Part shown: in pieces, positions 1 to 64,000 of the stretch
Position numbering within the stretch: position 1 is the first letter of the stretch
How the letters are laid out: the number at the start of each line of letters is the position of its first letter
Source of the DNA: Archangium sp.
GTDB taxonomy: Bacteria; Myxococcota; Myxococcia; Myxococcales; Myxococcaceae
Assembly (NCBI RefSeq): GCF_035633935.1
Contig: NZ_DASQDY010000434.1
Coordinates: forward strand, 1,007-65,006
Reading direction: 5' to 3'
Length of the DNA stretch: 64,000 nt
The notes under the pieces: model-generated
The model's input: the letters and a program-made list of their open reading frames with translations, nothing else
Database searches by the model: none
What the model was told of the DNA's origin: nothing
Translations under genes and position numbers: made by a program

Positions 1-1797
1 CCGGTCCACCCTGGCAGGGTCGATGTTGAGGCCCGTGGTCGGCGGCAGGGCCGCGTGTGTCGTCACGCCGAAGCGGTCACTGTTGTCATTCAGGACCACG
101 CCGCACAAGGGCTCTGGAGGACCCTGGGGCGTCGGGTGCACCCGGTCGAAGGAGATGTAGACCCGATCCGGGAAGACCCTCGCCTCTCCGGTCACCCTCA
201 ATCCCGTTTCATCCTGCAGGATGAGCATGCCCTCCATGGGCCCACTCTTGACGTTGACCGCGTTGCAGTCCTGCGGCGGGACCGAGCCCGCGCAGGTGAC
301 GGTCATCAGTCGGACTTCCATGATGGGATCGAGACCCAGGCGACTGGCCGTGGCGCGGGCTTCGGGAGGGCACTGCTCGAGGATGCGGCCCATGTCGGGA
401 CGTACGGGCGCGCTCGCACAGGCCGCCAGGTGGGCTGAGGCGGCCCAGGTGCACAGCAGCGCGCACAGCCCACGGGTGGGCTGGAAGGAGGTGTCATCGG
501 CACGGCTGGAGGAAAACATGGGGTGGAGTCCTTTCTCGAGGCTGTCCGCGCCGGAGCACGCCACCTCCACGGCGGACGCATATCCGGCGCGAACAACCTT
601 CCACACTACTCCGAGCAGCACCCACCCGAGGGCGAGCACCAGCAGTGCCACTCCCCCATACCACCGCCACCCCGGCGACTTCCGTGCGCCCTCTGGTTGC
701 CCGTGCCCGGCCGGGGAAGGGGCCTCTGCCACTTGCTCCTCGGGAGGTGGCACGGAGCCCTCCTCAGGTCGAGGCGTGGTTTCCTCCGGCTGCCGAGCCG
801 GTTCTCCTCCCGTGCCCAGGGCGGCCCTCGGCCGCTTGATCGCCAGGGCCGCGGCCTCCGAGGGCTCCGCGAAGGCGTACGGCACCGTCCAGGGCTCCGT
901 CTTCCCCTCTGCTTCCAACATCCGCATCAGCTCCTCGTGGACGGCCCGGGCACTCGGAGGGCGCTGCTCCGGCTTCTTCGCCAGCAGCCGCAGCGTCAGG
1001 TCGTTCAGGCCCGGCGGCACTCGCGGGTCGAGCCGCAGGGGCGGCACCGGTGGCAGCGACTCGATGGCGAGCGCGAGCACCTCCTTGGGCAGCCGGGGGC
1101 TGAAGGCGTGGCAATCCGTGAGGGCCTCGTAGAGCAGGGTCCCGATGCCATAGAGGTCCATGGCGGGATGGGCGGGCAGGCGTGCCCCGGACTCCCACTC
1201 GCCGCCGAGCAGGAAGGCCGCGCACTCGGGAGGCATGTTGTGGAACGTGCCCGGCGGCAGCACCTGTGTCAGCGTGTAGCCCCCCGGCAGGTACGCCGAG
1301 CCGAAGTCGGTGAGGAAGGGCTTCTCGTCCCCATCCCTCACCAGGATGTTGTCGGCCTTGATGTCGCGGTGCACCACGCCCCGCTCGTGCAGGTCCGCCA
1401 CCACCCGCGTCACCTCGGCCAGCTTGCCCACGAAGCGGTGCAGCGGGGCCTGCGTCCTCCACCGCCACGGGTTGAAGGTGCTGCCGGGGATGTAGTCGGT
1501 GACGACGAAGAAGAAGCCCGACTTCAGGTCGGGCCAGCGCCCCAGCTCGTGCACCCTGGGCAGGTGCGGGTGGCGGAAGTGCCCCAGCGCCACCGCCTCC
1601 CGGAAGGCCCGTTCATCTGTGCGCGTCTCGTCTTTCTTGCTCGGCGGACGCGCGGCGACCTTCATGGTGTATTCATGGCCTTCATGCTCCACGAGCAGGA
1701 CGGTGGAGAAGCCTCCAGAGCCCAGGTGGCGCACCACCCGGTAGTGCCACACGGTGTCTCCCGGCTGGAGCAGGTCCGGATGCGAGGGGCTCGTCAT
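1..1797 (-). CDS. Ser/Thr protein kinase with TM segment and extracytoplasmic C-terminal domain (3' end runs off the window; absent from ORF track)
   Basis: Manual minus-strand translation from ATG 1797: LGSGGFSTV Gly-loop, VHRDIKADNIL catalytic loop, DFG, Pro-rich linker, hydrophobic GGVALLVLALGWVLLGVVW. Frame stays open to base 1. ATGA overlap with the upstream DUF2381 gene. Confidence 0.9.
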   Translation of the reverse strand, partial: MTSPSHPDLLQPGDTVWHYRVVRHLGSGGFSTVLLVEHEGHEYTMKVAARPPSKKDETRTDERAFREAVALGHFRHPHLPRVHELGRWPDLKSGFFFVVTDYIPGSTFNPWRWRTQAPLHRFVGKLAEVTRVVADLHERGVVHRDIKADNILVRDGDEKPFLTDFGSAYLPGGYTLTQVLPPGTFHNMPPECAAFLLGGEWESGARLPAHPAMDLYGIGTLLYEALTDCHAFSPRLPKEVLALAIESLPPVPPLRLDPRVPPGLNDLTLRLLAKKPEQRPPSARAVHEELMRMLEAEGKTEPWTVPYAFAEPSEAAALAIKRPRAALGTGGEPARQPEETTPRPEEGSVPPPEEQVAEAPSPAGHGQPEGARKSPGWRWYGGVALLVLALGWVLLGVVWKVVRAGYASAVEVACSGADSLEKGLHPMFSSSRADDTSFQPTRGLCALLCTWAASAHLAACASAPVRPDMGRILEQCPPEARATASRLGLDPIMEVRLMTVTCAGSVPPQDCNAVNVKSGPMEGMLILQDETGLRVTGEARVFPDRVYISFDRVHPTPQGPPEPLCGVVLNDNSDRFGVTTHAALPPTTGLNIDPARVDR

Positions 1798-2651
1798 GGG
1801 GACACCTTCAGCCCATCGAGTTGCAGCGTCCGGGGGCCGTCCTCCTCCAGGGTGAGTGAAAAGCAACGGACGCCCTCTGGCAGTGGGGCGATGAAAGCGT
1901 GGAACTGCTTTCGACCTGACACCCCAGAGGAGATGCGTGGGGGCAGGCTCTCGGCTCCCGAGGGTGACTCCTGACGGCACCCCGCCTCCAACCGGGCCCG
2001 GATGAGTTGCCAGGGCGTGGAGTGGGGCCAGTCGGCCTGAATGAGCACCGTCACGAAGAGAAGCCCGTCCATCTGGAGGACGGAAACGGCCGAGGCCCGG
2101 ATGCCACTGACGTACCGGGTGACCTGCTCGCGATCCGGAATGTCGAGGGCCAGCTTGGGAGGGGCGCCTGCTGGCCCGTGGCTCGCGAGCAGTCTCCTGG
2201 CGACGGCGCCCACCTCGTTGGCGTCCGCCGCATCCACCTGCTGGAGCAACACCCGGGACACCCAGGCCTCGGCGTCCACCGCCTCCTCGCGGGTGACGAG
2301 CGCCAGTGTCAGGGTGAGGGACTCGCCGGCCTTGGTGCGTCCCGTCACCGGGAGCAGGAGGCGCTCCCCCTGGGCCAGGTCGCGCAGGGGGGAGACGACC
2401 AGGGAGCCCTCTCCCAGCGGGGCCACCTCGACGCGCCCCTGGAACTCGGGCCCTGGGCGTGCACGCGGCTCCAGGAGGTCCGCGAAGCGCAGCCGGGTCA
2501 CCGTGCCCGCGGCCACGTACAGCACGGGAGGCGCTTCCGGCTGACCCGCGACGAGCAGGGTGCCCCGCCGCGATACCCGCTCGGAGGCCTGTGCGGCTGT
2601 CGTGGAGACGAGGAGGAGCCAGAGCAGGAGGAGACAGGGACGAGGGCGCAT
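1794..2651 (-). CDS. DUF2381-family protein (secreted, myxobacterial kinase partner)
   Basis: ATG 2651 preceded by GGAGG; signal peptide MRPRPCLLLLWLLLVSTTAAQA; LYVAAGTVTRLRF...VDAEAWV pattern; coupled to the kinase, the usual context of this family. Confidence 0.75.
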   Translation of the reverse strand: MRPRPCLLLLWLLLVSTTAAQASERVSRRGTLLVAGQPEAPPVLYVAAGTVTRLRFADLLEPRARPGPEFQGRVEVAPLGEGSLVVSPLRDLAQGERLLLPVTGRTKAGESLTLTLALVTREEAVDAEAWVSRVLLQQVDAADANEVGAVARRLLASHGPAGAPPKLALDIPDREQVTRYVSGIRASAVSVLQMDGLLFVTVLIQADWPHSTPWQLIRARLEAGCRQESPSGAESLPPRISSGVSGRKQFHAFIAPLPEGVRCFSLTLEEDGPRTLQLDGLKVSP

Positions 2652-2839
2652 GAAGCCTCCGGGAGGAGGCGGCACGGTAAGGAGCCCGTCAGCGCCGGGC
2701 AAGGACGACGTGACTCCTGTGGTCACGCCGGAACAGAGGACTCGAAAAATAGAGCCCCCTCATGCTCTGTCTCAATCGTCATACAGCCCTGCCAGAAACT
2801 CCAGCAGCGTCGGCGAAGACATCGTGAGACCGGGTGGCC

Positions 2840-3676
2840 TCACTCCCCACGGGACTTGAGTTGCTCCAGTTCGCTCTGGAGTTCCGCCAGCCGGCGCTCT
2901 GCTTCCTGGCGTCGGCGTACCTCTTCCGCGCGCTGATGCTCCGCCTCCTCGCGTCGGCGTACCTCTTCCGCGCGCTGCCGGGCCTCCTCGTCCACTCGCC
3001 GCTGGACCCCGTCCAGCATCTCCCTCAGCCGCTCGTTCATCTCCTCCGACTCCAGCAGCAGGGCGCGGCCCGCCCAGAAGCGCAGTCTTCCTCCCTCCAA
3101 CTGCAGGTCCAGCCCCAGCACCTCCGAGGTGTACCGGCCCTGCCTCGACTCCATCCGCTCGTACTCCCTCGCCTTGGGCGAGGGCAGCCGGTACGCCTCC
3201 AGCCTCTCCCGCGCCCGGTCGTAGATGAAGTACTCGGGTATCCCCAGCCGGGCGTAGCGCCGCACGTTGTACTCGGCGTCCTTCTTGCGATCGCCGCCCA
3301 CGTGCACCTCCATCACCCAGTCCAGCCCCTTGCCCTCCTGGCTCACCACCCACTTGCCGCGCGGGTGCGTCTCGGCGTCCAGCACCACCAGCAGATCCGG
3401 CGCGAAGCGCCTCTCGCCCGGGTAGTAGATGGGCAGCTCCGCGCCCACGTACACCCGGCGCCGCTGCTGCTTGAAGTAGCCCCGGAGTGCATCCAAGGCC
3501 TGCCGCTTCCCCTCGTAGTGCAGGTCCCCCTCCGGCATCGCCATCTCATCCCACGTCACCTCCGCGGGAAGGGACTCCACCACCTGTTCCCTCTCCTCCA
3601 TGCTCATCGCCTCCCACTCCTGCTGTGTGGGGGCTCGGGGAAAGGTCTCCGCATCACTCCGTCGGTCGTGCGCCAT
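2840..3676 (-). CDS. Uma2 (DUF820) family endonuclease-like protein with C-terminal coiled coil
   Basis: MPEGDLH, FAPDLLVV, VMEVHVGGDRKKD, YARLGIPEYFIYD motifs; charged RAEE repeats at the C-terminus. Confidence 0.88.
   Translation of the reverse strand: MAHDRRSDAETFPRAPTQQEWEAMSMEEREQVVESLPAEVTWDEMAMPEGDLHYEGKRQALDALRGYFKQQRRRVYVGAELPIYYPGERRFAPDLLVVLDAETHPRGKWVVSQEGKGLDWVMEVHVGGDRKKDAEYNVRRYARLGIPEYFIYDRARERLEAYRLPSPKAREYERMESRQGRYTSEVLGLDLQLEGGRLRFWAGRALLLESEEMNERLREMLDGVQRRVDEEARQRAEEVRRREEAEHQRAEEVRRRQEAERRLAELQSELEQLKSRGE
2909..2977. repeat. Tandem repeat, 42-bp period, within the Uma2 coiled coil
   Basis: GCGTCGGCGTACCTCTTCCGCGCGCTG occurs exactly at 2909-2935 and 2951-2977. Confidence 0.9.
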
Positions 3677-4268
3677 ACCCTCGCAGCGTGAGGCGGGTGA
3701 CCTCCCAGGTCAATCTCCCGCCGCCCTTCCCGTCACCCGCCCAACCTCGTTTCCCGAGGTCCTTCCGCCCGCGGCCCGCTGCTGGCGGTAGCGCGACACA
3801 GAGCAAGTCACGGGCCGGACCCGGCGCGCCCTGCCTCCCGAGAGAAGCGGTCCGCGCCACGCCGTCGACCCAGCCCGCAGGCACGGACTCGGCGTCCGGC
3901 AGCGGAGATGCCGCTGCCTGGAACAATGAACCCCCGCCCCGCTGGCGAGAGAGCCACGCACGGCCCTGCCCGTTTTCGCCGCGGGAGCCGCCCGCCTCGT
4001 GCATTCCAGAAAACGGGTTCGGGCTCGGCTCTGGGCCTGGAAGTGGCACAACGCGCTCTGCGGACCAACGACTACCGCGTCCTCGGCTCGACCCAGGAGT
4101 TCCGTGAGTTCAAGCTTCCGATTGACCTCCCGGGCGATAATTCCTTGTCACACTTCTACCTGGAGAAGACGGTCAACAAGAACCCCCGCTGCCCGGGCCT
4201 CCGCCCACCGCATGCAAAACCGGGTTAAAATGCGATCTCGGAATACCTGACCGAAAGGGAACAGAGCC

Positions 4269-5582
4269 ATGGGCAATCGTCGATATGAAGTACCGCGGGT
4301 GGGGAGTTGGCAGTTGGTACTCGCGGGTATGGCCGCCACGTTCGTCGCCTGCGGGGCAGACGCGGGTGGACCGGAGGAGCGCTCGGGCACGGTGCAGCAG
4401 GCTCTCTCGACCTGCTCGTACACGATCACGACGAACACCTACCAGGGCAGCCCTGAGTACTGGGGCACGATCACGTTCCGCAACACCGGCACGAGTGCCA
4501 TGACGAGCCCCCAGATCGCCTTCAGTGTCCCCAGTGGCGTGGTCTGCGATTACGACGAGCCGGGGTGGACGCACACGCAGAGCGGCACGACCTGCACGTA
4601 CTCGAGGACCTCGAGCCTGACGATTGGCGTGAACGCTTCGTACACGTTCTACTACTCCACGAACTCAACCGCATCGTTCACGGCCGCCAACGTCCAGATC
4701 AGCGACCCCAGTTGCGGTGGGAGCGGGAGCGGCGGGTTGACCGCCAACCAGAAGAAGGTGGCGGAAGCCCTCACCAGCATCTGGGAGAACGACACGCCCG
4801 CCATCAACTACGCGTACTCGGAGAACATCTACGACGGCCGCGGGTACACGAACGGGCGCGCGGGCTTCTGCACCGGGACGGGCGACGCAATCATGGTCAT
4901 CGAGTGCTACAATGGCCTGCGGAGCGCCGCCAACGGCAACCTGATGGCCAGGTACATGCCGGGGCTCACCACCATCAACAACCGCTTCCTCTCGACGGGC
5001 GAGTCCCAGGCTTCGACGGCCGAGCTCGACGTGATCGGCAACTGGCGAAGCGATTGGGCCGCGAGCTACAACAACACCACCACCCGGGCGGACTTCAAGA
5101 GCTGCCAGGATCAGATCAACGACCGCCTCTACTACACCCCGGCGATGAACGAGGCCATGAAGTGGGGGCTCACCACGGCGCTCACGAAGGCCGCGCTGTA
5201 CGACGCGTTCATCAACCACGGGGAGGATGGTGCCCGGTCCCTCATCTCGGCCGCCAACTCCGCCCTCGGCAATGCAGGGCAGGTGGCGCCCGTGATTGGC
5301 TACAACGGCATCACCGAGAACGCCTGGCTGCAGAAGTTCCTCGAGAAGCGCCGCAACACGCTCGCCGCCGATTCGACGTGGATCGAAGCAGTCGATCGTG
5401 TCGCCGCCTACGAGAAGCTGCGCAGGCAGGGCAACTGGAGCCTGGCCACGGCCTTCAGGAACGATGTCCGCGCCCGGGACTGCTGGGGCACGGCCTACCC
5501 GAGCAGTGGGTACACGGTGCGCAACATCAACCCTGACGGGACCTGGAGCACACCGAGTTCGTACACCTACTCGTGTAACTAG
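4269..5582 (+). CDS. Chitosanase (GH46) with N-terminal CBM2-like module, probable lipoprotein
   Basis: YSENIYDGRGYTNGRAGFCTGTGDA matches the GH46 signature; Thr/Trp-rich beta module (YWGTITFRNTG...W..TQSG); GSGSGG linker; FVAC lipobox-like motif. Confidence 0.85.
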   Translation: MGNRRYEVPRVGSWQLVLAGMAATFVACGADAGGPEERSGTVQQALSTCSYTITTNTYQGSPEYWGTITFRNTGTSAMTSPQIAFSVPSGVVCDYDEPGWTHTQSGTTCTYSRTSSLTIGVNASYTFYYSTNSTASFTAANVQISDPSCGGSGSGGLTANQKKVAEALTSIWENDTPAINYAYSENIYDGRGYTNGRAGFCTGTGDAIMVIECYNGLRSAANGNLMARYMPGLTTINNRFLSTGESQASTAELDVIGNWRSDWAASYNNTTTRADFKSCQDQINDRLYYTPAMNEAMKWGLTTALTKAALYDAFINHGEDGARSLISAANSALGNAGQVAPVIGYNGITENAWLQKFLEKRRNTLAADSTWIEAVDRVAAYEKLRRQGNWSLATAFRNDVRARDCWGTAYPSSGYTVRNINPDGTWSTPSSYTYSCN

Positions 5583-5699
5583 AGACACGAGTACTGGATG
5601 AGAGGGGCCGACGCCGACTCCATTCCGCGTTTCACCGCGAGTGGTGACGAGCACCTGTCCCGTCTCCGAAGAAAACCCGTGGTCTGGCCACGAGGAAGA

Positions 5700-6143
5700 T
5701 CAGAGGGAGCCGGGCGGTGGGGCGGTGGCCTCCGTTTCGAGCTCCTCCTCCTCGGCGGCGCGGGCGGCCTCGTCGGCGGTGGAGTCCAGCCGGGACTTCT
5801 CCTGGGCCAGCAGCTGGATGGCGCGCTGCGCGTGCTCCTCGCCGACCATGATCTCCCACCAGGGCTCCAGGGAGCCGGTGGTGAGCGCGTCCACGACACC
5901 ATCGCGGCGCGGCCGGACGAAGACGGGGATGTGCTCGGCCTCCAGCACGCGGACGTAGTCCTCCGCGGTGAATGGGTCCTCCGCGGTGGTGGCCCGGACG
6001 AACTTGCGGGTGGCGCTCTCGCTGGACAGCGGGGTGTGAGGCTGGCGCAGGGTCTCCGCGTCCACCAGCTCGACGCCAGGGCAGTCCGCGCACTCCTTCA
6101 CCCCGTCCTGGTACTCGGAACCGCACTGCATGCAGTATTTCAT
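5700..6143 (-). CDS. Zn-ribbon plus DUF2007-like small protein
   Basis: ATG 6143 after GGAGG; CMQC...CADC ribbon; VLEAEHIPVFV...WWEIMVGEEHAQRAIQLL pattern. Confidence 0.7.
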   Translation of the reverse strand: MKYCMQCGSEYQDGVKECADCPGVELVDAETLRQPHTPLSSESATRKFVRATTAEDPFTAEDYVRVLEAEHIPVFVRPRRDGVVDALTTGSLEPWWEIMVGEEHAQRAIQLLAQEKSRLDSTADEAARAAEEEELETEATAPPPGSL

Positions 6144-6202
6144 CGTGCCTCCCTCCAGGAACAACACCCTGGCAACCGGGCACGAGGTTAGCACGCCCCG
6201 GC

Positions 6203-6559
6203 TCAGTGCCTGGCTGCTTCCCCGAGGCTTCCCACGGCGGCTGACAAACGCTCGACATCTATGGGCTTGCGCAGCACCACGTCACAACAGCCGGCTTCCA
6301 CGTTCGTGTAGCCGGACACGAGGATGACCCCCGCCTTGGGCTGGCGGTGCTTCACCTCCTGGGCGAGTTCAGTGCCACACATGCCGGGCAGCGACTCGTC
6401 CGTGACCACCACGTCGGGGTGGCCGTCCTCGAAGGCCCTCAACCCCGCGAGCCCGTCCGGCGCCGTGATGACGTCGAAGTCCATCTCGAGCAGCTCCGCG
6501 AGGAGTTCCCGGCTGTCGCCGTCATCCTCGACCAGCAACACCTTGATTCGCTCTCTCAT
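6203..6559 (-). CDS. Single-domain response regulator (receiver)
   Basis: VLLVEDD, DVVVTDESLPGMCG, VILVSG, VLRKP. Confidence 0.9.
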   Translation of the reverse strand: MRERIKVLLVEDDGDSRELLAELLEMDFDVITAPDGLAGLRAFEDGHPDVVVTDESLPGMCGTELAQEVKHRQPKAGVILVSGYTNVEAGCCDVVLRKPIDVERLSAAVGSLGEAARH

Positions 6560-6710
6560 GCCACTGAGCAACCCTGGAGATGCGCCAGGACATCCATGCG
6601 ACTCCGACGCTCCGTCCCTGGCCAGGGGAGCAGCCGAGGGAGCTTGCCGCGCTGCCGCTCACCGAATGTCTCCGGGCTGTCCATTTTGAGGGTCCAAGGG
6701 AGGTGACGCC

Positions 6711-7055
6711 ATGAAGGTGTTGATGCGAGGAGTCCACCTGGAGTTGACGGATTCGCTGCGGGACTACGCCAACCAGCATCTGGTGGACCCCATCGCCAAG
6801 TACATCGACGACGAGGCGACCGAGGTCGAGATCGCGCTGGTGGACATCAACGGTCCGAAAGGGGGGGTGGACCAGGAGTGCCGGGTGACGGTGCGGATGC
6901 CGGGTTTCGCGGCCACGCACATCACGGCGACGGCGGAGACGATGTTCCAGGCGATCGACTCGGCGCGCGACCGGTTGGAGAATACCATCAAGCGCACCGT
7001 GGAGAAGCGGCGGGAGGCGAGCAGCCAGGGCCTCCCCCAGGACGTACGCTTCTAG
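6711..7055 (+). CDS. HPF/RaiA-family ribosome-associated protein (short form)
   Basis: RGVHLELTDSLRDY, GPKGGVDQECRV, AIDSARDRLE; GGAGG RBS. Confidence 0.85.
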   Translation: MKVLMRGVHLELTDSLRDYANQHLVDPIAKYIDDEATEVEIALVDINGPKGGVDQECRVTVRMPGFAATHITATAETMFQAIDSARDRLENTIKRTVEKRREASSQGLPQDVRF

Positions 7056-7182
7056 CGCACGGGCGGAGCCCGGACCCCTCGGTGGGTGTCCGGGCTCCCA
7101 GGCGGACCTACCCTGATTCTTGCTGGCCCCGAGCGGTGGACGCTATAAGCGGGACCCTTCACCCCCGGGCTAAAGGTCGGCG

Positions 7183-9126
7183 ATGGTCCGCTTCAAGTTC
7201 TTCATCTTCGCACTCCTGGTCCTCGGACTCGGGGTGGCGCATCTCCCCCTGGTGTCGGGACCGCTGATCGCCCGGGCCGTTGAAGATGCCTCCGCGCCGG
7301 CCACGGCGGCCATCGCCGAGGTGGCCCGCTCCTTCGAGGTGCGCCGGCTCGCCGTGCAGGGTCTGGCGCTGAAGCTGGCGGCGAGCCCGGACGTGGCCGC
7401 CGCGGTGCAGCCCCAGGTGGTGCCGCTGCCCAGGGGCAAGGGCATCCGCGTCGTGGAGCCGCCCACGGACGAGCGCTTCACCGGCCTGCGCGCCGCCGCG
7501 AAGGAGCTGGTGCCCGAGCCGCTCGCGGGCTCCCTCGTCCTCGCGCTCGCCACCCAGGAAGGCGCTCTGTATGCGCGCGCCGGGGGCGAGCCCGCCTCGG
7601 ACGACAAGCTCGACGTGCAGGCGCTGCTGAAGGCGGGCAGCGAGGGCTTGTGGGTGGATGCGTTCGACGCGCCCCACGTCTTCTACTCCGTGCCGGTGTT
7701 GTGGAACCCCGAGGGCGGCCGCTCGCAGGTGGCCGCGACCCTGGTGGTGGGCGCTCCGCTGGTGGATGGCAAGGCGCTGGAGTCCGCGGCCCTGTCCTCC
7801 GGCGTCGCCGCGCTCGCGCTGGTGAAGGGCGACAAGGTGCTGGGCACCGCCGGCTCACAGAAGGAACTCGCCGACGAGGGCCTCAAGCTCTTGCGCAAGG
7901 GCCAGACAGGCCATGTGGTGCGCAGCGGCAGCGTGCGCGGGTGGCACCCCCAGGTGCCGCAGGTGAAGCTGCCGCTGTTCACCACCTTCGAGGACATCCA
8001 GGGCGGCGAGGCTCCGCTCGCGGTGGGCTCGCGCCGGGCGCTCGAGGGCGGCTTCGAGGTGGTGGCCGTGGCCAGCGTGCAGCCCTTCATGGTCGCGCTG
8101 GCGGACTACCAGCAGATCGCCCTCTTCGGGCTCACCTGCCTGCTGGGTTTCTCCCTGGTGTGGACGCTGGTGATGGGCTCTGGCCGCGGCGCCGCCCCGT
8201 CCGAGGCCCCTGTCAAGGAGAAGAAGAAGAAGGGCAAGAAGGGCCAGGAGGACGCTGGCGAGCAGGCCCCGGCGCCCGCTCCCCAGACCGCGGCGCCGCT
8301 TCCCGTGGCGCCCGTGCAGGAGCCGCCCGTGCCGGGCCCGGATGACTTCCCCTTCCCAGCGTCTCCCGCCCCCGTCGCCCAGGCCGCGTCGGCCGCGGAT
8401 CCGGGCGGGGATGCGTTCCCGTTCTCCGCGCCGCCGGCTCCGGGCGCGGATCCGTACCCCTCACCTACGGTCCCGGGCAAGGACCCGTTCGCCGCGCAGG
8501 CCGCGGAGGCGGATGCCTTCCCGTTCGCCTCGGCGGACTCGGGCGCGGGCGTAGCCACGGCGTCGCCCCGGCGTGGCGCGTTCGCCTTCGAGGACCAGCC
8601 GACGGCGGCCTACTCGCTGCAGCAGGCGGCGGATCCGTTCGCGGCGGCTACCGCGCGGGCGGGACCGCCGACCCCGGCCTACGGCAGCGAGGGCTCTCCT
8701 CCCGAGACGACCCGCGTGGCGGCCATCCCACAGGAGTTGCTCGCTCGCTCGGCCCGTCCCATGACGGGTGAGTTTCCCCTCCCGGCCCGGCGGCCGGGTC
8801 ACCCCGGCGTGGCTGCTCCCTCCGCCGCGCCCACCCCCGTCATGGGCACGCCGATGCAGGGGATGCCTCCGCCGCCTCCTCCCACGGGCGGTGGCGCCAT
8901 CGCCCTGACCGAGGAGCAGCATTTCCAGGACGTCTTCCGCGAGTTCGTGGCCACGCGCGATCAGTGCGGTGAGCCCAACGACGGCCTGACCTACGACAAG
9001 TTCGTGGCCAAGCTGCGCAAGAACAAGGAGCAGCTCGTCCAGAAGTACGCCTGCAAGACGGTGCGCTTCCAGGTGTACGTGAAGGAGGGCAAGGCCGCTC
9101 TCAAGGCCACGCCCGTCAAGGACTGA
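7183..9126 (+). CDS. MXAN_5187-family membrane protein
   Basis: Two TM segments flanking a periplasmic region, Pro-rich linker, C-terminal VFREFVATRDQCGE...YDKFVAKLRKNKEQL...FQVYVKEGKAALKATP domain. Confidence 0.75.
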   Translation: MVRFKFFIFALLVLGLGVAHLPLVSGPLIARAVEDASAPATAAIAEVARSFEVRRLAVQGLALKLAASPDVAAAVQPQVVPLPRGKGIRVVEPPTDERFTGLRAAAKELVPEPLAGSLVLALATQEGALYARAGGEPASDDKLDVQALLKAGSEGLWVDAFDAPHVFYSVPVLWNPEGGRSQVAATLVVGAPLVDGKALESAALSSGVAALALVKGDKVLGTAGSQKELADEGLKLLRKGQTGHVVRSGSVRGWHPQVPQVKLPLFTTFEDIQGGEAPLAVGSRRALEGGFEVVAVASVQPFMVALADYQQIALFGLTCLLGFSLVWTLVMGSGRGAAPSEAPVKEKKKKGKKGQEDAGEQAPAPAPQTAAPLPVAPVQEPPVPGPDDFPFPASPAPVAQAASAADPGGDAFPFSAPPAPGADPYPSPTVPGKDPFAAQAAEADAFPFASADSGAGVATASPRRGAFAFEDQPTAAYSLQQAADPFAAATARAGPPTPAYGSEGSPPETTRVAAIPQELLARSARPMTGEFPLPARRPGHPGVAAPSAAPTPVMGTPMQGMPPPPPPTGGGAIALTEEQHFQDVFREFVATRDQCGEPNDGLTYDKFVAKLRKNKEQLVQKYACKTVRFQVYVKEGKAALKATPVKD

Positions 9127-9231
9127 CGCACGGCACGCGGGACTGTTCTCCAGAGGGCTCCAGGTCTCCGGCACCTGGGGCCCTCTTGCGTTTCCTGCTA
9201 GCTCTGGCGACTCGCTCTCGAGGAGGAACGC

Positions 9232-10119
9232 ATGAGGCTGGGCTTCGTCGGTCTTGGGAACATGGGCCATCCCATGGCGAGGAACCTGCGCGCGGCGGGA
9301 CACGAGCTCGCGGTCTACAACCGCACGCGCGAGAAGGCCGAGCCGCTGCGCCAGCAGGGGGCCCGGGTCGCGGACTCGCCGGTGGACGCGGCACGTGGGG
9401 CGGAGGTCGTCTTCTCCATGCTCTCGGAGGACTCCGCCGTCGAGGACGTCGTCTTCGGTGGGTCGGGTCTGCTGGCCGGGCTGGAGCAGGGGGCCCTCCA
9501 CGTCTCGTCGAGCACCATCTCGGTGGCGCTCTCGGAGCGTCTGGCCGAGGCGCATGCGAAGGCCGGGCAGAGGTACGTGTCGGCGCCGGTATTCGGCAGG
9601 CCGGAGGCGGCGGAGGCGAAGCAGCTCTGGGTGGTGGCCGCGGGCCCGAAGGCCGACGTGGAGCGGTGCCGGCCGCTGCTGGAGGCCCTCGGCCGCGGGC
9701 TCACGGTGCTCGGCGAGCGGGCGCCCTCGGCCAACGTGGTGAAGCTGTCGGGCAACTTCCTGATCGCCTCGATGATCGAAGCGCTCGGGGAGTCGTTCGC
9801 GCTGGCGCGCAAGTCGGGCATCGAGCCCCAGGTGTTCCTGGAGCTGTTCCAGTCGGTGTTCGCGCGCTCTCCCATCTTCGAGCGCTACGCGGTGCTGATC
9901 GCCAACGGCCAGTACGAGCCGGCGGGCTTCAAGCTGCGGCTGGGGCTCAAGGACTTGCGGCTGGCGCTGGATGCCGCCGGAGCGGCGGAAGTGCCGATGC
10001 CACTGGCCAGCCTCTTGCGAGACAACTACCTCGGAGGCGTGGCCCGGGGGATGGGGGACCTCGACTGGTCGGCGCTCGGGGCGCTGGCGGCGGAGCGGGC
10101 CGGCCTCGACGAGACGTGA
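9232..10119 (+). CDS. NAD(P)-dependent oxidoreductase (beta-hydroxyacid dehydrogenase family)
   Basis: LGFVGLGNMGHPMA Rossmann motif, SAPVFG, VKLSGN. Confidence 0.9.
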   Translation: MRLGFVGLGNMGHPMARNLRAAGHELAVYNRTREKAEPLRQQGARVADSPVDAARGAEVVFSMLSEDSAVEDVVFGGSGLLAGLEQGALHVSSSTISVALSERLAEAHAKAGQRYVSAPVFGRPEAAEAKQLWVVAAGPKADVERCRPLLEALGRGLTVLGERAPSANVVKLSGNFLIASMIEALGESFALARKSGIEPQVFLELFQSVFARSPIFERYAVLIANGQYEPAGFKLRLGLKDLRLALDAAGAAEVPMPLASLLRDNYLGGVARGMGDLDWSALGALAAERAGLDET

Positions 10120-10129
10120 GGCCCCGCGC

Positions 10130-10948
10130 TCAGGCGGACTCGGGCTCGTCTCCCTCCGGGGGAGGTACCGGCGCTCCACCCGGAGCCGGGCGCTTGCGCG
10201 CGAGGGGCATCAGCTCCGGGCCCAGGCCCAGGACGAAGGTGTTGCCGGGCGTGGTGCTCGCGCCACCGAGCGTCTGCAGCATGCGCAGGTGGAGCAGCGC
10301 CGGGCTCTGCTCCACCTGTCTGGCCGCGTTGGCCAGGTGGCGCAGGGTCGCCGACTCACCGCGCGCCTTCTCCAGCATGGCCTGCGCCTCCTTCTTCGCC
10401 TTGAGCGACTCGGCGAAGGCGCGGCGCAGCTCCGCCGGCAGCATCACGTCCTTCACCTCCACCGCCTCCACCGAGAGCCCGAACGCGCGCACCTCGCCGG
10501 CCACCCGCTCGCGCATCCGTTGCCCCAGGTCGAGCCGCCCCGACACCAGCTCCTCCAGGGGATGGCGGCCCACTTCCTCGCGCAGGGCGAGCTGCACGGC
10601 CAGGTAGAGCGCCTCGGTGAAGTTCTGCACGCGGTGCAGGGCCTGCTCGGGGTCCGCCACCGCGAAGCGCACGGCGATGCTCACCTTGAGGCCCACCTGC
10701 TCCTGGCTGAGCACGTCCTGGCCGGGCACGGTGAGGTAGCGCTGGCGCATGTCCACCTGCTGCGTGCCGTGGCCCTGGCGCAGTACCTTGTGGGCTCCGG
10801 GAGTCAGCACGCGCACGAAGCGCCCCTGGCGGTAGAGCAGGGTGGTGAAGCCCTCGGGGACGACCACCTTGCGCACGAGCGCCTTGTAGGCCACCGCGCC
10901 CAGGACGAGCGCCACCACCACCAGCGAGAGGAATCGGAACGTGTCCAC
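10130..10948 (-). CDS. Slipin/SPFH-domain membrane protein
   Basis: GTG 10948 after GAGG; N-terminal TM; VDMRQR...QDVLSQ, VEVKDVMLP, EKARGESATLRHLANAA. Confidence 0.88.
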   Translation of the reverse strand: MDTFRFLSLVVVALVLGAVAYKALVRKVVVPEGFTTLLYRQGRFVRVLTPGAHKVLRQGHGTQQVDMRQRYLTVPGQDVLSQEQVGLKVSIAVRFAVADPEQALHRVQNFTEALYLAVQLALREEVGRHPLEELVSGRLDLGQRMRERVAGEVRAFGLSVEAVEVKDVMLPAELRRAFAESLKAKKEAQAMLEKARGESATLRHLANAARQVEQSPALLHLRMLQTLGGASTTPGNTFVLGLGPELMPLARKRPAPGGAPVPPPEGDEPESA

Positions 10949-11309
10949 CGGTGCACACCTCGTTGGGTGAGAGACGTCGGCTCCGGGAGCCCCGGCGGTC
11001 CGGCGGGGGTTCTCCACCCGCATGGCCGTTCCGCGCGGTGCGCCTCGAAGGCGCTGGCTCCCGGAGCTTTCGTTGGGGAGTCGAACCCCGGCCTTTAACA
11101 GGCTGCCAGGAGGGGAGACCCCGATCCCAGGACACTCCCGGACCGATGTCCGCGAGCGCTGGAGAGGACTCCCCGAACCGGACGGACGCGCCAGGCCCGG
11201 TGGTCTGACACGGCCTCGCGGGAGCCCTCGTCGGCGTGGTGTTGGCTGACCGCTTCCAACGGGCCGCGGCCAGGTGGTCCTCTCCGCGGCGGCGTGATAC
11301 CCCCCTCCC

Positions 11310-12584
11310 GTGAGCGACACCTTCGCCCAGCTTGGCCTGTCTCCCGAGGCCCTCGACGCCCTGCGCCGCGCGCGGTTCTCGCGGCCCACCCCCATCCAGG
11401 CACAGGCCATCCCTCCGGCGCTCGAAGGCCGGGACATCATCGGCTGCGCCGCCACCGGCACGGGCAAGACGGCCGCTTACGTGCTGCCCCTGGTGGAGCG
11501 CTTCGCCGGCCGGAAGGGGACGTTGGGCCTGGTGCTGGCGCCTACCCGCGAGCTGGTGCAGCAGATCGCCGAGCCGGTGGGCTTCTTTGGTGAGTCGCGC
11601 GGCGTCACGCACGCGGTGGTCATCGGCGGCGAGGACATGGCGGCGCAGGCCGAGGCGCTGAAGCGGCGGCCCACGCTGGTGCTGGCCACGCCGGGGCGGC
11701 TGGTGGACCTGCTGGAGTCGCGAGTCGTGTCGTTCCCTCAGCTGGAGGCCCTGGTACTCGACGAGGCGGATCGGATGCTGGACATGGGCTTCCAGCCGCA
11801 GCTCGAGTCCATCCTCGCGGCGCTGCCCCGGCGTCGGCAGACGCTCCTGTTCTCCGCGACGCTGGGCCCGGACGTGAGCCGCTTCGCCCGCGAGGAGCTG
11901 AACCGGCCGGTGCGTGTGGAGGTGACGCGCAGCGGTACGCCCGCCGAGCGCGCCGAGCAGCGCTTGTACGTGGTGAAGCCCGAGGAGAAGTCCGCGCTGC
12001 TGCTCACGCTGCTGGCGCGGGACGAGGCGACGGCGCTCGTCTTCACGCGGACGAAGGAGCGGGCGGACAAGGTGCACAAGGCCCTGCAGCGGGCGGGGTA
12101 TCGGTGCGGAGTGCTGCACGCGGACCGGACGCAGAACCAGCGCAACCAGACGATGAAGGCCTTCCGCGAGGGCACGTACCGGTGCCTGGTGGCCACGGAC
12201 ATCGCGGCGCGCGGGCTGGACGTGGAGGACGTGGGGCACGTCATCAACTACGACCTGCCACACGCGCCGGAGGACTACGTGCATCGCATCGGCCGCACGG
12301 CGCGCGCCTCCGCGAGCGGCGTGGCCTCGACGTTCGCCACGGCGAAGGACCGGCAGATGGTCGAGAGCATCGAGAAGCTCATGCGGGGCGGGATTCCCCG
12401 AGCGACGGTGCCGCGCGAGGACCCCGTCTTCCAGGCGGAGTGGGAGCGCCACCAGGCCTCCCAGCGCGACCCGGGCCCACCCCAGAAGGACCAGGGTGTG
12501 TCCAAGAGGGCTCCAGGACAGGGTCCGGGGAGGCACGCGCGGTCGCACGGAAAGGGCTCGCGCTCGGGCCGGACGGAGGAGTGA
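11310..12584 (+). CDS. DEAD-box RNA helicase (RhlE-like)
   Basis: PTPIQ, ATGTGKT, PTREL, DEAD, SAT, HRIGRTAR. Confidence 0.95.
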   Translation: MSDTFAQLGLSPEALDALRRARFSRPTPIQAQAIPPALEGRDIIGCAATGTGKTAAYVLPLVERFAGRKGTLGLVLAPTRELVQQIAEPVGFFGESRGVTHAVVIGGEDMAAQAEALKRRPTLVLATPGRLVDLLESRVVSFPQLEALVLDEADRMLDMGFQPQLESILAALPRRRQTLLFSATLGPDVSRFAREELNRPVRVEVTRSGTPAERAEQRLYVVKPEEKSALLLTLLARDEATALVFTRTKERADKVHKALQRAGYRCGVLHADRTQNQRNQTMKAFREGTYRCLVATDIAARGLDVEDVGHVINYDLPHAPEDYVHRIGRTARASASGVASTFATAKDRQMVESIEKLMRGGIPRATVPREDPVFQAEWERHQASQRDPGPPQKDQGVSKRAPGQGPGRHARSHGKGSRSGRTEE

Positions 12585-12732
12585 CGCTCGGTCCCACAAG
12601 GAGGAGCGGACCCATCCGGTCCCAGGAGTGTCGGATTTTCAACGATCTGGCCTCGAAGTGCTCGGTTTCGGATATAGATTTTCACCCGATTTCAATTGAA
12701 TCCGGGAAGTTCCGATTCAAGTGGAGGATGCA

Positions 12733-13551
12733 ATGGGTGGATTTCGCGGAGTGACGTTGCTGATGGGCGTGTCCCTCTTGGGCGTGGCGTGTGGTGGGCC
12801 GGAAGCGGTCCCGCCTTCGGCCGCGGAGCTGACCTGGGAGGAGTTCCAGGCCCAGGCCTACAAGGAGCCCGGCACGGACGTGTACATCGTCGAGGGGGAC
12901 ATGGCCTTTGAGGGGACCGAGGGGCTGCGTCACTACTTCGACGCGTATGTCGCGCAGCAACTCGGGCAGCGCCAGGACGGCCTGACCCTCAATGCCTCGG
13001 GTGCGAAGTGGGCCGGCACCCAGCGGATGAACCTCACCTATTGTGTGAGCTCGTCCTCCTTCGGCTCGCGCTACAGCACCGTGGTGAGCGCGATGAACAG
13101 CGCGGCGGCGGCCTGGGAGGTCATCGCGGGCATCAACTTCGTCCACCTGAGCCAGTACGACTCCAACTGCACCTCGGCGCAGACGGGCGTGGTGTTCGAC
13201 GTGCGCCAGGTGAGCTCGGGAGGCCAGTACCTGGCGCGCGCGTTCTTTCCGGACGCCAGCCGCTCCGCGCGCGAGCTCCTCATCGATAGCAGTGTGTTCG
13301 GCACCATCGTGCCGCTCACGCTGACCGGCCTCCTGCGGCACGAACTGGGGCACACACTGGGCTTCGTCCACGAGAGCGATCACCCGGATGCTCCCCCCAC
13401 CGGCTGCTACTCAGGGGGACGTGGGATCGCGTTGACGGCCTACGATCCGTACTCCGTGATGAACAACCCGCAGTGCGGTGGCTCGTCGGGCGACCTCATC
13501 CTGACCACCCTGGACAGGCAGGGCGCCGCGAGCGCGTATCCCAGGATGTGA
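12733..13551 (+). CDS. Secreted Zn metalloprotease lipoprotein (metzincin, matrixin/M57-like)
   Basis: LLGVAC lipobox; IVEGDM; HELGHTLGFVH Zn motif; SVM Met-turn. Confidence 0.85.
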   Translation: MGGFRGVTLLMGVSLLGVACGGPEAVPPSAAELTWEEFQAQAYKEPGTDVYIVEGDMAFEGTEGLRHYFDAYVAQQLGQRQDGLTLNASGAKWAGTQRMNLTYCVSSSSFGSRYSTVVSAMNSAAAAWEVIAGINFVHLSQYDSNCTSAQTGVVFDVRQVSSGGQYLARAFFPDASRSARELLIDSSVFGTIVPLTLTGLLRHELGHTLGFVHESDHPDAPPTGCYSGGRGIALTAYDPYSVMNNPQCGGSSGDLILTTLDRQGAASAYPRM

Positions 13552-13606
13552 TTTCCGTGGGTGCGAGCCTGCTTGGGGGCGTCCTGGGCTCTACCTCTCG
13601 TGGGGT

Positions 13607-13760
13607 ACAGGGTGAATCAGGCACCCTGTCCGGGTCTTCGCCCTTTCTCAGCTTGCCGCCGTGCTTCTGGAAGAGGCAGGCGGCGATGTCCAGCCACAAG
13701 CGGGTCCGCCCTCCTTGCCTTGTTGGAGAAGTAGGGCTCGAGGACGCGGGGGCGATGCTC
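13607..13760 (-). pseudogene. Decayed duplicate of the 3' end of the sensor kinase gene at 17448-17598
   Basis: Shares colinear exact blocks with 17448-17598: ACAGGGTGAA, CAGGCACCCTG, CAGCTTGCCGCCGTGCT, CCGCCCTCCTT, GAAGTAGGGCTCGA. Reads EHRPRVLEPYFSNK versus EHRARIFEPYFTTK; contains indels. Confidence 0.85.
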
Positions 13761-13945
13761 TCGGAGAACTGTCCAGGCCGCCAAGAATGCTTGGTGGGCT
13801 GGGGCGGGGGCTAAGGGGCTAGCCCCTGGACTTTCGGCCGTCGAGACGACGTCGAACGCTTGAACTCGGTGGGCTACTTGAAAGATAACCCCGGAGGTCC
13901 CACCTCCCTGGTCAATAGTCACCCGGCAATGGCGAGATCTTTCGC

Positions 13946-14410
13946 ATGGATACCCTGACTCCCGCAGAACGAAGTGAACGAATGGCGCGGGTTCGTAACA
14001 AGGACACCACGCCGGAGCTCCGCGTTCGGCGCCTCGTCTCCGCGATGGGGTACCGCTACCGCCTGCACTACAAGAAGGTTCCCGGTCATCCGGATCTCGC
14101 CTTCCCGGGTCGCCGTAAGGCCGTCTTCGTGCACGGATGTTTCTGGCATCGCCACCCGGACCCCGCCTGTCCGCTCGCGCGCTTGCCGAAGTCGCGGCTG
14201 GACTTCTGGCTCCCGAAGCTCGAGGGCAACCGGGCCAGGGATCTGCGCAAGGAGCTGGAACTGAAGGAGCGTGGGTGGGACGTGCACGTCGTCTGGGAGT
14301 GCCAACTGCGAGACGAGGAGTCTCTGCGTCAGACCCTTCGCCTCTTCCTGGCGGGCCTTGACGCCACGGGAAAGGAGCACATGCATCCACCCGGATCATC
14401 GAGGATGTGA
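13946..14410 (+). CDS. vsr: Very short patch repair endonuclease
   Basis: MDTLTPAERSERMARVRNKDTTPE, PDL, FVHGCFWH, VWEC. Confidence 0.95.
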   Translation: MDTLTPAERSERMARVRNKDTTPELRVRRLVSAMGYRYRLHYKKVPGHPDLAFPGRRKAVFVHGCFWHRHPDPACPLARLPKSRLDFWLPKLEGNRARDLRKELELKERGWDVHVVWECQLRDEESLRQTLRLFLAGLDATGKEHMHPPGSSRM

Positions 14411-14478
14411 CCGCACCTGCTGCTCAGTGAAGCATAGAGCTTGCTCTATGGCCCAAGCTGCTGCATGGATCGCGCACC

Positions 14479-15657
14479 ATGGACTCCATCGAGCTGTTCA
14501 CCGGTGCTGGTGGGCTGGCCCTCGGTACGCATGTCGCTGGTTTCCATCATCTCGGCCTGTACGAGTGGGATGAGGACGCCTGTGAGACGCTTCGCGAGAA
14601 CGCCCGCGCGGAGGCGCTCCCGGGCATTCGCGAGTGGCGCGTCCATCAAGCCGACGTGCGGATAAATTCCTACGCGATCTTCGGCCAAGGGGTGTTGGAC
14701 TTGGTGGCTGGTGGCGCTCCATGCCAACCGTTCAGCCTTGGTGGCAAGCACCGGGCCCAGGATGATTCCCGCAACATGATTCCGGAGTTCGTGCGGGCGG
14801 TGCGTGAGATGCGGCCGCGTGCCTTCATCCTGGAGAATGTGAAGGGGCTGACCCGTCAGAGCTTCCGCAACTACTTCGAGTACATCCGCCTCCAACTCAC
14901 CTATCCCACCGTCACGAAGAAGCGTGACGAGGAGTGGACCGCGCATCTCCACCGTTTGGAGGAGGTGAAGACGAAGGGACGCCACAAGGGGCTCCAGTAC
15001 AACGTCATCGCCGAACTGCTGAACGCCGCCGACTATGGAGTGCCTCAGGTACGCGAGCGCGTGTTCGTCGTTGGTTTCCGAGCGGACACGGACTTGGAGT
15101 GGCATTTCCCCGAACCCACGCACAGCTTGGACTCCCTCGTATGGGAGCAACACATCACGGGCGATTACTGGAAGCGCCATGGTGTTCGCTCCCCTCCCAG
15201 CAAGCCCGTCCGATTGGGCTTGAAGCTGAGCGAGTTGCAAGAGAGGGATGAGCCCTTCCCGACGAAGCCATGGAGAACCGTGCGCGACGCCATCGCGGAT
15301 CTGCCCGAGCCTCGGGTGGATCGCGAGTCCAGCAAGTTCTCGAACCACAAGCTCAACCCCGGAGCGAAGGCGTATCCGGGGCACACCGGTAGTCCCTTGG
15401 ACATGCCCGCTAAGACGCTGAAGGCCGGAGTGCACGGGGTGCCAGGGGGAGAGAACATGCTGGTCCTGCCTGACGGACGACTGCGCTACTTCACTGTGCG
15501 CGAGGCGGCTCGGCTTCAGACGTTCCCAGATTCCTGGCACTTCGAGGGAGCTTGGTCCGAGGCGATGCGTCAACTCGGTAATGCAGTGCCCGTGGACCTC
15601 GCGGCTGTGGTCGCCCGCAGCGTGGCCGCCAAGTTGAGGACCGGCGATGGCCACTGA
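14479..15657 (+). CDS. DNA (cytosine-5) methyltransferase
   Basis: ELFTGAGG (motif I), GGAPCQPFS (IV), ENV (VI), QVRERV (VIII), RLQTFP (IX), GNAV (X). Confidence 0.95.
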   Translation: MDSIELFTGAGGLALGTHVAGFHHLGLYEWDEDACETLRENARAEALPGIREWRVHQADVRINSYAIFGQGVLDLVAGGAPCQPFSLGGKHRAQDDSRNMIPEFVRAVREMRPRAFILENVKGLTRQSFRNYFEYIRLQLTYPTVTKKRDEEWTAHLHRLEEVKTKGRHKGLQYNVIAELLNAADYGVPQVRERVFVVGFRADTDLEWHFPEPTHSLDSLVWEQHITGDYWKRHGVRSPPSKPVRLGLKLSELQERDEPFPTKPWRTVRDAIADLPEPRVDRESSKFSNHKLNPGAKAYPGHTGSPLDMPAKTLKAGVHGVPGGENMLVLPDGRLRYFTVREAARLQTFPDSWHFEGAWSEAMRQLGNAVPVDLAAVVARSVAAKLRTGDGH

Positions 15658-16297
15658 CGAGTACAATCCCCTCGACTACGCCAATCTCACCAAGAATTGC
15701 GTACAGGAGTTGATGAATCGGGGCCCGTACCCGCTTGAGTTTCCGGAGCCCTTCCCCGGGTCTGGTGTGTACGCGCTCTTCTACACGGGAAACCTCGCTC
15801 TTTATCGGCCTATCCGTTCATTGGATGCGACATGGCCGATCTACGTAGGCAAGGCGGTGCCACCTGGCGCGAGAAAGGGGGCGAAGTCCTCGGCTACCTC
15901 CCGGGCGCTCTTCCAGCGTCTTCGTGAGCACCGTGAATCCATTGGAGCAACTGAAAACCTCTCCCCGGATGATTTCGTGTGCCGCTACCTCGCGGTGACT
16001 CCGTTGTGGATCACCATGGCGGAGCGGTTCCTCATCGAGAACTTCCAGCCCATTTGGAATGTCTGTATCGAGGGATTCGGTCTCCACGACCCGGGGAGTG
16101 GGCGCTACCAGGGGCAGCGAAGCTGGTGGGACATTCTCCATCCGGGGCGGTCCTGGGCCAAGCGGCTGAAAGAGACCCGCACCAGGGCCGAAGCGGATAA
16201 GCGTGTGAAGGAGTTCTTGAAGAATCACAAGCCAGGATCCGCAATGCCGGCACTTGATGCCGATCCGTCTCTCTTCATGGAGGATGATGAAGACTGA
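15647..16297 (+). CDS. Eco29kI-family GIY-YIG type II restriction endonuclease
   Basis: GSGVYALFY...IYVGKA, RLREHRESI, AERFLI...QPIWN...GFGLHDPGSGR, WDILHPGRSWA; overlaps the MTase stop. Confidence 0.88.
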   Translation: MATDEYNPLDYANLTKNCVQELMNRGPYPLEFPEPFPGSGVYALFYTGNLALYRPIRSLDATWPIYVGKAVPPGARKGAKSSATSRALFQRLREHRESIGATENLSPDDFVCRYLAVTPLWITMAERFLIENFQPIWNVCIEGFGLHDPGSGRYQGQRSWWDILHPGRSWAKRLKETRTRAEADKRVKEFLKNHKPGSAMPALDADPSLFMEDDED

Positions 16298-16487
16298 GAT
16301 GTTGCTGAACTGGGCGCGCTCACTTGGTTTGGCATCGGGCTGGATTGGACACTTGAGCATCGGTGCACTTCTATGGCTGCACACCACTCTCGGTCTTGCA
16401 CTCCCTGCCTGTCTCAAGAAGTGGTTTGCCCAGAGGTGACCCCAAGCGTCAATTACTCTGGCTCAGTGGGGTGCTACGGTCCACCAC

Positions 16488-17369
16488 GTGACCCGATCTG
16501 CCGACCCATCTTTCGCTGCGGACTTCAAGCTCAGCATTACGAAGGCTCTTGCTGATCAGCTTGCCGAGAAACTGGTTCCGCTGAAGCCGCACCCGCTGAC
16601 CACCGAAGCCATTTCCTCTCTTGAACGCCGACCTGGTGTTTATTTGCTGTTGTACAAGGGACACCGGGTTTATGTGGGGAAGGCGCAGCAGTCGTTACCC
16701 AAGAGGCTGCGAAACCACTGGAACAAACTGCGCGGTCGCGACAAACTGGCTATTGAGGACATGACTTTCGTCTGTTTATATGTTGACGAGGATCTCGATG
16801 CCGCTGCGCCCGAGAAACTGCTTATCAAGCGATACCGGGAGCAGGGAGGGATTGACGGTGTCCCTTGGAACACGAATGGCTTTGGCAACAAGGATCCTGG
16901 TCGTCGCCGTGACATGAGCGAGGTCGAGGCGAACCACTTCGATGCCCTATACCCGGTGCGACTGACGTTCGACGGACTGCGGCTCACGGTGGGGCCGACA
17001 ACGGTTGGAAAGTTGCTGGTCGAAATCAAGACACAATTGCCTTATAATCTGCGCTTCGAGAAGAAGGACCCTCGTGCGCTTAAAGATTATCAAATTAAGA
17101 TCGAGGTTCCCGATAAACAGTTGAGGGCCGAGCGGGCCATTGGTCTTGTCGTTCGCGCGCTGCCTGAGGGGTGGCAAGCCACTGCGCTGCCGGGATACCT
17201 GATTCTCTACCGAGAGCAGGTGGAGTACCCGAGCGCGTTGCGGTGGTGGCGTCGCGATGGTGATGAGGTTGTAGTTACGGAACACGTCGCGCGATTGGCA
17301 CCCTCGGCGGAGATCCGTGAGTTGGATGAGGACGAATCTGGGTCGCGGGATGGTGAAGATGACGAGTGA
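16488..17369 (+). CDS. Second GIY-YIG nuclease with C-terminal extension
   Basis: PGVYLLLY...VYVGKA, KRLRNH, PEKLLI, WNTNGFGNKDPGRRR. Confidence 0.8.
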   Translation: MTRSADPSFAADFKLSITKALADQLAEKLVPLKPHPLTTEAISSLERRPGVYLLLYKGHRVYVGKAQQSLPKRLRNHWNKLRGRDKLAIEDMTFVCLYVDEDLDAAAPEKLLIKRYREQGGIDGVPWNTNGFGNKDPGRRRDMSEVEANHFDALYPVRLTFDGLRLTVGPTTVGKLLVEIKTQLPYNLRFEKKDPRALKDYQIKIEVPDKQLRAERAIGLVVRALPEGWQATALPGYLILYREQVEYPSALRWWRRDGDEVVVTEHVARLAPSAEIRELDEDESGSRDGEDDE

Positions 17370-17394
17370 CCAAGAGCACGTACGGCGCGCTGCG

Positions 17395-19077
17395 TCAGGT
17401 TCGCGTGGATGCGCGGCAGGTGCTCCCTCGGGGCTCGCGGGGCAGGGACAGGGTGAAGCAGGCACCCTGACCGGGCTCGCCGCCCACGTCCAGCTTGCCG
17501 CCGTGCTCCTGGAGGATGCGCGCGGCAATCGCCAGTCCCAGGCCCGTGCCGCCCTCCTTCGTCGTGAAGTAGGGCTCGAAGATGCGGGCGCGGTGCTCGG
17601 GTGGAATTCCCGGGCCGCTGTCCCGCACTTCCACCACCGCCTCCCGGTCGTTGCCTCGCACGCGCACGTGCAGAGCCCCGCCTCCCTTTGCCATCGCCTC
17701 CTCGGCGTTCTTCACCAGGTTCACCAGTACCTGCGTGAGCTGGTCCCGGTCCGCCTTCGCCATCACCCCCGGCTGCACCTCCGAGTGGATGTGGATGCCC
17801 GGCGGCGGCGAGGCGTAGAGCGACAGCACGTTCCGCGCGAGCTCGCCCAGGTCCACCGGCTCCAGTTGCGGCTTGGGCAGGCGCGCGAACTGGCTGAACT
17901 CGTCCACGATCCGCTTCAGCCGGTCCACCTCTTCCAGGATGACGCCCGCGCTGTCTCGGAAGAGGGCGGGGAAGCGCGCGTCCCGCGCGTCCTGCACCGC
18001 CATCAGCGTCTCCAGCGACATGCGGATGGGCGTCAGCGGGTTCTTGATTTCATGCGCCAGCCGCCGCGCCACCTCCTGCCACGCGGCCACGCGCTCGCTG
18101 GCCACCAGCCGCTCCGTGGTGGAGCGCAGCTCGGTCGTCATGTGGTTGAACGTCTTCACCAGCTCGCCCACCTCGCCCGTGGCCTTCACCTGCACCTGCA
18201 CGTCCAGTGCGCCCTCGCCCACGCGCCTCGCGCCCGAGGTGAGTGCCTCCACCGGCTGGGTGATGCGCCGGGCCATCAGCAGCCCCAGCAGCACCGCGAA
18301 GCTCAGCCCCAGTCCGGCCAGCAGCAGGAAGGAACGCAGCACGCCCACCGTGGCCTCGCGCTCGGCCGCGCGGCTGAAGACGAGCCGCACCGTGGCGGCC
18401 TCTCCCAGCGGCAGCACCCGGGCCACCGTGGGGGGCGTGACGCCGCCGGCCCTCGCCACCACCGCGTCCCCGGACAGCAGCGCCACCTCCGCCCCGGTGA
18501 GCCGTGACAGGTGCGCCGCCAGCCCCTGGTCCAGCAGCACCCCGCCCACCACCCACAGCCGCGAATCCCCGTAATCCACCGGCCTCGCGGTGATGAGCGC
18601 GGGCACCTCGCGCAAGCCCTCGTCCCCTCGCACCGTCACCTTCACCGGCACGGGCTTGGGTGACTTCTCCCGCGTCACCGCGAAGAGTGCCGGGTCCGGA
18701 TCTCCCCGGCGCGCGGGCAGATGCCCGGAGGACAGTGTGGTGCCCTTGCGGTCGAAGAGGGTCAGCACGGTGAGGCCCCGGCTCTTCATCAGCGGCTGGG
18801 CGGTGTCCGCGCGGATGGCACGGGCGGTGTCCGCGCGAGCCTCGCGCGCCAGGTCCTCCATGGCGGGGCTCTCCACCAACTCCTCCACCGCCCGGCGCGC
18901 GTTGGCGGCGGCTCGCTCGAGGGCCTCCTGCGCGGAGGCGGTGGCACCATCCATGCGCGCGTCCAGCCCTCGCGACAGCGTGGCGCGCAGCCGCGTCAGC
19001 GTGAAGGGCACCATTACCGCCAGCGGCACCAGCGCCAGCAGGGCGAAGGCGAGTGCCAGCCGCGTCCTCAGTCTCAT
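17395..19077 (-). CDS. crdS: HAMP sensor histidine kinase, probable CrdS ortholog
   Basis: True start ATG 19077 (MRLRTRLALAF), ATGA overlap with the SBP stop; two TMs, HAMP, RLAHEIKNPLTP H-box, NLVKNA, DSGPG, FTTKEGGTGLGL. Operon with PBP1A, FG-GAP and SBP matches M. xanthus crdS as I recall it. Confidence 0.8.
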   Translation of the reverse strand: MRLRTRLALAFALLALVPLAVMVPFTLTRLRATLSRGLDARMDGATASAQEALERAAANARRAVEELVESPAMEDLAREARADTARAIRADTAQPLMKSRGLTVLTLFDRKGTTLSSGHLPARRGDPDPALFAVTREKSPKPVPVKVTVRGDEGLREVPALITARPVDYGDSRLWVVGGVLLDQGLAAHLSRLTGAEVALLSGDAVVARAGGVTPPTVARVLPLGEAATVRLVFSRAAEREATVGVLRSFLLLAGLGLSFAVLLGLLMARRITQPVEALTSGARRVGEGALDVQVQVKATGEVGELVKTFNHMTTELRSTTERLVASERVAAWQEVARRLAHEIKNPLTPIRMSLETLMAVQDARDARFPALFRDSAGVILEEVDRLKRIVDEFSQFARLPKPQLEPVDLGELARNVLSLYASPPPGIHIHSEVQPGVMAKADRDQLTQVLVNLVKNAEEAMAKGGGALHVRVRGNDREAVVEVRDSGPGIPPEHRARIFEPYFTTKEGGTGLGLAIAARILQEHGGKLDVGGEPGQGACFTLSLPREPRGSTCRASTRT

Positions 19078-20450
19078 CTCCGGGCTCCCGGGACACCCGT
19101 CACCGCCGGCTGGAGCCAGGCGCCGTCCAGCATGGGCAGCCCCTGGGCGTCGAAGACGAGCCCTCCCACCTCCGGCGCCGCGCGCAGCGCCAGTCCCTGC
19201 GCGTAGAGGGGCAGCAGCGGTATGGACGGGGCGAGCGCCAGGGCCCGCTCGCGCGCCTTCGCGTCTCGTGCCGCGGGATCCGCCAGGGCGCCGATGCGCG
19301 GCAGCTCCACCCCGAGCAGATCCTTCCGGCCCGCGGCGTCCAGCACCACGGCCAGGGCCGGGCCGGGCACGGGTGGCAGCAGCAGCGAGTGGAGCATCAG
19401 CTCGTAGTCCCCCTTCGCCCAGCGGGCGCGCAGCCCGGCGCGCGGCAGGGGCTCCAGGGCCACGGCGTAGCCCCGGTCGTGCAGCCGCACCTGGAGGCGC
19501 TCGGCCACCGCGCGCTGGTCCTCGCTGCCCGCGTCGTAGAGGAGCGTTACCTTGCGCCCGGCCTGGGGCGCGGGGGGCGGTGCGGAGCGGGTGACCGGGG
19601 ACTGGAGGAGAATCGCGGGGGGCAGCAGGTGCGGCATGGGCACGGCCGGCCCGTGCACGAAGAGGCGCGTGAGGTCCTCGCGGTCGAGGGCGCTCTCCAC
19701 TGCCTGCCGGAAGTCCGGAGGCACGCGTCGCGGCGACCAGGCCAGGTAGGTGGCGTAGAGCGCCGCGCCGGAGGCCGTGCCCGCGTCGGGAAGCACGCCG
19801 AGCGCCACCTGGGCCTCCTGGGTCGTCCACAGGCGCGAGAGGCCGCGCTCGTCGGTGGGCAGCAGGCGCAGTCTGTCCAGGTACGGCCGGCCTCCGGTCC
19901 ACGCGAGCCGCGCCTCGACGGAGTTGGAGCCAGCGGCGGAGAAGGGGCCGAGCGCGGCGGGGATGGAGCGTGGCGGGGCGAGCGCGGGATGGCACAACGC
20001 GCGCTCCATATCCGGCCACGGGAAGGCGAGCGCCAGCTCCAGGGTGTCGCCGGTGGGGGAGAGCTGCCGGCCCTCGCCACGCAGCGGGAAGAGGAGGGCG
20101 CGGTAGGGTGAGGGGGCCTCGGGGCCGGTGAGCTGCGCCCAGGCCCGGACGAGCGCGTTGGCCTGAGCGGGCGAGGGCAGGCCGAGGCGCACCACCTGCG
20201 CGGAGGGGCGCGACAGCTCGCGGGCGAGCGTGGGCGAGAGGTGCCCGTCCGGGGCCAGGTGGCAGGCGGGCCGCGAGAGGAGCCCGAGCAGGGTGGCCTC
20301 GGTGGGGGAGTCGGCGAGAGACGGCTCTCCGGGCTCGGCGGGGCCGGTGTGGGCGACGCGCAGCTCGCCTCCGTATGGAACGCGGCCGGCGGCGAGCGAT
20401 GGCGTGGCGCCGAGGAGGAGGAGGCGGGCGAGAGCGTGGCGGAGCGTCAT
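19074..20450 (-). CDS. Family 5 solute-binding-like periplasmic protein (no transporter partners nearby)
   Basis: Signal peptide; RVPYGGELRV; GPF; PYLDRL; FRQAVESALDREDL; AERLQVRL; WAKGDYELML. Confidence 0.75.
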   Translation of the reverse strand: MTLRHALARLLLLGATPSLAAGRVPYGGELRVAHTGPAEPGEPSLADSPTEATLLGLLSRPACHLAPDGHLSPTLARELSRPSAQVVRLGLPSPAQANALVRAWAQLTGPEAPSPYRALLFPLRGEGRQLSPTGDTLELALAFPWPDMERALCHPALAPPRSIPAALGPFSAAGSNSVEARLAWTGGRPYLDRLRLLPTDERGLSRLWTTQEAQVALGVLPDAGTASGAALYATYLAWSPRRVPPDFRQAVESALDREDLTRLFVHGPAVPMPHLLPPAILLQSPVTRSAPPPAPQAGRKVTLLYDAGSEDQRAVAERLQVRLHDRGYAVALEPLPRAGLRARWAKGDYELMLHSLLLPPVPGPALAVVLDAAGRKDLLGVELPRIGALADPAARDAKARERALALAPSIPLLPLYAQGLALRAAPEVGGLVFDAQGLPMLDGAWLQPAVTGVPGARR

Positions 20451-21832
20451 GGCACACCCTGGCGCAGGAGGAAGAGCTCGCCGGTGCCGTCCGGCCTGGT
20501 GAGGCCCACCACCACCTCGCGGCGCTTGTCCCCGTCCAGGTTGGCCGTCACCACGTGCAGGGCCCGGCCGGCGGGCAGGGGCCCCTGCCAGAGGGGCTCG
20601 TGGGCGGTGGGAGCGCTCCCGCTCGTCTTGAAGACGCGCAGGACGTCCGGCGAGGGTTGGAGCTCGGGCGAGGTGGTGAGCAGCTCCGGCGTCCCATCCC
20701 CGTCCAGGTCCCCGAGCGCGCTGCCCGCGCCAAGGCCGGAGAGAGGCACGGGCGCCACCGAGGGCCGGGCGAAGAAGGAGGCCGAGCCATCCGGGTGGAC
20801 GAGGAGGAGGCGGGAGTTGGCGGAGCTGAAGGTGGTGAATCGGGCCGGCACGCCCGTGAGGCGCTGCTCCCCGTTGCCGAGCCGCACCTCGGGAGCGAAG
20901 GCCGTCTGGCCCGGCACGAAGCCGCCGCGCGCGTCCGGGCCCAGGGGCACGGCCTCGAGCCGGGAGACGAAGCGCAGCGAGCCGTTCTCCAGCGCCAGCA
21001 CCTCGCCGTGGGCGAAGCGGGTGGAGGCGGCGGCGATGCGCGGTGGCCCGGAGAGGATGGCGAGTGCGCCGAAGGGCTCGCGGGTAGGGGCGGGGCCGGG
21101 GGGCAGCACGTCCAGCGAGCGCTCCGCGACGAGGCTCCCCTCCGCGGTGAAGACGTGCACGGAGCGCTCGGTGAGCGCGACCACCTCGTCCCTGCCGTCC
21201 CCATCGAGGTCCCCGGCGGCGAGCGCGGCGGGCGGGGAGGGCAGTCGCGCCAGCACGGCGCCCAGCAGGCGCGGGGGGCGCGACTCCTCGGGTGTGGCGG
21301 CGGGCGTGCGCGGGGACGGGGGCTCCACGGCGGCGAGCGCGAGCGCCGCGGCATCCGCCTCCACGGCCTGGGCGATGGCGGCGGCGGGCGAGGGGGCTCG
21401 GGTGGCGGTGCGGCCGGACCAGAAGTTCACCCAGGTGCCGAATGCGTCACCGTGGGCGCGCAGCTCCCCGGCCTCCACGCCGAGGGTGAGCCGCACCAGG
21501 GCGCGGGTGCCCTGCTCGCGGGCGAGGGACTCGGCGGCCTCGGGCGAGGGCGCCTCCAGCACCACGGGGGCGAGCCCGGCGGAGGCGAGGCGCGAGGCGA
21601 GCAGCGTCCCGAAGGCGCGCCGCAGCTCGGGGGCGCCGCCGGAGAGGGACAGGGCCACGGGGGGTTCGGGCTTCATCGCCCGCACGTCCGCGGCCACGGC
21701 CTGGGCGAGCCGCTCGAGGGCCGGAGCGGCCGAAGTGGACGGGGCGGCCGGGGCGGACTGGGGCGGAGGGGGTTGGGCGGCCGGAGCGGAGAGCGCGGAC
21801 AGCAGCAGCGCGGCGGCGAGGGCCCGGCTCAC
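20447..21832 (-). CDS. FG-GAP/VCBS repeat secreted protein
   Basis: GDLDGDGRDE, GDLDGDGTPE, ANLDGDKRRE repeats; signal peptide; GTGA overlap with the PBP1A stop. Confidence 0.85.
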   Translation of the reverse strand: MSRALAAALLLSALSAPAAQPPPPQSAPAAPSTSAAPALERLAQAVAADVRAMKPEPPVALSLSGGAPELRRAFGTLLASRLASAGLAPVVLEAPSPEAAESLAREQGTRALVRLTLGVEAGELRAHGDAFGTWVNFWSGRTATRAPSPAAAIAQAVEADAAALALAAVEPPSPRTPAATPEESRPPRLLGAVLARLPSPPAALAAGDLDGDGRDEVVALTERSVHVFTAEGSLVAERSLDVLPPGPAPTREPFGALAILSGPPRIAAASTRFAHGEVLALENGSLRFVSRLEAVPLGPDARGGFVPGQTAFAPEVRLGNGEQRLTGVPARFTTFSSANSRLLLVHPDGSASFFARPSVAPVPLSGLGAGSALGDLDGDGTPELLTTSPELQPSPDVLRVFKTSGSAPTAHEPLWQGPLPAGRALHVVTANLDGDKRREVVVGLTRPDGTGELFLLRQGVP

Positions 21833-24435
21833 AGACCCCCCCGGCTACCTTCCTGGAGGAAGAAGTCGCTCGGGCTGACGTGGCCGGGCGGGGGCGCCTC
21901 GGCGGTGGGCTGGGTGCCCTCGAGGAAGGACTCGAGCCGGCCGGGCACGGAGTTGCCCGCGAGCAGGCCGCTGGCGGGGTCGATGCGCACCTGCACCACG
22001 CCCTGGGGCACCTCGAACTCGCGCGCGGGCAGGCCGGCGTGGGCGGCGCGCATGAAGCCCAGCCAGATGGGGAGGGGGGCTCGCCCACCCGTCTCGGTGC
22101 TACCCAGGGGCGAGTGGTCGTCGAAGCCCACCCACGCGCTGGCGACCCAGTCCGCGGTGTAGCCGGAGAACCAGGTGTCGCGGTTCTCGCTGGCGGTGCC
22201 CGTCTTGCCGGCGGCGGGGCGGTTGAGCTCCGTCACCTCCCTGGCCGTGCCCTCCTCCACCACGCTGCGCATCAGCGACGTGGTGAGGTAGGCCACCGCC
22301 GGGGGCAGCGTCTCCTCGAAGGCCGGCTGGTGCTCCTCGAGCACCTTGCCCCGCGCGTCCGTCACCTTCAGCAGCAGGAGCGGCTCGGCGTAGCGGCCAT
22401 TGGCCTGCAGCGTGGCGTAGGCGTTGGCGGCCTCCAGCAGGGTCACCTCGCCGGTGCCCAGCGCCAGGGTGAGGTTCTCCGGCAGCTCCGAGCGGATGCC
22501 GGCGCGGCGGGCGAAGTCGATGGCGGTGGCGGGGGTGATGGCCTCGATGAGGCGCACGGACACCGTGTTCTTGGATTTGGTGAGCGCCTGGCGCAGCGTC
22601 ATGGGGCCGTCGAAGGCGCGGTCGTAGTTCTGCGGCTTCCACGTCTTGCCGGTGTACGGGTCGCGGATGGCCTCGGGGGCGTCGTTCACCGTGCTGATGG
22701 GGGTGTAGCGCCCGCTGCCGAGCGCGGCGCCGTAGAGGAAGGGCTTGAAGGACGAGCCGGGCTGGCGCTTCGCCTGGGTGGCGCGGTTGAAGGGCGAGCT
22801 CGCGAAGTCGTAGCCGCCCACCAGTGCCACCACGTGGCGGTTGTGCGGGTTGATGACGACGAGGCCGCCCTGCACGAGCGGCACCTGGTCCAGCGTGGCC
22901 TCCAGCAGCGCGGGGGCGGGCGTGACGCGCGTCACGCGCACCAGGACGATATCGCCGGGCTTCATCACGTCCGACATCTTCGAGGGGGCGCTCTTGCCCT
23001 TGAGACGGGCCCAGGTGACGGTGGAGAAGGGGATTTCGGCGGTGCGGCCCACCAGGTCCACGCGGGCTTTCTTGCCCGAGTCATCCACCTGGGTGACGAA
23101 GCCGGCCACGCGCAGGCCCTCCTTGAGGGGCTGGAGCTGCACATGGAGCGCGAGCTTCTCGTCGGCGGAGAGCTTCGCGTCCTCCTCTTCCTCGGCGGGG
23201 GTGGTTACCACCGGCTCCTCGGCCGGCGCGGGTTGCGGCGCGCCAGCCTGGGCGAGCGAGGAGAGGTCGGCCACGTAGGCCCCCTCCTTCTGGCGCCGGC
23301 CCGCCTCTTCGATCTGCTTGGAGATGAGGGGCTTGAGGCGCTCGAAGCGCGCGGGCTCCAGCGTGCCGAGGGCGCCACGGTAGCCCTGGCGCCGGTCCAC
23401 GGCCTCCAACCCCTTGCGCACCGCCTCGTCGGCGACGGCCTGGAGCTTCGGGTCCATGGCGATGTCCACGCGCAGGCCTCCGGTGAGCACGACCTCACTG
23501 CCGTAGCGGGCGACGAGCGTGCGGCGGATCTCCTCGGCGTAGTAGGGGCCCACCTCGGGGGGCGGCCGCGGGGCGAGCACGATGGGCTTGTCCAGCTCCT
23601 TGGCCACCACTTCCTTCGGGACGAAGCCTTGCCCGGCCATCTGCCCCAGCACGTAGCGCTGGCGCTGTTTGGCCTTGACGATGTTCTTCTCCGGGTTGAT
23701 GCGGTTGGGTGACTGCACCGTGCCCGCGAGCACCGCGGCCTCGCCGACGCTCAGGTCCCTGGCGTGCTTGCCGAAGTAGTAGAGCGCGGCCTCCTCGATG
23801 CCGTCGCGGCCCTGCCCGTAGTTGGACTGGTTGATGTAGAGGCTGAGGATCTGATCCTTGGTGAGTGCCTCCTCCACGCGCGGGGTGAGGATCCACTCGC
23901 GAGCCTTGCGCGAGAAGCTGCGCTCGGGCGTGAGCAACATGTTCTTCACCACCTGCTGCGTGATGGTGGAGGCGCCGGACTTGCGGCTGCCGGGGATGAG
24001 GTTCTTCACGGCGGCGCGCACGATGCCGAAGAAGTCGAGGCCCTCGTGCTTGTAGAAGTCGGCGTCCTCGGCGGCGAGGAAGGCGTTGCGCACGTGGGGA
24101 GGCAGATCCTTGATGTCCACCACGGTGCGACGCCCCTGGGGCATGAAGAACTCGGCGCACACGGAGCCGCCGGCACACCGCACCTTGGTGACCTGGGGCA
24201 GGCTGTAGGTACGCAGCGCCTCCACCGAGGGCAGGTCCCGGCTGTAGTAGAGGTAGCAGCCCACGACGGCGAGCACGAGCAGCACGGTGCCCACGGCGGC
24301 CAGGACGAGGAGCCGCTTCGTCCAGTGCCACAGCCGGGCGCCCAGGCCGGGACGGGTCGGAGGTGCCGGGGGGGCCGGAGGAGTGGCGGGAGGATGGGAA
24401 GGAGGCTGGGAGCTCATCTCGCGGGCCGGGTTCAT
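21829..24435 (-). CDS. mrcA: Penicillin-binding protein 1A (bifunctional transglycosylase/transpeptidase)
   Basis: AAEDADFYKHEG, GASTITQQVVKN, RKARE; SSFK (SxxK), SKN (SxN), KTG. Start could also be 24417. Confidence 0.93.
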   Translation of the reverse strand: MNPAREMSSQPPSHPPATPPAPPAPPTRPGLGARLWHWTKRLLVLAAVGTVLLVLAVVGCYLYYSRDLPSVEALRTYSLPQVTKVRCAGGSVCAEFFMPQGRRTVVDIKDLPPHVRNAFLAAEDADFYKHEGLDFFGIVRAAVKNLIPGSRKSGASTITQQVVKNMLLTPERSFSRKAREWILTPRVEEALTKDQILSLYINQSNYGQGRDGIEEAALYYFGKHARDLSVGEAAVLAGTVQSPNRINPEKNIVKAKQRQRYVLGQMAGQGFVPKEVVAKELDKPIVLAPRPPPEVGPYYAEEIRRTLVARYGSEVVLTGGLRVDIAMDPKLQAVADEAVRKGLEAVDRRQGYRGALGTLEPARFERLKPLISKQIEEAGRRQKEGAYVADLSSLAQAGAPQPAPAEEPVVTTPAEEEEDAKLSADEKLALHVQLQPLKEGLRVAGFVTQVDDSGKKARVDLVGRTAEIPFSTVTWARLKGKSAPSKMSDVMKPGDIVLVRVTRVTPAPALLEATLDQVPLVQGGLVVINPHNRHVVALVGGYDFASSPFNRATQAKRQPGSSFKPFLYGAALGSGRYTPISTVNDAPEAIRDPYTGKTWKPQNYDRAFDGPMTLRQALTKSKNTVSVRLIEAITPATAIDFARRAGIRSELPENLTLALGTGEVTLLEAANAYATLQANGRYAEPLLLLKVTDARGKVLEEHQPAFEETLPPAVAYLTTSLMRSVVEEGTAREVTELNRPAAGKTGTASENRDTWFSGYTADWVASAWVGFDDHSPLGSTETGGRAPLPIWLGFMRAAHAGLPAREFEVPQGVVQVRIDPASGLLAGNSVPGRLESFLEGTQPTAEAPPPGHVSPSDFFLQEGSRGGL

Positions 24436-24466
24436 GGGGCGCGGGGACAACAAAAGGTGGACGACG

Positions 24467-25468
24467 TTAAACCGCCGGGCGGGGAACCGGAATGGGCTGG
24501 TGGGCCGCCGGGCGGGAAGCCTCGGAGGCGCGCGCCTCGCGATTCAACCGGGCGCGGTTGAGGCGGACCTTGAGATTCCTCGGGGACAGGCGTGCGGCGG
24601 TGTCGAAGGCCATGAGGGCCTCCTCGTAGCGGCCGAGCCGCTCGTAAGCCAGGCCCAGGTTGTTGTGGACGAAGCCTACGTGGGGCAGCAGCCAGGCGGC
24701 CTGGGCGAGCGCCTCGGCGGCCAGCGCATCCTGACCGGTGTGCAGGTAGGCGAGCCCGAGGTTGTTGAGAGCGTACCCGTGGTACGGGTCGAGGTGCACG
24801 GCCTGTCTGAACCGGATGATGGCCTCGTGGGGCTGACCGGCGGAGAGGTGGGCGCGGCCGAGCACCTGGTAGACCTCGGGGTACTCGGGGTCGAGCTCGA
24901 GCGCGGCCTCGGCGGCCCGGAAGGCGCCCTCGGTGTCGCCGAGCTCCAGGAAGAGGCGGGCCCGCTGGACGAAGGGCTCGGGGCCATCCGGGAAGAGGTG
25001 GGCGAGCTCTCCGTAGGCCTCGGCGGCGAGTTGCTTCTGTCCGGTGAGGCGGGCGAGGAGGATGACGGTGTCGAGGGCCCGCTCGGCGGCGTCGACGTCC
25101 TCGGTGGAGTCGTGGACGGCCCGGCGGGCCTCGGTGAGGGCACCCGAGAGGTCACCCTCCTGGCGCAGCGCGCGGGCGCGGGCAAGGTGGTCCACGGGGT
25201 AGAGGTGTGGCTCGTGGGGGAGCGAGAGCGAGTCCGCGGGCTCGGCGGGAGCGAGGTCCTCGGGCTGGGGGAGGGCCGTGTCCGGCGAGGGGAGCACTTG
25301 CGTGGTGCGGAGGGGGGCCTGCGTCTCGGGCTCACCGGAGGGGAGCACCTGAGGGGTGGGGCGATGGTCGGCGGACGGGAGGAGCCCCTGGGGCCGCCGG
25401 ATCTGGCCGGCATCGCAGGCGGCGAGGGAGAGGGCGGCGAGGCAGGCGGACAGGCTGATGTTCCTCAT
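24467..25468 (-). CDS. TPR-repeat lipoprotein
   Basis: ATG 25468, MRNISLSACLAALSLAAC lipobox; TPR motifs (YQVLGRAHL, ALNNLGLAY, VHNNLGLAYERLG). Confidence 0.85.
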   Translation of the reverse strand: MRNISLSACLAALSLAACDAGQIRRPQGLLPSADHRPTPQVLPSGEPETQAPLRTTQVLPSPDTALPQPEDLAPAEPADSLSLPHEPHLYPVDHLARARALRQEGDLSGALTEARRAVHDSTEDVDAAERALDTVILLARLTGQKQLAAEAYGELAHLFPDGPEPFVQRARLFLELGDTEGAFRAAEAALELDPEYPEVYQVLGRAHLSAGQPHEAIIRFRQAVHLDPYHGYALNNLGLAYLHTGQDALAAEALAQAAWLLPHVGFVHNNLGLAYERLGRYEEALMAFDTAARLSPRNLKVRLNRARLNREARASEASRPAAHQPIPVPRPAV

Positions 25469-25517
25469 GGTGCGGCTCCTTGTCGGGAGGAGCCCACTGC
25501 GATGCCCGTGCCAGACT

Positions 25518-25550
25518 CCCTCTCCCTCTGGGAGAGGGTGGGGGTGAGGG
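25518..25550. repeat. REP-like extragenic palindrome
   Basis: CCCTCTCCC-TCT-GGGAGAGGG perfect 9-bp stem followed by TGGGGGTGAGGG; resembles the common CCCTCACCC...CCCTCTCCC intergenic repeat. Confidence 0.7.
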
Positions 25551-25696
25551 TCGACGAGGACGCCTCCCCGCTCCCCGGGCCAGTCTGGTGCGGCAGGTGG
25601 GCCACACCCGGTGCTACAGGACCCACGAGGGTGTACCCGGGAGGAGGAGGAGAAAAACCGTGGCGGGGGAGGAGGTGACGTGCGACGTTGTGCAGG

Positions 25697-26467
25697 ATGA
25701 AGATCGCTGCCTGGAACGTGAATTCGGTCCGCGCCCGGCTGGACCGGCTGGTGGACTGGCTGAAGAGCGCTCAACCGGACGTGGTGTGCCTGCAGGAGCT
25801 GAAGTGCACGGACGCCGATTTCCCGATGGAGGCCGTGAGGGAGGCGGGCTACCACGCGGCGGTGCACGGGCAGAAGACGTACAACGGGGTGGCCATCCTG
25901 GCGAAGACGGAGCCCACGGACGTGGTGCGAGGCCTGTCGGACGGGGTGGACGACACGCATGCGAGGCTCATCTCGGCGACGGTGAACGGGGTGCGGGTGC
26001 TGAGTGCGTACGCGCCGAACGGGCAGGAGGTGGACTCGGAGCAGTACGAGTACAAGCTGCGGTGGTACGGGCGGCTGCGGCGCTACCTGGACACGCGGCA
26101 CAAGCCGGGCGAGCCGCTGGTGCTGTGCGGGGACTGGAACGTGGCGCCGGAGAACATCGACGTATGGGACGTGGCGCTGTGGGAGGGGCAGACGCTCTTC
26201 ACGGCGAAGGAGCGGGCGGCGCTGAAGGAGCTGTGTGCGTTCGGGCTGACGGACACGTTCCGCAAGCTGCACCCGGCGGAGCAGAAGTTCAGCTGGTGGG
26301 ACTACCGGATGCTGGCGTTCCCGAAGAACAAGGGGCTGCGCATCGACCACATCTTCGCGACGGCGCCGCTGGTGGAGCGGCTGGTGGCGGCGGACGTGGA
26401 CCGCGAGGCGCGCAAGGGGAAGCAGCCCTCGGACCACGCGCCGGTGTGGGCCGAGTTCAAGGATTGA
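25697..26467 (+). CDS. xth: Exodeoxyribonuclease III
   Basis: MKIAAWNVNS, LQELK, YNGVAIL, GDWN, WWDYR, LRIDH, SDHAPV. Confidence 0.95.
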   Translation: MKIAAWNVNSVRARLDRLVDWLKSAQPDVVCLQELKCTDADFPMEAVREAGYHAAVHGQKTYNGVAILAKTEPTDVVRGLSDGVDDTHARLISATVNGVRVLSAYAPNGQEVDSEQYEYKLRWYGRLRRYLDTRHKPGEPLVLCGDWNVAPENIDVWDVALWEGQTLFTAKERAALKELCAFGLTDTFRKLHPAEQKFSWWDYRMLAFPKNKGLRIDHIFATAPLVERLVAADVDREARKGKQPSDHAPVWAEFKD

Positions 26468-26488
26468 GAAAAAGATGTGGCATTTCGG

Positions 26489-27070
26489 TCAGATGCGGTT
26501 GGGAGTGAAAAGACAGTCGATGAGACGAGCTCCACCGAGCGCGAAGTGGCCTGTCCGGGGCCGGAGTTCCGGCACGGGGGTGGAGAGAACATCGTTGGAT
26601 AGGCAGGTGAAACCAAAGGTGGATTCGATGAGTTCAGCGAGCTTCGCCTCATGCGCCTGGAACTCGGGAGGTAGCGGAGGGAAACGGATCCAGGATTCGC
26701 TCAATGCTCCTGCATCCAGCGTATGCGTTGCATAGAGGGCGTAGGCGGGTGCGAGCAGACTCAACATACAAACGACGGCATCGTATCTGTCTCCTCCCAT
26801 TGCCACCCCTGGGAGCGCCACCTGGCAGATATAGCATGGATCGTGCTGGAGGAGTGTTCGATCCCAGAGCATGCAGCCAGGGAATTCGTCATGGAGTCGC
26901 CGGACGAACCGCTCCCAGTCGTTCATATGCTGCATCCTATCCTGGAGCAGCTTTTCCAGACGTTGGGCCTCTTCTGAGTCCTTGTATCGAGGCTCATCGA
27001 TGAGGACGCCGGAAGGATAGTAGCGGTGCACCAAGCGAACGAGCGCGTCAGCCGTCAGTTCCTGCTTCAT
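26489..27070 (-). CDS. Hypothetical cytoplasmic protein, partner of the adjacent lipoprotein (immunity-like position)
   Basis: 193-aa ORF 6 bp downstream of the lipoprotein gene; lower GC than the flanks; no recognisable domain. Confidence 0.7.
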   Translation of the reverse strand: MKQELTADALVRLVHRYYPSGVLIDEPRYKDSEEAQRLEKLLQDRMQHMNDWERFVRRLHDEFPGCMLWDRTLLQHDPCYICQVALPGVAMGGDRYDAVVCMLSLLAPAYALYATHTLDAGALSESWIRFPPLPPEFQAHEAKLAELIESTFGFTCLSNDVLSTPVPELRPRTGHFALGGARLIDCLFTPNRI

Positions 27071-27076
27071 GGATTG

Positions 27077-27571
27077 TCATGGGAACGTCGTGGGGATGAT
27101 TTCAATGCGCCAGGGGCGAAATTTGGAAACCGTCGATCCGGGAAGATAATCTTTCTGCTGACTGTCGTTCATGAGAGTCTGCATCTTCTGGCGAAACTGG
27201 TCACAGAGAACAGCCGTGACCAGCCGCTTTGTGAGGACTTGGCCTGCTGCTTCGTCTGCGGCGTTGGCCGCCACGTTCTGGGCCCGCTCGTCCGAAATTG
27301 GGCCCCGCCAGTTGACTTCCGGTACGCCCACTTCGATGTCGCAGTACGAAGCCTCAGGAAATCGCGGCGAGATCCTGCCCAGCAGAACGAGTACCTGCGC
27401 CACTTTCCAACCTCCTCCTTTTGAGCCGGATTGAGGCACGACATTGTGAAATTGGAACGTGGATGGTGGAACCTTTCCGATGACGCGAGGACCGGTGCAG
27501 GCGAATTGGAACGCACTGGCCGTTACCAGCAGCAGAAGCATGGCATGCGCACCCGACGTGTGACGTCGCAT
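27077..27571 (-). CDS. Hypothetical lipoprotein
   Basis: ATG 27571 (or 27541); hydrophobic MLLLLVTASAFQFAC with FAC lipobox-like end; lower GC. Confidence 0.65.
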   Translation of the reverse strand: MRRHTSGAHAMLLLLVTASAFQFACTGPRVIGKVPPSTFQFHNVVPQSGSKGGGWKVAQVLVLLGRISPRFPEASYCDIEVGVPEVNWRGPISDERAQNVAANAADEAAGQVLTKRLVTAVLCDQFRQKMQTLMNDSQQKDYLPGSTVSKFRPWRIEIIPTTFP

Positions 27572-27869
27572 AAGGCCTCTCTTTTGGTCCCTTCGTGCCC
27601 GGAGAGTGGGGTCGTACATACACGAGGCATGCCTGTGCCGGTCGTGTCGGCTTGAGGCTTCTGTCCTATATCCGGCTGAGCTGGGGGGGGACGGCCTCTC
27701 CATGAAGAAGCACGCGGCCTCCCGCTGGGGCTGGGCCACCGCCGCCAGAAAGACCTCGCGCTCCAACTCGAGCCGCCGCTTTCTCGGCAGCCGGTGACTT
27801 CTCTCCAGCCCGAGCAGGGGAGACGCTTGGGTCACTGCAGGCACCGCGCTTCGGGCTAGAGTGGCCTCC

Positions 27870-28799
27870 ATGGACGATCTCCTGCGGTTCCTCCTCACCG
27901 AGTCACCCGCTCCGGCGTCCCTCGGTTCCGTCGAGGACTGGTGGACACTGCACCTGCGGCTGGCCTCGCGCTTCTCCCTCCCGGTGGACGTGGCGTTCGC
28001 CGGGGGCTTCGCGGCCGATCGGCTGGGCTATGCCTTCGTCTCGGGCTATCACTCGGCCCTGCGCTCCTTGTTCCCCCAACTGCCGCCCCAGCACCGCTAC
28101 GCGCTGTGCGTCACCGAGGCCGAGGGCGGACACCCCGCCGCCATGCACACCCGGCTCACCGGCTCGGGCACGGGCCCGCTGCACCTGGAGGGCACCAAGG
28201 CCTTCGTCACCCTGGGCACCGCGGCGGACGAGCTGCTGGTGGTGGCCAGCGAGGGACAGGACGCGCAGGGGCGCAACCGGCTCCGGCTGGTGCGGCTCGA
28301 CTCGCGTCGCCCGGGGGTGACGCTCACCGAGCTGCCCCAGACGCCCTTCGTCCCCGAGGTGCCCCACGCCGAGCTGCGGCTGCACGAAGTGGCGGTGGCG
28401 CCCGAGGAGGTGCTGCCCGGCGATGGCTATGAGCGCTACGTCAAACCGTTCCGCACGGTGGAGGACTGCCACGTGTTCGCGGCTTTGCTCGGATGGCTCC
28501 TCCAGGTGGCCCGGCGCTCGGGCTGGCCGGACGAGGTGCGCGAGGAGCTCCTGGCGCTCGCGGTGACGATGCGGGGACTGGCGCAGGCGGACCCGGCCTC
28601 CCCGGCGGTACATCTGGCGCTGGCGGGGGCAATCGACCTGTGCCGGAGACGGGTGGACGGGCTGGGGACGCTCTGGGAGCAGGTGGACGCGCCCACGCGC
28701 GAGCGCTGGGAGCGGGACCGGGTGCTGCTCAACATCGCGGGCAAGGTGCGCTCGAAGCGCCGCGAGGTCGCCCGCCAGAGGTTGACTGCCCTGGCGTGA
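27870..28799 (+). CDS. Acyl-CoA dehydrogenase-like protein
   Basis: ALCVTEAEGG, LEGTKAFVT, FVPEVPHAELRL pattern; shorter than canonical ACADs. Confidence 0.75.
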   Translation: MDDLLRFLLTESPAPASLGSVEDWWTLHLRLASRFSLPVDVAFAGGFAADRLGYAFVSGYHSALRSLFPQLPPQHRYALCVTEAEGGHPAAMHTRLTGSGTGPLHLEGTKAFVTLGTAADELLVVASEGQDAQGRNRLRLVRLDSRRPGVTLTELPQTPFVPEVPHAELRLHEVAVAPEEVLPGDGYERYVKPFRTVEDCHVFAALLGWLLQVARRSGWPDEVREELLALAVTMRGLAQADPASPAVHLALAGAIDLCRRRVDGLGTLWEQVDAPTRERWERDRVLLNIAGKVRSKRREVARQRLTALA

Positions 28800-28853
28800 C
28801 ATCCAGCAGCGCGGGCCCTCTAATCCGTGAAGTATCCCCTCTGGGGGGAGGAC

Positions 28854-30500
28854 ATGATGGAGTTCGATTGCGACTGGCTCATCATCGGCTCGGGCTTCGG
28901 GGGCAGCGTGAGCGCCCTGCGCCTGACGGAGAAGGGCTACCGCGTGGTGATGCTGGAGAAGGGCCGGCGCCTGCGGGCGCAGGACTTCCCCAAGACGAAC
29001 TGGAACCTGAAGCGGTGGCTGTGGATGCCACAGCTCGGGTGGCGCGGCCTGTTCAAGATGACCTTCTTCCGCCACGTCACCGTGCTGTCCGGCGTGGGCG
29101 TGGGCGGGGGCTCGCTGGTGTACGCCAACACGCTGCCCATTCCGAAGGATGACTTCTTCCAGGCGCGCTCCTGGGGAGCCCTGGCGGACTGGAAGACGGA
29201 ACTGGCGCCGCACTACGCCACCGCGCGCAAGATGCTCGGGGCCACGGTGAACCCGCTGCGCACGCTGCCGGATGAGATCATCCAGCAGGTGGGCAAGGAG
29301 ATGGGCCGCGAGGACTTCCAGCCCACCACGGTGGCCGTCTACTTCGGCAAGCCAGGGGAGACGGTGCCGGACCCGTACTTCGGCGGCGAGGGCCCCGAGC
29401 GCACCGGCTGCAACGCCTGCGGCGGCTGCATGACGGGCTGCCGCTTCAACTCCAAGAACACCCTGGACAAGAACTACCTCCACTTCGCCGAGAAGCGCGG
29501 CCTCACCCTCCACGCGGACACCGAGGCCACGTGGGTGCGCCCGTTGCCCGGCGGCGGCTACGAGGTGAAGGCGCTCGAGGGAACCTCGCGCTTCTCCCGC
29601 CGCGAGCGGCGCTTCACCGCGCGTCACGTCATCTTCTCCGGCGGGGTGCTGGGCACGGTGGATCTGCTGCTCAAGCTGAAGGCCCACCCGGACGGCCTGC
29701 CCCGGCTGTCGGACCGGCTCGGCGATGGCGTACGCACCAACTCCGAGGCGCTCATCGGCGTGGTGGCCGGCAAGCGCTTCCACGACAAGGATCTGTCCAG
29801 GGGCATCGCCATCGGCTCCATCCTCCACACGGACGAGCACTCGCACCTGGAGCCGGTGCGCTACTCCGGGGGCTCGGACTTCTTCCGGACCCTGATGGCG
29901 CCCCACGTCGGTGGCGCCACCGCCCTGTCGCGGCTGGCGAACCTGGCTGGCCTCTTCCTGCGCCACCCGTTCAAGTTGATCCGCTCCTGGTTCACCCGCG
30001 ACTTCGCCCGGCGGTCGATGATCCTCCTCTACATGCGCACGCTGGACGGGCACCTGCGCATGCGGCGCGGGCGCGGGCTCTTCACCGCGGGGCGCGAGGG
30101 GCTCACCACCGGTCTGCAGGAGGGCCCCGCTCCCACCGCCCACATCCCCGAGGCCACCGAGCTGGCCCACCGGGTGGCGGAGAAGCTGGACGGCATTCCC
30201 ATGACCCTGGCCTCCGAATCGGTGATGGGCATCCCTACCACCGCCCATATCCTCGGTGGCTGCTGCATGGGGGACTCGCCCCAGACGGGCACCATCGACT
30301 CCCAGCACCGCCTCTTCGGCTACGAGGGCCTGTACGTCATCGACGGCTCCGCCATCTCCGCCAACCCGGGGGTGAATCCCTCGCTCACCATCACCGCGCT
30401 CGCTGAGCGCGCCATGACCTTCATCCCCGCCCGGCAGCAGATGGACTCCGGGGCCCAGGTGAAGGAGGTCGTCGCGCGTCCCGCCGTGCTCGGGGCGTGA
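28854..30500 (+). CDS. GMC oxidoreductase, cholesterol oxidase-like
   Basis: IIGSGFGGSV FAD motif, GVGGGSLVYAN, CNACGGCMTGC, TAHILGGC, NPSLTITALAERA. Confidence 0.88.
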   Translation: MMEFDCDWLIIGSGFGGSVSALRLTEKGYRVVMLEKGRRLRAQDFPKTNWNLKRWLWMPQLGWRGLFKMTFFRHVTVLSGVGVGGGSLVYANTLPIPKDDFFQARSWGALADWKTELAPHYATARKMLGATVNPLRTLPDEIIQQVGKEMGREDFQPTTVAVYFGKPGETVPDPYFGGEGPERTGCNACGGCMTGCRFNSKNTLDKNYLHFAEKRGLTLHADTEATWVRPLPGGGYEVKALEGTSRFSRRERRFTARHVIFSGGVLGTVDLLLKLKAHPDGLPRLSDRLGDGVRTNSEALIGVVAGKRFHDKDLSRGIAIGSILHTDEHSHLEPVRYSGGSDFFRTLMAPHVGGATALSRLANLAGLFLRHPFKLIRSWFTRDFARRSMILLYMRTLDGHLRMRRGRGLFTAGREGLTTGLQEGPAPTAHIPEATELAHRVAEKLDGIPMTLASESVMGIPTTAHILGGCCMGDSPQTGTIDSQHRLFGYEGLYVIDGSAISANPGVNPSLTITALAERAMTFIPARQQMDSGAQVKEVVARPAVLGA

Positions 30501-30600
30501 GCTTCACGGCGGTTTCTTCGCTCAAGACGAGCTTCTTCCTCGATGACACCGCGCTGAGCATCACTCGGTAGTCGATCATTCAGGGCTCGAAGTTCCCGGC

Positions 30601-30641
30601 GGCGCGGGGGAGGCAACACGGCCCCCGCGCCGTTTTCATTT
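30601..30641 (+). terminator. Putative intrinsic terminator after the oxidase operon
   Basis: GGCGCGGGGG (30601-30610) pairs with CCCCCGCGCC (30622-30631), followed by GTTTTCATTT. Confidence 0.55.
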
Positions 30642-30758
30642 CCGGGCGACAGACTCGCGCGAGGCGCCTTGACGTCTCCAGCCAACCTGGACACCCTCGT
30701 GACGGTTTTGGCGGAGAGGCTCGGGCCCGATCGCACTTCTCCGCGTGAAGGAGATGTC

Positions 30759-31237
30759 ATGTCGCGGATTGTATTGACGCTGTGGCTGGCCGCTGGAGTG
30801 TGGACGGGCTGTGGGACGACCCAGAAGGAGCCGAGGCTTGTCCTCCGACAGGGGACGGCACAGGCGTGTGCGCGCCATCCGTGGCTTTGCGCGGGCTACG
30901 ACTCTCAGGACGCATGGCGTCGTGCTCTCGAGGCTGCGAGAGCAGCCGATGCGCTACTGGCCTACCAGTGTCTTCTCTAAAGCGGATCCCGAAGAGACGA
31001 TCAAGCGACTCGACGAGCATATTCATAAAGTCGAGAGTGTTTGTCCCTCCGGCAATCCAGACCCGAAAGATCCGAAACATCAAAAATGTGAATCACTGGA
31101 AGAAAGAGATTCGTGCCTTCGTGAAGAATTTGAAGCAAATGCTCAAGCGCATGCCCAACAACAAAGCCAAGCGTCAACCTGTCGAAGGAGCAATCAGGCG
31201 TGGGGATAATGCTCTGGAGCGCTGGGGCGGTTCATGA
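30759..31237 (+). pseudogene. Frameshifted lipoprotein with toxin-like C-terminus
   Basis: GAAGGAGA RBS, MSRIVLTLWLAAGVWTGC signal and Cys; protein-like sequence moves through three frames (AYQ / VFSKADPEETIKRLDEHIHKVE / VNHWKKEIRAFVKNL); final stop overlaps the next ATG. Confidence 0.6.
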
Positions 31238-31554
31238 TTGACGAGGAGAAAGCACAGGTTCTTACTCATGTTTTGGAACGTGCCATGGTCAAGGTCGTTC
31301 CGGACGACAAGGTCCGCGATGAGATGGCCTTTCACATCTCGGATGTGTTGAGGGATTTTCTCCAGATAAGTCCTGTGGTTGAGAAGGCCTTCGAAGAAGG
31401 CGAGTTGTCGCGAGGTGATGTGGATGCGATCTTGTCGCTGCTGCTGTCTCATTGGCCATATCACTTGAAAGGACTCGCGAGGTTGCGGAAGAAATTGAAT
31501 GCCGAGCCTCGGAGAAAGAAACAGCCCGCACGTCGAGTTCCTGGTCGAAGGTGA
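31234..31554 (+). CDS. Small helical protein, putative immunity protein
   Basis: 106 aa, ATGA-coupled to the upstream toxin-like frame; EMAFHISD...LLSHWPYHL; lower GC. Confidence 0.6.
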   Translation: MIDEEKAQVLTHVLERAMVKVVPDDKVRDEMAFHISDVLRDFLQISPVVEKAFEEGELSRGDVDAILSLLLSHWPYHLKGLARLRKKLNAEPRRKKQPARRVPGRR

Positions 31555-31825
31555 CCTCGAGTGAGTCACGTTCCGGTACGCGGGCCCGCGCGAAGGTCTC
31601 ACTGCGCGTGCGTGCACACGGTGTTCCAGGAGATGACGGGAGCACAAACTGCGATTCCCGAGCGTCTGGACGATACGGACGACGCGGCCAACCAACTCAT
31701 GCGCCCGAGGCTGGTGTCCACAGGCAATGGGTCACTGGTACTCTTCGAGGATGACCGGAGCGGCTGGCGTCGAATCCGCATGAGTCGCTGGCGGTAATGC
31801 TGGATGCATTTGGCCGATAGGGCTC

Positions 31826-32214
31826 CTAATCGAGGAAGCGACGCTGCCAGCGGCGCATATTCTCGTCGCTGAAGCCATGGAACCGGAAGCGCTCCTCATA
31901 CCACCAGGGTTCGAGCACACGCGCCAGCTCGCGGTACGCGGGGAGTGTCTGGCCCTGCTCCAGATCTCCTGCCTCGGGCCAGGGGCCGAGTGTCACCACG
32001 GCGCGCCCGGCTTCCAGTTCCTGCACGGTGGTGCTGGGCGAGCGCAGCCGGGAGCGCAGGTTCGCCACGCCGCCCAGCTCGCCCAACACGGGCTGCCCCA
32101 GGAAGTTCATCCACGCCGCATGTAGAAGGTGAGGCCCACGCTCTCGCGGATGCGCAGGATGCGCCCGGTGTCGAAAACACCGGAGCGACGGATCCGAGGG
32201 TAGTGCTCGCTCAT
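31826..32214 (-). pseudogene. DUF3396-type immunity gene with large internal deletion
   Basis: N-terminus MSEHYPRIRR...IRESVGLTFYMRR (ATG 32214, GAGGAG RBS) joined out of frame to the C-terminus MNFLGQPVLGELGG...LPAYRELARVLEPW...MRRWQRRFLD. Confidence 0.75.
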
Positions 32215-32225
32215 CGCTGGACTCC

Positions 32226-32444
32226 TCACTGGATTCCGTAAATGGGATGAATGATCACGGGTTGCTCTTCTCCTCCCAGCCCCGCATAGAGCTGTCTTTG
32301 ATCTCTCGGGTGATGAGGGTGGCCTCAGCGGTAGGAATTCCAGGATCCAAACTTTTCAGCCGGGCAGGGAAATTTGAGGTCGTAGATGCGCTGGACCTTG
32401 TTCGGGTCGCCCGCGGCGTGAATCACCACGTCCGGCACGAGAGC
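32226..32444 (-). pseudogene. C-terminal relic of a PD-(D/E)xK-type polymorphic toxin
   Basis: Manual translation LVPDVVIHAAGDPNKVQRIYDLKFPC...YR*GHPH...IHPIYGIQ*; no start codon; in-frame TGA at 32325-32327; lies directly upstream of the DUF3396 relic. Confidence 0.7.
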
Positions 32445-34325
32445 TCACTGCACCCGTACCATCGTCCAGGGTTCATAGAGCACCAGCCCCTGCGGCTCCC
32501 GGAGCCCGATTTGGTACCAGAGCTTTCCCTCCGAGATGTTCGACGGCTCTCGCCAGTGGGGGCCTGTTCCGAAGTAGGGCCCATCGAACTCGTGGTGGCT
32601 GGACGTCTCGTCCGAACGGAAGCGGCAGACCACCTCCCAGCCCTCGGGCACCTTGCCATCCACAATGGTCCGGATGCCCACCTGTCCAGACTCGCGCTCC
32701 ACGGCTCCTCGCGGGCGCGGGAGTGTGTCGATGACCTCACGGCGGCGCTCCACCTGTTCGTCCAGGTACGCGAAGAAGTCGTCGAACACCTGGGACAGGT
32801 CGATGCCCGCAGTCTGGAATGCGTCCTGCCACGCCAGGGCACCCTCCAGTCCCTCGGGTGCGTCCTTCCTCCCGAGTGCCGCGAGGACTCTCGCCGGGGC
32901 TCCGTCTCCATGCCGCCGCACCAGCACTTCGATGAAAGCCCTCCCCAGTGGGTACACCTGGTTCTCGTCACGCTCGGCCGCGAGTTTCTCCACATCGAGC
33001 AACTCCTCGGTCTTCACCTCGCGCCGCGCACGGGCCGCCGCGGCGATCAACTGGTACTCCTCCTCCGAGCCGGGTGCGTAGAAGAAGCGGTACTCCACGT
33101 AGCTGGCCAATCCCTCGCTGAGCAGCTTCATGCTCGTCAGGCGGGGGGCCGCATCCGCCCCGGCGATGCGCTGGGCGAGTACGTGTGTCGTCTCGTGTCC
33201 GAGCACCGCGAGCGCTTCATCGGGCCTGGAAAGCCCGGCGAGGTTCATCCGGAGTGTGTTCCAGTAGGCCGTGCCCGCCGTGTGTCTCGCGCTCCCGCCG
33301 AGGTTCGCGCGGATGGGGTCTCCCGCCTCCACCCCGAGGAAGGCGCGGACCTTCTCGAAGACTCCATCCGCTCCATCCAGGAGCGGCTCGGCGCGCTTTC
33401 GCAGGCTGGCGGGGTAGGTGAACTGGTAGTGCCCCGTCGCCGCCTGCGCGGTGGCCGCGGTGGGGAATTCCACCTTGGGGCCCTCGCCGCCGCTGTCCTC
33501 CACGGCTCCGTCGCTCCCGGCCCACCGGGCGAAAACCCCGATGAACAGGCCGACGGTCGCGAGCGTGGCCAGGGTTCCCATCCACGAGCCCCGCAGCCGC
33601 CGCTGGACGGAGGCGGTCAGCCGCTCGCCCCACCCGAGGAACTGCGCCAGGGCCAGGCCGAGCAGCACGCAGGCCACGGAAAGCTGGAGGCTCAGGGCCT
33701 CCACGGGCCAGCGCCAGTGGGTTCCCTCGAATTCCGGCGCCGTGAGGTGGAACGGATTGAGGGCGGACAGCCACGGCACCTGGTCCTCGAGGATCGACTG
33801 GCCCAGCATCAGCACCGCCAGCGCCGTCCAGCAGAGCCGCCTCAGGGGCGCCAGCGCCAGCGCCAGGGCGAGCACCGTGAGCGCCTGCGCCACCCGCAGC
33901 ACGGAGGCCACCGCCATCACATCCAGGTGCAGGCCCGGATCGAGCGAGGTTCGGGAGAGGGCATGATGGCCGATCACCCACAGCGTCACCCCGAGCGGGT
34001 ACACGAGCACGGTGGCGAGCGCGACGAGCAGCTTCACCCAGAAGAGCGTCCACCGAGAGGTGGGCAGGGCGTCCAGGAACTCCAGCGTGCGGTCATCCTG
34101 CTCGCGCACGAGCAGGCCGCTGCCCAGCGCGAACGCGAGGATGAAGGTCAGCAGGGACAGGTCGCCGTCCGGTTTGAACCGTGACTCGAAGGTCTCCGCG
34201 TAGGGCGAGAACCCCAGGGGCTCGAGCCACAAGGCCGAGGGTACCTCGACCACGATGAAGAAGAGCGCGAGCCAGAGGAACGGCCGCTGGTCACGCACTT
34301 CCTTGGCCACGAGTGGGCGGATCAT
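32445..34325 (-). CDS. ABC-2-type permease fused to a gluzincin peptidase domain
   Basis: MIRPLVAKEVRDQR, multi-TM N-terminus, EQDDRTLEFLDALP; HETTH (33183-33197) followed by LSEGLASYVE. Confidence 0.8.
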   Translation of the reverse strand: MIRPLVAKEVRDQRPFLWLALFFIVVEVPSALWLEPLGFSPYAETFESRFKPDGDLSLLTFILAFALGSGLLVREQDDRTLEFLDALPTSRWTLFWVKLLVALATVLVYPLGVTLWVIGHHALSRTSLDPGLHLDVMAVASVLRVAQALTVLALALALAPLRRLCWTALAVLMLGQSILEDQVPWLSALNPFHLTAPEFEGTHWRWPVEALSLQLSVACVLLGLALAQFLGWGERLTASVQRRLRGSWMGTLATLATVGLFIGVFARWAGSDGAVEDSGGEGPKVEFPTAATAQAATGHYQFTYPASLRKRAEPLLDGADGVFEKVRAFLGVEAGDPIRANLGGSARHTAGTAYWNTLRMNLAGLSRPDEALAVLGHETTHVLAQRIAGADAAPRLTSMKLLSEGLASYVEYRFFYAPGSEEEYQLIAAAARARREVKTEELLDVEKLAAERDENQVYPLGRAFIEVLVRRHGDGAPARVLAALGRKDAPEGLEGALAWQDAFQTAGIDLSQVFDDFFAYLDEQVERRREVIDTLPRPRGAVERESGQVGIRTIVDGKVPEGWEVVCRFRSDETSSHHEFDGPYFGTGPHWREPSNISEGKLWYQIGLREPQGLVLYEPWTMVRVQ

Positions 34326-36175
34326 CGGATCTCCCTCCGTTCCGCGAGCAGGCGGATGGGACACCCCAGCGTCTCGGACTCCACCTGCACCACGAACAGC
34401 CACCGGTCCCCTCGTGCGAGCCCCCGCGGAAGCCTCGCCCCACCCGGGGAGGGCACCGTGTCCTGCCGGGAGAGCTCGTGCGGAGCCACCTCGTGCTCGA
34501 AGGGCTTCAGCTCGTGGTGGAGGAGCGCGTACCTGGCGGGATGCTCCCTTCCTTCCTCCGTCTGGAGGGTGTGCTCCAGGCGGAAGGTCTCCGCCGACTC
34601 CGCCACGAGTGTGAGCGCGGGGCGCATCCCGGCCAGGCGCTCCAGTTCCTTCGGATGGGTCTCGCGGTCCCCACGGAGGGCCTCGCGCCAGAGCCGCGCC
34701 AGCTCGTCCTCGGAGGACCCGCCCCGCTCGCGCAGCAGCGAGGCCAGCCGCGGCTCATTCCAGAGTCCCCAGAGGCCCGTGCCGGGAGGTCCGGCCAGGA
34801 TGCGCCGCATCACCGCGCGGAAGGACTGCTCCCCGAGTTGCTCGTGCAGCACCTGGACTCCCCGGGCGGCCAGTGCTCCCGACAGGCAGGGACCGAGGCG
34901 CTCGCGCGTGGTCAACCAGCCCCGGGAATCGAAGTCCTCCCGCGAGGCCACCGCGGCCCTCATCGACAGCCGCTCCTCCTCGTCCCGGTGCGCCCACCAC
35001 GTGGTGAAGCCATCGAGGAGCCACTGCCGCTCCTCCCGCAGCACCACGCCCTCGCTGGCCTCGATGAGCACCTCGCGGAAGAGGAAGGCCTCGAAGGCGC
35101 GCGGGTCGAAGTCCGGGGCCGCGAGGTTCGCCCGCACGACGACTCCATCCGCCTTCTCGAGCTTCGCGCGCTGGAACACGTCGGCGTCGAGCTCGCGGAT
35201 GGGCAACACCGCCACGGCCGGAAGCCGCTCGAGCCCGAGGTAGTCGCTCAGCGCGAGCAGGTCCTCCGCGAGCCGCTCCGCCATCCGCCGGGCCTGCTCC
35301 CTCGGAAACCCCACTCCGGAGGCCACCTGGACGGCCGACTCCTTCACGCCGGCCTTCTCCGCTTCGTGCAGCGCGAAGGGCTGGCGCTTCTTCGCCTCGT
35401 CCATCATGGAGATGACCGTGAAGAGCCCGACCATGACACACGCGATGAATACCTTCTCCCGGTGGCTCATCCGCTGGGAGAACAGCTCGGCGAGGGTCCC
35501 GTCCCGATAGAGGACCAGCCCGAAGCAGAGCGCCCCCACCGCCGCCGTGAGGGCCCAGCACGGAAACAGGTCGTCCCAGGGGATGCGGTGGCGCTCGAAG
35601 GCGAAGTCGGCGCCGAGCAGCGCGAATGGCCCGGTCTTGGAGAGATCGAGCTCGGTGAGGTGGTCCGCCGCGAAGGCGGCGATGACCAGGAAGATGTAGA
35701 GGGGGTTGCGATAGCGGCCGAGCAGCCCGGCGAGTGCGAAGAAGCTCCAGCCCAGCAGCACCGGGGTGCCCGCACGCAGGGCGAGGAGGAGGACGAAGCG
35801 GGCGGAGACCTCCTCGTGCTCCCGGGCCCGGCTCCAGAGGACGAGCAGGCTCAACGCCAGGGGGAGCAGCAGCACGGCCACCCCGAGCACGAGCTTGGTG
35901 ACGAGGATGCGCGTGCGCGAGAGGGGAAGTGCCGCGAGGAAGAGCTGGGTCCGCTGGCCATACTCGCGCACCACCAGACGGTGGGCCGCGAAGAGGGCTC
36001 CCACGCTGCAGAGAAGCAGCGTGGGCACCCGGAGCAGCTCGAACGGGCTGCCTTTCTCGGCGTGGTGCTCCTCTGTCACCAGCATGAGGAGCAGCAGGAT
36101 TCCGAAGAGGAGGTTGAGGAGCAGCCACGAGCCCCGGTGCTCGCGCCACTCCTTGAGGAGGAGGGCCCGGCTCAT
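34322..36175 (-). CDS. ABC-2-type permease with degenerate peptidase-like extracellular domain
   Basis: MSRALLLKEWREH, REYGQRTQLFLAALP, multi-TM; FREVLI...WLLDGFTTWW where HExxH...EG would be expected. Confidence 0.75.
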   Translation of the reverse strand: MSRALLLKEWREHRGSWLLLNLLFGILLLLMLVTEEHHAEKGSPFELLRVPTLLLCSVGALFAAHRLVVREYGQRTQLFLAALPLSRTRILVTKLVLGVAVLLLPLALSLLVLWSRAREHEEVSARFVLLLALRAGTPVLLGWSFFALAGLLGRYRNPLYIFLVIAAFAADHLTELDLSKTGPFALLGADFAFERHRIPWDDLFPCWALTAAVGALCFGLVLYRDGTLAELFSQRMSHREKVFIACVMVGLFTVISMMDEAKKRQPFALHEAEKAGVKESAVQVASGVGFPREQARRMAERLAEDLLALSDYLGLERLPAVAVLPIRELDADVFQRAKLEKADGVVVRANLAAPDFDPRAFEAFLFREVLIEASEGVVLREERQWLLDGFTTWWAHRDEEERLSMRAAVASREDFDSRGWLTTRERLGPCLSGALAARGVQVLHEQLGEQSFRAVMRRILAGPPGTGLWGLWNEPRLASLLRERGGSSEDELARLWREALRGDRETHPKELERLAGMRPALTLVAESAETFRLEHTLQTEEGREHPARYALLHHELKPFEHEVAPHELSRQDTVPSPGGARLPRGLARGDRWLFVVQVESETLGCPIRLLAERREIR

Positions 36176-37119
36176 GTCTCGTCCGACCGCCGCGCGTAGG
36201 CGAGGAAGATGTTCTCCAGGGACAGCGCCTCCACCGCCTCCGGGGCGAAGGGATGGGTGGTCCAGTCCGCCGGTGCGCCGAAGAGCACCAGGGCCAGGCG
36301 CCCATCGGGCAGGCGCTCGCGCCTCACGAGGGAGAAGCCGTGCGGCAGGGGTTCTGGTGGACTCTCCCGCACCACCCGCCGGACCGACTGGCGGAGCGTG
36401 TCGAGGCTCCCCTGGAAGCGCAGCCGGCCGTCGTGGAGGATGCCGATGCGGTGCGCCACCTCCTCCACCTCGCCGACGAGGTGGGACGAGAAGAGCGCGG
36501 TCTGTCCCTCGCGCCGGACCTGCTCGCGGAGGATGTCGAGGAACTCGCGCCGCGCCACCGGATCCAACCCGGCGGTGGGCTCGTCGAGGATGAGCAGCGG
36601 CGGGCGGTGGGCCAGCGCGAGCGCCAGTCCCAGCTTCATCCGCGTGCCGCCGGAGAGCTGCGCGGACTTGCGGTCCTTCGGTACGTCCAGCACCCGGAGG
36701 AGCCGCTGGAACCGCGCGTCGTCCCAGTGCGGGTAGAAGCCGGAGACGAACCGCCCCAGCTCGAGCGCCGTCATCCAGGGGTAGAAGACCTGCTCCTGCG
36801 ACACGTAGCCGAGCTGCTGCTTCTGGGCCGCGCGCACCCGGCGGACCCGCTGGCCCATCAGCTCGATGTCACCCTGGTCCGGACGGAGGATGCCCATCAG
36901 CATCCGGAGCGTGGTCGTCTTCCCCGCGCCGTTGCGGCCGAGGAAGCCGTAGACCTCGCCGCGCCGCAGTTCCAGGTCCACCCCGTCCACCGCCTTCACC
37001 TCGTGGAAGGCGCGGGTGAGCCCCTGGGTGCGGAGGATGACCTCCGGCTCGGGGGTGGGCTCCGGCGGTGGCGGCACGTCCGGTGGTGGGGTGGGCAGCG
37101 GCTCGGAGACTTCGGACAT
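36172..37119 (-). CDS. ABC transporter ATP-binding protein (exporter type)
   Basis: GRNGAGKTT, LSGG, LILDEP, SSH. Confidence 0.95.
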   Translation of the reverse strand: MSEVSEPLPTPPPDVPPPPEPTPEPEVILRTQGLTRAFHEVKAVDGVDLELRRGEVYGFLGRNGAGKTTTLRMLMGILRPDQGDIELMGQRVRRVRAAQKQQLGYVSQEQVFYPWMTALELGRFVSGFYPHWDDARFQRLLRVLDVPKDRKSAQLSGGTRMKLGLALALAHRPPLLILDEPTAGLDPVARREFLDILREQVRREGQTALFSSHLVGEVEEVAHRIGILHDGRLRFQGSLDTLRQSVRRVVRESPPEPLPHGFSLVRRERLPDGRLALVLFGAPADWTTHPFAPEAVEALSLENIFLAYARRSDET

Positions 37120-37150
37120 GGGCGGGAGTCTATGCGCTTTTTCGAGTGGT

Positions 37151-37570
37151 TCACGGCGGGGTGTTGAGCTCCCGGAGCACCTCTCCGGCGTGCCTCGCCT
37201 CGCCCGGCACCAGGGCCAGGTCGTCCAGGCTGATGAGGCCCACCGGCTTCTTGTACGCGTCGAGCACCACCAGACGCCGCACCGCCTTCTCCTCCATCAG
37301 GTGCTCGGCCTCGGAGATGGGGGCCTCCGCGTCGCAGGTGATGACGGTGTGGGTCATCGCCTCTCGCACCGGCGTCTTGTTCGGGTCCTTGCCCGCCGCC
37401 GTCGCACGCACGGTGATGTCCCGGTCCGTCAGCATCCCCACGAGCTGCTCTCCGTCCATGACGGGCAGCGCCCCGATTCCGTACGAGCGCATCCGCTCGG
37501 CCGCCGCGCGCAGGGGCGCATCCGCCTCGATGGTCTCCAGGCCCTGCGTCATCAGCTCGCCGATCCGCAT
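37151..37570 (-). CDS. CBS-domain protein
   Basis: MRIGELMT, GALPV...GMLTDRDI, VRRLVV...GLISLDDL. Confidence 0.9.
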   Translation of the reverse strand: MRIGELMTQGLETIEADAPLRAAAERMRSYGIGALPVMDGEQLVGMLTDRDITVRATAAGKDPNKTPVREAMTHTVITCDAEAPISEAEHLMEEKAVRRLVVLDAYKKPVGLISLDDLALVPGEARHAGEVLRELNTPP

Positions 37571-37654
37571 CCGCCGCCTCCTCGGGGCGCTCCGTGCCCT
37601 CGTGTGTTCCTGGATTCCCACGTGCAATCCCTCCGCCGTGTGTGCCGCCCCGGC

Positions 37655-38623
37655 TCAGGCCGGTGCATGCAGCCCGGGATCGGGCTCCACGCCCAGCCAG
37701 GTGAAGTCCGGCATGTGCTCGTGCAGGTACTCGCGCATGCTCGCGATCAGCCCCGCCTCCACCTGGCGCGCCCGCTCGCGGCTGACCCGGAAGTGCTTCC
37801 CGATGGTCTGCAGCGTCTCGGGTTCCTCGGCCAGCAGCCGGTGCTCCAGGATGTAGCGCTCGCGCTCGTCGTGCAGCGCGTGGGCGAAGTCGTGGACCTT
37901 CTCCTGGAACCAGCGCGTGAGCTCCCGCCGTCCGAGCTCCTCATCCACGGCCGGTCCGCCCGAGGGCAGTGCGCGGCTCGGGGCGGGGCGGCCCTTCTCG
38001 TCATCGGGGGCGGCCGCGTCGAGCCGCACATCGTCCTGGCGCAGCCGCTGATCCATCTCGACGACGTCTTCCTCGGGGACGCCCAGACGCGCGGCCAGCA
38101 GCCCGGGGGTCGCCTCCTGGCCCGAGGCGAGCAGGCGGCCCTCTTCCTCCCTCATCCGGAAGAACAGCTTGCGCTGCACGTCCGTGGTCCCCAGCTTCAC
38201 CAGCCGCCAGTTCTCGATGATGAAGCGCAGCAGGTAGGCGCGGATCCACCAGGCCGCGTAGGTGTACAGCCGTACGCCGCGCTCCGGCTCGAAGCGCTCC
38301 ACGGCGATGACCAGGCCCAGGTTGCCCTCCTGGATGAGGTCCATCAGGAGGAGGGGAGAGCGGTGGTGCTCGCGTGCCAGCTTCACCACCAGCCGCAGGT
38401 TCGAGGCCACCAGCCGGGCGCGGGCCTTCAGGTCGCCGTGTTCCCGGAAGCGCCGGGCGAGCGCTGCCTCCTCCTCCCGGGACAGGAGGGGGTGCCGCCT
38501 CACTTCCTCCATCCACGTGTCGAGCAGCGCGCGATCGCCGGGCGTCAGCTCCCCGCGATGGGAGCGGCGATGCCTCGGAGGCCGCGCCAGTCGGGCGGGG
38601 CGGAAGTGGGGGACCGGAAGCAT
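37655..38623 (-). CDS. RpoH/sigma-32-family RNA polymerase sigma factor (paralog)
   Basis: SNLRLVV, DLIQEGNLGL, YAAWWIRA, QRKLFF RpoH box, SRERARQVE. Start uncertain (38623 or 38512). Confidence 0.88.
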   Translation of the reverse strand: MLPVPHFRPARLARPPRHRRSHRGELTPGDRALLDTWMEEVRRHPLLSREEEAALARRFREHGDLKARARLVASNLRLVVKLAREHHRSPLLLMDLIQEGNLGLVIAVERFEPERGVRLYTYAAWWIRAYLLRFIIENWRLVKLGTTDVQRKLFFRMREEEGRLLASGQEATPGLLAARLGVPEEDVVEMDQRLRQDDVRLDAAAPDDEKGRPAPSRALPSGGPAVDEELGRRELTRWFQEKVHDFAHALHDERERYILEHRLLAEEPETLQTIGKHFRVSRERARQVEAGLIASMREYLHEHMPDFTWLGVEPDPGLHAPA

Positions 38624-38827
38624 TCGGATACCTCTCGACGGCTCATGCTCGATCTGCGGCCGCCGCCGCCGTGATGCAGCAAGCGTGCGAGGTGGTGTCC
38701 GTCCGGCGAGGCGCCCGGCCGCCCGCGGGTCCTGCATGCGTGCGTGCGGCGGGGCATGGAAGGTGCGGAAGCCTCCTCCTACTGAGAGGTGCCCCTTTCG
38801 CCATGGAGTCCATACTAAAGAGAGCTC

Positions 38828-39523
38828 ATGAGTGGTCGCCTGGTCTTTCCGGATATCCCCCATGAGCGCCCGGCGTACTCGCCGTGGCTGGACCCGCTGT
38901 GCAAGGTGGCGAACGGTGTCGTCTATGGGCTGACCCGCGCTCTGGGGGGCTGGACACGATTCGACTGGCACCCCTCTCTTGCCACCCGCCTGCATGACGA
39001 GCGATGCCACGCCCGCCCCGTGCTGCTGATCGCCTGGCACCGCTTCAACTTTGTGCTCGCGGCGGCGCTCCTGCAGGTGCCCTCGGAACTGAGGCCCAGC
39101 CTGCTGATGCATGACGGGCTTGCCTCCCGCGCCTTGACCCATGAGTCGAGCGTCTGGGGGGGCTTCGAGGTCTTCGCCTATCGCCGTCGCGCCGCCACTC
39201 CCCCCCGCGTCCAGATCCTCGAGTACTTGCGGTCGAGCCATCGCAACCTCTTGATGCTGCCCGACGCGGGAGGACCCTACGGCAAAGTGAAGCCGGGAGT
39301 CGTGGAGATCGCGCGAGCCACAGAGGCCCTGGTGCTCCCCCTTTCGGTGCGGGTGGACCGTGCCTGGCGGCTGGGCTCCACACTGAGCCACGTCTTGCCC
39401 AGGCCTGGTGCCCAGGCTCGGATCCTCGTGGGAGAGCTGCTGGAGGGCACGGCGCTGCGTGTCGAGGACTGCCAGGAGGCGCTCGATCGTCTCGAGAGCC
39501 CAGCTCCTGAGAGGGCCCCTTGA
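38828..39523 (+). CDS. DUF374/lysophospholipid acyltransferase-like protein
   Basis: LLIAWH, LMLPDAGGPYGKVKPGVVEIARAT, LPRPG pattern, divergent from the usual DGPRGP. Confidence 0.6.
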   Translation: MSGRLVFPDIPHERPAYSPWLDPLCKVANGVVYGLTRALGGWTRFDWHPSLATRLHDERCHARPVLLIAWHRFNFVLAAALLQVPSELRPSLLMHDGLASRALTHESSVWGGFEVFAYRRRAATPPRVQILEYLRSSHRNLLMLPDAGGPYGKVKPGVVEIARATEALVLPLSVRVDRAWRLGSTLSHVLPRPGAQARILVGELLEGTALRVEDCQEALDRLESPAPERAP

Positions 39524-39546
39524 GCGAGCCGGAGTTGCGAACCTGG

Positions 39547-41022
<1,476 letters not shown>

Positions 41023-41111
41023 GGCGAAGCACCTTGGGGCGGGGGCCCGTGTGGCCACCCGGGTGCATCCTACACGCTCCGGGACGAGCGCGAATGCCGC
41101 ACCGCGGGCAC

Positions 41112-43451
41112 TCAAGCCATGGGCAGGGTGAAGAGAAACGTCGTTCCCTTGCCCACGGTGCTCTCGACCTGGATGTTGCCCCCGTGCGCCTCGATGAGGC
41201 CCTTGGTGATGGCGAGGCCCAGCCCCGCGCCCGCCTTGCTGGCATGACTCGCCTGCCAGAAGCGATCGAAGATGTAGGGGAGGCTTTCGGGCTCGATGCC
41301 CCGTCCGGTGTCCGAGACGCGGAAGCGGACGTGGTCCCCGGCCGCCTCCGCCCGCAGGCGGATGTGGCCCCCGGGCGGCGTGAACTTGATGGCGTTGTCC
41401 ACGAGGTTCTGGAAGACCCGCAGCACCCGCGCCGGGTCGGCGAGCACGGGTGGCAGGCCGGGCTCGTGTTCCACCTCGAGGTGGAGGGACCTGGCCGCGG
41501 CGAGCGGTGCGTTCGCGTCCCTCACTCGCGAGAGGAGGTGGGGAACCTCCAGCTCCTCGAGGTCCAGCGACAGGCGCCCCTCCTCCAGCCGGTTCACGGA
41601 CAGCAGCTCCTCGAGGAGCCGGCTCATGTCGGCCACCGTCTGACGGATCTTCCGCAGGTGCTCACGGGCCCGCTGGCCGGCCTCCCCCGCGGGCAGCAGG
41701 TACAGCTCGGTGGTGCCGCAGAGGATGTTGATGGTGCAGAGGGGGGTGACCAGATCATGGGAGACGATGCCGAGCGTCTCGTCTCGCAGGGCAATGGCCC
41801 GCCGCGCGGTGCGGTACAGGCGCGTGTTCTCAAGGGCCAGGGCCGTCCGGCGCGCGAGCTCCCGGGCCAGGGCGGCGTCCTCGGCCCCGTAGTGCCGGCC
41901 CGGCGAGAGGCGCAGCAGGACGAGCACTCCCTGTGTCCGCTCGTGCGCCCGCAGCGGGACGGCCAGGAGGCGCGCACCGTTCAGGAGCACCGCCTCGCCC
42001 GTGTGGCGCGCCTGCTCCACGGCGTCTCCCACCGGGCCGGCCAGGGACGGAGGCCGCTCGAGCACTTCGCGCAGGGACACCTCCAACTCCCGCCCGGCCG
42101 CCGCCACCGCCAGCACGCGCTCCTCCGGGGTGCCGTCTCCGACGAGGGCGCACCCGTCCGCGAGCGTCGGCACCAGGAGCCGGGTGACGGCCTGGAGGGT
42201 GTCCGCATCCTCCAGGGAGCGTACCAGGGCCGTGCTCACCTCCGTGAGGAAGCGCAGCCGCTCCTCGGCCCGCCGCTGCTCGGTGCTGTCTCGGAAGTAG
42301 ATGGAGATTCCCTCCGGGGAGGGGTACGCCACCAGACGCAGCCACCGGTCCGGCATGGTGATGGAGGGGACCTCGGCCTCGCACGGCACCTGGGTGTCCA
42401 CCGCCCGGTGGAGCAGCGCCTGGATCTCGGAGCCCTCGGTCCCGGGGATGGCGTCCGTCATGCTCCGGCCGAGCAACTCCTCCCGCTTCCGGTTGAACCA
42501 GGCCTCCGCATGCCGGTTCACATAGGTGAAGCGCCACTGCCGGTCGACGGCGACGAAGCCATCGGTGATGCGCTCGAGCACCGCGTGGAGGTGGGCCCGG
42601 GCCGTCTCCGCCTCGCCCCGCGCGGCCTCCTCCCGGGCCAGCCGCCGGTGGGCCTTCTCGGCCTTCCTTCGTGCGGTGATGTCCTCGTGGGCCACTACCA
42701 CTTGCAGAGGGCCCGGCCCCGCGAAACGGGTGACGCGCATCAGGAACCAACGCCGCTCGGTGGCGCCGTGGTTGGGGTACTCCAGCTCGAAGTGTTCCTG
42801 GCGTCCGGCGAGGACGTCGCGAATGCCTCGGGCGACGGCGCGGGCGTATTCCTCACCCGCGTGGGCGGCCGCGTCGGTCATGGCCAGGTAGTTGGCTCCC
42901 ACGCCGCAAGCGCCGGCGGCGAAACGCTGCCACGCCGCGTTGACGGAGACGATGCGGCCGGAGCCGTCGAGCACGGCGACGTGGGCCGATAGCGAGTCCA
43001 GCACGGAGCTCAGGAAATGCTCCGACCCGCGCACTACCTGCCCGGCGCGCCGCCACTCCTGGAGGGGCCGGAAGAAGACGGAGAGCCCCTGCGCCGAGGG
43101 GTAGGCGCGCACCTCGAACCAGGTGTCGAATGGAGGGGAGTACTCCGCGAAGCAGACAGTGACCTGCTCGGCGAGGGCCCGGTGGAGCTGGTGATGGAAT
43201 TCGCAGCCGGCCGTTTCGGGGAACTCCTCCCAGAGGTTACGGCCGAGCAGCTCCGTGCGCGCGCGCCGCATCAGCCGCTCGGCCTGCTCGTTGACGTAGG
43301 TGATGTGCCAGTCCCGGTCGAGCACGAAGACGGCATCCGTGAGGTCCCCCAGCACGAAGGGGGCCGCCTCTTGTTGTTGCTGGCGCGGGTAGGGCGGGGC
43401 GTCCGACGGGCCCGGTGCCATCCACCGCGGCATGAATGAATCCATGGGCAT
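41112..43451 (-). CDS. Multi-PAS/GAF sensor histidine kinase (soluble)
   Basis: Three PAS-like repeats, GAF, VSHDLVTPL, NLVDNAIKF, DTGRG, GAGLGL. Start uncertain. Confidence 0.9.
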   Translation of the reverse strand: MPMDSFMPRWMAPGPSDAPPYPRQQQQEAAPFVLGDLTDAVFVLDRDWHITYVNEQAERLMRRARTELLGRNLWEEFPETAGCEFHHQLHRALAEQVTVCFAEYSPPFDTWFEVRAYPSAQGLSVFFRPLQEWRRAGQVVRGSEHFLSSVLDSLSAHVAVLDGSGRIVSVNAAWQRFAAGACGVGANYLAMTDAAAHAGEEYARAVARGIRDVLAGRQEHFELEYPNHGATERRWFLMRVTRFAGPGPLQVVVAHEDITARRKAEKAHRRLAREEAARGEAETARAHLHAVLERITDGFVAVDRQWRFTYVNRHAEAWFNRKREELLGRSMTDAIPGTEGSEIQALLHRAVDTQVPCEAEVPSITMPDRWLRLVAYPSPEGISIYFRDSTEQRRAEERLRFLTEVSTALVRSLEDADTLQAVTRLLVPTLADGCALVGDGTPEERVLAVAAAGRELEVSLREVLERPPSLAGPVGDAVEQARHTGEAVLLNGARLLAVPLRAHERTQGVLVLLRLSPGRHYGAEDAALARELARRTALALENTRLYRTARRAIALRDETLGIVSHDLVTPLCTINILCGTTELYLLPAGEAGQRAREHLRKIRQTVADMSRLLEELLSVNRLEEGRLSLDLEELEVPHLLSRVRDANAPLAAARSLHLEVEHEPGLPPVLADPARVLRVFQNLVDNAIKFTPPGGHIRLRAEAAGDHVRFRVSDTGRGIEPESLPYIFDRFWQASHASKAGAGLGLAITKGLIEAHGGNIQVESTVGKGTTFLFTLPMA

Positions 43452-43675
43452 CCCCCCCGAGAAAAGGCGAAGTGAATCTACACGCCTGTCCTGGAAGCCC
43501 TATCGTACCCGGGTCTGGGCCCGGCTGTTCCGCTGTCCGGAATCCACCGATCGTGTGTGACTGGAGGCGGAGGCGGTTCCATCCGCTCCCGGGTAGGGTG
43601 GCAGGCGGCGGCGCCTCGCTGTGTGAAGTGGCCGGTTGCGTGGTCGATGCCAGATGCCAACGTGTATGAGTACCA

Positions 43676-45784
43676 ATGGCCATCAGCCTGCCAGACTTTC
43701 TCGATGCGAACCGCGATGCGCTCGTGGAGTGCTGGATTCGGCGCGCGGAGGAGGCCGTCGCTCCTCGCGAAGTGTCGAGAGAGGACTTGATCGACAGCCT
43801 GCCCCTGTTGCTGAAGGAAATCGTGGAAGTCCTTCGGCACGAGGCGGAGCTACCCGGAGGCTCCCGGCTTCCGTGCGACAGCAAGGTGGCTGGGGAGCAC
43901 GGCAAGCAGCGGTTGCGCTTGGGGTTCGACATGGTGGTCGTCATCCAGGAGTACGCGATCTTGCGCGACTGCCTGCTCGAGGCCCTGGAGGAAGCTGGCT
44001 TCGAGCTGACGGCACGGCTCGTGCGCCTGCTCTCCCAATGCATCGACATGGGCACGACCGAGGCCGTCTCTCAGTACCTCAAGGAGGGACAACGGCTGGA
44101 GCAGCGGGAGCGGGGAGCGCGGGTCGACGCGCAGGCCAGGCAGGCCTTCGCGGAGAGCGAGCTCGCGGACGTGCGGCGGGCGGAGGCCGCCCTGCGGGTG
44201 AGCGAGGAGCGCTTCCGGCTGATGGTGGAGAGCGTGCAGGACTACGGCGTCTTCATGGTATCGCTTGAGGGGGTGGTCGAGGGGTGGAACACCGGTGCCG
44301 AGCGGCTCAAGGGCTACCGGGCCGAGGAGATCATCGGCTCGCCCATTTCCCTCTTCTTCCCTCGCCAGGAGGTGGAGGCGGGAACACCGGAGCGGCTCGT
44401 GCGAGAGGCCGTGCTGGAGGGAAAGTCCAATTACGAGGGGTGGCTCGTTCGCAAGAGTGGGGAGACCTTCTGGGGCACCGTCGCGCTCGGCGCGGTGAGA
44501 GATGAGGAAGGGCACCTGAGGGGGATCTCCAACGTCGCGAGGGACCTCACCGAGCGCAAGCGGATAGAGCAGGCGCAGGCCTTCCTTTCCCAGGTGGGGG
44601 AAGTGCTCGCCGGCTCACTCGACTATCAGACGACCCTCCAGGAAGTCGCCCGCCTGGCAACACAAGGACTGGGCGATGGGTGCATGGTGCACGTGGTGGA
44701 GGGAGACACGCTCCGGCCGAGGTCCGTGGCCTATGCCGATGCGGACAAGGAGCGGCTGGCACGGACGGCCGCGCGCGGCGTACCGTCCGTCCCCCGGGTT
44801 CCGCATGGGGTGGCCCACGTGGTGAGCACCGGGCAGGCCGAGCTTTGCCCGGATGTCTCCGAGAGCGCCTGGGCTGGGGAAGCCCTTGGCGTGGAGCCCG
44901 CGCAAGTCCTCCAGGAGCTCGGGGTGCACTCGTGCATGTGCGTGCCCTTGAAGGTCCGGGGAAAGACCTTTGGGGCCATGACGTTCATCTCGACCGCTTC
45001 GAACAGGCGCTATGGCCTCGCCGACCTGAGCCTGGCCGAGGAGCTTGCCCGCCGCGCCGCCCTCGCGCTGGACAACGCACGGCTCTACGGCGAGGTGCTC
45101 GAGCGGGCGGAGTTCGAGCAGCACCTGGCTGGCATCGTCAGCCATGACCTGAGTACTCCCATCCAGGCCATCAGCATGAGTGCCGAGTTGCTTCTCCGGG
45201 AGAAGGATCTGAACGAGCAGCAGTTCAAGAAGCTCCACCGCATCCGCGCCTCGGTCGAGCGCACCAAGCGGATGACCCACGATCTGCTCGACTTCACCAA
45301 GGCGCGGCTGGGTGGTGGGCTCCAGGTCCACCCCCAGCCGTTGGACCTCCATGTCTTCACCCGGCAGGTGGTGGACGAGCTGGCGACAGCCCACCCGGAG
45401 CGGCAGGTGGAGATGGCGCACTCAGGTGACGCGAGGGGAGATTGGGACCCGGACCGCATGGCTCAAGTGATCACCAACCTCGTGAACAACGCGCTCAGGT
45501 ACAGCCCCTCCAACTCGCCCGTCCGCGTCGAGACCCGGGGCGAGGACGAGGCCGTACTTCTCCGGGTCCACAACGGCGGGGCACCCATTCCTCCGCGGTC
45601 TCTTTCGCGCATTTTCGAGCCGCTGGAGCGCGGTGCGCAGCCTGGCAACGAAGGCCACGGCATCGGCCTGGGACTCTTCATCGTGGGCCATATCGTGCGC
45701 GCCCACGGAGGCTCGGTGGAGGTGCACTCCACGCAGGAGGAGGGCACGACCTTCACCGTGCGGCTCCCGCGGCCCGCGTCATGA
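43676..45784 (+). CDS. RsbRD-N/PAS/GAF sensor histidine kinase (soluble)
   Basis: N-terminal LPDFLDANRDALVECW...HGKQRLRLGFD; PAS; GAF; VSHDLSTPI; NLVNNALRY; GIGLGL. Confidence 0.88.
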   Translation: MAISLPDFLDANRDALVECWIRRAEEAVAPREVSREDLIDSLPLLLKEIVEVLRHEAELPGGSRLPCDSKVAGEHGKQRLRLGFDMVVVIQEYAILRDCLLEALEEAGFELTARLVRLLSQCIDMGTTEAVSQYLKEGQRLEQRERGARVDAQARQAFAESELADVRRAEAALRVSEERFRLMVESVQDYGVFMVSLEGVVEGWNTGAERLKGYRAEEIIGSPISLFFPRQEVEAGTPERLVREAVLEGKSNYEGWLVRKSGETFWGTVALGAVRDEEGHLRGISNVARDLTERKRIEQAQAFLSQVGEVLAGSLDYQTTLQEVARLATQGLGDGCMVHVVEGDTLRPRSVAYADADKERLARTAARGVPSVPRVPHGVAHVVSTGQAELCPDVSESAWAGEALGVEPAQVLQELGVHSCMCVPLKVRGKTFGAMTFISTASNRRYGLADLSLAEELARRAALALDNARLYGEVLERAEFEQHLAGIVSHDLSTPIQAISMSAELLLREKDLNEQQFKKLHRIRASVERTKRMTHDLLDFTKARLGGGLQVHPQPLDLHVFTRQVVDELATAHPERQVEMAHSGDARGDWDPDRMAQVITNLVNNALRYSPSNSPVRVETRGEDEAVLLRVHNGGAPIPPRSLSRIFEPLERGAQPGNEGHGIGLGLFIVGHIVRAHGGSVEVHSTQEEGTTFTVRLPRPAS

Positions 45785-46321
45785 CCGCCACGGCCACCGG
45801 CACCACGTCCCTCGGCCCGTCCATTTGATAGAAGAGGAGCCCGTCAGGTGCCGCGACGAGGGCGTTCGTGAGGAAGAAACAGCCAGCCAGGAAGAGGCGG
45901 GTGAAGCCCAGGTGGGCGCCGAGCGCGTCCGCGACATCGTGCGGGACCTCGGCACCTTCTCCCACCCCGAGGCGCGCCCCGTGGGCCCCCTCGACGTGAT
46001 GGAGGTGCTCGAGGGAGGGGCACGGGGCTCGGCCTGTCCATCAGCCACGGCCTGGTGACGGCGCTCGGCATCATCTTCATGACCGGTGGCGCCTTCGCGC
46101 GGAGCGCCCGCGACTTCCTGGCGCGGGTGCCCAACCCCTGGCTCCTCAAGCCCTTCAAAGTGCGGGAACTCGAGGAGCTGCTCACCGCGCTCCTCCACCA
46201 GCCACGCCGCACCGGCCCGGAAATTCTTTGTCCTATCAAGGACTTCGCGGACCTTGGGGCCCTGATTGCAACCTTCCGATTGGGACAAAAGGCTTTGACT
46301 CCGCGTTCCAGGGCGGGCTAG
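45781..46321 (+). pseudogene. Hybrid histidine kinase relic with several internal deletions
   Basis: ATGA-coupled short start, then GAERVRDIVRDLGTFS, GRGTGLGLSISHGLVTALG (G2 box) and IIFMTGGAF...LLKPF (receiver end), abutting one another. Confidence 0.75.
46255..46270 (+). promoter_or_regulatory. Putative sigma-54 promoter of the crdB/Che3 operon
   Basis: TGGGGCCCTGATTGCA gives GG-N10-GC about 100 bp upstream of crdB; a sigma-54 activator (CrdA) lies nearby. Confidence 0.5.
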
Positions 46322-46371
46322 ACGCTGGCGGGTTGACCCATCCGCTGGACGACATCTTTTTCGGAGGAGAA

Positions 46372-47130
46372 ATGCGTCGGATCTCGATGATTGCGGGGCT
46401 CGCCCTCGCCGTGATGGTGTTGGCCGGCTGCCCGCCGACCTACCCCAACTGCAAGGGCGACGAGACCTGCCAGGAGAAGGGCGAGGTGTGCGTCAATGGC
46501 ACCTGTCAGGAGTGCGCCACCGACGCCAACTGCAAGGAGGGCTTCACCTGCCAGGGCAACAAGTGCGTGCCCAGGGGGCCCGAGTGCTCGCGCGATGAGC
46601 AGTGCACGGGCGGGAAGATCTGCGAGGCCGGCAAGTGCGCCGAGCCGCAGTGCACCTCCAAGGCCCAGTGCCAGGGGGCCCAGGAGTGCCAGAAGGGCCG
46701 CTGCGCGCTGCCGCCGGGCGCCTGCAACTCCAGCACCGATTGCGCCGAGGGCCAGGAGTGCCAGCAGAACAAGTGCGTGGCCGCCGCCGCCCAGAAGGCC
46801 GAGTGCAACTGGGAGCCGCTGCGCTTCGGCTTCAACGAGGCTACCCTCTCGCCCGAGGCCCAGAACCGGCTGGGCGAGCTGGTCCAGTGCCTCAAGGAAG
46901 GGGGCACCGGCCGCATCGAGCTCGCCGGGCATGCGGACGAGCGTGGCACCGAGGAGTACAACCTCCAGCTCTCCCAGCGGCGCGCCGCCTCGGTGAAGAA
47001 GTACCTGGTGGACCTGGGCGTGCCGGCCAACCAGCTCAAGACGGTGGGGTACGGCGAGAACAAGCCGACCGAGCAGGGTGCCACCGAGGACGCCTGGGCG
47101 GCCAACCGTCGCGTCGAGTTCGTGCGCTAG
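46372..47130 (+). CDS. crdB: OmpA/Pal-like peptidoglycan-binding lipoprotein with Cys-rich repeats, probable CrdB
   Basis: GGAGG RBS, VLAGC lipobox, five 4-Cys repeats, GHADERGTEEYNLQLSQRRA, GYGE, NRRVEF. Confidence 0.8.
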   Translation: MRRISMIAGLALAVMVLAGCPPTYPNCKGDETCQEKGEVCVNGTCQECATDANCKEGFTCQGNKCVPRGPECSRDEQCTGGKICEAGKCAEPQCTSKAQCQGAQECQKGRCALPPGACNSSTDCAEGQECQQNKCVAAAAQKAECNWEPLRFGFNEATLSPEAQNRLGELVQCLKEGGTGRIELAGHADERGTEEYNLQLSQRRAASVKKYLVDLGVPANQLKTVGYGENKPTEQGATEDAWAANRRVEFVR

Positions 47131-47157
47131 CCGTCCTTGATGTAGGCTGCGCGCGCA

Positions 47158-47592
47158 ATGCCCTCGACCGAGACCGAGACGCGGCAGTCCTACCTCGTAT
47201 TCGCCTGCGGCAGCAGCTGGTACGCCGTCCCCGCGGAGTGTGCGGCGGAAGTCGTCAGCTTCCCGGAGCTGACGCGGGTGCCCGGTGCCCCCGGGCACCT
47301 GCTGGGAGTCTTCGCCCATCGCGGGGAGGTCATCCCCGTGGTGGACATGAGCCTGCTGGTATCCGGCGAGAGCGAGCCCACCCGCCGCGCCGTGCTGGTG
47401 CGGCTGACGCGTGGCACCCTGGCCCTCACGGCCAGCCGTGTGGCCGGCGTCTCCCAGGTGGACGGCCGCCTGGAGCCGCTGGGCGCCAACGGGGTGCACC
47501 TCCACCTGCGAGGGCCCGCCCGCAGCGCCCAGCGCGACGTGGCGGTCATCGATCCCGAGGGCTTGTTCGATCACCTCAGCCAGGGAGGCTGA
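47158..47592 (+). CDS. cheW: CheW coupling protein
   Basis: YLVF, VPGAPGHLLGVFAHRGEVIPVVD. Confidence 0.9.
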   Translation: MPSTETETRQSYLVFACGSSWYAVPAECAAEVVSFPELTRVPGAPGHLLGVFAHRGEVIPVVDMSLLVSGESEPTRRAVLVRLTRGTLALTASRVAGVSQVDGRLEPLGANGVHLHLRGPARSAQRDVAVIDPEGLFDHLSQGG

Positions 47593-47595
47593 GCC

Positions 47596-47976
47596 ATGGC
47601 CACGGGCAGCCGCAGCATCACGGGCCTGCTCTTGTGCCGGGCGGGCGACCATCGGGTGGCGTTCGCCGCGCATGAGGTGGTCACCATCGAGTCCCCCAGC
47701 ACTTTCGGGGGCCTGGCCGGTTCGGCGTGCCGGGCCTTTGGCGGGGCCGCCGGGGCCGAGCGCATCCTCGTGGCCGCCTCGGGTGAGGCGGTGGGCGTGG
47801 ACGCGCTGGAGATAGACCCCGAGCCGCTCACCCTGTTGCCGGCTCCGGCGCTGCTGGGCCGGGTGGCGGGGGGGAGCCTGCGTGGCTTCGTCCAGGTGCG
47901 TGGCGGGCTGTGGCCCTTGATGTCGCTGGTGGACTTCGGGCGTTTCCTGGCGCCCTCCGCCCGGGAGGCCGCTTGA
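47596..47976 (+). CDS. Degenerate CheW-like protein (probable CrdC)
   Basis: Short CheW-like pattern (LRGFVQVRGGLWPLMSL); position within the Che3-like operon. Confidence 0.65.
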   Translation: MATGSRSITGLLLCRAGDHRVAFAAHEVVTIESPSTFGGLAGSACRAFGGAAGAERILVAASGEAVGVDALEIDPEPLTLLPAPALLGRVAGGSLRGFVQVRGGLWPLMSLVDFGRFLAPSAREAA

Positions 47977-47978
47977 GC

Positions 47979-49793
47979 GTGCCAGAGGGACTGAAGGTGA
48001 GTGCACCAGAGGGATTGAAGGGCCTGGCGGTCTGGACCACGCGTCCGTCCTGGCTGGGGAGCACGTCGGGGTTGGTGCTGGCACTGCTGTACGGCAAACT
48101 CACCCACTCGATGCCCGCGGGCAGTGGCTGGCTCTTCCTCGGGTTGCTGCTGGCGGTGCTGGTGATGAACACCGCCCTGTCCAGTGCCCAGGAGCGGCAC
48201 TCGTTGCGCGTGCTGCGGGCGGTGGAGGAGGGGCGGCTGCCGGCCCATCCGGACAACCTGCGCCGGGCGCTGCGGGAGGTGCGCCGCGTCCCCGGGCGGT
48301 GCTTCTGGTTCACCCTCCAGGGGTGGCTGGGGGGCGCGCTGATGCTGGCGGTGACGTTCTCGCCCCTGGCGGATGCCCGCTGGACCATGGGGGTGCGCAT
48401 CGGGCTGGTGGGCCTGTCGCTCGGCCCGCTGTCCGCCATGCTCGTCTACCTCATGGTGGTGCGCCGTGGCCGCCGGGCCGCCGAGCGCATCGCCGCGCAC
48501 GGCCTGTCTCCCCAGGAGGTCATCGCCGCCCTTCCCGCAGAGCGGCTGCGGTTGCGGCGGCGGCTGGTGATGTTCACCGCGGTGGCAGTGCTCAGCCCGT
48601 CCGTCTTCATCCTCGACGTGTCGGTGAGCCGCACCTTGAGCACCTTCGATCGGATCCTCGAGACGAAGGAGCCCCAGGTGCAGCGGGAGGTGGTGCACCG
48701 GGCGCGCCGGGCCACCGGTTGGCCCCTGGGGGTGCTCGCCGGGCTGGTGGTGGTGCTGGTGGTGGGCACGGCCTACGTGGCCGGCACGGCGCTGGCCGAG
48801 CCCCTGCGTGCCCTCTCCGAGGACGCCACGCGTATCGCCCAGGGCGAGGTCCGCACCCCGCGCTTCATCCCCGCCGAGGACGAGGTGTGGGCCGTGTCCG
48901 GCGCCTTCACCCGCATGCAGGCGCAGCTCGCCCAGGCGCTCGTGCAACTGCAGCGCGCGGGACTTCAAATCTCCTCCACCACCGAGCAGCTGGTGGCCAC
49001 CTCGGCGGACCAGGAGGCCGGGGCGGGCGAGCAGGCCATCTCGCTCAACGAGACGCGGGCCACCACCGAGGAGCTGGCACGCTCGGCCCAGCAGATCGCC
49101 GTCAACGCCGAGTCGGTGTCGGCCATGGCGGAGACCACCTTCGGGGCGGCACAGAGCGGGCAGCGCAGCGCGGCGGCCTTCCTCGCCGCCATGCACCGCA
49201 TGAAGGGCGACAACCAGGCCATCGCCGACGCGGTGGTGCGGCTCAACAAGCGGGTGCAGCAGATCGGCAAGGTGGTGGAGTTCATCAACGAGATCGCCGA
49301 CAAGTCGGACCTGCTGGCGCTCAACGCCGAGCTGGAGGGCACCAAGGCGGGCGAGCCAGGCCGGGGCTTCTCGCTGGTGGCCGCGGAGATGCGGCGGCTG
49401 GCGGAGAACGTGCTGTCCTCCACCCTGGCCATCGAGCGGCTCATCGATGAAATCCGCGACGCCACCCAGGCGGCGGTGATGGCCACGGAGGCGGGCCTGA
49501 AGACGACGGAGCGCGGCGCCTCGCTGGCGGCGCAGGTGGATCAGAGCCTGGGTCTCATCCTCGAGCTGGCGCGGCAGACGTCCCACGCGGTGCGCTCCAT
49601 CTCCCTGGCCACGCAGCAGCAGCAGACGGGCACGGATCAGCTCGCCGCGGCCATGGGTGACATCCTGCGCGTCACCGAGGAGAACGTCGAAGCCACCCAG
49701 CAGATGGTGGCCGCCAACACGGACCTGTCCGCGCTGGCGCGCGACCTGAAGGCCACGGTGCAGCGCTTCCGCGTGGGGGAGAGGGAGGGGTGA
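47979..49793 (+). CDS. Methyl-accepting chemotaxis protein (multi-TM)
   Basis: Several TMs, HAMP, IADKSDLLALNAELEGTKAGEPGRGFSLVAAEMRRLAE. Start uncertain (47973, 47979 or 47997). Confidence 0.9.
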   Translation: MPEGLKVSAPEGLKGLAVWTTRPSWLGSTSGLVLALLYGKLTHSMPAGSGWLFLGLLLAVLVMNTALSSAQERHSLRVLRAVEEGRLPAHPDNLRRALREVRRVPGRCFWFTLQGWLGGALMLAVTFSPLADARWTMGVRIGLVGLSLGPLSAMLVYLMVVRRGRRAAERIAAHGLSPQEVIAALPAERLRLRRRLVMFTAVAVLSPSVFILDVSVSRTLSTFDRILETKEPQVQREVVHRARRATGWPLGVLAGLVVVLVVGTAYVAGTALAEPLRALSEDATRIAQGEVRTPRFIPAEDEVWAVSGAFTRMQAQLAQALVQLQRAGLQISSTTEQLVATSADQEAGAGEQAISLNETRATTEELARSAQQIAVNAESVSAMAETTFGAAQSGQRSAAAFLAAMHRMKGDNQAIADAVVRLNKRVQQIGKVVEFINEIADKSDLLALNAELEGTKAGEPGRGFSLVAAEMRRLAENVLSSTLAIERLIDEIRDATQAAVMATEAGLKTTERGASLAAQVDQSLGLILELARQTSHAVRSISLATQQQQTGTDQLAAAMGDILRVTEENVEATQQMVAANTDLSALARDLKATVQRFRVGEREG

Positions 49794-51613
49794 TGCGGGG
49801 CCTGCGCTTCCTCCGTCTCCGGCGTCCCTTCAGCCGCCCCCTGGTGATGGCGATCATCGTCGCCAACCTCACCACCTTCATCCTCGGCGCGCGCCACGTG
49901 CAGCTCACCATCGGTGAGCGGCTGGACGGCAGCTTCCCCTTGTTCCTCGAGCTGATGGGGGCGTTCTCCTGCATCGCCATCGTGGTGCAGGCGGTCTTCT
50001 GCCTGCGCCGGTTGCGCGTGCTGCTCGGCGTGGAGGTCATGGCAGGGGAGAGCGGGCCAGAGCAGCTCGGGCAGGCGTTGCTGGAGGTCCACCGCCTCGC
50101 GGACTTCTCCTTCTTCTCCACGCTCGCGCTGTGGCTGCTCACCTCCGTCTTCGTCAACCTGGGGCTGTGGGCGAGCGGTGCGTCCACGAGCTTTCTCGAT
50201 GCGCTGCGCATCGGCTGGCCGGGACTGCTCTTCGGCCCGCTCTCCGCGCTGCTGACGTACTGCATCGTCACGCTGCGGGCCCGGCGCGTGGTGCTGGACA
50301 TGGCCCCCCTGGGGCTGACACCCGAGCTGGCCATCTCCGTGGCGCCCCGGCGCTCGCAGATCCGCCTGCGGCTGAGCGTCTTCACCGCCATCGTCGTGGT
50401 GATGCCGGCGGTGCTCATCTGGGACGTGTCCTCGGCGCTGGCCCACCGGGCCTTCGACCAGGTGCTGGCGGAGACGGACCCGGCGCGGCAGGCGGAGCTG
50501 GTCGAGATGCTGCGCACCGAGGCGGTGATGTCCGGTGGCGCGTTGTGCCTGCTGGTCTTCGGGGTGGCCCTGGCCGCCGCCTACCTGGGCGGCACGCTCC
50601 TGGGCCGTCCCATGCGCCAGCTCGGTGAGGACGCCCACCGCATCGCCGAGGGCGATCTCAGCCGCCCGCGCATCATCCCCGCCGAGGACGAGGTGTGGTC
50701 CGTCTCCGCCGCCTTCTCCACCATGCGGGCCCACCTGGCGGACGTGCTGGCGCAACTGCAGCGCGCCGGCTACCGCATCGGCACCACCACCGAGGAGATC
50801 CTCTCCACTTCCTCGCGCTACGAGGCCGGTGCCGCCGAGCAGGCCAGCTCGCTGGACGAGACGAGCGCCACCACCGAGCAGCTGGCGCGCTCGGCGCGGC
50901 AGATCGCCGAGAACGCCGGCTCGGTGGCGGAGATCGCCCACAAGACGCTCGCGGCGGCCAAGGCCGGCCAGGCCAGCTCCGAGGCCTTCCTGGAGACGAT
51001 GAACCGCATGCGCCACGACAACCAGGCCATCGCCGCGGCGGTGGCCCGGTTGAACAAGCGGGTGCAGCAGATCGGCAAGATCGTCGAGTTCATCAACGGG
51101 GTGGCCGACAAGTCGGACCTGCTGGCGCTCAACGCCGAGCTGGAGGGCACCAAGGCGGGCGAGGTGGGGCAGGGCTTCTCGCTGGTGGCGGCGGAGATGC
51201 GCCGGCTGGCGGAGAACGTCATCGAGTCCACCAAGGAGATAGAGGGCCTCATCGAGGAGGTGCGGGACGCCTCGGGGGCGGCGGTGATGGCCACCGAGGG
51301 CGGGGTGCGCGCCACCGAGACGGGCACCTCGCTGGCGCAGCAGGTCTCCGAGTCGCTGCGGCAGATCGTCGAGCTGGCCGGGCGCACGTCGGACGCGGTG
51401 AGGGCCATCTCGCTGGCCACCCAGCAGCAGCAGGGCGGAACGGATCTGCTGGCCGAGGCCATGGCGGACATCCTGCGCATCACCCAGCAGAGCCACAACG
51501 CCACCAAGCAGGTCATCAGCGCCAACGGCGATCTGTCCACGCTGGCGCGTGACTTGAGAGGGGTGGTGGAGCGCTTCCAGATCGACCCGCCGAGGTCAGG
51601 GGGGAACGGGTGA
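49790..51613 (+). CDS. Methyl-accepting chemotaxis protein (multi-TM), second
   Basis: VADKSDLLALNAELEGTKAGEVGQGFSLVAAEMRRLAE; GTGA overlap with the first MCP. Confidence 0.92.
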   Translation: MMRGLRFLRLRRPFSRPLVMAIIVANLTTFILGARHVQLTIGERLDGSFPLFLELMGAFSCIAIVVQAVFCLRRLRVLLGVEVMAGESGPEQLGQALLEVHRLADFSFFSTLALWLLTSVFVNLGLWASGASTSFLDALRIGWPGLLFGPLSALLTYCIVTLRARRVVLDMAPLGLTPELAISVAPRRSQIRLRLSVFTAIVVVMPAVLIWDVSSALAHRAFDQVLAETDPARQAELVEMLRTEAVMSGGALCLLVFGVALAAAYLGGTLLGRPMRQLGEDAHRIAEGDLSRPRIIPAEDEVWSVSAAFSTMRAHLADVLAQLQRAGYRIGTTTEEILSTSSRYEAGAAEQASSLDETSATTEQLARSARQIAENAGSVAEIAHKTLAAAKAGQASSEAFLETMNRMRHDNQAIAAAVARLNKRVQQIGKIVEFINGVADKSDLLALNAELEGTKAGEVGQGFSLVAAEMRRLAENVIESTKEIEGLIEEVRDASGAAVMATEGGVRATETGTSLAQQVSESLRQIVELAGRTSDAVRAISLATQQQQGGTDLLAEAMADILRITQQSHNATKQVISANGDLSTLARDLRGVVERFQIDPPRSGGNG

Positions 51614-54060
51614 GCGCGCGGGAGAAGCTGCTCAAGCAGTTCCGCGAGCTGGTGGGGGTGCGCCTGGAGCGCATCAACCGCCGCATCGTGGAGCTGGAGG
51701 CGGGCGCGAGCCTGGAGGCCGGCCGCACCGTGCTGCGCGAGCTGCACGGGCTCAAGGGCGAGGCCCGGATGATGGGCTTCGACGACATCAACTCCGTCGT
51801 CCACGAGATGGAGGAGCTGGTGCGCTCCACCGAGCGCGCCGAGCATGCGCTGTCCGCTGGCTCCATCGATGCGCTGCTCCAGGCCGGGGACGCGGTGTTG
51901 GTGCTGGCCGGGGCGTCACCCGAGCCGCAGCAGAGGCCTCCCGAGGTGGGCAAGCTGGTGCGCTGGCTGCAGGAGTGCACCCGCACCGAGGTGTCCGAGC
52001 TGGCGGGGTCCGGTCCGGCGTCTTCGGGTGTGGCGTCGCGGGTGGAGGCGTCCGCCCCGAGCTCGACGCGGGCCCCTGCCTCCCGGGGAGAGCCCGCCAC
52101 CCCGTCCGCGCGCGGGGAGCCCCAGGCACGGGAGCGGGACGACCGGGAGGACATCACTCCCGCGTGGGGCTCGGCTCCGCTGGGCGTGGGCGTCATGGTA
52201 CCCTCGCTGGTGTCCCGGCAGGCACCGCCCCGGACCTCCATGGTGGGCCGGACGGTGGCGGTGGAGCCTCCGCGCGCGCAGGCCTCCGCGACGGTCACGG
52301 CCACCATCAACAGGATGCCGCCGGCCACACCCGAGCCTCCGCCCCGGACGGCCTCCGTGCGCACCGGGGAGCGCACCGACGGCTCGGTGCGCATCGGCGT
52401 GACGAGCCTGGACCTGCTGACGAGCGCGGTGACGAACCTCACCCAGGTGTCGCGCCGCCGCGAGCTGGCCACGGCCCGGCGGTTGGAGCTGGCCCGGGAG
52501 CTGAGCCTGCTGGCGCGGGTCGCGGAGGACCTGGGGCCGGCGGCCGCCGCGCTGTCGGAACGGCTTGGCAAGGCGAAGGAGCTGGCCGCCGCCCTCCACC
52601 GTGAGGCGAAGCTGCTGGCGAACGAGGAACTGCGCGACCTGGGCTACGTGGCCGAGGAGGTGCAGCGCCTGCGCATGCTGCCGCTTTCCGTCCTCTTCGA
52701 GCCCTACCCGCGCATGGTGCGCGACCTGGGGCGCGAGCTGGGCAAGGAAGTGGAGCTGGTGGTGGACGGCGAGGACACCCGCGCCGACCGGGCGGTGGTG
52801 GAGGCGCTGAGAGACCCCTTGCTGCACCTGGTGCGCAACGCGCTGGACCACGGGCTGGAGTCGCGGGTGGACCGGGTAGCCTCGGGCAAGCACCCGCGCG
52901 GGCGGTTGACGCTGGGGGCCGCGCGCGATGGCAACCGGCTGGTGCTGCGGGTGGAGGACGACGGCGTGGGGCTGGAGCCCACGCTGTTGCGCCGGGCGGC
53001 GGTGCGCAAGGGCTTCCTGGACGAGGCCTCGGCGTCGGCGCTGACGGACCAGGCGGCGCGCGAGCTCATCTTCCTCTCCGGCTTCACCTCGCGCGAGGTG
53101 GCCACGGACATCTCCGGGCGGGGCGTGGGGCTGGACGCGGTGCGCAGCTCGCTGCGGGCGCTGGGCGGAGACGTGCTGGTGGCGTCCACGCCGGGCCGGG
53201 GCACGCGCTTCGAGCTGCGGGTGCCCGTGTCCCTCACGGTGGCTCCGCTGCTCTTCGTGAAGGTGGCCGAGGAGACGCTCTGCCTGAGCGCCGTCCACGT
53301 CTCGCGGGCCGTGAAGGTGGAGGCCTCGCAGATCAAGGAAGTGGCCGGGCGCGCGGTGCTGCAGGTGGATGAGCAGCCCATGCCCTTCGCCTCGCTGGGG
53401 GCCATGCTCGGGCTGGGGCCGGAGCAGGTGGCGGGCGAGGGGGCTCTGGTCTTGGTGGTGCGCAGCCAGGGCGCCACGGCCGCGCTGGCGGTGGACCGGG
53501 TGCTGGAGGAGAGCGTCCAGGCCATCCTGCCGCTGAAGGGGCTGCTGGCGCGCTTTCCGCACCTCACCGGCGCCACCACCCTGGCGGACGGCCGGCTCGC
53601 CATGGTGCTGTCGGCGGCCCACCTCATTGCCAGCGCCCAGGGAGCCATGGGCCCGCGGGTGCCGCACGTGCCCGCCCGCCCGCTTCCCGCTCCCCGCCGC
53701 CGCATCCTCGTGGTGGACGACTCCCCCCTCACCCGCGAGCTCATCGGCTCGCTGCTGGAGGCCGTGGGGTACGACGTCCTCATGGCCTCCGACGGCATGG
53801 AGGCCCTGGACATGCTCAACGGCACCAAGGTGGATCTGGTCTGCACCGACCTGGAGATGCCCCGGGTGGATGGACTGGAGCTCACCCGCCGGCTCAAGGC
53901 CCATATGACCTATAAGGTTCTCCCGGTGGTCATCCTCACCACCCGTGGAGGGGAGGAGGACCGGCAGCGCGGGTTGGCGGCCGGGGCGGATGGATACATC
54001 ACCAAGGGTGACCTGGTGCGTCAGGATCTGGTGGACGTGGTGGGCCGGCTCCTGGGCTGA
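51610..54060 (+). CDS. cheA: CheA-receiver hybrid kinase (Che3-like)
   Basis: HPt RELHGLKG, HLVRNALDHG, SGRGVGLD, CheW-like P5, C-terminal receiver VVDDS...TDLEMP. Confidence 0.95.
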   Translation: MSAREKLLKQFRELVGVRLERINRRIVELEAGASLEAGRTVLRELHGLKGEARMMGFDDINSVVHEMEELVRSTERAEHALSAGSIDALLQAGDAVLVLAGASPEPQQRPPEVGKLVRWLQECTRTEVSELAGSGPASSGVASRVEASAPSSTRAPASRGEPATPSARGEPQARERDDREDITPAWGSAPLGVGVMVPSLVSRQAPPRTSMVGRTVAVEPPRAQASATVTATINRMPPATPEPPPRTASVRTGERTDGSVRIGVTSLDLLTSAVTNLTQVSRRRELATARRLELARELSLLARVAEDLGPAAAALSERLGKAKELAAALHREAKLLANEELRDLGYVAEEVQRLRMLPLSVLFEPYPRMVRDLGRELGKEVELVVDGEDTRADRAVVEALRDPLLHLVRNALDHGLESRVDRVASGKHPRGRLTLGAARDGNRLVLRVEDDGVGLEPTLLRRAAVRKGFLDEASASALTDQAARELIFLSGFTSREVATDISGRGVGLDAVRSSLRALGGDVLVASTPGRGTRFELRVPVSLTVAPLLFVKVAEETLCLSAVHVSRAVKVEASQIKEVAGRAVLQVDEQPMPFASLGAMLGLGPEQVAGEGALVLVVRSQGATAALAVDRVLEESVQAILPLKGLLARFPHLTGATTLADGRLAMVLSAAHLIASAQGAMGPRVPHVPARPLPAPRRRILVVDDSPLTRELIGSLLEAVGYDVLMASDGMEALDMLNGTKVDLVCTDLEMPRVDGLELTRRLKAHMTYKVLPVVILTTRGGEEDRQRGLAAGADGYITKGDLVRQDLVDVVGRLLG

Positions 54061-54129
54061 CGGGCGCCCGCGGGACAGTCGGCCACATTGGGTATACTCG
54101 GGGCGTCGCGCAGGGGGTATGGAAGCCAC

Positions 54130-55194
54130 ATGGGCAAGAAAGTGTCGGTGCTGGTCGTTGACGACTCGGACATCTGCCGACAGCTGATCCGTGAAGCACT
54201 GAGCCGGGATCCGGATCTGGAAGTCGTCGGGACTTGCGCCAACGGCAAGGAGGCCCTCGAGGCCGCCCGGGAGCTGCGTCCACAGGTCATCACCATGGAC
54301 GTGGAGATGCCGGTGATGGATGGGCTCACGGCCGTGGAGCACATCATGGCCGAGGTGCCCACACCCATCCTGATGCTGACGGCGGATCCTCGCCAGCAGG
54401 CGCCGGAGCTGACGTGCCGGGCGTTGGAGCTGGGCGCGCTGGCGCTGCAGATCAAACCGGCCATCGACGCGGGGCCGGAGGCGTGGAACCTGTCGCGCGA
54501 GGTGAAGCTGCTGTCCTCGGTGCGGGTCATCCGGCACATCCACAACAGCAAGCGCCGGCCGCCGCTGCCGGGCACGGGCGGAACGACGCCCGCGCCGGCG
54601 GTGGGGATGCCCTATGGGGTGCTGGCGGTGGCCAGCTCCACGGGAGGCCCGCAGGTGCTCTTCCGGATGCTGTCCGAGCTGCCGGCGGACTTCCCCACGC
54701 CCATCGTCGTCGCGCAGCACATCAACGCCGCCTTCTCCGAGTCGCTGGCGGGCTGGTTGGCCAACTCCTCGAAGCTGAAGGTGCGGCTGGCGCAGGATGG
54801 CGAGCAGCTGCTGCCGGGCAACGTGCTGATCGCCCCGCCGGGGCAGCACATGGTGATTCCCTTCCGCGGGCGGGTGGCGCTGCGGCCGGGCGTGGAGCGC
54901 GATGGGCACATGCCATCGGGGACGGTGCTGCTGGAGAGCGCGGCCAAGGCCTATGGGCGGCGCACGCTGGGGCTCATCCTCACGGGCATGGGCGAGGACG
55001 GGGCGGACGGCATGCTCGCCATCAGGCATGCCGGTGGCCTGACGCTGGCGCAGAACGAGGAGTCCTGCGTGGTGTTCGGCATGCCGGGCGCGGCGGTGGC
55101 GCGCAAGGCGGTGGATCACCTCGTCCACAGCGACGACATCGCGGGGGCACTGGTGCGGCTCGCCCGCGGTGAGACCCTCGCCTCGGGGCGCTGA
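54130..55194 (+). CDS. cheB: Chemotaxis methylesterase
   Basis: Receiver plus ASSTGG, QHI and GMGEDG catalytic motifs. Confidence 0.95.
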
Positions 55195-55200
55195 GACCCG

Positions 55201-56532
55201 GTGGCTCCCACGCTCCCGTCCGTCTCCGGTCCCTTCCACGCGTTCGTGGCGCGGCGGACGGGCATGGCCCTGAGTGACCTGCAGTGCCGGCGGCTCGACG
55301 AGAAGCTGGCGGCGCGGCCGGGCGGGCTGAGCGTGCAGTACCTGCTGCACCTGCAGTCTCCCGCGGGCACCGCGGACCTGGCCGAGCTCATCGACGCCAT
55401 CGCCGTGCAGAAGACGGAGCTCTTCCGGGACGAGCCGCAGCTGAGGGCGCTGCGCACGCACGTGCTGGAGCCGATGGTGGCGCGGATGCGCCGGCCGCTG
55501 CGGCTGTGGAGCGCCGGCTGCGCCACGGGTGAGGAGGTGGCCACGCTGCTGGTGCTGCTCGCCGAGGTGGGGGCGGATCCGGCCAGCACGGTGCTGGGCA
55601 CGGACATCTCGGAGACGGCCCTCGTGCGAGCGCGGGAGCTGTGCTTCACCGCGGAGCAGTTCCAGCGGGTGCCGTCCGGGGTGCGCGAGCGCTGGTTCAT
55701 GCCCGCCGCCGTGGGCCGCTACACGCTGGTGGGGCACCTGAGGGACCGGGCCAGCTTCCTGTGCCACAACCTGATGGACGTGCCGTACCCGACGGCGGCG
55801 GAGGGGCAGGGCTTCGACATCATCGTCTGCCGCAATGTCCTCATCTACTTCACCCCCGAGTCCTTCGACCGGGTGGTGGCGGCGCTGGCGGGGCGGCTCG
55901 CGCCCGAGGGCGTGTTGGTGCTCTCCGCCGCCGAGCCGCTGCTGCGCACGCCGCCGGGCCTGCGCACCATGCGCTTCGAACAGGCCTTCTTCTACGTCCG
56001 CGCGCCGGAGTCCGCTCCTTCCACCGACGCGGTGCCGCTCGGGGCCGTGAGGACGCCGAGCTCCAGTGGGCTGCCGGCGGTGGGGGCGCGGCAGCACCTG
56101 CTGAAGACGCCGAGCTCCAGTGGATTGCCGGCGGTGGGCACACGGCAGCCCCTGGACACGGGGAGCGCGGCTCCCGCCGAGGTTCAGCCCGGGGAGGCCG
56201 GCGCGCACCCGGAGGCGGACGCCCTCTTCGCCCGGGTGCTGGAGTGGGCCACCTCGGGAGGCGAGGCGAGTCCCCAGGCGACGGAGTCGCTGCGGCGCTG
56301 CCTCACGTTGGACCCGGACCTGGCCGCGGCGCGCTATCTGCTGGGGATGTTGCTGGAGCAGCGGGGCGCGCTGGCCGAGGCCGCCGGGGAATACCGGCGG
56401 GCCCTGCGCTCGCTGGAGGTGGGGAGGGCCCGCGCCACCCCCTTCTACCTCAACAACGCCCGGCTCCAGGTGGCCTGCGCGCGCGCCATCGAGCGGGTGG
56501 AGCGGGCCGCGGGTCCGGCTCCGGCGCGTTGA
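55201..56532 (+). CDS. cheR: Chemotaxis methyltransferase with C-terminal TPR
   Basis: TELFRD, WSAGCATGEE, CRNVLIYF; TPR ARYLLGMLL. Confidence 0.93.
   Translation: MAPTLPSVSGPFHAFVARRTGMALSDLQCRRLDEKLAARPGGLSVQYLLHLQSPAGTADLAELIDAIAVQKTELFRDEPQLRALRTHVLEPMVARMRRPLRLWSAGCATGEEVATLLVLLAEVGADPASTVLGTDISETALVRARELCFTAEQFQRVPSGVRERWFMPAAVGRYTLVGHLRDRASFLCHNLMDVPYPTAAEGQGFDIIVCRNVLIYFTPESFDRVVAALAGRLAPEGVLVLSAAEPLLRTPPGLRTMRFEQAFFYVRAPESAPSTDAVPLGAVRTPSSSGLPAVGARQHLLKTPSSSGLPAVGTRQPLDTGSAAPAEVQPGEAGAHPEADALFARVLEWATSGGEASPQATESLRRCLTLDPDLAAARYLLGMLLEQRGALAEAAGEYRRALRSLEVGRARATPFYLNNARLQVACARAIERVERAAGPAPAR
56053..56149. repeat. Imperfect tandem repeat, 54-bp period, in the CheR linker
   Basis: ACGCCGAGCTCCAGTGG starts at 56053 and 56107, encoding TPSSSGLPAVG twice. 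Confidence 0.85.
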
Positions 56533-56609
56533 AGGGCGGGCAGGCGGGCCCCGGGGCCGTGAAGAAGCCCGAGCGGGCCGGGGGGTTTGACCCTAAGATG
56601 CGCCCCCCT

Positions 56610-57473
56610 ATGCGAAGGCTCGCTCTGATCGCCCTCCCGCTCGCGCTCTCCGGCTGTTTCTACCCCGCGGACCGCGGGCGTGCGCTGGAGACCCGCCTCG
56701 AGAAGCTCGATGCCACCCAGGCGCAGCTCCAGACGGAGCTGAAGCAGACACGTGAGAAGCTCGACGCCACGCTGCCGCGAATCGACGAGAAGATCGCCGA
56801 GGTCACCAAGGCCCTGGAGGGCCTGGACAAGGCCTCGCGGCGCACGGGCGCGGACATCAGCGTCCAGCTCCAGAAGACGGTGGAGGACCTGTCCCAGCTG
56901 CGCGGCCAGGTGGAGACATATCTCTACAAGATGGGCGAGCTGGAGTCGGCGCTCGCGAAGACGAACGAGGAGACGGACAAGCGGCTGCTGGCGCTCAAGG
57001 GCGACGAGGCCCTCAAGGAGGCCGAGGCCCGGAAGAAGGCCGAGGAGTTGAAGCGGCCCACGGACAAGAAGGAGTTCCTCGCGCTGGCCCAGGAGAAGGC
57101 GAAGGGGGGCGACATGGCCCTGGCCCGGCAGCTCTACTCGGAGTTCCTCAAGAAGTGGCCGAAGGACGCGCTGGCCGCCGAGGCCCACTTCGGCCTGGGC
57201 GAGACGTACTTCGCCGAGGACAAGTGCCGCGAGGCCCTCTTCGAATACGGCAAGCTGCTGCAGGAGCACCCCAAGGCGGACTCCACGCCGGACGCGTACC
57301 TGCGCTCGTCGGAGTGCTTCAAGAAGCTGAAGATGCAGGAGGAGTCGCGGCTGGCGCTCGAGGAGCTCGTGAAGGGCTACCCGAAGTCGGAGGCGGCGAA
57401 GACGGCCAAGGCGCGGCTCGCGGAGTTGGACAAGGCGAAGAAGGCCGAGCCGAAGAAGGGTGGCAGGAAATGA
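56610..57473 (+). CDS. CpoB/YbgF-like coiled-coil plus TPR lipoprotein
   Basis: MRRLALIALPLALSGC lipobox, long coiled coil, TPR (AHFGLGETYF, AYLRSSECF). Alternative start 56598. Confidence 0.8.
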   Translation: MRRLALIALPLALSGCFYPADRGRALETRLEKLDATQAQLQTELKQTREKLDATLPRIDEKIAEVTKALEGLDKASRRTGADISVQLQKTVEDLSQLRGQVETYLYKMGELESALAKTNEETDKRLLALKGDEALKEAEARKKAEELKRPTDKKEFLALAQEKAKGGDMALARQLYSEFLKKWPKDALAAEAHFGLGETYFAEDKCREALFEYGKLLQEHPKADSTPDAYLRSSECFKKLKMQEESRLALEELVKGYPKSEAAKTAKARLAELDKAKKAEPKKGGRK

Positions 57474-58585
57474 GATTGCGTCTGGCGTTGCTGGCCGTGC
57501 TCGCGCTGCTGCTGACGCCCCTGGTGGCGGGTGCGGCGCCCAGGCAGGTGGTGCTCCTCTTCACCGGAGACAACGGGGGCGAGATCGCCCCTTGTGGTTG
57601 ACGCCACAACCCGTCTGGCGGTCTGGCCAGACGAAAGACGGCCTTCTCGCGGGAGCGCGCGAGTGGAGGGCCGGTGCTGGTGCTGGACGCGGGCAATGCG
57701 CTCTTCAAGTCTCCTACGCCGGGGGGTGATCCGAAGGAGAAGGAGCGTGCCGGGTTGCTGCTCGAGCAGATGGACGCGTTGGGCACCACGGCCATGGCCG
57801 TGGGCGCGCGCGACCTGACGCTCGGGACGGACTGCCTCGCACGGGCCACGAAGGGACGGACGATGAAGCTCCTGTCCGCCAATCTCGTGGACGCGGCGGG
57901 CAAGCCGCTCTTCCCAGCATCCACCGTGGCGACGGGGGGAGGCGTGAAGTTCGGCCTGGTGGGCCTCTCCCCCGAGGGCCCGGTCACCCCGCAGAAGGGC
58001 GTGGTGGGCAGCCCCCCGGTACCGGCGGCCCTCGCCGAGTCCCGCCGCCTGCGCGAAAAGGAGAAGGTGGACGTGGTGGTGGTGCTCGCCGCGGTGCCCT
58101 ATCAGGACGCCGTCAAGCTCTCCCAGGAAGTGGGCAATGCCGTGGACTTCATCCTGCACTCGCACGAGGGCCGGGGTCAGGGCGTGGCGCAGCGCAACGA
58201 CTTCGCCTCGCTCGTCCCCACGGGAGAGCGCGGGAGGCAGGTCGGCCGTCTGGAGCTCTCCGTGGAGGGCAAGGGGCCCTTCGTGGATCTCTCGGAGGAG
58301 GAGCGGGCCCGACAGCAGCTGAAAATCCTCGATACCCACCTCCAGCAGGCGAGGCAGAGCCTGGCGGCCGCCAAGGATGAGAAGGTCCGGAAGACGTGGG
58401 AGGAGACCATCGCCAGCTTCGAGGCCCGCCGGAAGGCGCTGGAACTGCAGGTGGAGCCGGGCAAGCAGGGGCTCGGGCGTACCCACCGCCTCTCGTACAT
58501 CCAACTGGGGAGCAACGTCGCGGATGACTCCGCGGTGAAGCAACTCGTGGAGCGAATCGAACCCCCGGGTTCCGCATCCCATTAG
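57470..58585 (+). CDS. Probable secreted selenoprotein, UshA/5'-nucleotidase-like fold (Sec at codon 44)
   Basis: ATG 57470, signal peptide, [17 protein letters not shown](57599-57601)[11 protein letters not shown] continuing in frame into the ORF at 57674-58585; SECIS-like hairpin downstream. Confidence 0.82.
57612..57633 (+). promoter_or_regulatory. Putative bacterial SECIS element
   Basis: CGTCTGGC-GGTCTG-GCCAGACG: perfect 8-bp stem; 6-nt loop starting with GG, 18 nt after the UGA. Confidence 0.7.
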
Positions 58586-58710
58586 TCCTGGACGGGGCCC
58601 GGTCGCGGGCCTTGTGCCAGGGCCGGTCCGCCGTTATAAGCGCCGGCCTACCTCTAGAACGCCAGACCTCCCACCCTGGAGTGGGGGCAAGGCGCAGGAG
58701 TCGTCGAATC

Positions 58711-59013
58711 ATGAAGGCTGATCTGCATCCGGTCTACCCGCCCGCTCGCATCACCTGCGCGTGCGGCAACGTGGTCGAGACCAAGTCCACGCGTGGCTCG
58801 TTCACGGTGGAAATCTGCTCGAACTGCCACCCCTTCTTCACGGGCAAGTACAAGCTCATCGACACCGCGGGTCGCGTGGAGAAGTTCCGCAGGAAGTACG
58901 GGACGGGCAAGCCCGCCGAGGGTGCCGCGGCCGAGGGGGCCACTCCCGCCGCTGCTCCCGCCGAGGGCGCCGCTCCCGCCGCGAAGAAGACCGCCAAGAA
59001 GGCCAAGGCCTAG
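58711..59013 (+). CDS. rpmE: 50S ribosomal protein L31 (Zn-binding type) with Ala-rich tail
   Basis: [31 protein letters not shown]. Confidence 0.96.
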
Positions 59014-59043
59014 TCTCTTCCGCGCGGCTTCGTAGCACCCGCC

Positions 59044-59089
59044 GAGCACGGCGCTGGAGGCCTCGACGAGAGGCACTCCCGCCGTGCTC
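59044..59089 (+). terminator. Long imperfect hairpin after rpmE
   Basis: GAGCACGGCG pairs with CGCCGTGCTC, with inner GGAG/CTCC and GCCTC/GAGGC stems; weak U-tract. Confidence 0.45.
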
Positions 59090-59210
59090 GCGGCGTTTCT
59101 GGCGCTCGCGTTCCGCGTCAAGTTTCCGGGTGCTACAGCCTGGAAATTGGACGTAGCGGCATGTTGCCCACACAGTCCCGCCCGTCACGACGACCCTTGA
59201 CGGAGGCGAG

Positions 59211-60101
59211 ATGTCCGCGGAAGCCGCAGCTCCTGTCCTGAAGCTTGTTCAGCAGCCCTCGCTGCGCGAGAGCCTGTTCGCCAAGAGCGATGCGTACCGG
59301 CTCTACCAGGGCGACAGCCTGGCGCTGCTCGAGCAGTTCGAGCCGGGAACCTTCGACATGGTGTTCGCCGACCCGCCCTACTTCCTGTCCAACGGGGGCT
59401 TCACCTGCAAGAGCGGCAAGCGCGCCGCGGTGAACAAGGGCGGCTGGGACGTGTCGCGCGGGGTGGAGGAGGACCACGCGTTCACCACGGCCTGGCTCAA
59501 GGCCTGCCAGCGGGTGCTCAAGCCCACGGGGACCATCTGGGTGAGCGGCACGCAGCACGTCATCTTCTCGGTCGGCTTCGCGATGCAGAAGCTGGGCTAC
59601 AAGCTGCTGAACACCGTCACCTGGTACAAGCCCAACGCCAGCCCCAACCTGGCGTGCCGGTACTTCACCCACTCCTCCGAGCTGCTCATCTGGGCCTCGC
59701 CGAAGCCGGCCGCGAAGCTGCAGCACACGTTCAACTACGCGAAGATGAAGGCGGAGAACGGCGGCAAGCAGATGCGCGACGTGTGGGCGCTGCCGCGCAC
59801 GGGCGACGAGGAGCTGGCCGCCGACGAGTCCGGCCGCGTGTGGACGATGACGGCGCCGCGCCGTGAGGAGAAGGCGCACGGCAGCCACCCCACGCAGAAG
59901 CCGGTGTCGCTGCTGGAGCGCGTCATCGAGGCGAGCACCCCCGAGGACGCGCTGGTGTTGGACCCGTTCAACGGCAGTGGCACCACGGGCGTGGCGGCGC
60001 TGAAGCTGGGCCGGCGCTACGTGGGCATCGACCTGGACGAGCAGTACCTGAAGCTGTCGCAGAAGCGCCTGGCCGAGGCCGGGCGCACGGCGGGCCGGTA
60101 G
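59211..60101 (+). CDS. Orphan N4/N6 DNA methyltransferase (beta class)
   Basis: FADPPY before HPTQKP and DPFNGSGTTG; host-like codon usage; no cognate nuclease adjacent. Confidence 0.92.
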   Translation: MSAEAAAPVLKLVQQPSLRESLFAKSDAYRLYQGDSLALLEQFEPGTFDMVFADPPYFLSNGGFTCKSGKRAAVNKGGWDVSRGVEEDHAFTTAWLKACQRVLKPTGTIWVSGTQHVIFSVGFAMQKLGYKLLNTVTWYKPNASPNLACRYFTHSSELLIWASPKPAAKLQHTFNYAKMKAENGGKQMRDVWALPRTGDEELAADESGRVWTMTAPRREEKAHGSHPTQKPVSLLERVIEASTPEDALVLDPFNGSGTTGVAALKLGRRYVGIDLDEQYLKLSQKRLAEAGRTAGR

Positions 60102-60171
60102 TCGTCCACCGTCAGGGGCTGGCCGCCTTCAGATCGACGTTCCGTTGACGTGAAAGCAGCACCTACCTAAG

Positions 60172-60895
60172 GTGGCCTCCCCTACAGACTTGAGCGACAC
60201 CATGGTCACTGCAACGGAACTGTGCGAACTGGCTCAGGAGAATCTGATTCGTGCATCGAATGCACTGAACGGCCAAATCACTGAGAAGCTTGCCAAGGCC
60301 ATGCTGGCCGACATTCCCAGCTTTGCGAAGCTGAAACTTGGTGCCGCCGTCAAGGTGTTCGCCGTTGTGCTCTTCGTGGACATGCGCGGTTCGACCAAAC
60401 GGGCCATGCGCATCGGCCCGGAAAAAACATTCCTCACGATGCACGCGCTGCTTCCTGTGCTTGCGAAGCTGATCGAAGCGAACGGCGGGTTCATCGTCGG
60501 GTATCGAGGTGATGGGCTCTTCGGCGTATTCGGAATCAGTAGCCAGGGGAAGAATCCTCCCAAGTTGGATATGCGCAGTCTCCTTCAGCAGGCGGCGACT
60601 TGCGGAATGCAGATGGTTGAGGCTGTTGAGCGAGTCGTCTCTCCCGCGTTGGAGGAATATGGCGTTCCTGGGGCTAAATATCGGCTTTGAAGTGACCGCG
60701 TACGGCGATGCGATCAACCATGCAGCTAAACTTTGTGCGCGTGCATCAAACGAAGTCTATTTGTCAGACGACGCTGATGAGAAGTACCCGACCGGGCATG
60801 GTGGCAAGGTCTGGACGACCCCCGTTCTTGATAAAGACGAGCTTGATACTGCCGGCGTCAAATTCCATTACCCCTCGCATATGCTGGAAGACTGA
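60172..60895 (+). pseudogene. Class III nucleotide cyclase (Pycsar PycC-like), frameshifted and probably internally deleted
   Basis: VLFVDMRGST and GYRGDGLFGVF in one frame (stop 60690); YGDAINHAAKL in the +1 frame; switch at the G4 run 60670-60673. Confidence 0.75.
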
Positions 60896-60900
60896 CTCCT

Positions 60901-61446
60901 GTGTCTCCTCCGAATCCGCCTCCACCCCCCATCGCGCCAGCAAGCACCGAGGAACTGCGCGAGTTCGCTTGGCGAGTCCGTGCATATACCAATGAGTACA
61001 TCCGATTTGCTGATGCAAAAGCGGGTGCGGTATTTACCATTGGCTCGGCTGTCGTCGGAGCGCTCTGGGTGTCAAAGGCCCACCTCGCATTCGTTGATTC
61101 GAGCCCAAGTGCGTGGAGCGGTCGGGCATGGCTGATGCTCCTGTCATTTATTCTCCTCGTTGTTGGCTTGCTTACGTCCGGACTTGCTGTGTTGCCACGC
61201 CTCTGGTCGACACAGGGTAGTCCGGGGTTGATCTTCTGGGAGCGAGTTTCAGGGCACTCATCGGGCGCCAGTTACTGGACTGCGCTCACGGCAAGTACAC
61301 CTGAGGATCTTTCACGTCATGTGGCCGAGCATGTCTACGACCTCGCCAAGGTGGCGCGAGCCAAGTATCGATTGGCAAATGTTGCAACCAATGTGACGCT
61401 GTGCGGAGCCATCCTTGGTGGCGCATTGCTGGTGCTAGGAAAATAG
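60901..61446 (+). CDS. Pycsar transmembrane effector (PycTM/DUF5706-like)
   Basis: YIRFADAKAG, two TMs ending AVLPRL, GLIFW, DLAKVARAKY, C-terminal TM; 5 bp after the cyclase. Confidence 0.82.
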   Translation: MSPPNPPPPPIAPASTEELREFAWRVRAYTNEYIRFADAKAGAVFTIGSAVVGALWVSKAHLAFVDSSPSAWSGRAWLMLLSFILLVVGLLTSGLAVLPRLWSTQGSPGLIFWERVSGHSSGASYWTALTASTPEDLSRHVAEHVYDLAKVARAKYRLANVATNVTLCGAILGGALLVLGK

Positions 61447-62103
61447 ACGGCCAGTTTAAGCGGCGCGCCAGAGCGTGTTGAGCTGTCCTCCCGGACGCGA
61501 CGGGAGCGCGAGCTGGTTCTCCAGCACGTAGCAGGCCAGCTCGCAGTTGCCTTGGCACCTTACCCCGGCTCAAATTTCTAGGTCACCTTGCTGCAGCGAT
61601 GCAGCCGCCGAGTTGCTCCGTCTCAGCAGGGCGGCTGGCTATTACAGCGAATCGCTGGTGGGAGAACGCGTGCAGCGCAGCGACAACAGCCGCTGGATGG
61701 GAGGCCCAACGCTTGCGCCACCCCGGGGCAGCCCGAGGCCCCCGTTCGCAGCGCAGCGGCAGCGCGCGGCTCCCTGTCGTCGGCGCGGCCAACTCCCACT
61801 GGTTGTGCTCCTCGGGGCGCGCGAGCAGCGCAACCGCGCCGTTCCGGGGCCCGAGCACCCCGGAAGTTTGCTGCACGGCGCCAGGCACGTCGGCGCTCCG
61901 CACGCTTCCTGGACAAGGGCTGCTACCGGAGGAAGTGCGGTGCCTGCTTCTCGCATCGGTTCCGCCTGTCGAACTGGTGCTGCAGGACCTTGCTGCAGGC
62001 GGGGAGGGCGGTGGCGCTACACGGGGCATCCCCTTCGCTGCACTGAGCGCGGCCCTTCTTCCACCTGTCTTCCGTGAACGTCATATCCGAGCACTTGCTC
62101 GTG

Positions 62104-62844
62104 TCACTCGCCGGAGGGCTCGGGTTCCGGACGTCCGATGAGGTCCGCCCGGTCCAGCAGTTCGCGTACGCGTGCGGTGAACGCCACGTGCTCGGGGTTG
62201 CTCGCTGTCATGGGCTCGGGGGAGAGGACGAGAAGCCAGCCCAGCGCGCCCACCGGCTCAATGCTCACGGGGGCGGGCAGCGGTGGCAGCGTGCCCAGGC
62301 GGCGCGACAGGTACGTCAACCAGCCCACCCGCATCTCCCACTTCCTCTTCTGGACGAGGCGGACCATCTCGGTCGAACTCGCTATGGCGTAGTCGGGGTC
62401 CCACGCGCTGACCATGCTGGTGAGCACCTCGGCCAGCACCGGCGCACGTAGGAGCCGCTCTCGTATCGCGCCCTGCCTGGTCGGGTTCAGCAGGCACGAA
62501 TTGGGTCCTCCCCACGGCGAGTATTTGCCACAAGAAAGGTGGATGTTGGTGGCCTCCTTCCTGGCATTCCACACCATCTGGCTGAAGCCCATGTCCTCAA
62601 GGACCTCTTTGCCAACACCGCGGTGCCTGCCCTTCAGGAAGAATTCCTCCAAGTCCTTCATCTCCGGGCGGACAGGCCAGCCTGGCAGCTCGCGGGGGAA
62701 GCCACGGCCAGCCCGGTACCATTGGGTGAACGACGGGTCACACCGCGCCAACGTGTGGAAGAAGAGCTCCGCGCGCCGGGCACACTCCAGCGCTGTTTCC
62801 TTTCTCGGACCCCAGTACGCCCCTGCGTAGTAGTCCTCCTGCAT
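62104..62844 (-). CDS. Imm52-like immunity protein
   Basis: ATG 62844 after AAGGAG; YAGAYWGPRKE...ECARRA, MVSAWDPDY, VGWLTYLSRR, VEPVG-like ...LVLSPEP. Confidence 0.78.
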   Translation of the reverse strand: MQEDYYAGAYWGPRKETALECARRAELFFHTLARCDPSFTQWYRAGRGFPRELPGWPVRPEMKDLEEFFLKGRHRGVGKEVLEDMGFSQMVWNARKEATNIHLSCGKYSPWGGPNSCLLNPTRQGAIRERLLRAPVLAEVLTSMVSAWDPDYAIASSTEMVRLVQKRKWEMRVGWLTYLSRRLGTLPPLPAPVSIEPVGALGWLLVLSPEPMTASNPEHVAFTARVRELLDRADLIGRPEPEPSGE

Positions 62845-64000
62845 GCGTGCTCCTTTCCCTCTCGCGCTGGTGGCGTATGGCGGACGGTGATGTTGTCCCA
62901 TCCTTCTTTCTCGAAGATTTTACGGAGGAACTCCGCGACATTGGCATCGGCGACATGCCAGATCACCGGCAGCCCTACCTGCTGGGCCATCTTCGACTGG
63001 TCCGCGGCTTGTCTCAGCATCTCGTTGAACTTTCCGGAATTCACATACCAATACTTGGGAGTGCCATCCGCGTTGAAGAAGGAGCAATAGCCGGGGCCCT
63101 TGGCCTCCAGCAGTTCCCTGACCTTGAAGCCGTCGAACTCCACCTTCCCGATCATGTACACCCACCACGCGGGCCGTCCCGTCACCTGCTCCTGATAGTC
63201 CAGGGAGTCCTTGGAGTCGGTGGTGGGCTTCTTGTACGTCCACCTGCCGGGCCCCTGCGCCGAAGCTGTCTTGGAGGACTTCCCCGCCTTGCCTCTCGCG
63301 CCGCCGGTGCTTCCCTGGCCTCTACCCGCCATGTGGAGGATGGAGAGGGCGCCCAGGTCCATGCCCATCGTGGTGGTCGTCGTGCCTCCCGCCACGACTG
63401 CTCTGCCCAGTACCATCTCGCCCCTGGCCGTGAGCGACAGCACCGGCAGTTCCGCACCCAGTCCGCCCATTCGCCCCACCGTGGCCTTCGCGCCCCCGAG
63501 CATCATGATGACGTGCGTGGACAGGCGCGCCGCCTCGCGTATCTGGTCCTCCCGGGACATGGCGCCGTAGCGCGCGAAGTATTCGGGCGAGGAGGCAATG
63601 AGGTGGGCCACCGTGGTGGGCAGTTGCGCGAGGTCCTCCACGGTGCGGATGGGGTGGAGGATGGACTGAGCCAGCGCAATGGCCATCTCCCCCAGGGCGT
63701 CCTGGGCCCCGTCGAGTGCGGCGTTGAGCGGGTCTCGTCCCAGGCCCAACTCGGCCAGGGGCGGGCCGTCCGCGCGCCGCAGGGCCTCGGTGACCGGGTA
63801 GAAGACGCCACCATGCGAGAAGTAGAAGTCGCCCACCGCGAGGCGGCCCACCTTCCACTCGCCCTCTACGAGCTCGAGAGGGCCCATGCGCTGGATGGGT
63901 GTGCCGGTGAGCGCGGCCACCAGGTACCCATCCGGACGCACCAGCACCAGGAGCCCGAAGCGCTCGGCACGCCATTTCAAATCGGCGTACTCCACGCGCT
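62658..64000 (-). CDS. Polymorphic toxin with C-terminal Tox-REase-5-like nuclease (5' end off the window)
   Basis: DYQEQVTG, VEFDGF, LLEAKGPGY, QAADQ, VIWHVA; frame open to the window edge; directly upstream of the immunity gene. Confidence 0.82.
   Translation of the reverse strand, partial: RVEYADLKWRAERFGLLVLVRPDGYLVAALTGTPIQRMGPLELVEGEWKVGRLAVGDFYFSHGGVFYPVTEALRRADGPPLAELGLGRDPLNAALDGAQDALGEMAIALAQSILHPIRTVEDLAQLPTTVAHLIASSPEYFARYGAMSREDQIREAARLSTHVIMMLGGAKATVGRMGGLGAELPVLSLTARGEMVLGRAVVAGGTTTTTMGMDLGALSILHMAGRGQGSTGGARGKAGKSSKTASAQGPGRWTYKKPTTDSKDSLDYQEQVTGRPAWWVYMIGKVEFDGFKVRELLEAKGPGYCSFFNADGTPKYWYVNSGKFNEMLRQAADQSKMAQQVGLPVIWHVADANVAEFLRKIFEKEGWDNITVRHTPPAREGKEHACRRTTTQGRTGVRERKQRWSVPGARSSSSTRWRGVTRRSPNGTGLAVASPASCQAGLSARR

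Follow-up and report, generated by a model that had tools for sequence, protein, structure and literature searches.

The window, by which we mean the whole 64,000-nt stretch of Archangium sp. DNA analysed here, carries a horizontally acquired cassette of the Pycsar kind, in which a PycC cyclase is followed by a PycTM effector. The cyclase appears to have been lost to a 56-nt deletion and the system to be dead by ordinary decay. We put the probability of this reading at roughly 0.88. The cassette belongs to a known kind of system and does not represent a new one. Although the effector gene is whole, the system is almost certainly dead, and the orphaned effector is most likely silent baggage, probably inert.

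In an intact Pycsar system, phage infection activates the cyclase, a cyclic mononucleotide binds the membrane effector, and the resulting membrane damage aborts the infection. In the window, a single 56-bp deletion has taken out the central β-hairpin of the cyclase (19 residues) and shifted the reading frame. Translation now stops six codons past the junction, with everything from the Asn-bearing GDAIN motif onward out of frame. Such a cyclase should be unable to fold or to make the signal, and the system would be unable to fire. With a putative ribosome-binding site of its own, the effector gene remains whole, but its product would be inert without the signal. Most likely the effector is still intact because the deletion is recent and an effector that receives no signal costs nothing. 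No protection from phage is expected of the locus, because its cyclase is probably dead.

The cassette lies on the plus strand. The N-terminal fragment of the cyclase occupies positions 60202 to 60690 in frame 1 and encodes 162 residues from the ATG at 60202; an in-frame GTG is present at 60172. Read from either start, frame 1 gives ...LFVDMRGST...GYRGDGLFGVFG...EEYGVPGAKYRL* (60172/60202-60690). Both metal-binding aspartate motifs (LFVD and GDG) are present, within the class III motifs LFVDMRGST and GYRGDG. Past the deletion junction the fragment continues as GAKYRL and ends at a TGA stop (60688-60690). Ten PADLOC PycC models match it (best PDLC02367, E 2.7e-15), and the generic Guanylate_cyc model of Pfam matches weakly. 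The C-terminal remnant of the cyclase (60671-60895) is read in the +1 frame (frame 2), as GLNIGFEVTAYGDAINHAAKL...HMLED*, with the TGA stop at 60893-60895. It retains the GDAIN motif and has no additional stop or indel over about 74-75 codons. The PycTM effector follows at 60901-61446 as an intact open reading frame encoding 181 residues, and its GTG start (60901) is 5 nt past the cyclase stop. A Shine-Dalgarno-like GGAAGA (60886-60891), 9 nt ahead of this GTG, is the putative ribosome-binding site. In a DNA alignment, the intact relative on metagenome contig L004 has GGAGGA at identical spacing.

Upstream of the cyclase, an 11-mer, GTTCCGTTGAC (60139-60149), is conserved between the window and L004 in the same alignment and may be a −35-type promoter element. 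A σ70 consensus scan of positions 60000-61700 found no promoter. A terminator scan of the same interval returned one terminator-like site, which lies within the effector; this is below chance expectation. There was no Rfam match at E values up to 0.1 between 58000 and 64000, and no sign there of a frameshift element or riboswitch. The gene callers split the cyclase into two open reading frames, and both callers give the same 162-residue product (P0002). In the genome record and in the Logan contig described below alike, the effector is called only as a 103-residue protein from an internal ATG (P0054, 61135-61446). Homologues and the PADLOC model place its true start at the GTG at 60901.

Querying 5.8 billion proteins with the cyclase read-through returned 52 relatives. 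The closest intact one, P0001, has 249 residues and is 75 % identical over 96 % of the query. It is encoded on metagenome contig L004/L005, where a 186-residue PycTM follows it. The N-terminal fragment is 82 % identical to residues 1-158 of P0001 and the C-terminal remnant is 76 % identical to residues 175-249. P0001 matches PDLC02367 with an E value of 5.9e-28 over model positions 9-186. A Foldseek search with its AlphaFold model (mean pLDDT 85.9) retrieved class III cyclases with E values down to 6e-13.

DNA alignment of the window with intact L004/P0001 shows one clean gap of 56 nt, equal to 19 codons minus one base. The junction is at 60667-60674 and includes the run of four G residues (60670-60673) at which the initial annotation had already placed the frame change; the shift is +1. 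The size of the gap accounts both for this frame change and for the missing strand. The residues lost, in the P0001 version, are GVKVGVGIDMGEIIVTRIG. Between ...VP and GLNIGFEV, each of the 13 aligned homologues carries 19-20 residues, none of which is present in the window. The absence of the IRIGIxxG strand, noticed originally from the letters of the window, is thus borne out. The gap of 56 nt rules out simple slippage at the G run, and the earlier preference for a deletion over slippage was right. A single 56-nt event and a 57-nt in-frame deletion combined with a 1-nt insertion would leave the same sequence and are indistinguishable here.

The lost segment is the central β-hairpin, which carries the class III cyclase element RIGIHTGxVVxGxIG. 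In the P0001 model it forms a pair of strands (residues 161-175) with pLDDT values of 95-96. HMMER aligns the hairpin to LEMGIGINTGEVVVGNIG of the guanylate cyclase Cya2 (PDB ID: 2w01) and to LRHVVGIDTSQLRTARIG of BcPycC (PDB ID: 7r65). It contains three invariant residues of the family (G162, T173, and I175) and one that is nearly invariant (G164, 14 of 15 members). The family has 45 columns that are conserved in 14 or more of 15 members; the window has all of these except four, which fall inside the deletion. The scores on PDLC02367 fall from 95.8 bits for P0001 to 60.8 bits for the window read-through and 54.4 bits for the N-terminal fragment. Nowhere in the window does one frame hold a complete cyclase fold, with the pair of metal-binding aspartates, the hairpin, and the Asn motif. 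Judged from its reading frames, the window cyclase is a pseudogene, and its ancestor, if P0001 is a guide, had a complete cyclase. The structure suggests that the present product can neither fold nor work.

Two readings would leave the locus with a working cyclase. One is that the lesion is an assembly artefact or a minority variant, and that the true genome has an intact cyclase and a functional system. The draft genome is fragmented into 748 contigs and the frame change falls at a homopolymer, as this reading would have it, but a 56-nt gap is no homopolymer error of a single base. In an independent assembly of SRR6517654 by Logan, contig L017 (2,462 nt) matches window positions 59744-62205 with 100 % identity and no gaps, although L017 and the genome assembly possibly share their reads, and contigs would hide a minority intact allele. 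Its gene calls include the same truncated 162-residue cyclase, so that both gene callers give the truncated product. We consider an artefact highly improbable. The other reading is that the short cyclase works in its present form, whether through a programmed +1 frameshift that yields a 240-residue product without the hairpin or as an enzyme in two pieces. The +1 frame is indeed open for about 75 codons past the junction and keeps GDAIN, and the N-terminal fragment has both metal-binding Asp residues. Such an enzyme would nevertheless have to dispense with two central strands of the sheet, modelled with pLDDT of about 95, and with the three invariant residues and one nearly invariant residue that they hold. 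All 13 aligned homologues have the hairpin, as do both solved cyclases whose alignments were inspected, Cya2 and BcPycC. The read-through reaches 60.8 bits on the PycC model as against 95.8 for the intact relative, and neither a slippery site or stimulator nor an Rfam match was found at the locus. A functional short cyclase is hardly credible, and loss of the cyclase by deletion is the reading that we retain.

The effector scores 54.7 bits against Pfam PF18967 (PycTM, Pycsar effector protein), for which the curated cut-off is 27.2. It also matches the PADLOC PycTM model PDLC02364 with an E value of 1e-24, from position 3 to position 144 of the 160 in the model. Its alignment with homologues of 186-193 residues extends over the full length, and it keeps every residue that is invariant in an alignment of six sequences, of which the window sequence is one. 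AlphaFold models it as wholly helical (pLDDT 77), with three long helices. Hydropathy shows strong membrane segments at about residues 76-98 and 160-180, and a weaker one, below threshold, at about 41-57. The effector is of the three-helix pJV1-spdB3 type described for Pycsar and Pucsar. A Foldseek search of the effector model against the PDB (April 2026 copy, which holds no PucTM structure) returned nothing at E < 0.1.

The PADLOC PycC models do not discriminate between Pycsar cyclases and housekeeping ones. The genome has at least eight other class III cyclases, which are 24-32 % identical to the window cyclase. True reading frames were recovered for four of these (L008, L010, L013, and L015), the other four loci being on the minus strand. 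The four with recovered frames are long multidomain proteins with IGIHTG...GDTVNxASR motifs, of the canonical purine-cyclase type: a fusion with a response regulator, a membrane protein, and fusions of the FHA-GAF and cyclase-ATPase types. Housekeeping cyclases match the PycC models at 1e-12 to 1e-32, with up to 111 bits (PDLC00734), and the four score equal to or above the Pycsar-type cyclase. A match to a PycC model without effector context is therefore no evidence of Pycsar, because housekeeping cyclases score as high. For this reason, the Pycsar call rests on the conserved pairing with a PF18967 effector, on the short stand-alone architecture, and on the start of the match at model position 9 of PDLC02367. 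The match thereby includes the N-terminal extension, whereas matches of the housekeeping enzymes start at positions 39-44.

Estimates of dN/dS against L004 are 0.13 for the N-terminal part of the cyclase, 0.11 for the out-of-frame C-terminal remnant, and 0.10-0.11 for the effector. With dS at 0.8-1.3 (about 0.9), these ratios cannot date the deletion precisely. Since the dead remnant is as constrained as the live parts, nearly all of the divergence appears to be older than the deletion, and the loss appears to be recent. In absolute terms too, the deletion is probably recent. For the same reason, the low dN/dS of the effector is uninformative about present selection. The description of the effector as intact and recently orphaned agrees with these data: the invariant residues are kept, dN/dS is about 0.11 throughout, and no other conserved residue of the cyclase has been lost.

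An orphaned effector could still be in use. It would be gated by a cyclic nucleotide from a host cyclase, from a phage, or from neighbouring cells, and the locus would still give some defence or serve another membrane function. The effector has a complete open reading frame, its invariant residues (with the window in the alignment), an SD-like site of its own, and dN/dS of about 0.1, and the genome offers at least eight other class III cyclases. The dN/dS is equally low in the dead remnant, though, and so reflects history before the deletion and not present selection. Our search of the genome found no second PycC-like cyclase, its cyclase matches being at 24-32 % identity, and one PycTM only. 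The cyclases whose frames were recovered are multidomain and carry canonical purine-cyclase motifs, and an effector opened by housekeeping cAMP or cGMP would be toxic. The cassette is also missing from all 40 relatives. Continued use of the effector is unlikely in our estimate, and the earlier suggestion that it responds to a signal made elsewhere found no support. A more specific form, in which the effector is kept as a "listening" part and is opened by a nucleotide that comes from a phage or a neighbouring mobile element, or that kin make and pass between cells, we regard as distinctly unlikely. If it were true, the loss of the cyclase would be a step towards signal-sharing or trans-activated defence in a social myxobacterium. 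We prefer the reading of a silent effector left behind by a recent deletion.

The cassette coincides with a low-GC island (60102-61500) with 55-60 % GC, compared with 67-77 % in the flanks; the cassette itself has 57 % GC and the myxobacterial genome 69 %. Homology to the intact L004 cassette is limited to positions 60169-61468. We considered whether L004 might be the same locus in a sister strain, and unrelated flanks ruled this out. The cassette is absent from the 40 relatives examined, 17 of which belong to the same genus, and is thus not conserved in the lineage. On its left is a conserved N6/N4 DNA methylase gene (59211-60101, plus strand; PF01555, E 5e-58). The upstream block from rpmE to this methylase is 88-94 % identical across the genus. 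Synteny with seven genomes of the same genus stops at 60091-60107, at the methylase stop codon. Downstream of the methylase, the DNA of four relatives is unrelated to that of the window, varies in length, and is for the most part different in each; the cassette is thus in a variable spot. The DNA there in these four also contains shared blocks at shifted offsets. The region past 60091-60107 looks like an insertion hot spot. As all four relatives differ downstream of the methylase, a comparison with an empty site leaves the right-hand border of the insertion undefinable. Base composition, absence in relatives, homology that ends at the cassette edges, and the break in synteny together indicate that the cassette is horizontally acquired.

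To the right of the effector, positions 61447-62103 comprise about 650 bp with 68 % GC, no clear codon-phase signal, and no Rfam match. Two short pieces of this DNA (about 61676-61753 and 61830-61901) turn up at several sites in genomes of the same genus and nowhere else in this genome. Beyond it, on the minus strand (62104-63995), Pfam identifies an Imm52 and Tox-REase-5 pair. In PADLOC, the candidate system PDC-M17 matches the pair as well (B 1e-94, A 1e-156). As both Pfam and PADLOC match, the same genes are filed under two headings, polymorphic toxin-immunity pair and candidate defence system.

PycTM adjoins a homologous cyclase in L004/L005, L038, L039, L040, and L042, and is separated from it by one open reading frame in L043. 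No PycTM was found near the homologous cyclase in L041. The Pycsar architecture proposed at the outset thus stands, with PADLOC PycC and PF18967 matches and a pairing that recurs in six related loci; on the window itself, the suggested PADLOC check matched both the PycC (2.7e-15) and PycTM (1e-24) models. The cyclase has few named relatives. Five come from Kofleriaceae, Labilithrix, two Planctomycetota, and an Alcaligenaceae MAG, with PycTM adjacent in four of the five. Further relatives are proteins of Corallococcus and Sorangium. A relative on a viral contig (IMG/VR, L043 4425-7119) has a cyclase 54 % identical to that of the window with PycTM nearby. The additional open reading frame in L043 has about 300 codons and lies between the cyclase and the PycTM homologue; L043 may be a three-gene variant of the cassette. 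Relatives of the cyclase on plasmids are distant, at most 34 % identical. At the cyclase-effector junction, L004 has a 9-nt tandem duplication (1226-1243, TGACTCTCG TGACTCCTG) that the window lacks. Because the duplication is in L004 only, the effector start is shifted by three codons between the two.

The weight of this case is small. It is a clean and well-dated example of the decay of an abortive-infection system, in which the signal generator went first and a potentially toxic effector was left intact and silent. A literature search on degraded Pycsar loci returned nothing relevant. For annotation, a pipeline based only on HMMs could call this broken locus a complete Pycsar system. The PADLOC PycC models call for caution, as they score housekeeping cyclases as well as real ones. 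The locus also points to a little-sampled subfamily of PycC-like cyclases in Myxococcota and Planctomycetota, with an F/R/F pocket.

Among described systems, the clade B Pycsar with a transmembrane effector is represented by BcPycC of Burkholderia cepacia LK29 (PDB ID: 7R65) with PycTM (Tal et al. 2021, per PMC11224242). We took 7R65 to be BcPycC on its residues Y50, D94, and R97, as cited. The window cassette resembles clade B in that a PF18967 effector follows a stand-alone, single-domain class III cyclase of about 230-250 residues whose N terminus carries a helical extension. The two best PADLOC models, PDLC00766 and PDLC02367, are the same for BcPycC (residues 25-186) as for the window family, but BcPycC scores 243-267 bits on them and the window family 96 bits. 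Because these models are shared, clade B would be the nearest described clade, but remotely. The uracil pocket Y50/D94/R97 of BcPycC is replaced by F68/R112/G115 in the window family, and the window copy differs further in being frameshifted and in lacking the central hairpin. The family profile matches 7R65 with an E value of 6e-12 and, weakly, 8JSZ (AnPycC) with 1.6e-5. Assignment of a clade by similarity to PDB entries was tried and rejected, as generic adenylate and guanylate cyclases are as close as the solved PycCs in both sequence and fold. Of the alignment to an intact PycC that the initial annotation proposed, the sizing of the gap succeeded (56 nt against P0001); the clade came out as B only remotely, with PDB similarity undiscriminating.

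Clade D is represented by AnPycC/AnPycTM of Anabaena (PDB ID: 8JSZ), with the pocket F60/K104/F109 and a C-terminal zinc ribbon (C221, C223, C260, and H263) as its hallmark (PMC11224242). The window system likewise has a TM-type effector. The AnPycC pocket and F68/R112/F117 of the window family occupy the same offsets (two residues before the first metal Asp, and two before and three after the second), and the spacing from Asp to Asp is 44 in both. The zinc ribbon has no counterpart by eye in P0001, which has one Cys in its C-terminal third and no CxC...C..H pattern.

PucsarTM combines a cGMP-making PucC with a 3TM effector of the pJV1-spdB3 family and defends by abortive infection through membrane assembly (bioRxiv 10.64898/2026.08.12.744502). 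PfPucC recognizes guanine with a glutamate, E118, four residues before the metal aspartate D122, and with Lys195 (bioRxiv 10.64898/2026.08.12.744502). The window cassette shares its two-gene layout and its effector family with PucsarTM. At the position of the PfPucC glutamate, the window and its closer homologues have a glycine instead (G110, in IVG[FY]RGDG). The cCMP/cUMP signalling that the initial annotation gives for the Pycsar architecture may not carry over to the window subfamily, because its pocket residues depart from those of BcPycC and because Pucsar, a sister branch, makes cGMP. For the nucleotide of the window subfamily, we lean slightly towards a pyrimidine.
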